Below, one piece after another: positions 1 through 64,000 of a stretch of 64,000 nt of DNA. The stretch lies in the NCBI GenBank assembly GCA_001938485.1, contig MQRK01245143.1:2971-66970 (forward strand). Reading direction: 5' to 3'. This DNA comes from Girardia tigrina. Its lineage: Eukaryota. The notes beneath the pieces were generated by a model, which was not told the DNA's origin, searched no databases, and saw nothing but the letters and a program-made list of their open reading frames with translations. The number at the start of each line of letters is the position of its first letter. Positions within the stretch are counted from its first letter, which is position 1. The position numbers and the translations under genes are program-made.

Positions 1-497
1 TACACTAACTGAAATTAATAAATAAAAATGGTAGAGTCAAAATAATGTAGGCGGCAGTTAAACGATTTAGAAAAATATATCAAAAAAACGACATAACATT
101 TGGGTACCCCTAATAAATACTTTACTTAATAACTCTAAATTTTAAATCTTTTTTTTCTCTTAAAAATAAATGGAACTCGAACTTTATAATCAAGTAAAGT
201 AAATCTTGGAAATCAAGAAGCTTTAGAATTAAAACTGAAAGAATATAATAAATGTAACTATGCAACGAAAGATGCTATTGGAAAACAAAACATGGTTGAT
301 GCTTTTTTATTAAGAGATGTATGTGGTAGATTAACAAATACTCTTGCATATTTAGATAATGAATTGAAATTAAGGAAGGTGAAATAGCTGAGATGAAAGA
401 ATTAATCTCAGTACCTGATCTGGAAAAGATTCAAAAGATTTCAGAAATTAAAAGGGAAAAACCTGTTGTTGTAAACAGTGATAAAATTAAAGAACGT

Positions 498-689
498 TTA
501 CTCAGAAGAATGAAAGAAGCTGGACAATTTTATTCTAAGCAAATAAAAAACTAAAAATAAAACTACTATGAATAGTACAACACTTATTATTTTAAAGAAA
601 AATATTTTATTATTTAATTGTATTGAATATTTATCAAAAATCTCTAAGACTCTATTAAACTCAGAATTTATTGCATTTATTGTTTTCAT
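498..689 (-). CDS. small single-pass membrane protein (63 aa), unknown function
   Basis: Intact ORF head-to-head with the ATPase, with one hydrophobic run (IISVVLFIVVLFLVFYLL). Could be a chance ORF in AT-rich DNA. Confidence 0.35.
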   Translation of the reverse strand: MKTINAINSEFNRVLEIFDKYSIQLNNKIFFFKIISVVLFIVVLFLVFYLLRIKLSSFFHSSE

Positions 690-707
690 CTTTTTTTAAA
701 TAAAAAT

Positions 708-1195
708 ATGACTTTTAACCCAGTTTTTAATATAAATAAAATAAAATTTAACCATCATCCTAACTTACCAAGTTGTTTCAGAATGTTAATTGTTGGATCT
801 TCTGGATGTGGAAAAACAAATTTATTGTTAAGAATGTTACCATTAGACAATTTTCTTGATTATGATAACTTAATAATTTTCAGTAAAACACTATCTCAAC
901 CAGAATATCAGATAGTGTTTCATGGTTTTGAAAATAAATTATCTAAAAAATCTATAAGATATATTTTTGAAAATCAGGAAGAATTATTCAAAGTAGCAGA
1001 AAAATCTATAGAAGAAGTTGTCAAGCAATATAGTTTACAAAATCCTGAAAATAATAATATTAGTATCAAGTTTTATGAAAACGTTAATGATGTAATTCCT
1101 CCAGAGAAATTACCTAAAAATAAAAAAATCTAATAATTTTCGATAATTGTATTAATGAAAAGAATCAAAATATAATGGAAAAATATTTTACAAGA
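708..1195 (+). pseudogene. A32-like (FtsK/HerA) DNA packaging ATPase, frameshifted and truncated
   Basis: Walker A FRMLIVGSSGCGKTNLL. After a frameshift at the A-run near 1125 it reads Walker B-like NLIIFDNC, then NIMEKYFTR, stopping just before the expected GRH motif. Confidence 0.8.
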
Positions 1196-2520
1196 TGTCG
1201 TGTTCTCTTCTCTCGACAACATTTTCGTGAACTCAGAGCCCCCATCCGTTTTTTGAGTTCAACGGCAACTCCAATATATCATTTACATTCCTGTATACTC
1301 ATTTACACCAATGAGGAACGGACGCGTCGCCTCCGCACACATCAACAAATTGTGTGGGCTTCGGAGCGCCTTCGGGCTCGAACCAGTAACGAGGATGGCC
1401 CGACTGGTAACTCAGCTTCTGAGGGGTAGACATTGTTTCATTCGGTGATTGTGAATTATACTCGTGAGTTATCATTTTAGATTATACAGGACAAAGAGAG
1501 CCTCAAGGAAGTAAACAAGGGTCTGCCCGCGTGCCCCTTGAATGCTGCGGTCAGCCTGTGTCACTTCCCCAAAGTTCTTCGCCCATTCAGAGACTCAATT
1601 AAGGTTCGTAATCGAAACTCATTTTGTATTTACACCTAATCTAATTTGACAATACTGACAATATTTTATTATACTTGACAATGTTTATCTGTGATTATAT
1701 TAATTGGTTATATCGATAATACTTTATGCTAATACTTTTTGCTATGGTGATCGCGACCGTTGCCATGGTAACCGAGACCGTATTATCGATATAACCAATT
1801 AATATAATCACAGATAAACATGTCTTTATGAGTTAACAAATCGAGAAATATTACACTGACATTTTGTGTCATTTAGATTTGCGATTTTGAATTTATTTAG
1901 TTGTTTTCTTTTATTACCACTCGGTCTTGTATGTTTTTACAATAGATAGACGACAAGTGTGGTTAAATAACAGTTTCACATATTGTCTATAAACTGATCC
2001 CATTAGTGACGAATCTAATTTAATTCAATTATTGCAATTTATTATTTTCAATTATATTAAGGCGATTGTCACAGAAGATACCATTAAGTCGAGACAGCAG
2101 ACTCTAGTACTAATATCTTGACTCTATTAAACGTTTATCCCCGATTGAACAGTCTATTTAACCACTCCATATTACTAAGGACACTATTTACAACTCAGAA
2201 ATTTATTTATAAGAGCAGCTTATTATAATAGAGCCACATAAATTCGAAGACTTTTGTTAAAATTGAATAAATAAGAAAGTGGTTAGATGAAACTAAGAAA
2301 TTCCCTTTTCACCATCTTTAATTGTTGTATTCTTCCATTATCATATTCAATTTAATAATTCAATAATCTCCCAATTTCATCTTTCAATTTACTAATTTAG
2401 CTTGACAATTTAATAATTTAATAAGAACAATAATATTCAATTTAATAATTCAAAGTAATTAATTAGGATTTCTTTAGCATCAACCTCAATTGTTAAATTC
2501 ATCTATTATTATTGTAATAT
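1196..2520. mobile_element. left part of a large LTR-like repeat, related to 15526-18702
   Basis: Starts TGTCG exactly where the ATPase breaks. Shares TGTC...AAC.ATTTT...CTCAGAGCC and AAGATACCAT...GAGAC blocks with 15526 onward. Right end approximate. Confidence 0.55.
1681..1821. repeat. 42-bp perfect inverted repeat (small foldback/MITE)
   Basis: 1681-1722 is the exact reverse complement of 1780-1821, with a 57-bp spacer. Confidence 0.9.
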
Positions 2521-2890
2521 CTCCCGATATTTTCGTATGTATTTTTATTATATTTCTTGTGCATCGTTGTTTGTTCATCGTCTATGGTGTGTTTGCGATC
2601 TTTCAACTCATGTTTGTGAAATGCGAGTTTCGAGGGATAGGTTCACCAGCTTTAAAAATGGGCCCAGCACCCGGGAGCGACTTGTCCATAGGGGCTTGTT
2701 ATGCGGTGATTGCGTATCTTGTTTCGATTCGAGAGTGGTGAGCGAGGGTGTTGTCCGTGGATCGAGGCACCTCCACGACCTGCTCACTGAGAAATTAGCA
2801 TTGAAAAATACGAAGACTCGCGGGAAAATTAAAGAGAAGGTACAAAAGGACTTCAAATTGGAACATGAAACACCAGAGACGAGGAATACC

Positions 2891-3417
2891 TGGGAAATAT
2901 TCATAAGACTCCCGACGGAGTATTAAAAACCAGACGTTTCACGGAACCAATTACCGGTAAAGAATTTCGAGACAAGGTGCAACAGGACATAGAACACGAA
3001 TTCTATCTGTCCATCAACGGTCAAATAATTGAAGATGGTGCAATTATTCCGGCGAACTCGATAGTTGATGTCAAATTTCGGCTAAGAGTAGGGAATGAAA
3101 ATGATGACATAAACGACGAAAAACCTGAAACGCAGTGGGAAGAAGGAAATGATCAGAAAATGAAATTGAAAATGCAGTTAACAAGGATTCAAATTCAGGC
3201 CTTGGATGAGCTCTGGATCAAGGATGATGAGAGAAGGAAATGTGAAGAATATGAATCCGAATTCAAAAAGTTTGTCAAGAGATATGAAGACCTCGTAATC
3301 TTGGGGAAGGAGTTAGACTATAAACAAGAAGCAGAAAAATTATCAAAAGAAAAAGACGAGTCAAGGAGAAATACAAATTTGATGTTTATGAAATTTATGT
3401 TGGTTTGTGAGAATTGA
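2891..3417 (+). pseudogene. ubiquitin-like domain fused to an acidic/coiled-coil region
   Basis: With one frameshift near 2905 it reads WEIFI-KTPDGVLKT...FRDKVQQD...FYLSINGQIIEDG...SIVDVKFRLRVG, following the ubiquitin pattern and ending in an LRLRGG-like motif. An E/K-rich tail follows. Confidence 0.5.
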
Positions 3418-3514
3418 TTGTTCGAAATAATAAAAAATTGTAAAATAAATTTTGGCACGGAGATTTTTTTGTTTAATTTGAGGTAAATGGTGAATTTTAC
3501 GAAAAGGGCATCGT

Positions 3515-3760
3515 TGGTCAGAAAATCGAAGAATTTTTCAGTCGCTCTTGATCGTTATAATAAAATTATCGAACTTGATCAAAAAAATTGCACGTTTTAT
3601 ACTAACGTTGTGCTGAACGTTTCGAGAGAGGAGAATATGCGCAATGTATTGTAGTGTGTGATAAATCCGTTGGTCGGACGTGAAAATCAGGTTGATTATA
3701 AATTATTCGCCAAAACCGGTTCAAGAGCGCGGAATGCTCATTTAAAATTAGATGATCTAA
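3515..3760 (+). pseudogene. STIP1: STIP1/Hop (STI1) TPR2A fragment
   Basis: Frameshifted translation KSKNFSVALDRYNKIIELDQKNCTFYTNV..FERGEYAQCIVVCDKSV..GRENQVDYKLFAKTGSRARNAHLK parallels Hop TPR2A (KKDFDTALKHY...[20 protein letters not shown]). Not in the ORF track. Confidence 0.8.
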
Positions 3761-3941
3761 TTTTGATATATACTTGAATCGAACTCCGAATTTAAACTGT
3801 TCACATCTCTTTCCTTCTCACCCCAGGTGGATCAAAAAAACTTCATAAATATCGCAAAACAATTATTATATCCTCGTCCATTATTTCGATTAATTCCTCT
3901 GTAATTATTTCTACCATTCTGCTATGAATTATTATTATTTC

Positions 3942-3997
<56 letters not shown>

Positions 3998-4107
3998 TCC
4001 ATCATCTCAAAGTAACTACACCACACTCTGTCAATGTCGATCGAACAATTCGTTATTATTTCCTTTGTAATTATTTCTACCATTCTGGTATGAATTATTA
4101 TTATTTC

Positions 4108-4155
<48 letters not shown>

Positions 4156-4471
4156 AAAGCAATTTGAAAAATATTTATCGGAACACCATGTTCCAGACAC
4201 CGTTAAAAAATTAACGAAATGTTCGATCGACATTGACAGAGTGTGGTGTAGTTACTTTGAGATGATGGAGAATGAGTGCTTGTCACAGTTATTTGAATCG
4301 GAAGACGGGGCTGGAACGGCGAGCCGCAGAGATCTGGCGATCGAGATGAGCGAGTAAGAGAGCGAGGGTGATGGTGGAGAGATTACGTTGTGTTTCTCCC
4401 CCCCCATGTCCCGGAAACACTGATTTCCCAACCCCGGGACGCCACCATCACGGTACGCCCGCTCTGGCGCC

Positions 4472-4544
<73 letters not shown>

Positions 4545-4725
4545 GAAATAATAATAATTCATAGCAGAATGGTAGAAATAATTACAGAGGAATTAATCGA
4601 AATAATGGACGAGGATATAATAATTGTTTTGCGATATTTATGAAGTTTTATGATCCATCTGGAGTGAGAAGGAAAGAGATGTGAACAGTTTAAATTCGGA
4701 GTTCGATTCAAGTATATATCAAAAT
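3760..4725. repeat. nested inverted duplications with (AAT)n/(ATT)n microsatellites
   Basis: 3760-3995 is inverted to 4472-4725, and 3994-4055 is inverted to 4212-4273. 4057-4153 is a direct partial copy of the left arm. Confidence 0.9.
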
Positions 4726-4984
4726 AAAGGGGGTAGATATGGGAAGAGTTATCAAATGCCAAAGACACGAAATATTGTGCTTCGGAAAATGATTTTTGTT
4801 TGAAAAAATGAATTTACGTGCATTATTTGAAGCTGTGATTGCGGTGAATATATATCGTCATTGAGTTTATTTATTACTTATTATTTATCCCAAGCTATCG
4901 CAGCAGTCTATGATGATCAAATTGGGGATATTATCAATAGTTATGACGGTACCAGCGACTTCTCGGAGTGGATTTCCTAATTTA

Positions 4985-5380
4985 TTCTAAAATGGTCGAA
5001 ATTAATGGTCGAAGTCGTGTAAACGGGATAACGTCCTTCAAGAAGTGAGTGGTGAGATGACAAAGAGGCAGGTGTTTTCGTGGTGTGGTCAAACAACTGG
5101 GCATTTTCCTGTTGCTGGATGGTTAAGACCCGCGTGTAGTCTGATGAAGCGAATCTTGATCGAGCTGAAGTGCGATGATAAGATAGATGAAACAAGTGTT
5201 GGAATGTTGATGCATATTCAGATGCGTTTGAATGAATGTGATTTAGTGGGTGGAGTGTGGAGTATTCCGAAGTCAAAAATGGGCCGCGTATGGTGTGATG
5301 CAAGTAGCCTCGCGTTCGGTGTATGTTTGGAAGTAGATCATATCATTGTAGAAGATAATTGCTGGTTACGGAATAAATGT
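4985..5380 (+). pseudogene. LTR-retrotransposon RT connection/RNase H fragment
   Basis: WCGQTTGHFPVAGWLRPACS and VWCDASSLAFGVCLEV motifs. Same family as 45790-47580. Confidence 0.75.
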
Positions 5381-5513
5381 TGGTGTTAGAGAGGGCGCAT
5401 CATGGTTGCGGCGTTCCGGGGTTGGGGGTGGACTGCGGGACGCAGGGGGAAATAAATCGAAGCTCACCCTGCTCTTTCTTCTGCAATTCGAACTCATCGA
5501 CCTCCAAATCCAA

Positions 5514-5915
5514 TCACTTCTTCATTTCATCTGATTTGATTTGTAATTGTTTTAACATTTCATCGTGTTCCGGTCCGCATCCGTGCTCATAGATGATTTT
5601 CTTCAACACGTCCTTCTCGTCTTTATCGTTAGCCGGTAGTCTGTAAACTTTGACATGATCGACTCTCAATGTCCAGCCTCTTCTTTGATCTTGATAGCAA
5701 ATGAAACAAAATCCCTTCGATCGAGCGGTGCGTCGGTCGCGATTGAGATTCAAATTGACTATTTCTCCATATTGAGAAAAAAAACAAGTGATATCACCCT
5801 CGAAATATTCGTATCTCAATCCGCCAACGTAGAACCAACAAATCTCATTTTATTTATCGTGCCATTAACCTATGGAATTTACGATTCCGTATTTCAATTC
5901 GGTTTCAGTATTCAT
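5514..5915 (-). pseudogene. RBMX2: RBMX2/Snu17 RRM pseudogene fragment
   Basis: WFYVGGLRYEYFEGDITCFFSQYGEIVNLNLNRDRRTARSKGFCFICYQDQR..TLRVDHV. There are stops upstream and a deletion of the STILAVDN segment. Confidence 0.85.
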
Positions 5916-6791
5916 TAAAATTTATTTTGTTGTCGAATTTAAAAATTACGCCTCAAAAATTTTTTATTCAATTAACCTACAAAATTTTATAATTGTGATC
6001 AAGCACACAAATATAAATTATACCACACAAATTTTCACGCCATATTTATTAAAAGATCAAGACCAATGAATTCTTTTATTTTTCTTTCAAATTTCATCTT
6101 TTTTCGAATCGCGCAAAAAACCTCTCAATCACTTTTTCGCAGTAAATTGAAAATCAACCATTTACAACAATAATTTCATTGAAGCGTTTAAACAAACGCA
6201 ATTTTTTTAACTTATTCAACAATAATAATCAATTCGATAATTTTTCCGATAATTAATTTTTTTCTATAATTGATTTTTTTCGTTTCTTTAATTATTATTG
6301 TTTTTATTTTTTTAAATAAAAATTACACACAGAAAATAAAAATTGACCACTTAAAATACATATCAAAGCTAATTCAAAACAATTTATCACAATTTCTGTT
6401 TAGTTCCAAGTACCAAATCAATTCATTAATTTCGATGTGGAAGAATCATTGACACCGAATTGCGAGACATCTTCGTTCATATTAATTGATACTTCATTGA
6501 AATTAGAATTCAATAATTTGATTTGAATTTTTAAATTTCGATATTTTTCACTAATTTTGACTAGAAATTCCGATAAATCATCTTCGAACATTTTTTATCG
6601 ACAGACAAAGATAAATTTAACATTCTATTTTTGAAAATTTCAAATAATATTTTGATTTTTGTGATGGAACCTCGATGAAATTGGTAACTTAAAAGATGAA
6701 AAAAAGATATTATTAATAAAAATTAGACTTCAAAGAGAAAAAGAACTTCAGATCGGAGCGATCAAAGGTAGACCTACAAATGAGTCAATTA

Positions 6792-8141
6792 TTAGGTTGT
6801 TGCATAAGTTCCCGCCGTTTTTTAAACATTTATTTTCAAAGAAATCAAAGAATTTTAACAACCAAAATAATGACTCAGTTAATTATATATTTAATGAAAT
6901 CATAAAATTTTAACAGCAAAAATAATAACACTTCAATTAATTATGTACTCTCCTTCATTGTTCACTACTTCTTCCCATCTTTCCACCAGTTTGTTAATTC
7001 CATTTCGCCAGAAATACTTAGGTCGAGTCTTGAAGAAGTTGTTGAGCCAATTCTCAAGATGATCCTGATTTTCGAAGCTAAGACCCTTCATTTCATTTGA
7101 AAGGCATCGGAAGAGATGGTAATTCGTCGGGTCGAGGTCTGGGGAATAGGGAGGATGTTGAAGGACCTCCCAACCGAGCTCTTGGAGTGCCATCTTGACA
7201 GTTTTTTGCGGTGTGTTGTCGAGCATTGTCATGGAAGAGGATCACCTGGCCTTGTCGATCCGGTCTTTTTTGTTGAATTGCCTCATTGACTTGATGTAAT
7301 TGGGCTTAATAGAGATTCTTTTCTACTGCCATGTTCTTTCCAAGCATTTTCCTAGTGAATTAGACCTTTCTAATCCCACCATACGCAAATCATTGTCTTC
7401 ATCGGGTGCAGGTCTTTCTTGATCTTGGGCTTAGGCTTCTCTCCAGGACTCACCCACTCTTTTCTTTGCTTCATATTCACATAGAGGCACCATTTCTCGT
7501 CTCCAGTGACGATTCTGTATAAGAAACGGTACCTGTGGCCATGGCTTCCTTGGTGTCAAGCGAGATTTTGAGCATCAATGGAAAGTCGCTTATCCTTCTG
7601 TTTTGGGGTAAGTTCGTGCGGGACCCAAGCTCCAAGCTTTTGAGTGAAACCCATCGACTGAAGATAGCGTGAAATTGTCGCAAAATCACAATTCATCGTT
7701 TCGGCAAATTTTCTGCATGTCTGGCGGCCATCTTCCTTCAAAAGATCCCCAAGTTGGTCCTCGACCATCTCAACTGATCTTCCGGAACGAGGAGCGTCGT
7801 TGAGGTCGAATTTATCGTGTTTGAACCTAGCATAACCAATCCCGAGCAGTTCTCTCAGCTATAGCGTCCTCTACATACACGGCACAAATATCTCTGGTAG
7901 CTTCACTCGCTTTTTGACCTTGATTAAAGGCGAAAAGAAGGACGTGTCGAAAATGCGATTTTTTGTCGACTTGACAATCCATTTGACGGTTCTAAAAAAA
8001 GACAAAAAAATAATATTAGCAAAAACGATTACTTTAATCGTGTAGAGCATAGCACAGGCTTTCTAATGGTATATAACACTGCCAAAAATCAAAAAATTCT
8101 TTGTAGACAAATAGTTTCATGTAACGACGAGAACAACCCAA
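6792..8141 (-). mobile_element. mariner transposon, decayed (transposase 7982-6933)
   Basis: TA flanks. TIR TTAGGTTGTTGCATAAG, with the other end partly deleted. Motifs WVPHEL and HPPYSPDL, with frameshifts. Confidence 0.93.
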
Positions 8142-8350
8142 TATAACAGTTTATTATATTGAGGAATTTTATGATATAAATGATTTTAATGAATTTACTG
8201 ATGATTTACAAAAAGTTGAAATAAAAAAGGAAGAAAATATGTTGCACTATCAAAACATTCCCGATGTAGATATAAATGTTAATTTAATAAGTAAAAGTGT
8301 GTCAAAAAGAAGTAAAAATTTTTGTACTAAAGTAATAAAAAAATGAATCT

Positions 8351-9147
8351 TTGAAAGATAACAAAATTGATGATGGTAAAAAATCTAAATATAATTCGAA
8401 AATGTGGTGGTTATCATTAATAATGATTTTATTCTTATTTATATCTCCAACGATATCTTTAGTAACGTATGATTGTTCACAAACAGAACTGGGCAAAATA
8501 TATTCATTAATGGATGTCTTAGAATGTGCTAAAGCTTACCCATTACAAATTAAAGAAGAGAAAAATGTTTTATATCATTTGTTTCAAGAATCAGGATTTA
8601 GAAGAGCAGAAGTTCGACAGTGTATAGTCAAACGTGCTACTTATGTTTTTCATTGTGTAAAAAGGAGTCACTCTTCTCTTATTAAAATAGACGCTATACC
8701 GAGACCTGTTGATATTCTACCAGAAAATTGTGAAGCAGCATTTCAAACAAAACAACTAAAATTGATTTCACTTTAACTTTAACTGCCAAAGTTGGATATA
8801 TAACAAGAGAATCTGTATTTCGAAATGGAGTAATGGATCCGGATGGAGAGTGCAAAGGAGAATCTGTAAAATTAGGAAATAAAATAGTAGATAAAATTAT
8901 GGTCTCAGAGGAATATCAAACAGAATTGAGAGAATTTGAAGGAATTTTTGATTTATTTTGATTTTTTGAAGGCATTTTTACAGGGAAATTACAGTCCCAT
9001 CCATTTTGTAATTATGGAACTACAAGCTGTCAAACAGGAGAATCTGTATTATTATACTCAGTTAATTAAAAAGATTGTAATTTTGCCTTTCTGAAATCAG
9101 CAGAATTTATTGAAGCTCAAGGCATTCAAATACAAGAAAGACCAGAT
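8351..9147 (+). pseudogene. viral envelope glycoprotein ectodomain, chuvirus-G-like / class III fusogen-like, truncated
   Basis: Signal-like MWWLSLIMILFLFISPTISL, then VTYDCS..YSLMDVLEC, C..FHCVKRSHSS and ENCEAAF. After a frameshift: GVMDPDGECKG, HPFCNYGTTSCQTGES, KDCN. Cysteine spacing recalled from chuvirus-like glycoproteins; not confirmed by search. Confidence 0.65.
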
Positions 9148-9159
9148 ATGTTAAAACCG

Positions 9160-12100
9160 CAGTGTTTTCTCTATCACTTTATAAGTCCTTCATATTTATC
9201 TTTACTCTTTATCCCCGTTTCCTCCTTGACTAGTACTTCATCTCCGATTTCTAAATTTCGGGTTGTTGTTTCTTCTTTATCTTTCTCTTACTGTAACTTT
9301 ATATCTGGAGTACGCCATCCTTCTCTGTATATTTTCTTTCCAGATATGATTTCTGTCGGACTTTTACCTATAGTTTTCTGAAAAGTTGCATTTAAGGTAA
9401 ACTCTATCTCTGGTAACAATTCCTCCCAGTCTGAACTTGATTTCGTTTGTAAAGATGCAATTAGATATTCTCTTATGGACCAAAACTGTCTTTCTACTAT
9501 ACCATTTGAGTTGTGGTGGTATGGTCTTGAGTAACACATCTGTATGTTCATTGGTTTAATGTTCATTTGTTTAATTATTTTAAATTCAAATGTTTTTCCT
9601 CAGTTTGTGTGTTATTTCTTTAGGTTCTCAAAACTTAAAATCCATTTTTTTTCATTATTGTATCTTTCATTGTTATTTCATCTTGTTTACTAACAGCTGC
9701 TAATGAAATGTATCTGCTGAATTGATTGATGATTGCCACAATATATTTTTTTCTTTTTTTATATCTCTTTTAACGGGTCACATACATCTATTTATATTTT
9801 TTCAAATGGCTCGTTTGCGTTTAATATCATCCGTTCTTCGTTCGTAGCTACTGTTACTGTGTTACTTCTTTGGCACGCTTCACATCGTTCAATAACTTCT
9901 TTTAGTGTTTCGTTGCGTTTGTTCATGTCGTATTTGTCTGCGATATATTTATTAATTTCTCTGACCCCGCGTGTGATAATAGTGTATGTGTTTGTTTAAG
10001 TATTTCTTCTCTCTCTTCTTCAGCTATCCAAATCTTTCCCTTGTTCGTCCTCGTTCCGTCATTTGTAAGGTTTTTATCTGTTTCTGATATTATGCTTTTC
10101 TTTATTCCTTCGACATCTCCCTGCTGGCATTTAGAACTGGCTGTTGTATCCACGGTGTTTATCCTCCGAGTCTTGATCTTTTGTGTTTTTGCATCTTCAT
10201 GTGCCATCAGGCATTGTGTACATGTATCACATGTGTTCTACGATAGCATATCTGCGTTCGAATGTTCAATTCCCTTGTGGTATTCTAGCTGTATATCTAG
10301 ACTTGATAAGTAGTTTATTCATGTCTTAAATTGTGCGGTTATCAGTTTTTTTGTCTTCAGCATGAATTTAATCGCCTTATGGTCTGTTCTTATCCTAAAT
10401 CGTTTTTCATACAATTAATGATTGAAATGTTGACAAAAGTAATATATTTCCAACAGTTCTTTCTTCGTTATACAATACCACTTTTCATGATTACTCATCG
10501 AGTTTGAGCCGTATGCGATAACTCTCTCGTAATTATTTTTGTCTTTTTGTGAAAGTACTGCTCCAATGGTATCAAAACTAGCGTCGGTATCCAGGATAAA
10601 TTCTTTCTCAAAGTTTGGGAACCCCAGAATTGGTGGTGTTGTCAAAGCTTTCTTCACAACTGTATTACTAAATGTATAAAAACATTTCAAATACATTCCA
10701 GAATCGTGCATATTGATAAATTGTTGTCTGTTGATTAAAATTCTTCTTTAAAATCAGAACAAAACATTTAAATTGATTCCAAATAGAATTTCATCAACAG
10801 CACAATATTCCACATTTGCATGTAGAAGTATGCATAATGTGGATATATGGATATTTAGCAAACGCTAAATTACACGACTCCGTCAATAACAGTTTATTTT
10901 TGTTCAATTCACATAGTTGTTCCAAAGTTTTAGCTTTTGTTGCGTAGTTTTTGCGAATCTTCTGTAAAAATTACAAAAATTAATTAATTATTATAAACAA
11001 ATAATTAATAATAATTAATACCCAGGAAGCTTCTTAGATTCTTTACACATTTCGGTTTTTCGAATGACTTTATAGTTTATAGTTTTGATGGGTCTATCTG
11101 AATACACTTTTCATTAATTATATGTCCCAAAAACTTGACCTCTGTTTTTAAAATTTGACATTTCTCAGGGTTGATTCTTAAACCTGCCTTTCCAATTTGA
11201 TCTAGTACTCTATCTAGGATTTCTAAATGCTGTTCTAATGACTTTGAAAAGATCAAAATATCATCTAGATACACTACAGTTCTTTCTATGTCTCCTAGTA
11301 TTTTCGTCATCAGCTCCTGGAACGTTCTTGGGGCAACTGCTATGCCAAAAGGCATCCTATTAAAACAGAACTGTCCCATTTTAGCTGAAAATGCAGTCTT
11401 TAGTTTTGATTCCTCCTATAGTTCGACTTGGTAATATGCAGGCAAACAGAAATCAATCAATGTAGAATATCGGGATCCATGTAGGCTGTCCTTAATTTCA
11501 ATAATATTTGGCATCGGGAACGCTTGCCTCTCCGTGACTAGATTCAATTGCATAAGATCTAGGCAAATTCTAACATCATCGGTGTATTCTAAAGAGAATT
11601 GTACTTCTTTATGACATTGTTTTTCCACAAGTTCTTTATAGTCTCATCCATTTTCCCTTCCAGAATAATCGGTTGCCTATGTGATTTTAGATTTATCGAC
11701 AGTCTTCTTGTGTTTATCTTATGTTTTATCATTGTTGTACATCCAACATTCCATTTTTCCGCCATAAAAACGCCTTGATGTTTTTTTACTATTTCAAGAA
11801 CTTTTAATTTACCTGCAATCTGCATTACACTCTTGGCTCTGTGAAATCGTTCATCATTTGTTACCAATCGTTCAAACCTAGCTTCTGGATTACATACCTT
11901 GTAAAATTGTTCGTTTGCAGCCTCTTCTTTCTTCTTGCACCGCAATTCAATTCCGAACGTTTTATGAAATTCAATACCTCCTATTATTTCTGATTTAATG
12001 TCAGTGACTACGATAAAAGTTGTATTTTTCAATTTTCCTCTAATTTCTACGTCTATTGATATTTTACCAATACATTCCAGGTGACTGTTGTTTGCACAAT

Positions 12101-14030
12101 GCAGTTTGATGTCTGGTTTTTCCAACTTTACATTTTCTAATTTATCGAAAATTGACTTGTTAATTACGTTTACCCTTGCTCCTGTGTCTAATAAACAATC
12201 TTCCCTGATGTGTTGTATCTTTATTTTTATGCTTGTTCGACTTTGCATTTATCGAACAAAATATTTTCTACTCTCCATTCATCTATGGTTAGGATCTTTG
12301 TTTCCTCATTATTACTTCTGTCTTCAACCGCTCCCACTAAACTTTATCTGATCTCATCTCCGAATACTTCTATTTTTATGAATCTTCGAACTTTCTCATT
12401 TGTATCAACTTATACCTCTTTAATATTTTTAATATCATCTTTCACTATACATATAATGTCTGTGAAGTTATTTTACTATAAATAGCCATATTTTTGGAGT
12501 CGTTTCTATCTTTTAATTTATTACCACGACTGACTCCAGTTCTGTCGAGGCTCTATCTTTTGGGTGCTGTTTCTCCATCACTGATTCTTCATATTCTTCT
12601 TCAATGTTCGCTACAAATCTTCTATTATCTCCTCGTCTTTTGTCTTCTCTATCTCTATATTGTCGTTGATTGTAACCCCTTCTTTGGTAATTATTACTTG
12701 CTGATCTTTGTTGGTTTCTTCTTTCGTATAATTTTATGTAACATTCATCTTCCCAGTGACCTCTATTTTTGCACCTTTTGCATTCAATATTCAGACAGTT
12801 TCTCCTTGCATGCCTCTGCTAACCACCGCCATAGCATCTAGTCTGTTTCCTTTCTGTACAGTTTTTTATCATATGTGCCTCCATTCCCCATCCGTAACAT
12901 TTCCTCGGTTCTTGTTGTCTACTTGTTCTGCTCGAGTACTGGTTTCTTTCCCATTTTCGATCATTAGTATATCTATTGTTCTCTGTATCTCCCACTCTTG
13001 TTTATTTATGTTCAAATCTGCTGTTATTTCTAGTCACCGCATCCTTTTAGTTCTTGAATCTGTTCTGTGTCTCATTATCTCTAACTACGTATATCTGTTC
13101 TTCTACATTTTTGATCTCGTGTATCGTCTTGATCTTCTCTTTTATTTGTTCCACTCTTTTTACTTTATTCATCCACACTTCTTTCTTGATATCCATGTCA
13201 TCATAACATTTCATCAATAATGTTTTCCTTATGCTCTCTTTTGTCATGATATGTTGCATGATTCTTTTTGCCATCTTTTCTATTTTTTCGAAAAAAAACT
13301 TCCGATATGTCATCTTTCATCCTATAGCGGCACGCTTCTGACGAATCCTCAAATAGAGAGGATATCCTAACAAATGCTTTTCGAAGCCGAATTTTATATC
13401 CACTTATTGACTTGTCCCCGGTCTTATACTTTTCCTTTATGTCTCTGTCCAACAGACACAAGACAATGACTTCATGTTTCGGTTTTGCCACTCCCGCGAT
13501 TTGGAAGAATGTTTCACATTCTTCTATGAACGTCTCCACATTGTCATCTTTTCTTAATTTTTCAGGTAGTAACTGATTCGTGGAGTTGTTCTAAGTAGCG
13601 TTAGTCGCCAGATAAGTAGCGTTTACGCCACTTTCTTTATCATTAGACTCAGGATTCATAATTTAACACCAAAATTTTATTAATGACAATAATTCCCATA
13701 ATTAAAAAAAATTCTTTTTAATTCACTTATTTCGTCAAAATTAATCTATTAAATTTTTCTTCGAATTCAATTTTTAAAATTTAATAAATTTTAAAACCTT
13801 AGATTAATAAAATAATTTTTAAATTAAAACTAAAAATTTTATACAAAAAATAATTAATTTAAATTTACCGTAAGCCTTAACAAAATTATTTCTTAAAATA
13901 TTATAAAGTTTAATCCATTTATTATTTCTTTTAAAATTTATTTAAAAACTTATTTTAAAATTTATTTTAAATTCTTTCAAGACTTTTATTAAAATATATC
14001 AATTGTTATAACTGTAAATATTTTTTTATT
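9160..14030 (-). mobile_element. Ty3/Gypsy retrotransposon, decayed, 3' LTR lost
   Basis: 5' LTR from 13611 up, PBS TGGCGAC at 13610-13604, gag, protease LLDTGA, RT YLDD (11077-11379), RNase H ILDTDAS, integrase PYHHNSNGIVER. Confidence 0.92.
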
Positions 14031-15525
14031 TTTAGTAAAATCAGGAGAACTAATCATCATGAAAATATATTTTAAATATAACACAATAACTAATGATTAT
14101 TTAAACAACCATTTATTTTCGAACTTTCCGCTCATTGTTGTGCGAATGAACATATTCTTTTAGCCATTCAATTCGTCGTGGCTTTAATTTGCACTTTTTG
14201 GATTTATCTTTAAACTTGCATTAGATATTCGTCTAAAAACTTCTTCAAGTCTGTTGTCGTATTCTAGTTCTGATGTTCCATAGACTAGTAAATCATCCAG
14301 TTACACTTATACACCTTTATAAACCATAGCAAGAAAAATCTCATGCAATAATGCTTGGAACGTTACAGGAGCTGTACATAATCCAAAGGGAAGTCTGTTG
14401 AAGTAATATTTCCAAATTTTTGTGCTGAATGCTGTCTTAAACTTGAATTCTTCTGTCAGTTCCACCTGGTAATAAGCATTCCCTAAATCAATGGAATTGA
14501 ACATAACAGAAGCAACCAATGCATCTAATAATGCATAAATACCAGTAACTGGAAACGTAAATTTCTCAGTAATAAAGTTTATTCCTCGAAAGTATAAGCA
14601 TATTCGAATTTTACCATCTTTTTTTAGAATAACCACCAGTGGAGAATTCCAAGAACTTTGACACGGCTTTATTGTATCTTTTTCTCACAATTTTTCTATT
14701 AGTTCTTTAACGTCTTTCTCTAAATGTATCGGGAGTCGTCTTTGATTTACTGCAATCAGCGTTCCTGTCGTCTTTATATGATATTTTAAAATCTTTGTAT
14801 GACCTAAATCGAATGATGACATCATAAAAATCTTACCATAATTTTAGATCATTCGACTAATATTCTTGGAATGCGAAAAACATTCTAGGACTTTATTAAT
14901 AGACTTCATGTTATCAATTTGTTCAATTTTATTTTCTGTTTCAATAATAAAAACTTCTTTCAATCTCAGTCGAAATTTCTGCATCGTATCGATTCTTCTA
15001 ATAAAAGCTGGTACGAGACGTTTGAAGACATAAATCTCGATCCATGCATTTTTTGAATTCCATGTTATCTTCACCTTACATATCCCAATACAAATTTCAT
15101 CTCTATGTGAGAAAACACCCATTAATCTTACATTCGATGAAAAAAAATTTGGAGATCCAATCCTCTTCCAACACGCAACATCCATTACTGACACTGATGC
15201 CCCAGAATCCCACAACATTTCTACTTCAACCTTATTACATCTCACCATATTCCACAATCTCCCATCTAGCTTCTGATGTATCTTCTTCTCCGTCTTCGGA
15301 CTTCTATCTCGAGAGTTTATATCCTTTACTGACACAACCCAACCGAAGACATAGGCACAGTTGGCTACCTTGCATTTTTTTGCTTCATTCTCCATGACAT
15401 TTTCATAATCTTCCATTTTAAATGAAATTTAATCGTCTTCAGTCTTCTAAATTACCTTCTTCTTCTTGGATACATAACACTGGCTTGGATGTTCGCCTAT
15501 GCCAGTTTACAAATGGATAATCACG

Positions 15526-18500
15526 TGTCACGACCCATTCGTTTGTAACAATTTTGCGCGCTCAGAGCCTCCGGTGACTATTAAGGGTCAGTCACAACCC
15601 GGTTTGAATTTATTACCCAACTACGAATGTCTATATTTCACTTTTACATTACAGGGTCGGACGCCTCTTCTCGCTCGACATTTGCCTGGCAGTGCCGAGT
15701 CTGAAGGGCCTGCGGGTTCGAATAAAGACGGGATGGGCTATGGGCCCCCCACCTAGCGGAGTGTCGTTCGGGGATGATTTCCGTGATGCGTTCATAATCG
15801 TCCTCTTTATGTATTGTCAAACTTGTTGCACTGTTGTGTTATGTGTCGTGTTAAACTTGCGGCAATGTTGTGTACGGTTTTATCGAACCGTGGCATTGTG
15901 TTATGAATTTTCACGACTTAAGGCACTGTTAAGTTAGGTTATGTTGAGTTTGTAACGCGAAACTTGCGGCCCTCGCCGAAAGATCGCTTATACTCATAGA
16001 ACTTACAAGATTATCCTGTAATGTCAATTCATCTTCGGCGGTGCAACTACATAGCCCTTATATTATCAACAAATCCCCGGGCAATCGTTTATATGTTTTA
16101 CGTTATACGGTTTCGCAAGATACCATCGTGAGACTAATCTGTTGTATAATTAACATTGAGGGATTCGTTATTTAAATTGTCATAAAACTCTGATATCGAT
16201 TTGACCCATCAATTATTAGCAATTCCTAATTAACAAAAGTGTAACGATTCCGCTCAAGATAATTTAAATTATTAATAGAATCCCTTATTGACAAAATAAA
16301 ATTTCGCACTATTTCATTCAAAATAACTCAACATTCGCAAACGCAATTTTGATTCTTAACTTCTTTAGAAAAATTCCTTAGCGAAATTCTTTATCGATAT
16401 TCGCAAATCCATTCCGTTACATTTTATTATAATGTTAGCAGGATAAAATATGAAACGATTTCGACTCAAATTGCCAACTTAATTTACTAATTTAATATTC
16501 ATAATTCGTTAAGGATTCGGAGTCATTACTTTATACAATTTACGTATTAGAGTAAACATCAGTTCTACCTAAATTAGAATCGGTTAAAATTATCAGAACT
16601 AAAACTAGAGTAAATAAAATTATCTTTCAATTCAAATTCATAAATTTATCGTTTAATCCGAAAACTAATCCTAAAAATCAATTTTATCCATCGGAAATAA
16701 TCATAAAACTAAATAAATATAATATCGTTGTTATTTGACCTGCACCGATAGGAAATCGTTAAAGTTAATTTATTTATATCGATAAAGTCGCATTTCTCAA
16801 AACTGGTTGCCTTCGCGTTTGTTTTAATTATTCAAATTGCCTACCGACCTCTGGCCACAATTTTAACCCTTAAAAAATTGTAACTAGCATTTTTTAAACT
16901 ATTTTCGCCGAAATGATCGTATGAATCGATAAGGTAATTGTTAATTTTGTTAATCTCATTTCTGGACCTCAGATTTCACTTTACGTATGAGCCAGCTTAA
17001 CCACATTCACTCGAACAACCTCAAATTCAAGATAGATAAAAAATTTTACGGTCGAGGCTCATACATTATAATCAGACCCCTAGTTTGTCGATAAACTAAA
17101 ATAAAAGTACGACCTTATAAACCACCAAAATCTTTAATAACATAGTTAAAAATAATAAAAAAACAATAAAAAAAATCAGTATCATTCCTTGCAACATTAA
17201 TTGCCTATAAAATATTAATAGCAGTAACTCGGAGCATAGAATAAATTATATTTGGACATTAAAATGTTTCCCTTAATTGTTCGATCGTTCGACACGGCGA
17301 ACCTGCGGGTCTATGTCATCGTTAGGTAGGATCTCGCGATTTCCTTGAAGGAACGTTTCAATAGGTATCGACACTACCTCTACAATAATCAGGTCGGCGC
17401 GATTGCCGATGCTCTTCCATCGGGCGTTCGAACGCAGGTTTCCTCTGGGCATAATAAACGAGTGCGGCGACGGGATGATGAAGTGATTTAAACTAGGATA
17501 GAGACGAAAAACGGGTTTTGATTATAATTCATAAATAATAAACTATACAAAATATAAAATCATCATTTAAAATGTTTATTAATTAATCAGTAGTTCATAG
17601 ATATACAAAATCAAAATTACAATAATTGATAGACGCTGCTAGTCGAATACCTCGGTCGAAATCTCGGTCGGTTTAAGTGAATTTCTTCTGGTAATGTCGT
17701 CAACGGTTCTCTCGGAACTAGTTTCTCGGGATCGTTTTCTCAAATATTGGTTTTCTCGAGACGGTTCAAAGCGGTTCGTAGAATTTTGTAATGTTTTGGG
17801 ATGTTGAAGTGTTGTGAAAAATTGTGTCGTAAAGTTGTGAGATTATGAAAATTGTAGTTATAAAAATGTGCTGAAAATTTTTGTTGCAAGCAGTGTGATA
17901 AAAGATTGCGTTGTAAAAATAAAATTCAGAGTGCGAACTGGTCCGAGTGAGTGTTATATTTATAACACTCAATGTTCTGCTTGTTGCGACATATTTTTCG
18001 TGGCCGTATCTGGTTGGTTGATGCCACTAATTTCGAANNNNNNNNNNNNNNNNNNNNNNNNNNNNNNNNNNNNNNNNNNNNNNNNNNNNNGGTCACAAGG
18101 CCTCTTTGTCACCGATGACTGTTCATCGTGTGACACCGTTCTTTATTCATGGCCTGAATCATCGTAAGTTTTATTTGCTGTCTTTGTTTGTTAATTAGCC
18201 TTTGTTTTGCTTTATCTAATTTACATTTCTTTGCAGGGGTGTAACCCTCTTCAGGAGAATGCCATGGCTTCGCGGACCACACCCGGGGACCGGCCTCGTC
18301 GCAAGCTACGCGTGGAGGGTCGGATGACGCCTAAACAACAACGGGTCGTCCAAGAGGTGCTTTAATTAATTTTGGTCTCTTTTTTCATTAACTATTTTAT
18401 TTTGTAGAGCGGCTAACTTCTTCTCAACGTTTTCGGGGTTTAGCAGTTTAGTTCCGGCGACTTATTATGCCATTTGGTCCTTCTCATCGAGTAAGCTTTC

Positions 18501-18702
18501 AATTCACTTATCCAATTTTCTTTTTATCTAATGTTTTTTAGTTGCGACACAACGCTGCCCCCTCGACACGGACAACCAAAGCGATCCTGGGACTTAACTT
18601 TTTGTTCAAAATAAATGTATTAATTCCCTCAGTCTTCCTTTTGATATTTCTTTTTATAATTACATATGTTATGTATTATTATATTATTTTTCGACCGCAA
18701 CA
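15526..18702. mobile_element. 3.2-kb LTR-like insertion (giant solo LTR or gap-collapsed element)
   Basis: Ends TGTCACG...CGCAACA, with 4-bp TSD CACG at 15522-15525 and 18703-18706. N-gap at 18038-18090. Confidence 0.8.
18091..18597 (+). pseudogene. spliced four-exon ORF of unknown function inside the LTR-like insertion
   Basis: GT-AG introns at 18164-18236, 18357-18407 and 18491-18541. One frame runs through all exons with a single TGA (18325), stop at 18595, AATAAA at 18610. Confidence 0.6.
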
Positions 18703-20439
18703 CACGGAATCTGTGACCTTCTTTACCGCAAATCGAACAAAAGCCATCCAATTGACAATGTTTTCTTCGATGTCCAGTTTCTCCACAGCAAAAACATTGT
18801 CCTGGTTTGAGGGGTTCAAATTCAATTGGAGGTTTACCCCACAGCTTGTAATAAAATCTCTTTGCTTTTGTTTTCATCGATTCAGTTGGAAACTTCCCTT
18901 CTTCATTTGACTTTTCATATTGACGTCTTTGTGTTCCATTCTTCATATCTCACTTGACATAAAAGACATTATGATTTTCATAACCACGATTCAAAATTGG
19001 CCTGGGACCTCTTCGATATGTTTTTTTTACTTCTGTCGCATAATTTGGAGGATGTTGTTTTATTGTGGCAATCGGTTGGTTTGGTGTTATACTTTCCAAA
19101 GCTGTTACCATTCTCGACGTCTTTCATTTGGCATCTTAGGCTCCAAAATAAGAGTTTCTTTTAATTTCGAATTTTGTAATCCTTGAACGATGAAAGCGGA
19201 AATAATTTCTTCTTTTGAGATCTGACTCTTAAATACTTCCCACCATTTTTCGCACTCGAAGTCTGAAACACTGGTACCGTTCATCTGGTCTTTGAGCTGA
19301 TTCACAAGGATCTCTTACTTTATCAATTATGCTCCTTGGTTTTGAAAAAATTTGGAAAAACCACTCTGTAACTGAGTTGTTTATCAGATCTTTATTGTGA
19401 TGACAATATTCCTGGCACAAAATTTTAGAGTCGCATTTAAGCAGCATATCGAAGGCAAATGCTAGATCCATTTGATTGAATATGGCGAAATCCATTGTTT
19501 GTTCAATCCATTTCATTGGATCTTGTTCCTGTCCGTCGAAAAAAGCAACTTTCGCTGCAAAAATTTCCTGTGCTGATTGAGGAAGTTTTGCGAAAATTCT
19601 TCTTCTGTCTTCCATCTTCGAAATTGCATCGACATTCATTTTATTGTCCTCATAGTGGTCGACAGTAAAATCAGGAGAAATAATCATCATAAAAATATAT
19701 TTTAAATATAACACAATAACTAAGAAGTATTTAAAAAACCATTTATTTTCTAAATTTTTTTGCTGGTTTTCTTTAATATATCATTTTTAATTGTAAAACT
19801 TTTGTATTAATTTACTGTTTTAAAAATTTTCAAATAAAAAAAATAATAAACTTTTTGGCGAGATGCAAATTTAAAGTAACTCCTACGAATAATATAATCT
19901 GCTAGATCAACAGTAGATTGGAATAGATCACAGAACTTTTCTTTAGATAGTTTTTCGTAAATAAATGAGGCGAAAATTTCGACTAGTAATGTTTATTATT
20001 AGTGGAAGCGACAGTCAAATTGAGTAGGACAATAGATATTTGGTATATAAGTCAATTATACGGATAACAGGTAATTTAGTACTGAAAATCCGGTATTTAA
20101 AATGAGCGGTAAGGAAAAAATTAGTTCTGTTGATTTGTCCTGATTGAGACGTTGGGAAAAAACCCAGCAATGCAATCAAACAAAAGTTGACTGACCAGCA
20201 ACTCGTCCAGCGGTAAGTTATTCTGCTTCTTTAATTTTTCTTCGATTGTTTAATCAATTATTTAATTTTTAATTTCTTATTTTTAAAAAATTATTATTAT
20301 AATTTGTCACTGGAGGGGGTGGGATTTTCTTTCACTTTCTTTTCTTTAATTCTCGATTTCTTCTCCCTTTACAATCAATAAAAATAAACAATAATAATAA
20401 TACACAACAAAATTATCGCCACCCATACACAATTTTTTT

Positions 20440-20880
20440 GCTACAAGTAAAATGACAGAAAGGATTTAACAACGGTCTTATTAAATTATTTCCTATTGTG
20501 GGATTTTTTCAGTTTTAGCGATGAATAAATAAATTTAATAACTAGCTTCATAAAAAGAATATTAGATGAATTATAAGCAGTTAATAGAGACGTTAATGTA
20601 GTTCTTTTTTCATAATATTTTTTAAAGTTTTAAAGTAAATTAAATCTGAATTAATATGAGCACTATGCTTCGCCTTCAAATGCGCCTCAAGACGACCTCG
20701 TTTCATTGATTTGTTGGTCCATAATTGCTGGCTTAAAAGACAAAAAGTAATCCGCCCATCATGAACAGCGGGTATGAACCCAAATTTTAAATATTCCTCC
20801 GAATATTGACGGTTTTTTTCTGGCTTCCTCCACTCATTTACTATGGGCTATAACAATTTTTGCAAAACTTTTTACCTGTC
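20440..20880 (-). mobile_element. hAT Buster/Charlie transposase N-terminal relic
   Basis: KNRQYSEEYLKFGFIPAVHD...FCLL...SMKRGRLEAHLKAKH, a BED-finger-type N-terminus. Confidence 0.75.
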
Positions 20881-20937
20881 AAATAAAAACTAATATTAAA
20901 ATGTGTTAAAATTTAATCAATGCCTATTATATCTATG

Positions 20938-20940
<3 letters not shown>

Positions 20941-20979
<39 letters not shown>
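20941..20979. repeat. (TA)n microsatellite
   Basis: Read directly from the sequence. Confidence 0.97.
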
Positions 20980-20981
<2 letters not shown>

Positions 20982-21523
20982 ATAACGTCTAAGTCGTCTA
21001 AAGAAATCATTTACTTTCATATCAAACCTGAGAGCAAAAATTATTTAATAAGCCGCGCAAACAATCAATATTTAAACAAATTCAATTATTCATAAAATAT
21101 TGATTATATAATTAAATAATTTTATTTCAAATTGCCGTGCAAATAATTATATGAAACAGAATATAATAACATATTTCAATCAAAAACATAATTATCAAAC
21201 TATTTCTTTTCTTTGATATTAAGAAAAAATATACATATCATTATTCAATGCTTTTATTAAGATATTTCAAAACTTCATGCAATATATTTTGATAAATGCT
21301 CTTTGAATATAGAGGTTTCGATTGATCATTAAGTTGATGGACTCCTGACAAAGGAGAAAGATATAGCGCCATGGTAACTAGTAGGGATGTGTTAATACGT
21401 TAATGCTGTTATCGAATCGGTATAAATCAGAAAAAAGCCTAAAAATATTTTCCATTAAATTCCTAGATTAACTTTAAATTTAAGTGGGTATACTCATTTT
21501 CTAATGGTATTGAGCCTCTAGGC

Positions 21524-21861
21524 CAGTGATAGGCAACTTTTTTCAAGATCGTGTAAATTATAATATTTTTCAATTTCTACTGGGTAACAGGGTAAAAAAT
21601 TAACTCATATTTCTAAGTGTATAAAACATTTATTTTACATATTACACATATTTTAAAATATTTGTAATTAATGACTTCCTTGATGCTGAAATTCAACAAC
21701 ATCATAGAATTTTTTTTTGGAATTTATTGATAATTAGTATTTTGGATTTTCAATGCACTCTTATAAAAATAAATATTCACAAAAAATGCTAACGATTGGG
21801 TAATTGAATATATGGCTGCAGGTAATTGCATTACCCGCGGGTAAGGGGTTGAGTATCACTG
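21524..21861. mobile_element. hAT (Buster-type) non-autonomous element
   Basis: TIR CAGTGATA/TATCACTG and perfect 8-bp TSD CTCTAGGC. Retains the transposase C-terminus QHQGSH* on the minus strand. Confidence 0.9.
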
Positions 21862-23245
21862 CTCTAGGCTGTTTAGAGGGTCCACCCAAACTAAAGAATC
21901 ACTAGCAGCCCCCGATAGGCCTCCTACGGGGTCGGATAGTTTCGGTCTCCGAGATCTTTTCGGCTTCCCTGTGAGAAACGACCACCCATGAGTTGTATAG
22001 CCATGGTTCTGCATACCTTTGGCTGTATTCGTGGACTTCGGATAGCCGCGAAAGGGACATCTGAACTCCCCCTTTGCAATAAAATCTGTAATCCTAAAAG
22101 TCAGATGTGTTTCTTCAGTATCTATCGCTTCTTCCACCGTCATCGAGATAGTTGGGTGTCCGTCACGGATTGAATCTGGTTTCCTGGAATGTTGAGGTTT
22201 TCTACGACTCTTTCTTCTATGGTATTTGTTGTAGTGGTTTGCGCTGGTGTCATTGCCGGTTCTCCAATTTCTTCTGTCTCCTCCAATTTATGATCCCGGT
22301 AGAGGAGTCTTGACAGCCACCCCTTCGTTTTGTAAGACCTCTTACATAGTGTACATGGGAATGGCAATTTCTGTTGTTGTGTCTCATTGAGCTGATCAGG
22401 ATTAGCGGAAGCGGACACCGCGTGGTCCCTTTTCGTGTGTCTGTTCAGCTCCTTCTTTTCGGCAAATTCCTTGTAGCATCTTTCTACTGGACATTGGTGA
22501 CGTTAGTCTCTCTCGTTGATCAGTTTCGGTACAGTTGTTCTTGTCGTATTGAGTCTTCTTGATCGAATTAAAGAGTTTATGTATGTTTCCCTCGATACAA
22601 TATGATCTCTGTGAATGATGCGGTTCATGAAATCTCCATACACCGCATCATCCCCAAATAGCCACTGTATGTCTACTCGAAGAAATTCCGAAATTGATTA
22701 CTTCTTTCTCCCACTGATCTTTTTCCCCATTTGTATTTCTCCCTTCCAGATTCGTTGGATTGTCTCGTACTCCTCTGAAGTTTCCGTCTTCCTGTGGAAA
22801 GAAAGCCTTTTACGCGCAATAATATCAATGGGATGTTGGAGTCCAATGTCCAGGATGTCCATACGTTTCTTTTCAATCTTGTGTTTCTTCCTAACTATGC
22901 GCGTGCATAGGTTATGAAGGGCATGCAATTTCTTAATGTTCTAGTCCGCAGTTCTCCAGCTTTCACAGCCGTAGCAGACTACAGAGAATATGCATGCGTT
23001 GATAACTTTCTTCTTATTCCTCATACTCAGTTTGGAGCTCTTCAGCACTGGTCTCAGGTCCCTGATCTTCAGGGTTCCTTTCTTAATTCTTTCTTTCACT
23101 TCTGCGTCCACATTTCCTGCTGAAGAGATCGTGGATCCTAGGTAACAAAAGGTAGAGAACCACTCAATACCGGCCTCAAGCTGGTGCCCAGCAGTAAGGA
23201 TCCGACTATCTCCGTTAAATTCTAGTAAGACTTTGAGGCACCATT
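21862..23245 (-). mobile_element. RTE-like LINE 3' portion with C-terminal zinc fingers
   Basis: FCYLGSTIS...YGCESWR post-RT motifs, then C2H2-like FPCTLCKRSYKTKGWL and FRCPF. Confidence 0.8.
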
Positions 23246-23246
23246 A

Positions 23247-23251
<5 letters not shown>

Positions 23252-23300
<49 letters not shown>

Positions 23301-23395
23301 NNNNNNNNNNNNNNNNNNNNNNNNNNNNNNNNNNNNNNNNNNNNNNNNNNNNNNNNNNNNNNNNNNNNNNNNNNTATATATATATATATATATAT
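23252..23395. repeat. (TA)n microsatellite spanning an N-gap
   Basis: Read directly from the sequence. Confidence 0.95.
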
Positions 23396-23396
23396 G

Positions 23397-24055
23397 CATA
23401 GAACAGTGTAGCGGAATTGAGAGCTTTAACTTAAGTAAGAGTTAACTTTTGATATGAAATCTTGGTGTACGTTCTTATAATGTCTCTAATTAAAATGATT
23501 TCTGTAGAATATAGCCTTATAGATCATTAGATTATTGAACTCATCAGAAAGTTAATCTTAAACAACAAAACGTTTGAAGCAAAAAAAATTGAGTTTTCTT
23601 TGCCGAAACCCTCAGCCCCGCTACGCTGTTCTATATTTAAATTTAAGATTCTAGGGGCTAATTACCCCGTTTAACCCCCCCTGGATCTTCCTTTGGTTTA
23701 AATAATTTAATTTGAATGAAACTTTATTATAACAAGGACGATATTAATCCAATAATCCTAATAAAAAAATCCCTAGTTTTCTTTGCCAAAGCCCTCAATA
23801 CAATGGTTTATGTTTAAATTTGAGATTCCACGGTAGGGGGGGTAATTTGAATGCAAAAAAACACAGAACAAAAAATATTGACATAAAAATGTTTATAAAT
23901 CATCAAATCTCCGTCAGACAAATGATCAAATGGGTTCTACTGAGCTTGAGCCTCTTGTTTCATTACATATAACTCAGGTAGGTTCAGAGGCTAAGACGGA
24001 TCCAGTGGGGGTTAATTACCACCTTTACCTCCCCCCTGGATCCGCCTTTGCACGG
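23397..24055. repeat. composite MITE-like dispersed repeat, copy 1
   Basis: Inverted ends ATAGAACAGTGTAGCGG / CCGCTACGCTGTTCTAT. Colinear with 27368-27855. Confidence 0.75.
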
Positions 24056-24409
24056 TATTTACCTTGCTTTGAGTTTTAGTTTTATAGTGAAATAACCCTT
24101 AAAAACTAAGACAGGAAAATAAAACAAGTTTTGTTCTATCATTAACGTTTTACACAGTGACTAATCAAAATTCTTACATTACTTCATTTATTTATTTACT
24201 TTACGATATTCAATTGTCTGTAGTTCGACAACAATTGAATATAGACATGTGGTCTAGAGAGGAAAAAGTTCTTAGAATGAAGGCTATTTTCGAAAAATGC
24301 GAAAATATGTAGGGCATTCCAATTCAAAAAATGTTATTTCTTTGGTACACCATGTATAAGGAAATATACCTTAGTGTAAAAAACATTTAATTTCCAACAT
24401 AAGGCCATG

Positions 24410-26690
24410 AAATAACAACAAATAGACTGATATACGCAGACGACCTGTGCTTACTGGACGAGGATCATGGAAACATTGAAGAAAATTTTAAGATACTCAA
24501 TAGAGTATTTCTAAACATGGGGCTGAAGATCAACATTGGGAAGACACAGATCATGAATCTCAATGGTCCCAGATGTGCAACGGCAGGAAGTAAACTTATG
24601 ACTGCAGCTGAAAGGGTGGATGAGTTCAGTTACTTGAGGTTAATAATTAAATGTGGGGGAAACTCCGAAAGAGATATGAAATCAAGAGTTCAGAAAGGGA
24701 CAACGAAGCTGAGAACACTGAAATCATTGTTAAAGAATAATACATTGTCTCTCCAGAACAAAAAGAACATCATCGCTAGCTGTGTATACCTGATGGTTTA
24801 CTACAGAAGTGAAAACTGGAGAACAAATGTAGATCACATCCAAAAGATAACAGCGTTCCATAATCTATGCAGTAGAAGAGCACTGGGAGTTCATAAAACA
24901 GAGAAGATCAGAATGGAACTATTAAATATTGGATTACCGTAATTAGCAAAGAGAAGATTCATATATCATACTAAACTAGAACTGGGAGAATGTATAGAGA
25001 ATGTGAAGTGGATCAGTCAGTGTGAATTATTGGATTGGCCAAAAAGTCATTGCGTTTTTCAGTACGTCCTAATAAAAAGCTTGAAAATATAAAACGATGT
25101 AATAAAATTTAAATTCATTTAAATTTAAATATATTCTGAAACCTTAATTTTCAGACTATGTTTATACAAAATATTAATTGATTTTGTTTTAATTTATTAC
25201 TGTACCGTCCATTCAAAATGGAAAATCAAAATGAGCATATTCGTCATATTTTGCTGCATTATTTTCGCAAAAGGAATACCGCAGTGCAAGCTCATAAGAA
25301 GATATCTTTTGTATATGGTAGTGACTCCTTAAAACTTTGACAGTGTCAATACTGGTTTTCTAAATTTTGTTCTAAAAAATTTCATCTGAAAGATGCACCA
25401 CGCTCAGGTCGAACAGTTGAAGTTGATGGAGACAAAATAACAGCACTGATCAAATCTAATCCACATATGACGACAAGAGAAGTTGCAGAGACTCTGGAAA
25501 TATCAAAATCAAGTGTTGGAAGTCATTTAAAGAAACTTGGATTCGTCAATAAACTCGATATGTGGTTACCACATGAACTGAAAGAAATTCATTTGGTGAA
25601 ACTTATAGACACTTGTGATTCCCTTTTGAAGCGAAAACAAAGTGATCCATTTTTGAAGCGCTTGATTACGGGTGACGAAAAATTGATTGTTTACAACAAT
25701 GTGGAACGCCGACGATCATGGACAAAACATGGTGAGCCTGCCAAAACGATCCCAAAAGCAGAAATTTACCAAAAGATCTGGTGTGATTTTAAAGGAATTG
25801 TGTTTTTTGAACTCCTTCCGAGGAATGAAACCATCAATTCAGACAGATATTGTGGTCAGCTGCAGAAATTGACTCATTGAATTCAACAGGAACGTCCTGA
25901 ATTGGCAAATCGAAAAGGAGTTGTAATTCAGCATGATAACTCAAGACCGAACACAAGTTTGACGACTGGCCAGAAACTCTTATCACTGGGTTGGGAGGTT
26001 TTGTCGCACCCACCGTATTCTCCAGACTTGGCCCCATTGGATTTTCACTTATTTAGATCACTGCAGAATTCCTTAAACAGAAAAACATTCGCCAGTGATG
26101 ATGACATCAAATCGTTCCTGAATGCAAAAAAACACAGAACAAAAAATATTGACATAAAAATGTTTATAAATCATCAAATCTCCGTCAGACAAATGATGGC
26201 CTGGACGGCCTTTTTGCTGACAAAGGCAAAGGTTTTTATGAATCAGGAATAATGAAGCTACTGGAAAGGTGGAAGAAAGTGATTGAAAATCATGGACAGT
26301 ATATCGTGTAAAAATATTTGTGCATCCATGTCATTTTTTGATAATAAATATTTTAGTAAAAAACGCAATGACTTTTTGGCCAACCCAATAATTGGTGGAA
26401 AGAAAGTAAGTGGAAGGAAGAAGCAACACCTGACAAAATGCCTCAAAGTGGACCTGAACTGGCTATTTGGAGATCAGTTTGACTTTGACAATTTTTGTAG
26501 AATAGTACAGAGTGAAGTTCTACTAATTTTGGATGGAAAAATTGAAAAGATTCTGCGAACGCGAAAAGTGAACCGAGATGGCGACCCGAATTATGAGACT
26601 CATCATGCCAGGACTTCGACCAAGTGGATTAATGCTTCAAGTTGTTTGCTGAAATCACAGAGTTCAACAAACATTTGAGACGAAATCATG
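24410..26690 (+). mobile_element. RTE-like LINE fragment interrupted by mariner
   Basis: LIYADDL, GLKINIGKTQIM and FSYL motifs. The frame rejoins across the mariner (CEL / IGGKKVSGRKK). Homologous to 21862-23245. Confidence 0.85.
25030..26388 (+). mobile_element. mariner transposon, decayed
   Basis: Near-perfect 30-bp TIRs TTGG(A/G)TTGGCCAAAAAGTCATTGCGTTTTT and TA TSD. Motifs WLPHEL, ITGDEK, HDNSRP, YSPDLAPLD. Confidence 0.96.
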
Positions 26691-27367
26691 TTGAAGGAGC
26701 ACAATTCATTTTGTGTACTATTTTTAAAACTGCGAACATGTGAGTTACATAAAAAAAGAATGATTCCTGGCATAAGAGAAAGAGAAAGTCATGGTAACTA
26801 TTATGGATGTGTTAATACTTTAATACTGTTATCGAATCGATAAAAATCAGAAATAGTATTAAAAATATTTACCATAAAATTTATAGATTAACTTTAAATT
26901 TAAGTAAGATGTTGTAGCACCCTTATTAACAACATCAATATGATTTTTCAAACATTTATTAACATCACAATCAGAATTGTTATGACAACAAATATTCAAA
27001 AGGCTTACGCTATTTGACATTTTTCTTGATTAATATATTTCTAAATTCATATTAATTTTTCAATAAATGGAAAAGTTTTATTAATAATTATTAAATATAA
27101 AGATTCTAATTGGTTAAAATTAAATCTAAACATTTTATAAAAATAACCAATTAAATTAATATATTAAATTAAAAATTACATTAAAAATTAAATATTACAT
27201 TCGAAAATTATTTTAAATCTTTTTACTTAAAAATTAGATTAAAATATTTTTAATTAGTAGGAATTTAAAAAATACCAATCGGCCATCTGGTTAGGAGAGA
27301 CACATACAACATGCACAATATCAACAAACAATTCACAACATTCCTCATAACCATAATATATAAATAC

Positions 27368-27855
27368 ACATAGAACAGTGTAGCGGAATTGTCAGCTTTT
27401 ACTTAAGTGAGAGTAAAAGTTTGGTATGAAATCTTAGTATATTTTCTTATAATGTCTCTAAACAAACTAAGTTCCGTATAGCTCTTTAGATTATTGAACT
27501 CTTGAGAAAGTTAAAATTAAACAATGAAACGTTGGGAACTAATAAAATTTGAGTTTTCTTTGCATAAGCCTCAATCCCGCTACAATGTTCTATGTTTAAA
27601 TTTGAGATTCCAGGGGGTATTTGAATGCAAAAAAACACAAATTTTGATTCATAAAATTTGGATTTGAATATAAAACCCTGTACTAGATAAACACACAACA
27701 AAAAAATGTTGAAATAAAAATGTTTATAAATCATCAAAATCTCCGTCAGACAAGTGATAAAATGCCGAGCTTGAGCCTCTTGTTTCATTATTGAGGTAGG
27801 TTTAGAAGCAATGGGTAATTACCCCCTTTACCCACGATGGATCGGCCCTTGTGAT
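27368..27855. repeat. composite MITE-like dispersed repeat, copy 2
   Basis: Homologous to 23397-24055. Confidence 0.75.
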
Positions 27856-29645
27856 TAATTTACCCTTAAATTTTATTAGATTTTTTCAAAAATACTTTAT
27901 CTATTCTGGTGAGACCGAATTATAATTCATATAAAATTTTCAATATTAAATTTACAATTTGAAAGTTAAAGTTTTGCAAAATAAAATTAACATTGTTTAG
28001 AACCTCTGCTTAGCAACTTAGATAAATTGTAACTACAATCTAAAAATAACTTTTAAAATATGCATTATATCAACAACAATAGTTTAAGCTATCGATACTA
28101 AAAAAAATCGGCGCACTTGTACTACGTAATGTTATTATTTGAACATTGTTTTCGATTAAAATAATACATATCTTAAGTCAATATTATCTCAACACACAAG
28201 AAAGGTGTTACTTAGGATATTCATGCACATAATGAATCCACGCATGATTTAGCATACGTTGACAGTGTTTTCAAACACAGATTATTTGTTATGTAATACA
28301 TCGTTACTTGGGCGTTGATAATGGAATTGTAACAAAATTAAAATTTTATGAAAAATTTTCAGAAGTAATTTGGTAAATAAAAATTTTTATAAATACTTTG
28401 AAGACGAAAACTTTGTTTATACAAGGTTTTAAGTTTAATTTAAAGAAAATCCAGCTACAAGATAATCGCCATGTAGCTTAAACCGGAAATGAGAAATCAA
28501 ATATAGGGAACTTCAAGACAAACGATTTGTATACAGCTTACAACATAATTAGTCACTGAAAATCTCGCTTGTTGCGAATTTCTCGTATATTGTATATTAT
28601 GGTATCAGTCACCACGGGCAGATAACAGCAAAACAAACAGGATATCCGGTACCAGCGCCTCTTACTAGTTACTATATTTGGGCAGTTAAACAAAGCAGTA
28701 CAATACGAGGCGAGAATATTCGGTGATTGATCGAGTCATGAATTAAACCAGTGCTAGAGTTGCTATAGTTATTTCTTTCTATTGTTTGGTTTAGTTACAG
28801 ATTAAAATGTGTGTATTCCAGTTATGCTTCTGTGCAATTATTTTAACTGTGTGCAAACGCGTTAACTCATGCACGTTATCTATCACTATTATTAAAATAT
28901 TGTTATTTTTGTGGTATGCAATTGTTACTGTAACAAATTTCAAACAATGATTCTAATTTAAAAAAATAATTTAGACTAATCTTGTTCGTGTTTTTCGATT
29001 AAACCTTTTGTGTTTTAACCAATTTAAAATAAATATAAAAAGATGCCATAAATATAATGTTTTGTAAACAGTTTAGAGTAGGATTATTATGTCAAAGGAT
29101 TGTTTAATATTATAAAATAAAATATTTGCGAAACACCACCATCTTGCCATAAGTCACGTTATTCGAGCCCTCATTCATTGCAGTTTAACGTTACTGTTAT
29201 TTTTGATTTCACGAACTGATTTCAGACTAATAAGTGACTGATCACCGGGTACCTTCTAATCTAAATAATAACCATTGCCCAGGCCTGATCAAATATCGCA
29301 GAGAAAAATATGATATTTCGAGGTCGTTTAGAATTGACAAGGTTTCTTTCAACAAAGATATCAATGTTACGATCCGATTCTAAGACAGAGTTTGATGTGA
29401 TCACTTGTGCTGTATTTTTACTTTATTGTGTACTCAGAGTCCCACAAAGTATTGATATTTCACTGTCTATAAAAATGAGCCAATGCAAAGTTAATGTAAT
29501 TTATTTTAATTATTTTTTTATTAAATCTTTAATAATTTCTAAAATTATTTTGAATCCGTATGATTAGATAAATAATATTACAGATTGAACAATAGTTAGT
29601 TTTTCGAATGATGGTTGATGATTTGTATTTTGAAAAATCAATATA

Positions 29646-29687
29646 ATGAATCAGATGAATTCAACAATCGTCGATACAATGGATTAT
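29646..29687 (+). CDS. candidate first coding exon of the zinc-finger gene (MNQMNSTIVDTMDY)
   Basis: ATG, 14 codons and a phase-0 GTAATT donor compatible with the TTTTAG acceptor at 30663. Upstream acceptor TTACAG at 29583. Speculative. Confidence 0.35.
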
Positions 29688-30663
29688 GTAATTAATTTCA
29701 CAAATTTTATAAGGGAATGTATAACAACAAAATTTTGATTTTATAGATGTATTTTTCAAAATAGTAAAACTTATTTTTTTATTTAATAATGATTGTTCAT
29801 TTTCTAATTTTTCTTATTGATTTTTTGTGTTCATAAATTTTTGAAAAAATTGCATTTTTGAGTAATAAGCCCCAAAGTTTTGTAAAATTGAAAATTACCA
29901 CTAAATGTGCAAAGCGATATATGAATTATGAGCCACCTACTCACTACTCATAGATGATCTCCCGATATTTTGATATTGATAAAGTTAAAACTTGTTACAA
30001 CCAGTTTTATAAATATGCGACTAGGATAAATAAAGTAGTTGGCCAGTGGCCAGAAGAAAATGTCTTTACCACATCCATATATGTTGTCTGATTATTATAA
30101 TAATAGCAATAAATTATTGTTATTGTATTTATTAGATTTTGTGTTCCACGTATTAATGTTTTTATAAATTTATGTCGATAAAATATTAAAATACAGTATC
30201 TAATAAAAATTTAACTCATTTTTGCGTTCTTCGATTTTTAAATCAGAATTATAGAATTCGAATTGAATTAAAACAAATCGCCTTAGCTACTGTTTTTATG
30301 AATAAATACAAATACCTGTTTAATCTATTTACCAGTACAATAATTTAACAATCCTGTGTGTATGTTGCTTTGTTCAATGTGCTCATCAATTTTAATATTT
30401 CTTGTTATAACTTATTTTAAATACATCCCAGTAACAGGTTTGCTGCAATTTTATTGGTCGAAAAAATCATACACACAACATTTTGGATTTTTTTCTATTT
30501 GCCCATTGGACAATAAATTTTACCGTATTTGTAAATAGTGCATATATAGTCGGTCAGCATCATTAATCTATCTTAAATTTAAAGTACTAAAAATTGCGTT
30601 TTTACCTATATTTCGAAAAAGTAATTTTTTTAATTAATTAAACTAATTAAAACTACATTTTAG

Positions 30664-31617
30664 ATGAATTTTATTGAACCTAATAACTCAATAATGAAAT
30701 CTTTTCACCAGTTAATTCAGAATCATTGGATGAACGCTTTACAAGTAATTCCACCAGTAACCACTAGATATTCTCCCTTTTCATCCAGCACTGGTAGTTT
30801 TACTTCTCCCGGCAAGAGCGAGATTTCAGACCAAGACGAACCATTAAATCTTTCTCTTAAGTATTCAGACTCCCAAAGTCTCAATCAACATAACAATATA
30901 TCACAAGCAAGCCCATCTATATTTAATCAATATGGCATTGTATCTCCTCTCCCTTTATCAACCCATGTTCCTATAATAATGCCTCATATATTTCAAAGTC
31001 TATTTGCCACAAGACCAATTCTACCAAATATTTCAAAATCGAGATCAATGGCTGAATATTTTCCAATGCAGGTGAATAATTCAGATATATGTCAAAAGCA
31101 GCGCAGAAAATCCACACCTGTTAAAATGAAGAAATCCCGTTCATTTAAATGCAATCAATGCCGAATGATATTTACATGCTTAGCCAGTCTCTCGGAACAC
31201 ACCCAAAATATTCATGGAGGTTATAAATGTCATATTTGCGATACCAGTTTCACCCAGAGATCTAATTTGCAAAGGCACGCTTTGAGGCACGTTGGATTCA
31301 AACCTTATAAATGTGGAGTTTGTTCAAAAGAATATTATAGAAAAGATCATTTAATTCGTCATATATCCTTTAATCATCCAATGGTGAATCCTAAAGAAAA
31401 TATAATTCAAAGATTATCATCTTCTGAGAGTTTAAATTTTATAGATTGTCAAACAGAAGGGGAGCCCAGTAATGAAAATGATGACATTGTTCCGTTAAAA
31501 CCAATTTCTGGTTGTTCCAGTGAAATATCAAATGAAGATCAGAATTCCTTAGAAGAGGAAAATATATTTTTAAAAATTGAGACTTCAGAAGGAATGGATG
31601 TAGATATTTTAAATTAG
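30664..31617 (+). CDS. zfp-1: flatworm ZFP-1-family three-finger C2H2 transcription factor
   Basis: Intact 317-aa ORF with three C2H2 fingers carrying QRSNLQR, a GFKPY linker and RKDHLIR (ZFP-1 family signatures), plus a PLNLS CtBP-type motif. Begins immediately after a splice acceptor. Exact paralog not determined. Confidence 0.85.
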   Translation: MNFIEPNNSIMKSFHQLIQNHWMNALQVIPPVTTRYSPFSSSTGSFTSPGKSEISDQDEPLNLSLKYSDSQSLNQHNNISQASPSIFNQYGIVSPLPLSTHVPIIMPHIFQSLFATRPILPNISKSRSMAEYFPMQVNNSDICQKQRRKSTPVKMKKSRSFKCNQCRMIFTCLASLSEHTQNIHGGYKCHICDTSFTQRSNLQRHALRHVGFKPYKCGVCSKEYYRKDHLIRHISFNHPMVNPKENIIQRLSSSESLNFIDCQTEGEPSNENDDIVPLKPISGCSSEISNEDQNSLEEENIFLKIETSEGMDVDILN

Positions 31618-34394
31618 TTTTATTTTATTTGTAAATATTTGTACATATTGTCAATAATGAATTTGTTTACATTTTTGTCGGATTTTTAAATTATTCTATT
31701 ATTATTGTCTTGATTTTATTCTATTCAAAAAAGATTCCTGATTGATTATGATGGGACACATAAATTAAGTAATCTGAATATTAGTATTGTTATTTTAGTG
31801 GTCATAAAGATTAGTATTAGATTATGAAATTATAATCTCTCGGTGACATAATACGTAAATCCCAGCGATAGGTTACATTTTCAAGAAGATTTTTTATTTA
31901 TATTTCCCCTGAAATATGAAGTAACTTTGAGATTAACAATAGATTCTGCAATTAAGTATTAATTGATAAGATTTTTCGATTTTGAGTCATAATATGTTTA
32001 ATAAATCTGAGTATATAGCTGGAAATTTAATTGTCGATAATATTTGAAATGATAATTTAATTTATTGACAATATCAAACAAGTTTCATTAATATTTTATA
32101 AGTATAACTAACCTGACCAGTTCATAATAGAAACCAATTTTCTTAAGTTTCAATCGTATTTGGGGAATTCATTGACGAAAAATTTTATTTTTCCCTCACT
32201 ATCGTATTGAAACATTTTATTCGGCAAACACAAATGTGTTAATAAAATCAATGGATAAATTTTATTTACATCAGTACATCGGATTTTCTCCTTTGTTATG
32301 TTCGCAACGTGAGATGCATTATTACTTGTAAATGTATATTCAATACTGTCAATTGATTCAAATACAATTAGCTCAATATCAGAGGTCATCTTGCCCGCTC
32401 TCTAGACAAATTTTAAAAATTTGGGTAATTAAATTTTTGGAAACGATGCGTTCAATTCGTCGAAATAATAACTTTCTAGGTATTTTTATTACTAATTTAA
32501 AATTAAATTACTGTAATTTAGAAATGCTACTAAGCACTAAATTATAAAAGCTGTAATATAGAATGTTTCAATTTAGAAATATATTTTTTTTAATTTAGTG
32601 CTTTATTTTTTGCTGTATTCGCGGATGAATCCAAGAATCACATACCTTTTCAAAAGTTTATTGTACAACAAACTATTAAATATAATAAAAAATAAGATTT
32701 TTGTCTTCACTAAGAAACGTCCTTCAGAAAACAAGGTAAATTTGTCTAGTATTATTTAAAATACTAAACTTTTCTTAATTCATGCAGTACTTCCTAATGA
32801 TGCAGTTTATTCTTGTTTTATATTAAAATTTTTATTCTCTTGGATTTATTTGATATTCTATCTTATATTTCATAATCTTGGTATTTTATTTAGTCAAGTA
32901 AGATATTAGTATACAAGAAACCAGTAATAATAGAGGTTGTGAATTATTATAAATAAAAGGAATTATCTTCTGTTACTTTTTTTGTTAGAATTCGATTTTA
33001 AAAATGAATATTTAATAATTGTTATACCAAAATATAGTTACTTGTTGTGTAAATTAAACCTATAACTTCTAAGATTCGAAATCTCAAATTAAATCCTTAG
33101 GAATATGAAATATTTCAATTATCATTTCATGTTTCATCTCATTTTAAATCCTTTATACATATTTAAAAATTCAAAGTAGATTTAATTAGTTATCTTTTCG
33201 GGTTAACAGAACTTTAAACTTTTGAATCTATTTTAGTGGAGAAATATTAACTATTTTCAAAACAAGTGCGGATCAAAATGACAAGTCTGGGAGTAAATTT
33301 TAATAAATAAAATTTAAGGAGTCCCATTGAAGTATTTAATTAGCAAAGCACATAAAAACATTTAGTAAAACATTGATTTTTATTAAAAGATAGCAAACTA
33401 TTTTTTGCAAAACACTGAAGCATCTACACACTCAAATTTGTTTAAATTTGAGATTCTACGGGGGGCTTGTAAAAAAATTATATAAAAGGATATAGTTATA
33501 TATACATATATATTTGAAAAATAATTTTACTAAAGCTTTTTAAAAATATTGATTATCAAATATTTTTCGGAATTTGGTATTCTATTGTCAGCAATTATAA
33601 TGTAATGTTTGTTAGTTTTATAAAAAGTTAGATTTAAGGGAATGACTTTTTGATTTATTTTAATTATTTAAAATATTATTGGATAATAATGGCAAAATGT
33701 TTTCGAAATTTAATTTAAGATTTTAGGATTTGACACAGCTTTGTCTTGTACATTTGAATGTTAATTAAATGTTTGTAGTATATTATCAATAATGATTCAC
33801 AGAACTGCCACTCATAATATGAATCAAAGCCCTTCTATAAAACAGCAAACTCATCCTTTAAAACAGAAGAGATTCTATTAATACAATGTAACTAATTATC
33901 AAGAGCCATACTCTATCGACTTGATTGTGAGAGCTCACTAATCCTGGTTTTGAGTTGACGATTTATCTCTCCAATGTTCAAATTTTACACCTTAAACAAT
34001 TAAGTTTATAAACCAGATTAGCTCTAAATCCAGAAGTCTTTTTCGATTTATTTGAGAGGAACCTTTGAACTCTTCTTAAATGCTTTAAATCTGTCAGAAT
34101 ATGGTATTTTGATTATCATCAATGTTTACTTCCTTTAATCTTTTCTTAACCTGTATTTGTGTACATAATTTTTCCAATGTACCCAAACTCCTTTTAAGAT
34201 GACAAGATATTCAGATTGCATACAACTTACTCGTATTGGGTGTCAATTACACCACTTATATAATTCTATTTTTACTCTTTCAAAGTTATTAGTTTTATTA
34301 ATTTACAAAAGTAGAACTTCGTTAACACGAACTTTGCGGGTTCATAAAAATAGTAAATGTTTTGCAAAAATAATGTAATTTTTATTTATGTAAA

Positions 34395-35364
34395 TGTTGG
34401 TGGATGTCATTTAAAAATCAATTTTAAATAAAATTAAAAAAAATAAGTCTATTTAGCACAACTTAAAGATAAAATTAACTGTTTATAAAAATAAACTGAA
34501 AAGTTTATAATTTGTTTTATTGTGAGGTATAAATTTTATAAATAATATAAGTATGCAAAACATAATTCTTTGTTTTAATTATTGGATAAAATAAAACTTT
34601 ATTTATCCTTTTACAATATTAAATATAAATTATATAGAAATAATTAAATTAAAATAAACGAAAAGGATAAATAATGTAGATTAAGTAAGAAAGTATTTTT
34701 CATAAAAAGATAATTAAATTATTTCAAAAGTAAATAAAGAAAAATTAAGCTGAGAAGAAAGCCATAAAAGAGGAAGATTTTAAAAGAAAAGGAGAGACAA
34801 AATTTTACCTAAAAGGCCCTTAATTATATATCGTAAGACCTAGAAGAAAGAGATTTAACTGTTAATTAAAAAGATTGATTTTAAAAGGTCAAGAATCTAA
34901 AGAATTCGATCAGACCTCACGCAGAGAACAAACCGAATTAATTGACAGACCTCACACGGAGAACATTACGAATTAATTAACGGCTGATCGGAGATATAAA
35001 TAAAGCTCTCGATCAAAATGCGAATATTGAGATTGAACAGATAAAAATTTGTGGAGTATCAGAGAATTGATTTGCTAAATTTAAAGCGAAGTTAAGTCAC
35101 ACTTATTAAAGGTACCGACTAAAGCCTCTATATAAATTATATATTTCCGTAATATATTTTTATATACTCTAAAATCAAATCGGAGTAAACGAAGCATCGT
35201 TTCTACAGTTATCCAACATATAAATTCATCTTATAAGGTTTAAGTCCCTTTAAAATATTTTTCCAATTGATTGTACATTGTGTAATATAAATAAATATTC
35301 TTTGAAAATACATAATCTTATTTTTTTTAATTTCTATTTTATAGAATCACCTGTTACGCCAACA
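34395..35364. mobile_element. probable solo LTR
   Basis: TGTTGG...CCAACA ends, internal two-copy CAGACCTCAC...CGAATTAATT repeat, TATA/AATAAA-like motifs. No clean TSD. Confidence 0.5.
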
Positions 35365-35753
35365 TTATCACAATCCTTTTTCAATAAAAATTAGATTAAC
35401 TTGAAAGGAGTTGTCCATTCCTAATGAGAGGAAGAAAAGAAAAAATATATTAAAGATGTTTGTTGATCGTCAAAATTTTTGTCATTAGTTAAAAGTTTTA
35501 ATTATTCTATTACTTGTTACTTTTCGTTTTAAAATGATTGGAACACTTTTATCTATTGATTGTATAATGGTATAATATCTATTGATTGTAATCTACCAAT
35601 AATGTATATGAGATATTTCAATGCAACTGGTGTAATCAGTAACTAATTTTTCAAAAATATATTTGTAAGAGAATTTCAATTTTCGAGCTCACTTAACAAG
35701 CAGTGTTTCCATCAGAAAATTTTTGCTGGGGGAGAAATTCAGTTGTATAGGGG

Positions 35754-38700
35754 CAGTGGCGGATTTAGATTTTGGTGCGTAGGGGGGCGAGAAAACTTTC
35801 AGGGGCGCCACAAAGGATAAAGGTTGTACTAGCCCTACTAATTTTAATATTGAGTAAATACTAAAATATACACGATTTGTACGCTCCCCGCTAACTTGTT
35901 CCAGCGGTAGGCAGCACCAAAAAATAAATGACTAATATAAATAATGAAGTTTTGTTGACCCGTCATTATTACCGACTTTTAATAATATTTGGGTTTACTT
36001 CGACCGTAAAATCTGGTGTGAAAGACGTGTATTGTTAGTAGTAGATTTAGTAATTAAATTTTAATCTAATTTATCGATTACATACATGGTATATAAACAG
36101 TGTAATATAAATGTATAACTATTCCAATACTATATTTTTTAAAGTAAAAACTGACTCACTAATTTATCTACTATTTAAATTGCTTTCTTCGTGATTTCAT
36201 TGAAGTAAAACTATTTATTGTTGATTCAAAATCAATCTTTTCTGTCAGTTCACGTTCTATTGAAATTAGTGCCAATCCAGACAGTCGTTCATTTGTCATT
36301 GTTGACCACAAGTAACTCTTGATTATTTTCAGTCTACTGAAACTTCTTTCAGTAGTTGCAGATGTAACAGGAAGGGTCAAGTATATTTTATAGGGAATTT
36401 GCAAATTGGGGAGTCCTGGAGTCAACTGTTTTTCAACTAAGAAAGACAGCACCTCTTTCAGTTGTAATTCACAAGATAGTGATGGACGTATTGATGCATA
36501 CACATCTTTGAATGTGTCATATTCTAGAATTTCTTCTTCAATGTTAATATAGTTTTTGTAAATTTTGCATAAATTAAAAAAAAGACCCTTTATTTTCTTC
36601 TAATATTTGTGATGGATTAAGACAGCAGAATAAAGAAACTGTGTTATGAAAATCATTGAAGCGTTCATCTAGTTGTGTTATAAGGGTATCCAAAACAGCA
36701 AAGTATGTTTCACATTTAAAGCGTGTAGCTGGATCATCAACTTTTTCATCCCTGCTAAGTTCACCAGACATACATTTCTTTTTTGCAACTCGCTTTTCTT
36801 TAAATTGGGTTTCAACATCTTGTTCAGCACAGTGTGTGCTAATAAATAATTCGATAGCAAAATTTAGACTTTGAAAAGCTTTATCACTTCTCTTATCAGC
36901 AAACTTTTTTCTGGCTGCATCAATCAATTGTTTTGCAAATGCAATGTCAATGTCCTTTCGTTGCAAATAGTTTTATTTGCAAAAAAAAACAAATATATGA
37001 TCTAACAACTTTTGGAGAAATAGTATAAGAAAAACAAAAGAATATTTTGTTATTAAAACAGATAATCCCATAGCTTCTGCTCTGACACTTCCTTTGTGTT
37101 CTTTTGATTCCCCAAAATTAATATCTTCTAGAGTAGACAAAATAGCAGAAAATGATTCAACAACTGCATCAACTGCATATTTTTGACTTGCTCATCTTGT
37201 ATCAGAAAGTCGTTTTAATGTACTTACTGTCGATTTATATTGAGACTTTTGATATTCTTCAAGAATATGCAGTCGAGATAAACTTGATGTAAGGAAAGTA
37301 TATAACTTTTCTGTTGTACCAAAAAACAACTATACAACACTGTTTACAGACATTGTTTCAATAGTCACCGAATTTAATGCATGAGTACAACAGTGAACAA
37401 ATATGGCGTTAGGTGAAAGTGCCTTTATTTTAGTTTAAAAACAATTTTTTATTCCTACATCACAGAAGCACCATCATATGCTTGTCCTCGACAAAGTGTG
37501 ATATCAATGTTTCGGTTTTGTAGCTCTGTTAATATTAGATCAGCAAATGCAGCATCATTACTGTTTTCCAGTGTGTAGAAGCCTATAAACCTTTCAACAA
37601 CTTGTTCTGATTTTAACACATATCTTAATGAAACTGACATCTGATCAACTATAGAAATATCGATTGTAGAATCAACGATTAGAGAAAAAAATTGTGTGGA
37701 TCTAACTTCATTATCAATAGTTTTGGATATTTCAAAAGCAAGAGATTGAATTAAGTCATTTTGTGCGTCGTTGCTTAAATACAGTTCATTTTTCTTTTCA
37801 AACCTTAGATGATTGTCCAAAATAGAATCATATTTGGCCAATAATAATAATAATTCACGAAAATTCCCAGTGTTATTGGTACTGTCATCACTATGTTCTC
37901 TGTGTCCTCTGAATGGCAAACCTTGTTTTGCTAAAAACAGTGTTGTGTCTATCATTCGTTTCAAAACTTCTCTATTTTTCAACTTGACGACGTTCTTGAC
38001 TGATCAAACCAGATATTAGAGTTTGTCGTTTGAAATACGATATTTCGCCAGTAAATATTGGCATAATGCATTTTGATGTTGTTTGCAAGTTTCATGTTTA
38101 ACAATTTTTTCCATGCCTTTCTTCCACTTATACACTCCAAAATGTGGGTCAGACCACTCCTAACTATAATTTTTGTTTTAGGATCAGCAAACAACCAACA
38201 AGCTTGGTAATACATTTTTTGATTTGTTGGCGAATAGACAAGCCAATTTCTTTCTTCTTTCAAACTGCCTTTCCAAAATACTTTGTGTACCAAGACACAT
38301 GTAATTTGCGCCCCAATTCATCTGTTGGAAACTTAAATGGTTTATTGAGGCCTGGTTGACATGGTCCGATTTCACACAATTTTCGTATTAGCTTTGTACG
38401 AAAATGGTGTTAATATAGATTCCTGGATCTGTAGGAAAGTCTGATTGAGTAAGTAATGGTTCTTGGATAATATCAGTAGCATGTTGTTTTTCTACTGAAT
38501 TAAATTCTAAACTGCCCTCACTATGTTTTAAGTCCTGAGCATGTGATGCTTCAGTCTCAGTACAAGAACCTGTTGTTGGGTGTTGACCCACAAACACAGA
38601 ACGTACTTGCTGATCGTCAACAAGAACCTCAGATGATGTTTCTCTCTTAGTAGGCTCCATGCAGGGTTGAATAGATGGATGTTAGCCATCAAACATAGAA

Positions 38701-39560
38701 GATGCTCTCTCATTTTCAGCAGAATCATCAACTGATTGATATATTGGCAGTTTAGACTGTTTAGTTATAAAATATGTCAATTTAATACATTTGCTAGCCT
38801 TTGTCTTGAAATTGCCTTCCTTTTCCAATTTACACCTAGATGCTCCACTTAATTTGGTTACTGCTTTTCTTTTATTATGGTCACCAGCTGACTCAGACAT
38901 GGCTCTACCTTATATTTTAATTTAATTTTTTTATTAACTATTACAAACTATTTGTATTTCAATAATTCAATAATAATGCAATATTTTGTTTGTCATAAAA
39001 GTCCAAATTGAGAATAATTATCATTAAAATTATAAATCACTTATATACAAGCACTGATACTACAAGCTACAGCTTAAAGCTAAAAGTACTGTTATGCCCT
39101 GGATATATTTAATATTAATAAATGGCTGTAGTGTAGAGTGGTAAGTGGAGTGTATTAACCCCCATTTGACTTTATAGACATACAAAACTTGTACAAGCAG
39201 TAAGTGGAAAGTGAAATCTTAAGTCTCAGTAGTATTCTCCACTGCCCAAAAATATTATGCCTGCAGGCCTACTGCATCATCTATGTCTAACAACACGATA
39301 TGGTAATATTACAAATAGCAAAGCATCAGCAGAATATGTTGCAGTGTACACGTTAATAATACATACCGAATCATACATTTAGTTCCTTTGCATCACAGAC
39401 CTTGTGTCAGTGTTAAGGATGAATCTTAATCATAATGCAGCTAATTCTTGTACACAAAACTACACATTTATAAAAGTCATCTTGGGGGCGCCATTTAGAA
39501 TCCAACAGCGGCGTGGGGGGTAGTTTGCCCCCCCCAGTCCTATAGCTAAATCCGCCACTG
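35754..39560 (-). mobile_element. hAT (Tip100/ZMYM1-like) transposon, transposase 38900-36171 pseudogenised
   Basis: 15-bp TIR CAGTGGCGGATTTAG, TSD 6/8 match. Motifs LAKQGLPFRGH, FSLIVDSTID, CRGQAYDGAS, TSATTERSFSRLK. Confidence 0.95.
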
Positions 39561-40790
39561 CATGGGGGGACGGAAGCTGAATATTTTTAAACAATTACGT
39601 AACGTTAAACCCAGAAGCAATTAATGCAACATGAGCATTCTCAATAGTACTTTCCTTGAAATAACGAAATAAATGAACACTATCACCGAATAAGTATTAT
39701 TATTCAATTCATTGATGTTTATAATGGAATTGCAATGCGTCGAGAGTTTTCGGAAACGTGCCATAAACGCACAATCTGTTCCGACATTTCTGTTGTCATA
39801 GTTTCTGGATATTCTGCAGTGATGCACACTAAGCGGGCGCTGTTTCCGGGAGTCAGTCTGTTTCTTAGTGTGAGCGGCAGTGTATGTAATGAGCATTTGG
39901 TGATGTTTCCTTCATAATTCCACCTTGAACTCCTTCATATTTTCCATTGAAAACACTTGCTCTGCCGTACCCTTGCCACACAATGTCAGTCATGTTTAGC
40001 TCCAATTCTTTGGTAATGACATCTTTCAACGACTATTTTATAGAAGTGGCATTAGACATCTGCACTCACGCATGGTGATAAAACTTTCTTTCGGAAAACC
40101 AGACATGTCCAGATAACGAATACAGATGGAAAGCTCAATGCGTGAGGCAATATCGGTTGATTAATCAGCCATTAGAGTGGAGAGGTGACTTGGAGATGCT
40201 TTGAGGTTGTCCTTGAGATTAATCAGAACCCACTTCCCAATTGAATCAGTGAATTGTGCAATTATGCATTAGACATATAAGCAGCATTCTCTTTGTTACC
40301 ATCAATCCACATTATCAAAAAAATGCTACGATCCATAGACGCGCATAACTTGACCAAAGGGGGAAAGTTTGTGAAGTGAGGAATTTAACTTTTCAAGAGA
40401 AAATACAGCATCCGTATGTAGTCGCTGAGGCAGGATATATTTCTCTGTTTCATTTAAGCTGATTGATTTTGAAGTTGAGTGAACACTGAGGAGGGGTTGC
40501 GTCGCTTTTGTTGAGCGACACCAACTGCAGCCATATGGATATCACTTTCTTGGTGTTTGAGTATCTAATTGTTTTACGCTAAACAGCCCGTGGCATTGTA
40601 TCAATCGTTGAAGCTCCGCGGGATGAATTCCATCTGAGTCCCATCTGAATTGGATGGAATACCAGAGGAATAAAATGCGACACAGATGGAGCATTTGCCA
40701 TCAGATGTGAGCCATGAGAATTTCTTTGTGTACTCTTCTTTGTACTTACCACGGGATGCTTTTTCCTGCAGCTCAAATCAGAAAACTGTG

Positions 40791-42090
40791 CATGGTGCGA
40801 TCCTTAAGTCCTTAGACTCGCTGATAAATAAGATTATGACGTATATACCGTTGATACTATAAATAGATGAGCTATCTTTGGTTGCAGATATGACTCACCA
40901 TACCAAACCTGTGTGTGTGAGTCGTGCGTATAGTCATTATTTCACTTTTTACTGTAGACATGGACAGTAACGTCGAATATCACAGTATGATAAAATTTCT
41001 GCTCCTGCGCAATACTAAAAGCTACGATATTTTGCAGAAGTTGGAGGAAGCTTTCGGAGACCGGTGCCCATCATGTGCAACAGTGTATAATTGAATCAGA
41101 GACTTTAAACATGGTCGAAAATCCGTTTTTGATGCTGAGAGATCAGGACGTCTGTGTGAAATTTTACCCGGGAAAAGTGATTTGTACATGAAGATTGTGT
41201 CAGAAGAGAGACGAATAAGCATCCATGAACTGTTACACAGCGTCTATCCATCAGCTACCATTCTACATATGATATTCTGCAATCACTTGGAGTTCGCAAA
41301 CTGTGTTAACTTTTTGTTCCCCGATTCCTATCCGGTGAAATGTGTGACAAACGTTTGTAGTGTTACACTACCAATTTGGAGTTGCTTCGCACTCATGGTG
41401 ATCACTTCATCAAAAACATAGTTACATAAGATGAAACCCCGGTGAGCTTGAATGTGCCTGAGAGCAAGCGTCAATCTTCTGAGTGGTGCTTCCCCTGTGA
41501 AAGTGTTCCCTGAAAACTTCGAAGCGGTACCTCGCACAAGCGAGCAGCAATGCTGACGGTGTTCTGGGATTCCCATGGCATTACTAAAATTGATTTCCTT
41601 GAGAAAGGATGGACAATGAATAGTGAGAATTATGTTGAATTGCTTCGCGATGTGAGAAAGTCTCGTAGGAAGGCGAGAGGGATCGCATTGTGGCTTCTTC
41701 AAGACAATGCACCCATTCACACTTCGCGATCAACTTTGACTGCTGTGGATGACTGTGGCTTTCAATTGGTTTCCAATCCCCCTATAGCCCTGACCTAGCC
41801 CCACGTGATTTTGCGTTGTTTAAACACCTAAAGAAACATTTGAAAGGTGTCCACTTTCATTCAGTTGATGTTCTCAAGGAGAAAGTCCTTGATATTCTTA
41901 ATTTTTTGTCTTCCAATTTTTACAAAAAAGCGTTCTCTGAGCTTGTTGCTCGCTGGCGCAAGTGTGTTGATGTACATGGCTTATACATTGAGAAATGATT
42001 TACTTTGATGTCATGTACTGATTCTGAAAAAATAAAGTTGATTGGACTTTGCTTTCTTGTCGAGTCTAAGGACTTATGGATCGCACCACG
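40791..42090 (+). mobile_element. mariner transposon, decayed
   Basis: TIR C(A/G)TGGTGCGATCC.TAAGTCCTTAGACTCG. Motifs MLTVFWD, LQDNAPIH, PYSPDLAP. Confidence 0.92.
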
Positions 42091-43079
42091 TATATGGTTT
42101 TTAGTTTTTTGCTTCACTCACTATTGATTAATCAAGCCTTGGCTTAGTAGCTTGTTGGGAGAGTGAACAATCATCTATTTCCTTGCCAGAATGGGGACGT
42201 TTAATTACGAATCGATCCATTACACGGTTTCTTATATGAGAAATAACGATCAAAATGGTGTCCATTCATTAAGAGTCACAAGTGCTGTTTGCTTTTGATA
42301 CCTCACCCAATCAAAATACACACTAATAAACCAATAATATATCAATAGAGTCACAAGGGGATTGCATTGAAAAGTGTCATGGTCATAATTTATGACTCAT
42401 AAATAACAGTGAACGTTGGTGAAAATCAGTTGAGAATAGGTGCGTGTATGTATTCCACTATTCGAGTATTCCAAATTGCCTATGAAGAAATTTTTTCCGA
42501 CACCCTTAATTTTCCCGACAAAAAGTTGTAGCAATTTTTCTATTTTTTATTACTTAAATTCTGGGGGGGGAAATTCTAAAAACTGGAGGGGAAAATTCCC
42601 CCTTAGATTGATGCCTGTCGAAAACACTGTTAACAAGTTAATTCACACATTTAAACAACGTTCATATCGATCAAATTTATTCACTGACACCAAAACACCC
42701 ATTGATCTCATCAATCATTTTATATTCCCTGAACCATCTGGACACTAGTCTAATCTAAAGCGACCAGCTTTCAGCGGCCACTTTGTCCTCATTTCTCCAA
42801 GTTACTTCAACAGTCAAATGTGTCGACGTTGCTCATACGAGTTTCGCATCAGCCATGGATCTTGGGACTTCATCCACTTCAACTGATGTTTTATAATTTA
42901 TTCGTGAAATGACTCCTCGGCGCAAACGTGTGGTGCATCGCGCATCAACCGGTTTCACGTAGACTCAATCACCGGACACAAAATAATTTCCAACGTCTTC
43001 ATCCGACTTCACCATCTGATAACGCAGTTAATACATGTAAATCTAGTTACTAAGAACTAGGGACTTTTTTAACATATTG

Positions 43080-45400
43080 ACTGGGGGGCATTTGTCCACC
43101 CAGTAACCAAATATGCGCCTCCAGTCCTATGCAAAAGTTATAGACTGGGGGGGGGCGCAATTTTTATAAAACCGATTTTAAAAGCTACTTTTCTATTTTT
43201 TTTATAATCATAACCCGGTGCTTTTGAAACAACAGAAGATTTAACCTTCACTGTTCTGGCAGATGACTTAAATACAAATACACACATTGGCTTCTTTGCA
43301 ACAGAAGAATCCATTATCAGTACTTCTCAAAATACTATGGAATGGTACAAGCACAGAAAAGTGAATGTAAAATGGTAAGTAGAAAATAGTAGTGACTGCT
43401 TAGAAACATATCTTTGAATCTGCTAAAAGGAATCGTAAAACACAATATAGGGACTCTAGAACATGTGAAAATTTTTTGAATGTACCCCGCAAGTTTTGTC
43501 ACAATGGAACTTTATACTTGGCTTATGGCTGCCGTGCAGATACAGCTGTAAATATGAAGGCTTTCATAGATCACCTTGACTCAGTTACCCATAAGGCAGT
43601 AGTGCTACATGTAGATTTAGAATTGAAAAGGAAAATTTAATCCTCTCATCACCCCTGGCTGAAATTTTAGCAAAAGTACCGTGCGGAAGTTGTGGAATTT
43701 CTTATCTCATTCGATGTAGACGTTTATAATGACAGTCTGATAAGTACTATTTCTGCTACTCTCTCTGGCCCTCAAGGTATCTAGCTCAAGTAAACAGGTC
43801 CAAAATTATTAGCAGCCTTCGCGAGAATGAAATCACTTCTCCATTGGAGAAATTTCAACCTTCCTCGTCGACATGACATTACAGAGATCCAAACTGCTGT
43901 CGAGAAATGCTACTTATCGTTGCTGGAGAAGTTCAGGAGAAACTCCCTCGTGAGCTACAGGATTGTGTTGCTTACATAGTACAAGTTGATAGCAGAGTCA
44001 ATCGGCAAATGGTAGATTACAAATAAGTCTCTGTGAGAATTGTAACAAAAGAGTGTGAAGTAAAGAACGTCTTCAAAGTCTTCAACGAACCTCAAAAGAT
44101 TAGGGCCCTTGGACTGCTGTAAGTCCCTGAGCATGCCCTTAAGACCATGATCACACCAAATCCCAAGCTGATTGGAGTTACACCATATCGCGAAAGCGCT
44201 AATACACGATCAAAAAGGTAACTCTGGAAGCTTATGAAGAACTGACTGCATCGTGATTTATTAACATTCTCTTGTGCGTTCACAGAAGTGACATAGCTTT
44301 TAAAAGCATTGGAGGAGGCGTTTCGGAACAGCGTATCTGGATTAAAAATGCCAAGTCTCTAGCTACCTTCTTCAGGATGTCTCAAAAGACAACGAAAATC
44401 CTACGTCAATTTAAACAACGGCAAAATATTTCCCTGCTCATTACGAAGTTCGATTAGCGGAGCACATAGCCAACCTTTTAACGGTCATTCTTCATAATCT
44501 TTACGGCTGCAAGAAAGTTTCTAAGTTTCTAGAAGTGAAAGGTGAATCGAAATCAGAGAGAGCAACAGCGCGGGAATATTTGAAGACTTGGGCATCAAGT
44601 TTGGCTTAACGGTCTCATAGTTGATGTTTTGAAAATATTTCGTGATTCGCAAAAGCAGCTAGAGCGTGACGATCTTATTTAACCAGGGCTAATAAGTAAT
44701 AGAGATTTGGCACTTAGTAAATTAAACCTTTTATCCAGGGCCCCCTATCCTGATAGAGAGGAATAAAAACTACAGCCCAAGGAAACAAAGACTCATTTTA
44801 AGAGTCGTTTATACGAATATGCCAACTACATGAAATTAGGATGCGGTACGCCTCGAAATTGTATAATTAACGGAGAATTATGTTGGAGAGCGGTTTGATG
44901 TACACAAGATGAAGTAGTCCAAGACATATTAACTCTTTTGAATACAGCATAAATCGAATCATTTATTAAGACATGAGTGAAAATAACATGACACTTTTTT
45001 TCAGAAGAATTTCAGCGTTTTGCAGATGACTGTGCTGAGCAATGGCTAATATATACTTTACCAAAGTTGAAGTAGAAAATCTTCCTACAGCGCTGCAGTG
45101 GCGTACTTTTGAAAGTAATATCGTTTTCGGTAACACTCACTCCTCACAGCATGTTTCATGAGAGGCTTGTTTCTTTATACAACTTAAACGTTTCAGCCAA
45201 TCGTATGAGTACCTCAGCTGAGACATCCAACTCTCGCATGATGATCGCAATGAATTGAAAGAGGATCTTCTAGTTTGATCCTCGCAGTGCTGTGACAGAA
45301 TTCTTGTGAGTCAAAGAAACTCAACCTCGGGTATTTATTCAGAAAGAGACTTTGATGGTAATTCCTTTTTAAAAAAAGTAACATTTGTTAAAGTGTTGTG
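43080..45400 (+). mobile_element. highly decayed hAT-like (ZNF862-type) transposase relic
   Basis: C-x-x-HRSDIAF-like motif near 44270 and G-run subterminal motifs. Boundaries approximate. Confidence 0.5.
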
Positions 45401-45409
45401 TAATATAAC

Positions 45410-45676
45410 TCATGTTGAACTGACAGCTTTATACTTATCTTTCAACTCTATGTCGAAAAGATAGAGGAGAACGAGCTCTTGCTTGGATTTCGTGATTTCC
45501 ACAAAATTAAAGAATGTCACGCATTCTTCCATAAACGTTTCCCTATGGTCACCTTTCCTGAATTTTTCAGATAAAAGTTGATTTTTAAAGGTATCCATTG
45601 TAGCGTGGTCGTCAATAATATCAGTCATGGCTAGCACAAAAAATAATGTTTTTTGAAAACAAATTATTATTTTCAA
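45410..45676 (-). pseudogene. Ty3/Gypsy gag N-terminal fragment
   Basis: NQLLSEKFRKGDHRETFMEECVTFF is homologous to the gag at 13201-13580. Confidence 0.75.
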
Positions 45677-45789
45677 AAATATTTATTTTTGAAATTATAA
45701 TTTATTGCAATTAAAATATAAAACTTTATTTAAAAATTTAATTTAAAATAATGTGATTAAATTTTAAATTTTAATTAATTTAAACATTT

Positions 45790-47580
45790 TGTCAGCGAAA
45801 AGAAAATTAACTAACTCCTTATAAATATTATTTCTAGACATTCTATACGATTACTGACAGATACGTTCCACAACTTACTCAGGCTTTGCAGTTGGTTTGC
45901 TCTGAAACACTTCCCGCAATCACAAAGCAATTCCTTGGGCGGTTCTCTTTCTCTGAATAGCTCCAATAATGTTGCCACTATAGATTCAGCACTCTCGTTC
46001 TTCAATCACTTCCAAATAGCAAAACGACTCTGTCCACAATCAACGTATGTGAAATAAGTTTTCCATCATTAATCTGTTTTGTCACAACTAAGAAGAGGCC
46101 GATTTCTCGCCACATCTAACTTGCTTTTTGTGTACTGCTCTGCTTTCGGATAAATCGACAGACAAACGTTGCATTCATATACCACTCTCGCTTATTCACT
46201 GCTCCGTAAACTTATCTACTCCGAAATGGTGTAACAAATGAATTGCTTTAATGTCTTAATTGATGGTGCAACTCCAGCAAAGTTGTTAATATACACTTTT
46301 GCGAGTGCTTCTACAAATGGACTGGATCTCTATTCAACGTGTCAGCTTTCTTCTCGGCCGATTTCACTAAACATACGATATTGTTTTTATTTTTGGGATG
46401 TCTGACGCGCCAACCTCTGAGTCATGAGTGTACAACCGCTTCGTAGTATCATTTAAAATGTCTAAACTAGTCTTATCTATTTTCTTGTTCGATTTCCTAT
46501 CACTTGTCATACGTTTCAAGAAACTACATGCTAATCTTAACCAGCCTACAATAGGGAAAGACCCAGTCCCTTGCCCACACCATGAAGCAATCTCCCTTTT
46601 CGAGGACTGCACTTAAGTTTTAAATCACATTATCCAATTTCCATTTCATCACTCCATTTTCCTCATGCATTCGCAGTCCTAGAACTCTGCCTGGGCACAG
46701 CATCTCGGTTGTTTTGCTCGGATTCTGAAACTCTTGAGCACATGTAACGCTCTTTGATTTCTGACTCTGTTCAGATCTGCAATTACATCATCGGCGGTCG
46801 AATCCATAAACTGAGGGTCTCTCGATAACACAAATTTAATCACCACTGACATTTTCTTTGGTGCTACATTTAGGTCGTAACTTAGACAAGTTACCATATA
46901 CACTTTCCCCTTAAAGTAAACAAACTGATATTTCGAAAACTCCATATCAACGTGCAGCGATTTTTAAATCAATCACACGAAGATTTTACGTCATCTCCAA
47001 AAGTTTTCGATATCAATCTCAATGGTCACAGAACTGCTAGATACATATCTGTTCAGCTTCCGGAAATCCATCACTACCCTGACCTTGCCTTTCTATGCTG
47101 AAGGACCACCATCAATGGAATGATCTCTCCATCTTGCTCTTCAATTTCTACTTCAAATTCTCTCTACATGTCTTTGCGAACTAGATCAAGAGAATATTAT
47201 TTGTTAACACAGCGTATCTTATTTCTTCAAACAGTCGATACAGGACGATTTATCTATTTGTCATTTAACACTGTTTTGAAATCCTTATCAACTATTTCCC
47301 ACTTCTATCCACCTCACGTTTAAACTCCTTTAGCTTTACTAGCTAATGGACCAATATTAAAAATATGTCTAATGGTTAACGAACATGATTCTCTCACAAA
47401 AATAGAATATCAGTTTTCGATGATGTAAACGCCTCATAATCTCTGTATCCCATCGATACATATAATCAACTTACGTCTGGGTAAGACGTTAATTACCAAG
47501 CAACCCTAAAAACTTATCATTCTAACATTAACATCTACTTCACATACTTGTTTACATTTGGCGGATTTTTAATTCATCAG
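45790..47580 (-). mobile_element. decayed LTR-retrotransposon pol (RT-RH-integrase)
   Basis: LNVAPKKM RT segment, WCGQGTGSFPIVGWLR, integrase PPKELLCDCGKCF. Confidence 0.8.
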
Positions 47581-47583
47581 CAT

Positions 47584-48030
47584 TGTAAGTAGCGTTTTTG
47601 CTACTTTCATTATTATCAGTTTCAAAACTCATAATTCAGCACCAAAATTTTTATTAATAACAATAATTCACATACTTAAACAAATTTCTTATTAATTCAA
47701 TTATTATTTCGCCAAAAATTAATCTATTAAATCTTTCTTTTGATTCCATTTTTTAAAATTTAATAAATTTTAAAACATTAAGTTAATAAAATAATTTTTA
47801 CACTAAAACTAAAAATTTTTCCAAATTTTATCTTAAAACTAATTATTTTACTTTTTAAATATTTAATAACCATATAAAATAAACGTATTTTTTATTTTTT
47901 AAATAAGTATTTAGATTTAATGATTTTCTTTATTTTAATTTTAAACTTTTGTATATATTTACTTTTTTAACTTTCAAATTAAAAAAATAATAAATTATTT
48001 TGGCGAAATGCAAATTTAAATTAACCCTTC
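47584..48030 (-). repeat. LTR of the same family as 13611-14030
   Basis: TGTAAGTAGCG... is colinear with 13611-13850, and the far end resembles 19800-19887. Confidence 0.7.
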
Positions 48031-49779
48031 ATAAGCATGATGTCTAATCAAGTCTTTTTAATTTTACACGACTTGACAGCGTCAATAACAACGATTTAAC
48101 GGTGGCAGCACGAATCTACGAACATGCGCACAATCAAATTATTCATTTCCAAACCAAACCCTTGCAAACACACCACATAGATCTGCAGAATTTGGCTCTT
48201 TCGTGCCATTACATTTAAAACATCGTCTTCCTTTTTGTACGTTATAACTCGTCTCGTCGACTGATGTTTCTAATGGTTTCAGCTACTCTGTAACACGGTG
48301 TGACCGTAGACTTCTCACACGAGAATCTAACGGAAACTTCTGCGTTATTCTTGTAAAGATAAATAACTATATTTATATCTATATTATTTTTACTACTATA
48401 ACATTTACAATATTATAATAATGGATCCAAAATATTCTGAATTAAGTCTCTTGATGATTTTTGTTTAAATAAACAAAAAACGCGCACTTTTTAAATAAGA
48501 ATTAATTTTCGGAAATTTAGACTTATTAATTTTTATTGATAGAAAATTCTTACAATCCTGTACAAGTACATCTCTGATTTAACGATTGATCTCGCCATTA
48601 CGATGATCTTGGCCAGATGCAAATCGTCTATAGATCTGATTAGCTGCTTAGCGAAATACTATAAGCCTCGAATCATCGCACTTTTTATCCACTCATAGCT
48701 TGACTTATTATCAAACTAACTAATCTCTTTATGTCAGCAAAATATAAATCCCCAGGTTTACAATCTACGATTTTTCTACGAGATGGTCAGAAAGATAAAA
48801 AAACAAATTTAATGCTCTATCCAGTAAACTTGTTATTACAGTAGTGTTTGAAAAATTCCAAATATTAATGTAGTCGTCACGCTTTAAAATTAAGAATTAA
48901 TATTGATGATAAATTAAACAATTTAAAATAAATTAAGAATGTCTGATTTTCCAGAGGAGGAAACGCCCCCATCCTTTCCCATTGGTGCTGGTGCCCATGA
49001 ATTTCAGTGAATTTGAAGCATCGTATTACGAAATTGGATTTATTTAATCAAGAATTAATTCTTTTCAGATTTGTAATTTTTCGAAGAGATCTCTTCATAT
49101 ATTCTTCTAATGTAGTACGAACATTTGTTTTAAATGAAGAAGCACCAGAAATACATGACTTGTAATTTAGACAAAAGACCATTTGTAATAATGTGATATC
49201 AGTACAAGCAACGTTTATCATAATTTAAACATACAATTTCTTTTACGCTGCCATTGAATTCTGAAGGAAATAGTTTTTTGGAAAGGTTTTTAAATTTTAT
49301 AAGCTACATGAAGTAACAAAATTACAACTGAATGTGATTATTTAGTATAATTTATTAATCACATAAATCGCGTTTGATTAAACTTATTTTATTTAAAATG
49401 AAAAATAATTTTTTGGAACGGATATGATTGAAATTACCCTTTACAAAGGTGTGTAATTTAGAAAATCCCTACAAACATTCAAGTTCTGATAATTTTAGAA
49501 TTTCGGAATTAAAGTGTGTTTGTTGTACAAAGAATAAAACGACGAACATAAATGTAAATAAGATTGTAACAGAGATTGTAAGGAGATACGTATGTGTGAA
49601 ATTTAATAAATGGTTTTTTACTAAATATATAGACTGATGTAATTTTTAAAATTTGTCAAGTAATTTGACATCCTATTGAGTATCGGGTGTTATTAAATTA
49701 TTGATTTGTTATGGTGATAGCAATTAGAAAATATTGAATCAGTGACTCCCAACATATGACATGCTGTCCTTCACAATCT

Positions 49780-50718
49780 ATTATTTGATTAAACAGTTTA
49801 AATATAGCTAAAGATGACGAAAAAGTTGGTCGTCTTTCTGAAAGTTGGGCCAAAAAAGGTAGAAATGTTTGCTAGTTGAAAAAGAAGAATTTCGATTACT
49901 ATCAAGGATATCTCTCAGTGAGTGAATGGAAGTTCAAAGGTGTATCTGCATCCTGAATGAATGTAGTGTAAGAAACTTTTCATTAAAGTTAATTCCATGT
50001 TTTTTAAATGCGTCAAAACAGTTTAAATTGTACCAGAAAAAACTTCATTTTGAACCCCATGGTGATAAATTTCTCCGAAATATAATAACTGTGGATAATA
50101 CATCTTTATTCAGATATGTTCCTGAGACTAAGCGTGAGTCTATTGAATGAAAATTTTCTTAAGAAACCAGTTCCAGTAAGACTATATGTAAGATTATATT
50201 ATAATATTATAAGTATATCATCGAATTTCATTGATGTTGACAATTTTTGGATGAAAGTTGCATAATCTATACACATTTTGCTGAAAAAGGTCTGCGAATT
50301 AATTCTACCTACTAAAATTATGTTCATATAGAAGTCGAAAATCACGTTGTGTCTCCAAAGCGTTCCAATTCACAAAAGTGCTGAAATAATTGCAAAGAGT
50401 GATACAAATGGATTTGTTATCTTAGGTCCCCCTTCATACAAGCATGATCTGGTGCCAAGTGACTTTTTCTATTCAGACATATGAAGAAACATTTGTGAGG
50501 GCAAATCTACCAAGAAGCTGCAGATTTGAAACAAGATGTGAAACTTTTGTTAAAAGATAAAAGCTCATTTTTTTAAAAAATGCCTTTGTGAAACTTTTGC
50601 ATCACTTGAGAAAGTTTTTGGTACACAATGATTATTATTTTAAACATCATGTTAAATCATATCTTTCGTGTTTGATTTCTAGAACACCGAGAGTGGATAA
50701 TTATTGAACGCACCACGT
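49780..50718 (+). mobile_element. old mariner relic
   Basis: RNIITVDNT..YVPETKRES and DLVPSDF remnants. Terminus ...GAACGCACCACG followed by TA. Confidence 0.7.
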
Positions 50719-53547
50719 ATAAAAACTATGTTTCTTTTGAAATTATAAACAGACAAACAGAAAATGAGTAGGAGTCTTTTCGAGTCAAGAATCACTCATC
50801 ACTTTCAAAACCGATAAAAGATAATGAACAATTTAACGTTTTTATGACAATAAAGAAGATAATTGTATTCATTTTTACTCCTGAAACAATTTAAAAACTT
50901 AGAAAATAATGAAATCAATTTTCTGATAAAATAATTTTCCGGTAAATTGGAAATAGTATTGAATAATGAAACATGAATCATTTTTGAACAATCTTTTTTT
51001 AATGAATTACTTTAATTTAAAAACTTTGAAGAGTCTGAAGAATAAAAAGGTTTCCTTTCTCTGAACAAAAGATTTTCATTACTTCATACTTATATTTAAA
51101 TCATATTTTTTAAAAATCTTTAGTTCCCTTTTCATATTATCTAGGCCTGTCCGCAATTCATACATGAAACAATGAAAAAATAAAAAAAATTCTTAACAAA
51201 CTGGACATTAAATAATCATTATAGAAGTTTTCGATATGGCGGTGTATTTTAGATGATTTATTATTTAATTTATTCGTATATAATTTTAACTTTAGTAAAA
51301 CATACCGGTTCGAATCTTAAGTATAATGTATATGCTGCTCCAGGGATACTATGGCTATTAGGCCTATTGGGCAATATCATGCTTCATGTAAATAATATTC
51401 CAAGAACCTTTTTGAACTTTTTTCTATATTATTTAAGAATAAATAAATACAATGTTTGTATTTAAATTTATAATTGCTTTTATTTTCTTTAATTTAAAGG
51501 AAACATTAAGTTTAATTTTTGGTTAATTATTATGATTCTTAAATATGATAATAGAGTTTGAGACAGATGCTCTCAAAATGTTTTTCAGAAAACTCGTTTT
51601 ATTTATTGCACAAAATTGGTCATGCATAGAATAATATTATAATATATGGTAACTTAAATATGTAATATATTGTGATTATTAAATAATGTTAATAATAAAA
51701 AATCGTATTTTGTATTCTTTGAGATTTATATAAATATATCTTTCCATAGTATAATTGTATATTAAACTATCAAATTTACAAATTTTTGATGCATACCTTC
51801 AATAAAAATACAGTCATTCTTTTCGAAAATTTCCAGTACATTTTAACATGGTTTTATTGATGAGAAGTCAAAATTACTTTGCAGGTAAATTTTTTAAGGT
51901 TAATCTAGTTTAAAAAAGTCGTAATTTAATAAATTTATCTATTTGATAATCAACACATACACTGTTAAATTTGAATGAGTGTTCTCGATACCAGCACTGC
52001 CTGTATTGTAACTGTAGCACAGTGAGTTCATAAAATAAAATTCATCATGTTACCAATGTCACTGCATTCTTAAAAGAATTAGGAAGAGGCCATTCGCATA
52101 GATATGCACCAATAACAAGATTTATGTGAAAAATTGTTGAATCTTAAAAATGTTGGATTTTGATGGTATTTGGAAAAATTTAACAAGTGTTACAATATTA
52201 ATAATATATCATATATATTTTTCTTGAAAAATTATTTAGCGTTGAACTCAAAAAATCGATTAAAAATGATACATGCATGAAGTGGATTAATTTAGTATGT
52301 ATTTTATATGTATGAAATGTATTTAATTATAATTATATGACCATAATATAGGGGCGGTACACAATGATTTCTTTTGTTTTATTACATAATTTAGAATTAA
52401 AAGTAAATTGTTTATCAGTTCTAATGTACACTTCATTGTTATGCCTCCAATTGTGCAAAATTAGTAACTAATGAAATGTGATTACGCAATAAACATTAAA
52501 TATAAGTTCCAAAGTTACATTAAGTACATTGAAATCAAATTCTTTATTAATATGAAATTATTTTTATTTGTTAACTAAATTAGTTACCATATTTTCTTAT
52601 TAATTATTTTAAAATTTTCAGTTAGGAAATGACTTTGGTAAAAGTAACAAAAATGTTCAAAACTGAATCATCGACCAAATTTAACTTGAATAATTTACAA
52701 AAATTTTTATTTTAATTTTTGAATATTTAAATATAGTGAAATTAGAATGTGTTGAAAAAAACTTTTAGGAAGAAAACGGATGGTATTTGTTAAAATTCAT
52801 GTTTCATGACTCAATATATGTGCTAAAAACTAGACAATGGAAAATATTTTTCATTGGCTTTCAGTAACTGAGAGATGACACGTTCAAAACCGATATTTTC
52901 AATATTAGCACACCGCAATCCAGTTTCTTAATCATACTAATAATTGTGCAAATTAACTTTGACTTCAAGTAATTGAAAAATATAAGCCTGAATATTTAAA
53001 TGGAGTAAAAACTCAAAATAATTTAACATTAAACAAATAGTGTTTGATTTTAAATGCTTAAGTATTCAATAAGGAAACTATAAAAATGTTATCTTGTCAA
53101 TTGTTTCTGTAAACAAAGTAACTTAAGATCTTGAAATGATCAAAGCCAAATAACATGCTCTAATTACCAGAACAGAATCATTCAATAATTATAATACAAA
53201 TTTTAATAAAGGACTTATTGCTTGTAAGTAGGCAGTGGTAAATTGGCATAGTATGATCTGACAGATTTGATCAGAAGGTACTGAATTTCATAGATACTCT
53301 TAACAAATTGATTGCGATGGTATCCATAATAATATTGCGATTTCTATAGGTCAAAAAAGGAAAGGTGAGTAGGATTATTAACTAAAAACCTAAAGATTGG
53401 CATGAAAATTGTTGCATATTCGGATAGAATACTACTATCAGTGTGGGTATCGCTCCTTTGATATTAGTTACGATGATGAATCGAAAGTGAATTTACAAAA
53501 ATCTCTATACACCGAGAGTAGCCACCATATTCAAAAGGAAAGACAGA

Positions 53548-53858
53548 GGGAGTACAACAATTAAGTCTCGAAAATTAAATCTCGAAAGTATTAGTCTCAG
53601 AGAATTAAGTCTCGGAAAAATCAATATCAGAAATTAATTTTTTTTCCATTATTTTAAGTCTCAGAAAATTAAATCTCAGACAATTAAGTTTCAGTGTATT
53701 TTTATGAAAACTTATATTTTTAATACAATTTAAAATTTGTAAAATAAATTTTAAAAATAAATGAAAAATCTAATAAATCTCAAAAAAATTAAAAAATTGT
53801 TTTAAATTTTAGAAAAAAATTAAAATTTTTAATTTCTGAGACTTAATTGTCTCACTCC
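53548..53858. mobile_element. MITE with tandem subterminal AATTAAGTCTC repeats
   Basis: Inverted ends GGAGT...ACAATTAAGTCTC / GAGACTTAATTGT...ACTCC and several ~15-bp repeat units. Confidence 0.6.
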
Positions 53859-53859
53859 G

Positions 53860-54586
53860 TTCTAGTGGCATAGCTGTTGCTATGAAACTGATTTTGCGAT
53901 CGCTCAGAAAGAATGTCAATCCTGCACATCGCAGACCAATCGATGGAAATTTTATGAGTCTAGAAATTATCTCAGAAAAGAAAGTGAAAAAGAATTTGGT
54001 CTGCATGAAAACAATACTGTTGTTGAAGTCAACTATGCCACTCCTGGGACATCAGTATCAATGACGAGATGACGAAATATGATGGTGTTGAAATCTGTTC
54101 CAGAGAAGAAAGTGAAGATTGTAACAAACCTTAAAAATGAAAAAGAAAACTAAGTGCAATGTTTGTGGAGAATTATTGGATGCCAGTGCACGAGAGCAGA
54201 TTGGTTTCGATGCACGGTCTGCATGGAATTGACATGCGAAGATTGTTTAAGCACGAAAACTAGTGCAAATTGCTCATGAATCTCTTATTTGAACCTTATA
54301 TCATGAAAACATAGCCATATTCGGTTTTTTAAAAACTTTTGATAATAGTAACATCATTTCTTTTCTTCTCATCCTATGCTGGTTCTTCTTACACCTTCTA
54401 ACTTTTTTTCACATTAATGCATCGTGAATATCTAATTGTCAGATTATCGTAACATGTAATGCATTTTTATAATCTAGGATGATTAAACACTTGTTTTAAA
54501 ACAGAAAATGTAATAGTTCTCATCGGTTAATAGAAAATTTTGAGAAAAATATTAAAAAGTGGCTTTTCTCACCCCGTCTTACCCTG
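53860..54586 (+). mobile_element. pogo/Tigger-like 3' relic
   Basis: C-terminal Cys cluster CNVC...WFRCTVC...CEDC...ANC. Terminus GTGGCTTTTCTCACCCCGTCTTACCCTG. Confidence 0.55.
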
Positions 54587-54589
54587 ATT

Positions 54590-55140
54590 ATAAAGTAAAA
54601 TAAAACCGAACAACTAAAATATCTTTTAATAAATAAATTTAAGCATTACATATTTTCATACAATAAGAATTAAAATATTAATCAATCATCTAGGTAGAAG
54701 AGACACAATTTCAAATCAACATATAACATTCAAACACAACAAATTAAACATTCAAAATATTCCTCACATCCCCCTCGATTTAAATGACTTTCAACATTTC
54801 TAATAAAAGTTCTTCCATCTTCAAGCTGTAACTCGTAGTTTTTTTCATGATTTCTTCTCCCCATTGTTGCGGGACCCATGTAACGGTCATCTTCTTTTGA
54901 GACATTTTCCTTCTTAATCAATTCCCGGTCTCCAACTTCAAAAATTCTTCTTGTCTCTATTTCTTGTTCAACATCTTTCAAAATTTTGTTATCTTCGTGG
55001 TTGTTTTCCACGAATGTCTCAATTTTCTTCAAATACTATCTCGACTGGTGACACGCATGTCGTAGCTTGTACAGTACTATTTAACATATACTCAATTTCT
55101 TATAAAACTTTTGTCCAATCTCTTTGATCTCCATCCTTCA
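54590..55140 (-). mobile_element. Ty3/Gypsy 3' end (integrase tail, PPT, partial LTR)
   Basis: DRYMGPATM (GPY/F-like) motif, then PPT GAGGGGGA followed by TGTGAGGAAT. Relative of 55145-61425. Confidence 0.85.
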
Positions 55141-56309
55141 TTTTTGTGAGGAATATTTTAAATTTGGTATGTTGAAATCGGTATGTTGAGTTTAGTATTG
55201 GGAAATGTGTTTCTCCCTCCCAGATGGAAAATTGATATTTTGGATGTTCACGAAGAATAATTATTCGAGTATAATTTGCATTTTAAAGTACAACATAAGA
55301 TATTTTAAAAACTTTAAAAATATTAAATCGTTTCAAATTTTAATATTAAAAATTTAAATAAAGTAAATAGCTTTTAACTAAGTTTTAAATTAAATAAATG
55401 TTCTTTCTTTACATAAAATCATTTTTTAAATAAAATTAATATGTAGATAAAATTATTACTAGAATTACAAAATTTGAACTTCAAAAATAAAATCTGAAAA
55501 TAATGAAAAATTTGTTCGAATAGTTGTTTATTAAAAAAACATTAACTAAAATGTATTAATTTAGAACGATGTCGAATTATGAAAGCTTTGCAGAGAGTTG
55601 TCCAAAAGACAATTCTAATTATATTGAAAATAAAAGTTCCAAAACCCATGTTAGTGTTCTTAATATGGCGACACACGACCACGTGATTCCGAACATTAGA
55701 GGTCCGGAGATTTTTGATGGATCAGAAACAAAAGATCCATCAAAACGAGCTTTAGGGATACGAAGATAATGGGATTTTCAGAGGAGAGGAAAATCTTATT
55801 AGCAACACTATATATGACTCCGGATGTCATAATAAAATATGAAGCAGCGTCAGGTGAAACATGTGAAGAGAAAATAAGATCCGCGTTTTCAAAGGAAAAA
55901 TCTATCCTGGATCTAATGAAAGAATTGGTAGAAATGAGAATTGGATCCAGCGATCCAACAGAAACATTTAGAAAGGCTGATGAAATCATTGAAAAGTTAA
56001 TTGAGAAAAAGTTGGGTAAAAAAGAACTATCAAATTTGGTCTACGCTAATCTGATAGATGATGAGAACGTGCAGAAAGAAATAGCTGTTAGAAGTGTCAA
56101 GAAATCTGAAGAGATTGAAGACATTCAAACGAGAATGTTCGAATATGATAAAAAGAAAAGAAATGCTCCTGTAGCGGCATATAACACAAAAAGAGAAAGT
56201 GAATGGAGAACAGTGGAAAATAAAAAAAAGAACACCAAGACCACAGAACGAGAAATTCATAGAACAAGAAACAAGAAGAAATTTTAAAGTGCAAAAAATT
56301 ACCTTTTGG

Positions 56310-56698
56310 CAGTGCCGTAACTACAGGGGGGCAAAAGGGGGCAATGCCCCCCCGCAAATTTTTCCAAATATGACATCCTTTGTTTTCGTCATGAGCTTGA
56401 AAAAACAAAGCGCATATATAAAAATACCTATTCTCTCTCGATTAATCAAAATCTCATTGGTTGCTAAACTCATTTCATTTTTATAGCAATTTACACACCA
56501 CTATCATACACCATTTACATGTCTTAACGTCCGTCACCAGCACGCAATAGCCCTTTCATTAGCTTAAAAAGGATTTTTTGAGTCGCTCAAGGATTTACCA
56601 TAGGCAATAGAAAAAAAACGGAAAATTCGTGTAATTTTTATTGCCCCTCTGCAAATACGGTTTGCCCACCCGTTCAGGGATTCCTAGTTACGGCACTG
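56310..56698. mobile_element. hAT MITE inserted in the gag zinc knuckle
   Basis: 14-bp TIR CAGTGCCGTAACTA, TSD CCTTTTGG/GCTTTTGG. Confidence 0.92.
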
Positions 56699-57060
56699 GC
56701 TTTTGGGCATGCCTCGAAGAAGGGCATGTTAGAAGAGAGTGCCAAAACGTGAAGTTTAGTCATTGTAATAGAAAAAAAGCATTTAAGAACACTGTGTTAT
56801 GAAAACCCTAATATGTTTAGAGAGCGTGATCAATGGAAAAGGGATAATGGAAATAATCGATGGAACAAAAGGCAAAATTACTCTAATCAACGGTATAGAG
56901 AACGGCCAACATACACGAATAGGAAATACCCAGTAGCAGAAGTGGACGAACTAGGTGATGAATTGTACATAAGAGAAGATTCTAGAAAAGGGGAATATTC
57001 TGAAGGAACGTATAGAAGAGAAGATGAAAAAAGACTGGAATTGCCCCGAGGTAACAGAAA

Positions 57061-57171
57061 ATTGTAGCACACTGATCACTTCTCCCTGTGGTCTTGCGTC
57101 CTCGTTTCCCTGATCATTTCAGGGAAACGAGGACGCACGACCACAGGGAGAAGTGATCAGTGTGCTACAAT
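57061..57171. repeat. 53-bp-arm palindrome at the gag end
   Basis: 57061-57113 versus 57119-57171, one mismatch, 5-nt loop. Confidence 0.93.
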
Positions 57172-58161
57172 AGGAACTCAATGAAGATGTATGATTGATT
57201 GTATGTATGAATGTGTTTGTGATTGTATTTGAAAATGATGTGTTTGAAAATATTCCTCTGGAGATATGTAGATAAGATAATGAACCTGAAGAAGACGATG
57301 GAATATGTGCTAGTATGGATATAGAAAATGAGAAAAAAATAAAAAAGAATACTGATATTACCAAAGTTTAACATAAATTATAAAGAATATAAAGGACGAC
57401 CAAGTATAGAGTTCTGAACAAAGAATAAAAATGTTAAATACCTGTTAGATACAGGAGCTCGAGTCAACGTTATTAAAGCATAGATAATTAAAAATATGAA
57501 AGATGTCACGATCAAAGAAACTAAAAGACGTATACATTGTCTGAATGATTCAGAACTTATAAACTATGGTATTGTTCAACATAAAGTGATAATTGAAAGA
57601 ATGCATAAAGCAGTGGATTTCTTTGTGGTCAAAGATTTAGATCCAGAAATGATTGCATGAATAGATTTCTTGGACAAATTCAGGATTAAGTTAAAGAGAG
57701 AACCATCAAATACTAATTAGTTACTGGTACTACGAGACAATCCATCAGACGAGGATAGACTGAGGAGAATAAAAGAACAAAAATGAAAACAAAATTGAAA
57801 ACCAACTAATAGAACTTTTAAAAGAATTTAAATCAATATTTATGGCCGACAAATGGTATTCTGGAAAGACGTCACTGACCAAACACAAGATCGAAACGCA
57901 TGGAGAACCAGTTTTGGTGAAACCTTATCGACAACCAAAACATTTCGAGGAAATACTGGACGATATTATTCGAAATTATGAAGAAAACAATATTATAAAG
58001 AAATGCAGTTCACCGTGGAATTTTCCTCTAGCTTTTGTTTGGAAAAAGGAGAAACAGGACATTCGAATGTGTGTAGATTTTCGGCAATTGAATAAAATCA
58101 CCGTTAGACCTGCATTCCCAATGCCAAAGATTGAGGAAATGCTGAATGCACTAAATGGAGC

Positions 58162-58700
58162 TATTAAGAATACCAACATGGGTTTTCAAACTTTTATTTT
58201 CATTACAATCAGAATTGTCTTTTGGACAACTCTCAGCAAAACTCTCGTCATTCGACATCGTTCTAAATTGATAATTTTTTATTAATGTTTGTTAATAAAC
58301 AATTATTCGAACAAATTTTTCATTTTTCTCTGATTTTATTTTTAAAATTCAAATTTTGTAGTTTTAGTATTAATTTTTATTTACATATTAATTTTATTTA
58401 AAAATTATTTTATGTAAAGAAAGAACATTTAATTAATTCAAAACTTANNNNNNNNNNNNNNNNNNNNNNNNNNNNNNNNNNNNNNNNNNNNNNNNNNNNN
58501 NNNNNNNNNNNNNNNNNNNNNNNNNNNNNNNNNNNNNNNNNNNNNNNNNNNNNNNNNNNNNNNNNNNNNNNNNNNNNNNNNGAACATCTAAAATATCAAT
58601 TTTACATCTGGGTGGGAGAAACACATTTCCAAATACTAAACTCAACATACAAAATTCAACAAACCAATTTCAACATACCAAATTTAAAATATTCCTCACA
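58162..58700 (-). mobile_element. same-family LTR inserted antisense in the RT
   Basis: Reverse complement of the flanking LTRs with perfect 5-bp TSD GGAGC. The RT frame rejoins as LNGA / KYFSTIDLGNAY. Contains an N-gap. Confidence 0.92.
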
Positions 58701-61564
58701 GGAGCAAAGTATTTTAGCACAATCGATTTAGGAAACGCATACCATCAAGTGGAACTTGAAGATGAATCAAAAGTCAAAACAGCATTTTCAACAAAGGATG
58801 GCCAATACTGTTTCAAGAGAATGCCATTTGGAATTACGGTAGCACCAACAACGTTTCAAGAACTGAGGGTAAGAGTTTTGGGTGAATTAAATTGGAAAGA
58901 GGCAGTTGTGTATTTAGACGATATATTAATTTTCACAAAAGACAAGGAAGAACACCTCAAACGAATTGAACACGTATTTAGTAAAATTAAGCAATCGGGT
59001 CTGAGAATTAATCCAGATAAATGTCACTTTTTGGTTGAAAAGACAAAGTTTTTATGATATGTGATCAGCAGAAATGGCATAGAAACAGATCATACAAAGA
59101 TCGATGCAACTAGCAAGTTTCAGAATCCTTCATGTATAAAACATTTGAGAAGCTTTTTAGGCTTAACGAACTATTACAGGAAATTCTTAAAAGATTACAC
59201 ATAAAGTATTAAGATTATCAAAAGTATTGGAAGAACTATGCGGAAAGAATAAAGAAAAAAAGCTAATATGGACGGAAGAATGCAACGAAGCGGTTCAAAA
59301 ATTAAAAGAAAAGATAATCAATACACCAATACTAGCATACCCAGATTTCGGAAAAGAATTCATATTGGACACGAACGCTAGTTTTGACACCATTTGCGCG
59401 GTGCTATCTCAGAAAGATATTATGGAAGAGAAAGAGTGATTGCATATGGATTCCACAAAATGAACAAATATGAATTGGGATACTGTATTACTTGAAAAGA
59501 ACTGCTAGCAATCTACTATTTTACACAACACTTCAAACACTATCTGTACGGCAAGAAATTTCTATTAAGAACGGATCATAAAGCCATTACCTTTATGATG
59601 ACGACAAAGAACCCAATCACTCCACAATTTCAAACTTGGATAAATTTTCTCAGTGGGTTGGATATGACAATGGAATACCGGAAAGGTGAAAAACACTCTA
59701 ACGCCGATGCAATGTCGAGAAATTTCTGTGAAATGTTGGTAAAATGTCAAACTATTCACGAGAAAGCTAAGAAGGGTAAAGTTAAAACAAGAATCCTAGC
59801 GTTAGACGATGAATCCAAAGGATTCAAATGGCAGAAAGATAGTGACGAGATAAAACAGATTAGATCAGATATCAGAACTGGGAAAACAAAGAAATGGTTA
59901 CTGAAAGATGATATCGTAACGACAATGGATAACAAATACTGGATTCCGAAAGGTAAAAAGACTGAATTCGTCGAAGAAATACACAAGATGCTGTGTCACG
60001 CTGGTAGCAAGAAAGTTTATAATTATTTGAAAGATGATTTTGATATGGAAGATATGAGAAAAACGGTAAAGGAAATTGTGCAAAGTTGTATGAATTGTTA
60101 GAAAAGAAAGACCCTAACAACAAAACAAAAGAGGGAAACATATTAAACAATCTGCTGATGAACCGTTCGAAAAAATATATATGGATTTCTGCGGACCTTT
60201 TAAAAGAAATATTAATGTATGTCAGTACATACTAGCCATAATCGATAAATTTAGCAGATACATCAGTTTCAACGCAGTAGCTCATCAAGACGAGAAAACC
60301 ATGTGAAAGGTATTACTAGACAAATGTTATGGAAATGCGGACCACCAAAAGAAATCCATGTCGATAGAGGAAAAACATTCAAATCAGCCATTTTTAAAAA
60401 AACATCAAATAGATTTAAAGCTGAGATAGTATATTCCAGTCCTTACCACCACAATACCAATGGGATTGTTGAGAGACAATTCAGAACAATTAGGGATGCC
60501 ATGAATATACGGATGAAAGACGAGGTCCACAAAGATTGGACGGAAATCCAGCCAGAAATAGAGTTTATACTAAATAGCACAATTCAGGCAACCACAGGGA
60601 TATCTCCAGCAGAAATAATTTTTGGTAGGAAACTAAGACATTGGTGGGAAAAACACCGGGGAAAAAGACATGTCGAGAAGGAAATGAATAAAAGCAGGAC
60701 ACAAACGAAACGAGTATTCCGAATTGGAGATAAAGTGCTTATAAAGAAAGAAAACGTAATGGAGAATGAGGATCGATACATGGGCCCAGCCACAATAAAG
60801 AACCGACGACATGAAAAAAGTTACGAGATAAAATTAGATGATGGCAGAATATTGATCAGAAATGTGGAATGGCTAAAGCCATTTAAATCGAGGGGATGTG
60901 AGGAATATTTTAAATTTGGTATGTTGAAATTGGTATGTTGAATTTCGTATGTTGAGTTTAGTATTTGGAAATGTGTTTCTCCCTCCCAGATGGAAAATTG
61001 ATATTTTAGATGTTCACGAAGAATAATTATTCGAGTATAATTTGCATTTTAAAGTACAACATAAGAAATTTTAAAAACTTTAAAAATATTAAATCGTTTC
61101 AAATTTTAATATTAAAAATTTAAATAAAGTAAATAGCTTTTAACTAAGTTTTAAATTAAATAAATGTTCTTTACATAAAATCATTTTTTAAATAAAATTA
61201 ATATGTAGATGAAATTATTACTAAAATTACAAAGTTTAAACTTTAAACATAAAATCTGGAAATAATGAAAAATTTGTCCGAATAGTTGTTTATTAAAAAA
61301 CATTAACTAAAATTTATCAATTTAGAACAATGTCGAATTATGAAAGCTTTACTGATAGTTGTCCAAAAGAAATTCTAATTGTATTGAAAATAAAAGTTCG
61401 AAAACCCATGTTAGTGTTCTTAATAATTCTAATATTCAAAGTGGAAAAGTGTTAACTGAAACTAATGAATAAATTGTATAAATAAATAAATAAACGAATA
61501 AATTGTATAAATAAAAGTATAGGGAGAAAAATTATATTATAACGAACTATATAATAAAATAATA

Positions 61565-63700
61565 TTTTCCAGAATCGGGGAAGATGATAAATTTTCTTTC
61601 TGCACTTCAAAGCTTTGGTTACACGCGCTAATCCATTCGAATTTATTATTTTCGACAGAGCATACAAGGGAGCGGCAATCAATGCATAATCACGAATAAA
61701 CCTGCGATAATAATGACATAATCCTAAAAACGAACGAACTCGTGTAACACAGTTTGGAATAGGTGCATTTTTGACCTTGGAAATCTTATCATCGTTTGTT
61801 TCGATTCCTTTGGGGCTGATTACATGGCGCAGAAAACTCAATTTTTCTGTTCGAAAAATGTCCTTTTTGGGTTTACTTTCAATCTAAAACTTTGTATGCG
61901 AGAAAAAACTTCTTCTAATTGTTTTCATGATCCTCTTCAGTTTTAGAATATACCAGAATATTATCCAGGTAAATTATAACACCTTTATATAGGAAATTTA
62001 CAAAAAACTTGTGCATCAAACTTTGAAACGTTGCAGGGGCCGTACATAATCCAAATGGTAATCTGTTGAAACAGAACTGTTCCATTTTAGTACTGAATGC
62101 TGTCTTCAATTTCGCGTCTTCGTGTAGTTCGACTTGATAATAAGCTTGGCCTAAATAAATAGAAGAAAAAATTACTGATCCATTTAACGAATCCAACAGC
62201 AAGTTTATATCCGAGACTGGAAATGAATATTTTTCTGAAATTTCATTTAATATCCGAAAATCCAGACGCATTCTTATAGAGTCGTCTTTCTTGGATACAA
62301 CGACCAAAGGTGAATTCCACGGACTTTTACACTGTCTTATGATACATGAATGTAATAAATTATTAATTAACGCATCGATCTTTTGTTTAAGATGCATCGG
62401 CTGTCTGAGAGGATTTCGGGAAATCGGAGATCCGTTCGTTTCGATTCCATGTTTTACCAACTGAGTAAGACCTAAATCAAATTTTGAAACCATAAAAATA
62501 TTCTGATATTTCTCCACTAGTTTCCCAAATTTGAGGAGTTATCCTTTTCTAAAATTTCGAATATCTTTGCAATTCTTTTATCTATATCTTCTACTACTGC
62601 AGGTGTTCCTATGGTGTTGATTTCTGCTAAATATACTTGAAACAATCTCATAATATCTACTCCTCCGATAAATACTGGCAAAATTGTGTTAACTACAATA
62701 ATATCCGTTTTCACCGATTTCCCCTTCTATTGAATGGGTACGTATATCTTTCCCAGACACGTTTCATGAAATGTGGAGAAAGCACCAGCGAATTTGACTT
62801 CTGACTTTATAAGTTGTTGCGTTCCAATTAATCTCCATATTTTTCTATTCATTACAGTAATCGAGGCTCCTGAATTCCATAACATTTCTACTGGTATATC
62901 ATTACAAATAACAACACTCCATAGTCGACCATCTGACTTCTGAAACATTTTACTTCTTCTTTCTAGCGACACTACACTCTCTCTATCTCTTCTTATATTT
63001 TTATCTATTGATCCAACCTCATCGACTAGATGGATGCGGGAGGCTGGAAAGCATTTTTTTCATCGTCATAATCTACAACATCATGACTAATTTCGTCATG
63101 AATGCCTGTTATATATTTTTGTTGTTCTTCTTGGACGCACAATATTCTCGCTTGAACTTTGGTTTGTCGGTTCTGAATAATAAAGCAATTCTTAAATAAA
63201 TGACCATCTTTTTCGTATACCAAGCATTTATTTCTTAATGTTCAATCAATTCTTCTGTGATCAACTTCTCCGCAACAAAAACAATCACTTGGTTTTAAAA
63301 TTTCTTCATTCGGAGTTGATTTTCCCTTACATCGATTGTATAGTGTTGTTGCAATAAACTTAATCGAACGTTAGGGAATTTCTTTGTGATTCATTCTGTC
63401 AGCATTATAATTTCTTCTATCATTTTCATAAACGGGCTTGTTCTGACGGTAATCATAATCTCTTCTTTCATGAATGTGCTTCTTTGGCTCCATTGAAATT
63501 GACTTGTGAAAACGCGGATTGTTTGTGATCTTAAATAATTAACTTTATCATTTCTACTCACGATATCTGAATAGCTCGGTTTGATTGGCTTCACATCCTC
63601 CACAATTTCAATCTTTTTCTAATTTTGAAGCTACATCGCGTTTTGTGTCAACAGGCTTATCTGGGTGGAGTATAAAAGCATCTCTTAATTTGTCGTTTCG
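61565..63700 (-). mobile_element. Ty3/Gypsy gag-PR-RT fragment
   Basis: LWNSGAS protease, SPWNSP...YLDN RT, VRSFLGLCHYYRRFI. Same family as 14130-15525. Confidence 0.9.
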
Positions 63701-63759
63701 AGTTCCTTTCAGAATGAACATTCTTAAAATGTCTCCAACTTAAAGTTTGCTCTCAAAAA

Positions 63760-64000
63760 CTTCTTTTACCAATTGTGCATCTTCGTGCATTGTTTGACAC
63801 TGACTACATAATTCACAAGAATTTCTCGATATTGCATCTGCATTTTTTCCTCCTTTCCGATATTCCATTCTCATATCCAGAAAACTAAGAAAATTTATCC
63901 ACGTTTAAAATTGTGGTGTGATTGGGTGTTTCGTATTCAGCATGAAGGTAATAGCTTTATGATAAGTTCTTAGTAAAAATCTTTTACCGTATAAGAAGTG
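63760..64000 (-). pseudogene. Ty3/Gypsy RNase H C-terminal fragment
   Basis: FLYGKRFLLRT.HKAITFM...MEYRKG..NADAISR. Confidence 0.8.

Follow-up and report, generated by a model that had tools for sequence, protein, structure and literature searches.

An inactive fragment in Girardia tigrina of a high-copy Ty3/gypsy family with a predicted class III fusogen gene between gag and pol

The stretch of Girardia tigrina DNA analysed here (the window, 64,000 nucleotides) carries at positions 8142-9162 what is very probably a fragment, no longer active, of a Ty3/gypsy LTR family of high copy number, designated family A, in which a predicted class III fusogen gene lies in frame between gag and pol. The family was likely expressed as a single polyprotein threaded through the membrane, and enveloped particles were likely its means of spread. 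The fragment itself is inactive and does nothing. An env-bearing gag-env-pol layout is already in print, so that the fragment adds little and the fuller copies of the family matter more.

The decayed fragment and its junctions

When fetched family copies were compared with window positions 1-12000, they aligned over 8140-9162, delimiting a decayed family-A fragment of approximately 1 kb (8142..9162, plus strand). Its first part (8142..8401, plus strand) is the distal end of the family-A Gag-Env spacer and was 82% identical to residues 375-439 of the L034 copy. This is followed by an internal signal-like hydrophobic stretch preceding Env, recognised from the sequence (8402..8467, plus strand; hydropathy of 2.34 in the L028 copy), and by the N-terminal part of a predicted class III fusogen ectodomain of the chuvirus G/herpes gB type (8468..9162, plus strand). 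The cysteine pattern YDCS, SLMDVLEC, FHC, SH and DGECKG was found from 8468 on, and approximately 225 N-terminal residues of the approximately 530 of the Env ectodomain are kept before the fragment ends at 9162. Pfam PF24664 (Monjiviricetes_fusion) matched window positions 8339-8773 with 56.9 bits (cut-off 27 bits; E 1.3e-15), and the Env of the fragment was 84-94% identical to natural family copies when compared piece by piece. The frame is damaged by a slip in an A-run near 8340, by a shift near 8765 after which the ectodomain runs on in another frame, by a stop-carrying insertion near 8960 and by a stop at 9067. The fragment is without LTRs, gag, pol and the Env anchor. The initial annotation had noted the signal-like stretch followed by a Cys-patterned ectodomain, the continuation of the latter through a frameshift and the slip near 8340, and all of these were seen again here.

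At 9162 the fragment is ended by an inverted, unrelated Ty3/gypsy remnant (9162..13600, minus strand), which matches another locus (L062) from 9162 on and whose RT was 45% identical to the family-A RT over 58 aa. This remnant is therefore not the fragment's own pol. Elsewhere in the window, a long inverted repeat without mismatches, hairpin-like and containing AAT tracts, was observed at 3760-4725, and a C2H2 zinc-finger gene in a single ORF, apparently an intact host gene, at 30664-31614 (plus strand).

On its other side the fragment adjoins a decayed mariner transposon (6792..8141, minus strand), which contains transposase pieces and matched 14 fetched copies, themselves with terminal repeats, at 88-97%. 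It has TA at both sides, in agreement with the TA pointed out in the initial annotation. Beyond the mariner are 120 bp that belong to another gypsy family with env, here called family B, starting just past the Gag zinc knuckle (6672..6791, plus strand). All of the 14 fetched loci matched 6672/6674-6772/6795 at 80-85% and then ran on into family-B sequence, and the translation of 6672..6791 was identical to the L110 ORF of family B at 28 of 40 aa (70%, E 7e-14). No match was found between this left flank and family A (best E 0.41). None of the fetched family-A copies matched the window at 6668-6795, their match covering 8140-9162 only; the window's left flank ahead of ITVYY was present in 0 of 30 family-A copy rows (26 distinct contigs), and 29 of these rows carry a different common sequence at this place. 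Because the left flank matches family B and not family A, the upstream frame reads, at the level of sequence, as a chimera of two env-bearing families joined by the mariner, and the earlier proposal that removal of the mariner restores one original frame is contradicted. The junction would most simply have arisen by recombination between two mariners in different elements, or by a misjoin through the repeat. None of the contigs of runs X1, X2, X3 and X12 spans it.

The search with bases 6672-6791 gave 362 family-B candidates. Family B (L110:5980-8766, L112 and L117) has a gag-env-pol layout with an Asn-rich Gag, one knuckle and an AT-hook-like stretch, and its ORF order is gag, knuckle, spacer, a weak BCL2-like stretch, signal and env; the weak matches in this family were to BCL2-like (E 0.19) and ankyrin (E 0.034) sequences. 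Next to the family-B piece, window positions 5376-6676 hold a multi-copy repeat (651 candidates) into which 8 of 14 fetched copies extend. Within it lies an RRM piece (5514-5849, minus strand; Pfam RRM_1 E 1.3e-10), which we take to resemble RBMX2/Snu17, and the repeat may have captured splicing-factor sequence.

Layout of family A and its predicted fusogen

In the genome (G000), 2,305 first-look candidates for family A were obtained, and all 150 that were scored matched, with 82-100% identity. Pieced together across natural copies, the gene order begins with the gag capsid and three zinc knuckles. The spacer and a signal-like stretch then lead into Env with its hydrophobic anchor, and protease, RT, RNase H and integrase follow, after which come a second signal-like stretch, three FN3 stretches, a transmembrane stretch, a stop and then a separate exonuclease ORF. 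Domain order was read on single contigs L028, L047 and L046. After removal of duplicates and of pairs containing N gaps, the frame in natural copies was open at the spacer-Env junction in 11/20, at Env-protease in 2/4, at RNase H-integrase in 1/1 and at integrase-FN3 in 2/4; for the knuckle-spacer, protease-RT and FN3-anchor junctions the basis is ORFs of individual copies and not row counts. The ORF1 length of approximately 3,300 aa was summed from pieces. Intact copies and their flanks had been proposed for a search: the flanks were recovered as gag and pol with LTRs, and among the copies examined, in a fragmented and gapped assembly, none was open from gag to stop, each junction of the polyprotein being open in one copy or another.

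One LTR-flanked copy, C225110, measured approximately 16 kb from LTR to LTR, N gaps included, and is itself frameshifted. Its LTR pair was 98.1% identical over 793 columns, with ends TGTT/AACA and a 4-bp target duplication (GAAG). A purine tract precedes the 3' LTR, and the primer site, 10 bases past the end of the 5' LTR, has a 10-base match to the tRNA-Trp 3' end. Among solved structures the family-A RT was closest to the Ty3 RT (E 2.6e-40). Because the RT is Ty3-like, the pol order is protease-RT-RNase H-integrase and the LTRs carry a target duplication, family A is a Ty3/gypsy LTR retrotransposon with env in the middle of its polyprotein.

The env-bearing mobile element anticipated in the initial annotation is borne out by gag and pol flanking the fusogen inside LTRs. 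Its placing of env as the last part of the polyprotein has to be given up, as the copies continue from env into protease and RT. The reading of the window as one such element, BEL/Pao- or Maverick-like and only interrupted by the mariner, is highly improbable. In its favour, the reading frames at either side of the mariner meet by chance, the two flanks are of env-bearing elements that point the same way, and a P-loop ATPase piece at 648-1133 (plus strand; Pfam Pox_A32 E 7.8e-4, below the cut-off) suggests a Polinton-like remnant; against this stand the family-B left flank that no family-A copy row carries, the protease following env in frame, the Ty3-like RT with no BEL-type family among the Pfam matches, and the LTRs with target duplication. 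Maverick/Polinton PolB, capsid and ATPase were looked for beside the fusogen and were not in the fetched copies, whose flanks are gag and pol.

The Gag-Env spacer of family A has 440 residues, with ubiquitin-like-looking domains in fuller copies, and Atlas gave leads (0.81-0.82, leads only) to ubiquitin/SUMO families. A third, sister family (L029:7565-9901, minus strand) adjoins the LTR-flanked copy; its env was approximately 72% identical over the first 166 residues, and its spacer matched Pfam ubiquitin at E 2.2e-5, below the cut-off. The contigs of four runs guessed to be RNA covered 11, 12, 18 and 10 of 30 family bins, a coverage that does not demonstrate expression.

When the natural ectodomain of L028 was used as query, 1,316 relatives were found at E up to 0.001. 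The Env structure model built from 115 sequences had a pLDDT of 90 and a long central helix (296-343), and 14 Cys were at least 90% conserved in the Env alignment. The Foldseek comparison with chuvirus G and herpes gB that had been suggested earlier gave matches of the family model to both. Among solved structures all listed PDB matches were herpes gB (best E 2.2e-14, TM approximately 0.4), and among viral proteins the best matches were chu-like virus glycoproteins (G; E 3.3e-35, TM up to 0.75). These folds and the PF24664 match agree with the original designation, and Env is predicted to be a chuvirus-G-like class III fusogen. The dN/dS of Env was 0.15-0.34 in 5/5 copy pairs, which share one reference and are not independent, and 0.18 against the sister family. 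Since two hydrophobic stretches lie near the end of Env, its topology is a putative one. In 9 of 13 scanned relatives env was ahead of protease, and in the other 4 no protease was seen.

The nearest folds being chuvirus glycoproteins, the sequence might be taken for an endogenised chuvirus gene, or for an ordinary spliced host secreted protein. The viral G proteins among the top structure matches were 16-19% identical, compared to 82-88% for the retroelement copies, and both possibilities, to which a negligible probability was given, are refuted by the LTR-flanked copy C225110, where gag and pol flank the gene inside LTRs.

Two observations were made on relatives. A gag-env-pol-type gypsy polyprotein (P0012) is labelled as a Flavobacteriaceae metagenome-bin protein, and its DNA is probably of animal origin, misplaced among bacterial sequence. 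In P0157, P0009 and P0011 there are several aspartic-protease-like stretches per polyprotein, up to six in P0157.

A second membrane protein, an exonuclease ORF and a possible entry route

In the L130 copy, integrase, signal, FN3, anchor and stop were found in one 819-aa frame. Pfam FN3 matched with 27.9 bits (cut-off 25 bits), in three stretches after integrase. Atlas features for the FN3 module gave 0.94 with 173 shared, at a low recognition score, and the fold model from 7 near-identical copies had a pLDDT of only 32.6. Candidates numbered 1,454 for FN3 and 1,152 for the exonuclease ORF. Because the junction between anchor and exonuclease was open in 0/4 copies, the exonuclease is regarded as a separate ORF. 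It has approximately 540 residues, a Pfam RNase_T match of 32.7 bits and closest similarity to ISG20/ISG20L2 (E 7e-8), and in the alignment it has E at the third motif position and His in the last motif. Both the FN3 protein and the exonuclease ORF lie inside the C225110 LTR pair. The dN/dS was 0.08-0.23 in 21/21 pairs for FN3-anchor and 0.06-0.48 in 17/17 pairs for the exonuclease ORF, the pairs of each set likewise sharing one reference, and these values were similar to those of RT (0.11-0.39, 3 pairs). The FN3-anchor protein of L043, L052 and L130 ends in S-V-V or S-V-M; the S-V-V end presumably resembles a class I PDZ-binding end.

Signal-like and anchor-like stretches were also found at the end of 4/4 distant relatives in which the integrase end could be recognised and a long tail follows, and for this reason a second surface protein may be an overlooked feature of the whole lineage. 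When the FN3 module was compared with the tails of relatives, the profile probability was at most 0.4% in 3/3; Pfam FN3 was absent from 3/3 tails, and further searches with the FN3 module gave no relatives. No relevant report of FN3 or ISG20-type cargo in elements of this kind came up in a literature search, and this cargo may be annotated in Grohme 2018, in Repbase or in the full ORF files behind PMC13524379. The combination of FN3-anchor and exonuclease is possibly undescribed.

In the mechanism proposed here, the two internal signals would put Env and the FN3 domains in the ER lumen, with Gag and Pol remaining cytosolic, and signal peptidase and the element protease would cleave the polyprotein. 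Particles would bud bearing Env, which would, rather probably, fuse with a neighbouring cell. The FN3 protein might act as an attachment or trigger partner of Env, a step proposed tentatively, and the exonuclease could, speculatively, trim or clear nucleic acid, either the element's own or sensor-triggering. We infer that the family is potentially infectious.

Herpes gB requires partner glycoproteins, and the entry route of gB-carrying errantiviruses is stated as unknown in PMC13524379. By analogy with gD and gH-gL for herpes gB, the polyprotein of gag-env-pol elements such as family A might be cut to yield two glycoproteins that act together in entry, namely the gB-type fusogen encoded ahead of pol and, as its receptor-binding or triggering partner, a type I membrane protein with FN3 domains encoded past integrase; this is a possibility of rather low probability. 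The FN3 protein, a membrane protein that is conserved, under selection and encoded in that polyprotein, would be a concrete candidate for a gB partner, and one amenable to study in flatworms as a tractable model.

Alternatively, mobility could be strictly intracellular, with Env and the FN3 protein used to tether membranes, to fuse cells with one another or to manipulate the host, and no free infectious particles being formed. A single polyprotein would give Env as abundant as Pol, unlike in other gypsy elements, where env has an ORF to itself (PMC6431247), the cargo of Burro suggests host manipulation (PMC6431247), and transmission outside Drosophila is called unknown in PMC13524379. This alternative is considered unlikely, as the full class III fold (predicted), the 14 conserved Cys and the low dN/dS fit a working fusogen, and spread as enveloped particles is preferred.

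Comparison with described env-bearing elements

The initial annotation knew of no such element in planarians; Burro elements (PMC6431247, 2019) and Schmidtea errantiviruses (PMC13524379, 2026) had already been published. Chary and Hayashi (2026; PMC13524379) describe GAG-ENV-POL elements with a gB-type env from flatworms, nine in number, of which six are from Schmidtea, and Schmidtea mediterranea errantiviruses 1-6 are given with 1-215 copies each. Family A is like these six in being a multi-copy Ty3/gypsy family with env between gag and pol and a gB-type fold (PMC13524379). From RRAKVREC on, the Smed_errantivirus_1 env row was identical to copy L030 at 42 of 55 residues, counted by eye (PMC13524379). 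This closeness of env to Schmidtea elements points to a planarian-type host. No LTR or tRNA is given for the six Smed elements in the text of PMC13524379, whereas family A has LTRs, a target duplication and a Trp-like primer site, and its LTRs and primer site fill blanks in the published planarian entries. The words fibronectin, exonuclease, ubiquitin and Burro are absent from the main text of PMC13524379.

Mosquito elements carrying chuvirus G (Dezordi et al. 2020, as cited in PMC13524379) have a glycoprotein of the same family as family-A Env. However, they belong to the BEL/Pao superfamily (PMC13524379) and the family-A RT is Ty3-like. The rotifer LTR elements Juno and Vesta have a DEDDy exonuclease as ORF3 after pol, with DEED replacing DEDD (PMC5408684, Rodriguez et al. 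2017). The family-A exonuclease, of the DEDD family, likewise has its own ORF behind pol and an E as third motif residue. Unlike the Juno/Vesta protein (PMC5408684), it is closest to ISG20/ISG20L2, has His in the last motif and co-occurs with env.

The giant gypsy elements of planarians, Burro and GYPSM1, have an env that is homologous to mononegavirus fusion proteins and lies in one frame with the gag before it and the pol after it (PMC6431247, Arkhipova and Yushenova 2019). BURRO1 is de-silenced by smedwi-2 RNAi (PMC8532177), and Burro receives only a mention in PMC11410931. Like Burro, family A has a polyprotein with Gag, CCHC knuckles, a SUMO/ubiquitin-like motif, in-frame env, a dUTPase-like linker position and accessory cargo (PMC6431247). 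In contrast, Burro exceeds 30 kb with an ORF1 of 4,873 aa (PMC6431247), and a Burro element in the strict sense would have over 25-30 kb and an ORF1 of approximately 4,900-5,100 aa, compared to approximately 16 kb and approximately 3,300 aa for family A. Burro carries MATH, BCL2, BIR and ankyrin motifs (PMC6431247), in place of which family A has FN3-anchor and exonuclease. Because no Pfam match to MATH, BCL2, BIR or ankyrin was found in the family-A pieces, family A is Burro-like and not Burro proper. Family B, with its BCL2-like and ankyrin hints, is nearer to classic Burro than family A.

Follow-up and report, generated by a model that had tools for sequence, protein, structure and literature searches.

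Antisense intron array inside the LTR of a Burro-like giant gypsy element of Girardia tigrina

Introduction

Retroelements are usually intronless, and hosts can use intronlessness to tell them from genes. The HBZ and BLV antisense RNAs run into internal genes. The same is described for HIV-1 antisense RNA (PMC10186651; here and below, sources are cited for their accessible parts). In that source the deltaretroviral antisense RNAs (HTLV-1 Hbz, BLV AS1/AS2) are LTR-driven, spliced and polyadenylated and start in the 3' LTR, and AS1/AS2 are probably non-coding. Antisense transcription is also retained in most copies of a gypsy family in the case of Grande gene23, RIRE2, Retand and micropia (PMC7264820). 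The ORFs of Grande gene23, RIRE2 and Retand lie between pol and the 3' LTR, and the word 'intron' is absent from the accessible part of that article.

The layout of the Burro/GYPSM1 giant gypsy elements of planarians is described in PMC6431247. Its Burro section makes no mention of LTR introns or antisense RNA, and the word 'antisense' is absent from the accessible text. Planarian gypsy and Burro elements are PIWI targets (PMC8532177).

Here we describe an insertion in a window of 64,000 nucleotides (the whole stretch of DNA that was analysed) from Girardia tigrina contig MQRK01245143.1. It carries an array of short introns which would be spliced from an antisense RNA. Like the deltaretroviral RNAs, this RNA appears to be antisense and spliced, with a predicted poly(A) signal, and like BLV AS1/AS2 it is likely non-coding (PMC10186651). 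Unlike the deltaretroviral RNAs with their start in the 3' LTR, the unit here is confined to the LTR, with its 3-5 short introns, its exons and its predicted poly(A) signal, so that each solo LTR has it in full; it is also tandemly repeated. The predicted unit ends inside the LTR, in contrast to HIV-1 antisense RNA. The family resembles Grande gene23, RIRE2, Retand and micropia in its antisense transcription, which here would be retained in most copies, whereas it is the splice architecture that is conserved, with no conserved ORF, as against the antisense ORFs of PMC7264820. An LTR-internal antisense intron array with its own poly(A) signal was not found in the literature searched, including the accessible parts of PMC6431247 and PMC11410931; the original Burro description may cover the LTR. 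Judged against this literature, spliced antisense LTR RNAs are already known, and what would be new is the tandem intron array wholly inside the LTR.

Results

Identity and orientation of the insertion

The features of the insertion are collected in Table 1. The initial annotation had reported TG...CA ends and a CACG target-site duplication within a gag zinc knuckle. We found both at 15526/18702, and contigs from runs X1 and X2 contain the empty site (15521>18703). It had also raised the possibility that the assembly gap joins unrelated sequences. The 53-N gap is no chimeric join, because copy L061 (3,097 bp, without N) aligns to the insertion end to end; copy L062 likewise spans both ends.

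Table 1. Features of the insertion and its surroundings (positions in the window)
Feature	Position	Strand	Evidence or remark
Left target-site duplication CACG	15522..15525		
Solo LTR insertion	15526..18702	-	TG..CA termini; primer-site junction and shared 3' internal junction in other copies; parent domains
3' module of the LTR, predicted U5 or R/U5	15526..15780	-	common to all examined subfamilies; adjoins tRNA-Pro primer site in 5' LTRs
Variable AT-rich spacer (fourth intron of the initial annotation)	15602..15654	+	not intron-conserved
Variable LTR middle, predicted R/U5	15781..17929	-	subfamily exchange points ~15780, 16828, 17806, 17930
Predicted sense core promoter	17929..17964	-	TATAAATA at 17964-17957, TCGCAC 32 nt downstream
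Assembly gap, 53 N	18038..18090		gap-free copy L061 continuous across
Antisense exon, ends in TGAnTCA palindrome (18155-18161) beside donor	18091..18163	+	5' end predicted
Antisense intron 1, 73 nt, GT..AG	18164..18236	+	GT 38/38, AG 37/38 copies; X2 contig joint
Antisense exon, repeated unit of ~120 nt, TGA at 18325-18327	18237..18356	+	
Antisense intron 2, 51 nt, GT..AG	18357..18407	+	GT 39/39, AG 39/39; two X2 joints
Antisense exon, 83 nt	18408..18490	+	
Antisense intron 3, 51 nt, GT..AG	18491..18541	+	GT 39/39, AG 39/39
Terminal antisense exon, predicted poly(A) signal (AATAAA 18610, ATGTAT, U/GU-rich tract)	18542..18702	+	
Right target-site duplication CACG	18703..18706		
Host gypsy gag with CCHC knuckles, split by the insertion	18707..18900	-	resumes left of 15522

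Further copies were sought in the genome's own assembly (1.43 Gb, 255,254 contigs), in which the exact right-end motif had 786 matches, as against 1 for the control. A perfect 4-bp duplication flanked 10 of the 15 full LTRs recovered; L078, L144 and L160, among the other five, are joined to a primer site. The flanks first collected on the right and on the left were mutually unrelated, so most copies are solo LTRs.

The orientation follows from what lies beyond the two ends in other copies. Next to the 15526 end, on the minus strand, these share a primer-site junction (164 exact instances), and the primer site is complementary to the 3' end of the genome's own tRNA-Pro(TGG) genes, which were matched with a pattern derived from the primer site itself, an earlier tRNA-Pro pattern having given no match. 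Next to the 18702 end they share a 3' internal junction (51 exact instances) which is linked to integrase and has a short purine run, GGAGGAA, on its PPT side. The LTR sense is therefore the minus strand of the window and the introns are antisense. This agrees with the earlier suggestion that their antisense position relative to the genomic RNA is what lets the introns persist.

We rejected a plus-strand primer site, as none of the 30 right ends read, of 46 followed by TGG, had a flank in common with another except in identical duplicates. We also considered a non-autonomous, Ginger-like DNA transposon with TGT..ACA ends. The primer site and the retroelement parent rule this out, as does the near absence of long terminal inverted repeats, the ends sharing only a few inverted bases.

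The parent element

Contig C241284 holds a 5' LTR with a subfamily-A-type U3, the intron module of which is 92% identical to that in the window. Its internal sequence covers about 20 kb from the primer site to integrase, with ORFs continuing further; no intact element was seen among the copies. We scanned 16 ORFs of this contig against Pfam and 9 of them had no match. Several kb of Pfam-less ORFs are followed by a Ty3 capsid (weak), zf-CCHC and a ubiquitin-like stretch, then by a Monjiviricetes fusion glycoprotein (PF24664, E 9e-25 and 2e-48) between gag and protease, and then by protease, dUTPase, RT, RNase H and integrase. The Ty3/gypsy domain order PR-RT-RH-IN is thus present. The dUTPase between PR and RT (E 0.002) and the ubiquitin match (E 0.008) are weak and both below the cut-off.

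This layout is like that of Burro/GYPSM1 (PMC6431247) in the Gag with CCHC knuckles, the ubiquitin-like stretch, the fusion-glycoprotein homology between gag and PR, the dUTPase between PR and RT, the long upstream accessory region and the multi-kb LTRs. It may differ from Burro/GYPSM1 in that BIR, BCL2-like, MATH and ankyrin domains had no match at E 0.01 in the 16 ORFs, which come from gapped copies and were searched with Pfam alone. Together with the primer site and the 3' junction, these domains bear out the view that the insertion is a solo LTR of a giant gypsy element, and we identify this element as Burro-like.

Promoter and poly(A) signal

We infer that U3 extends from 18702 to about 17933 and contains a bidirectional promoter, with the sense start predicted at about 17932. 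A start near 15785 is a possible alternative. Subfamily B has a TATAAAAA TATA box with TCGCAC at a distance equal to that in the window copy (the A at +32), and the TATA/TCGCAC pair adjoins position ~17930, where the homology between subfamilies switches. CCAAY boxes lie about 37-55 and 75-85 nt upstream of the TATA box in clusters 0, 1, 17, 20, 21 and 22 of 25; several of the 25 clusters have no strict TATA.

Of 87 right ends, 75 have ATGTAT and 51 have AATAAA on the antisense strand near the LTR 5' end, with a U/GU-rich tract downstream. This is a predicted poly(A) signal (AATAAA at 18610 in this copy), and it would confine the antisense RNA to the LTR.

Conservation of the intron array

The three short AT-rich GT-AG introns (73, 51 and 51 nt) with a downstream AATAAA, which the initial annotation had noticed, are borne out by the sequence and by the other copies; their AT content is 73-78%. 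Across the 39 copies of subfamily A, the splice dinucleotides were intact in 465 of 466 cells, and 336 of 5,284 intron-interior cells were deviant. Counted as shared alleles these figures become 0 in 12 splice columns against 41 in 139 interior columns, which by itself is a modest signal. The 16 copies of subfamily B had 10 deviant splice cells out of 274.

When 26 cluster representatives were scanned, 54 intron-like segments lay on the antisense strand, as against 2 on the sense strand. At least two introns were present in 18 representatives, one in 3 and none in 5, the last group including one probable chance motif match and some truncated or gapped sequences. All plus-strand intron calls in the 15 full LTRs lay at most 1,033 nt from the LTR 5' end, and the scan gave none in the variable LTR middle of the window copy. 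The fourth intron-like segment that had been proposed at 15602-15654 did not hold up, as GT..AG was present in only 27 of 67 distinct left ends and AT..TG in 31. An X2 joint there (15600>15656) has unknown letters between its sides and can be a diverged spacer; we rejected it as a splice.

By profile search, the 120-nt exon unit was found in 22 of 28 diverged LTR clusters, in 1-3 tandem copies, and its spacing is often 163-171 bp. Among the 20 unit-bearing clusters scored, AG marks the start of the unit in 19, a strong donor lies upstream in 18, and a TGAnTCA palindrome, which we take to be AP-1-like, adjoins the donor in 14. The mean identity of 29 unit representatives is only 54%. As judged from these sequence comparisons, the intron+exon unit (~170 bp) is tandemly duplicated and reshuffled among subfamilies. 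The array is also present in LTRs still attached to the primer site or the 3' junction. Since LTRs joined to the internal region carry it, the array passes through reverse transcription.

Spliced joints in sequencing contigs

Eight sequencing runs were listed, five of which hold a small share of the window. Runs X1-X4 come from one sample (S1, study P1) which we guessed to be RNA; their contigs are unstranded, and the joints have sides of 19-47 nt. The joint over intron 1 in X2 (18164>18242, with 4 letters between) is the exact junction in a related copy. Two X2 joints lie over intron 2, one at 18354>18406 (GT..AG) and one at 18356>18414 with 6 letters between. Of the junctions that had been predicted, those of introns 1 and 2 were recovered in X2, and for intron 3 no exact joint was found among the 15 listed of the 18 window joints.

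In the subfamily-B copy L066, 7 of the 10 joints listed, from X2, X3 and X4, match its five introns (5916-5969, 6082-6133, 6251-6318, 6434-6484 and 6586-6636), and 3 match no predicted intron. One X4 contig crosses one of these junctions and continues into the next exon. Spliced-junction patterns of one subfamily-A intron (intron 2) and one subfamily-B intron had 0 matches in the genome. Even in DNA runs, the exact removal of seven GT-AG introns would imply that splicing had taken place. The antisense strand of the spliced RNA would follow from GT..AG, the joints themselves coming from unstranded contigs. X5, on record as RNA, had only unspliced contigs among the matches listed, and the 2 contigs listed for X6 had no spliced joint.

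Coding and RNA-structure tests

The initial annotation had joined the exons into a single frame interrupted by one TGA, possibly a decayed CGA, and proposed an LTR-encoded accessory gene. All 38 scored subfamily-A copies (of 39) have TGA at this position, which means that the stop is not a private decay of CGA. Measured in 27 copies, the exon before intron 1 has a length of 73 nt (12 copies), 74 nt (14) or 81 nt (1), so the frame is shifted, and 1-nt indels are common in the last exon. On shared alleles, omega was 0.91 in the frame proposed earlier and 0.62-1.55 over 12 frame/strand tests (a rough count with no tree). Internal exon lengths modulo 3 were distributed 11/8/9, with some ends mis-called by the scan. 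In 15 diverged exons, conservation by position modulo 3 was 0.51/0.53/0.53 (period-3 p = 0.90), and every plus-strand frame had stops in 9-11 of them. None of the four exon peptides had a Pfam match. The single open frame and the protein gene are therefore abandoned, given the fixed stop, the frameshifts, an omega of about 1 and the lack of 3-nt periodicity, and the spliced antisense RNA is likely non-coding.

We observed no conserved RNA structure either. Rfam gave 0 matches at E 1, RNAalifold found 0 consensus pairs on the 15 exons, a further fold test gave z 0.10, and only 1 of the 15 exons folds clearly better than shuffles (z -3.9). In 29 units, the best 5-bp helices had a pairing of 0.83 in antisense and 0.70 in sense, a comparison made with no null and in which G+T richness favours antisense.

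Two further candidates were rejected. A helical 10.5-bp periodicity appeared as a 10-11-bp top peak in 15 exons and was not significant in 29 (p = 0.13). Editing as a driver of exon divergence would leave exons T-poor, and on the plus strand they are not (T 0.28, A 0.19). A 6.25-bp peak in SS dinucleotides (p 0.002, in one of four tracks) is unexplained.

Discussion

We propose that splicing removes the antisense introns from an RNA which is likely non-coding, and thereby keeps the LTR promoter active or shields it from silencing, a reading to which we give a probability of about 0.5. A bidirectional promoter in the TATA/CCAAT region (~17930-18020) would send the genomic RNA leftward and a divergent RNA rightward. 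The divergent RNA would be spliced 3-5 times and terminate within U3, at the poly(A) signal some 90 nt from the LTR end. Antisense would be the sole orientation that lets a retroelement keep introns through reverse transcription, and splicing beside the promoter would boost or shield the LTR promoter in cis. The PIWI targeting of planarian gypsy and Burro elements (PMC8532177) would supply the selective pressure.

The splice sites were held, in contrast to the coding frame and the fold, so it is likely the act or the layout of splicing by the promoter that selection favours. The unit was duplicated and reshuffled, so that selection would act on having spliced introns, together with DNA motifs such as TGAnTCA, and not on a protein. 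It is plausible, at somewhat less than even odds, that the element evolved, duplicated and reshuffled this back-strand intron array as a splicing-powered enhancer or a host-gene disguise and spread it to hundreds of places in the genome as solo LTRs.

The cis effect is inferred by analogy with mammalian precedents. In mouse cells, splicing raised nearby transcription initiation in both directions (10.1101/565184), and in enhancer lncRNAs splicing is selected for and goes along with enhancer activity (PMC8803168). In the latter precedent, too, splice signals would be selected in a non-coding RNA beside a promoter, in mammalian host loci there and in a mobile element here. Introns also protect from HUSH (PMC8770142). 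In that system, however, it was the intron itself and not splicing that protected, and it lay within the protected transcript, whereas here the introns are on the opposite strand. Exon sequence and spacing are kept beyond the needs of splicing, which a cis role explains only partly.

The spliced antisense RNA could instead act in trans as a self-limiting regulator, a role that has been proposed for other antisense retroelement RNAs. After splicing and export it would pair with the U3 end of the genomic RNA and lead to dsRNA/piRNA silencing or a replication block. Its orientation would make it complementary over its full length to the genomic RNA 3' end, and its exons show some sequence conservation. 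PMC7264820 discusses non-coding antisense RNAs of micropia and a dsRNA model, and the spliced, probably non-coding BLV AS1/AS2 (PMC10186651) offer a further parallel. We nevertheless consider such a role unlikely. The strongest constraint falls on the splice sites, although pairing does not need introns; moreover, subfamilies at about 54% unit identity would not cross-regulate, and a conserved RNA fold was absent. It is rather improbable that the array is a DNA-level U3 enhancer, with GC-rich factor-binding units, AT-rich spacers (~170 bp, near the nucleosome repeat) and splicing as a by-product. The donor-adjacent palindromes, the frequent 163-171-bp spacing and the CCAAY and TATA boxes adjoining the array would suit it, but strand-specific GT/AG retention (54 against 2) and exact spliced joints are not expected of spacers, and the 10-11-bp periodicity lost significance in the larger exon set.

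The accessory protein or microprotein of the initial annotation has become very improbable. It would agree with the spliced multi-exon layout and the poly(A)-like signal, and the 120-nt exon of the window copy does hold a 33-codon ATG frame. Likewise, 25 of 29 exon units align without internal gaps, although profile selection favours gap-free matches. Against this, the ATG of that frame is kept in only 26 of 38 copies, and the fixed TGA, the 1-nt indels, the range of omega in all frames, the stops in the diverged exons, the absent 3-nt periodicity and the peptides unmatched in Pfam all speak against coding. Just as remote, or slightly more so, is a host gene fragment that was captured in antisense and now decays as a neutral passenger. 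Antisense capture would indeed preserve introns, but the splice sites persist though the exons have diverged to 54% identity, the units are duplicated, and Rfam gave no match. Only 6 of 131 profile matches in the fetched loci had more than 1.3 kb downstream without a recognised LTR end.

Around twenty diverged subfamilies of this element retain 2-5 introns within the LTR, and no protein accounts for them. If the introns act in cis, as we favour, we would have a natural example of a mobile element that adopted splicing to remain expressed. The family would then also offer many copies on which to ask whether a promoter is driven by the splicing of its divergent RNA. In addition, annotation of this genome would list hundreds of solo LTRs as small multi-exon genes or lncRNAs.

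Mosaic structure of the LTR

Comparison of the solo LTR (window 15526-18702) with the related copies L063-L080 showed that the left 255 bp, the middle part and the intron module have been swapped among LTR subfamilies. The exchange points of these mosaic LTRs recur at about 15780, 16828, 17806 and 17930 (window coordinates). Template switching between genomes packaged together would leave such a pattern.

Within the LTR, the predicted TATA box sits inside a perfect inverted repeat (17948-17969; 10-bp arms, 2-nt loop), which could allow it to serve in both directions. The 29 representative exon units, the repeated antisense exons of about 120 nt, have few internal gaps at an average identity of 54%, and their SS dinucleotides follow a 6.25-bp periodicity (p 0.002).

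Internal region and surroundings of the parent elements

In three loci (L141, L153 and L158), the first 6-7 kb past the tRNA-Pro primer site form a long pre-gag region with coiled-coil-like ORFs, and these had no Pfam match. In L141, a block of about 500 bp is repeated. At the other end, the 2.3 kb that precede the 3' LTR in L220, L212, L213 and L211 carry a sense ORF, which follows the integrase and is up to about 750 codons long. Pieces of a stretch related to this ORF, from L163, had no Pfam match.

By eye, ORFs resembling Polinton/Maverick genes, polymerase-like and capsid-like, lie in the right flank of L061, the gap-free LTR copy, and in L143 more than 4.1 kb past the primer site. Tandem tRNA-Pro(TGG) genes spaced about 650 bp apart were found at two loci (L221 and L222).

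Other features of the window

The C2H2 ORF is likely an exon of a host transcription factor. Either a foldback or an assembly artefact could account for the long inverted repeat. Identical 79-bp blocks (23848 and 26119) bracket the mariner-like remnant together with a LINE-like RT piece.

Further features in the window
Feature	Position	Strand	Remarks
Long inverted repeat	3760-4725		160 nt, 100%, with (ATT)n tracts
Mariner-like transposase remnant	25341-26252	+	
Single ORF, C2H2 zinc fingers	30664-31617	+	317 codons
Second gypsy element	55154-61425		two LTRs about 90-96% alike
Inverted LTR piece	58162-58700		inside region of second gypsy element
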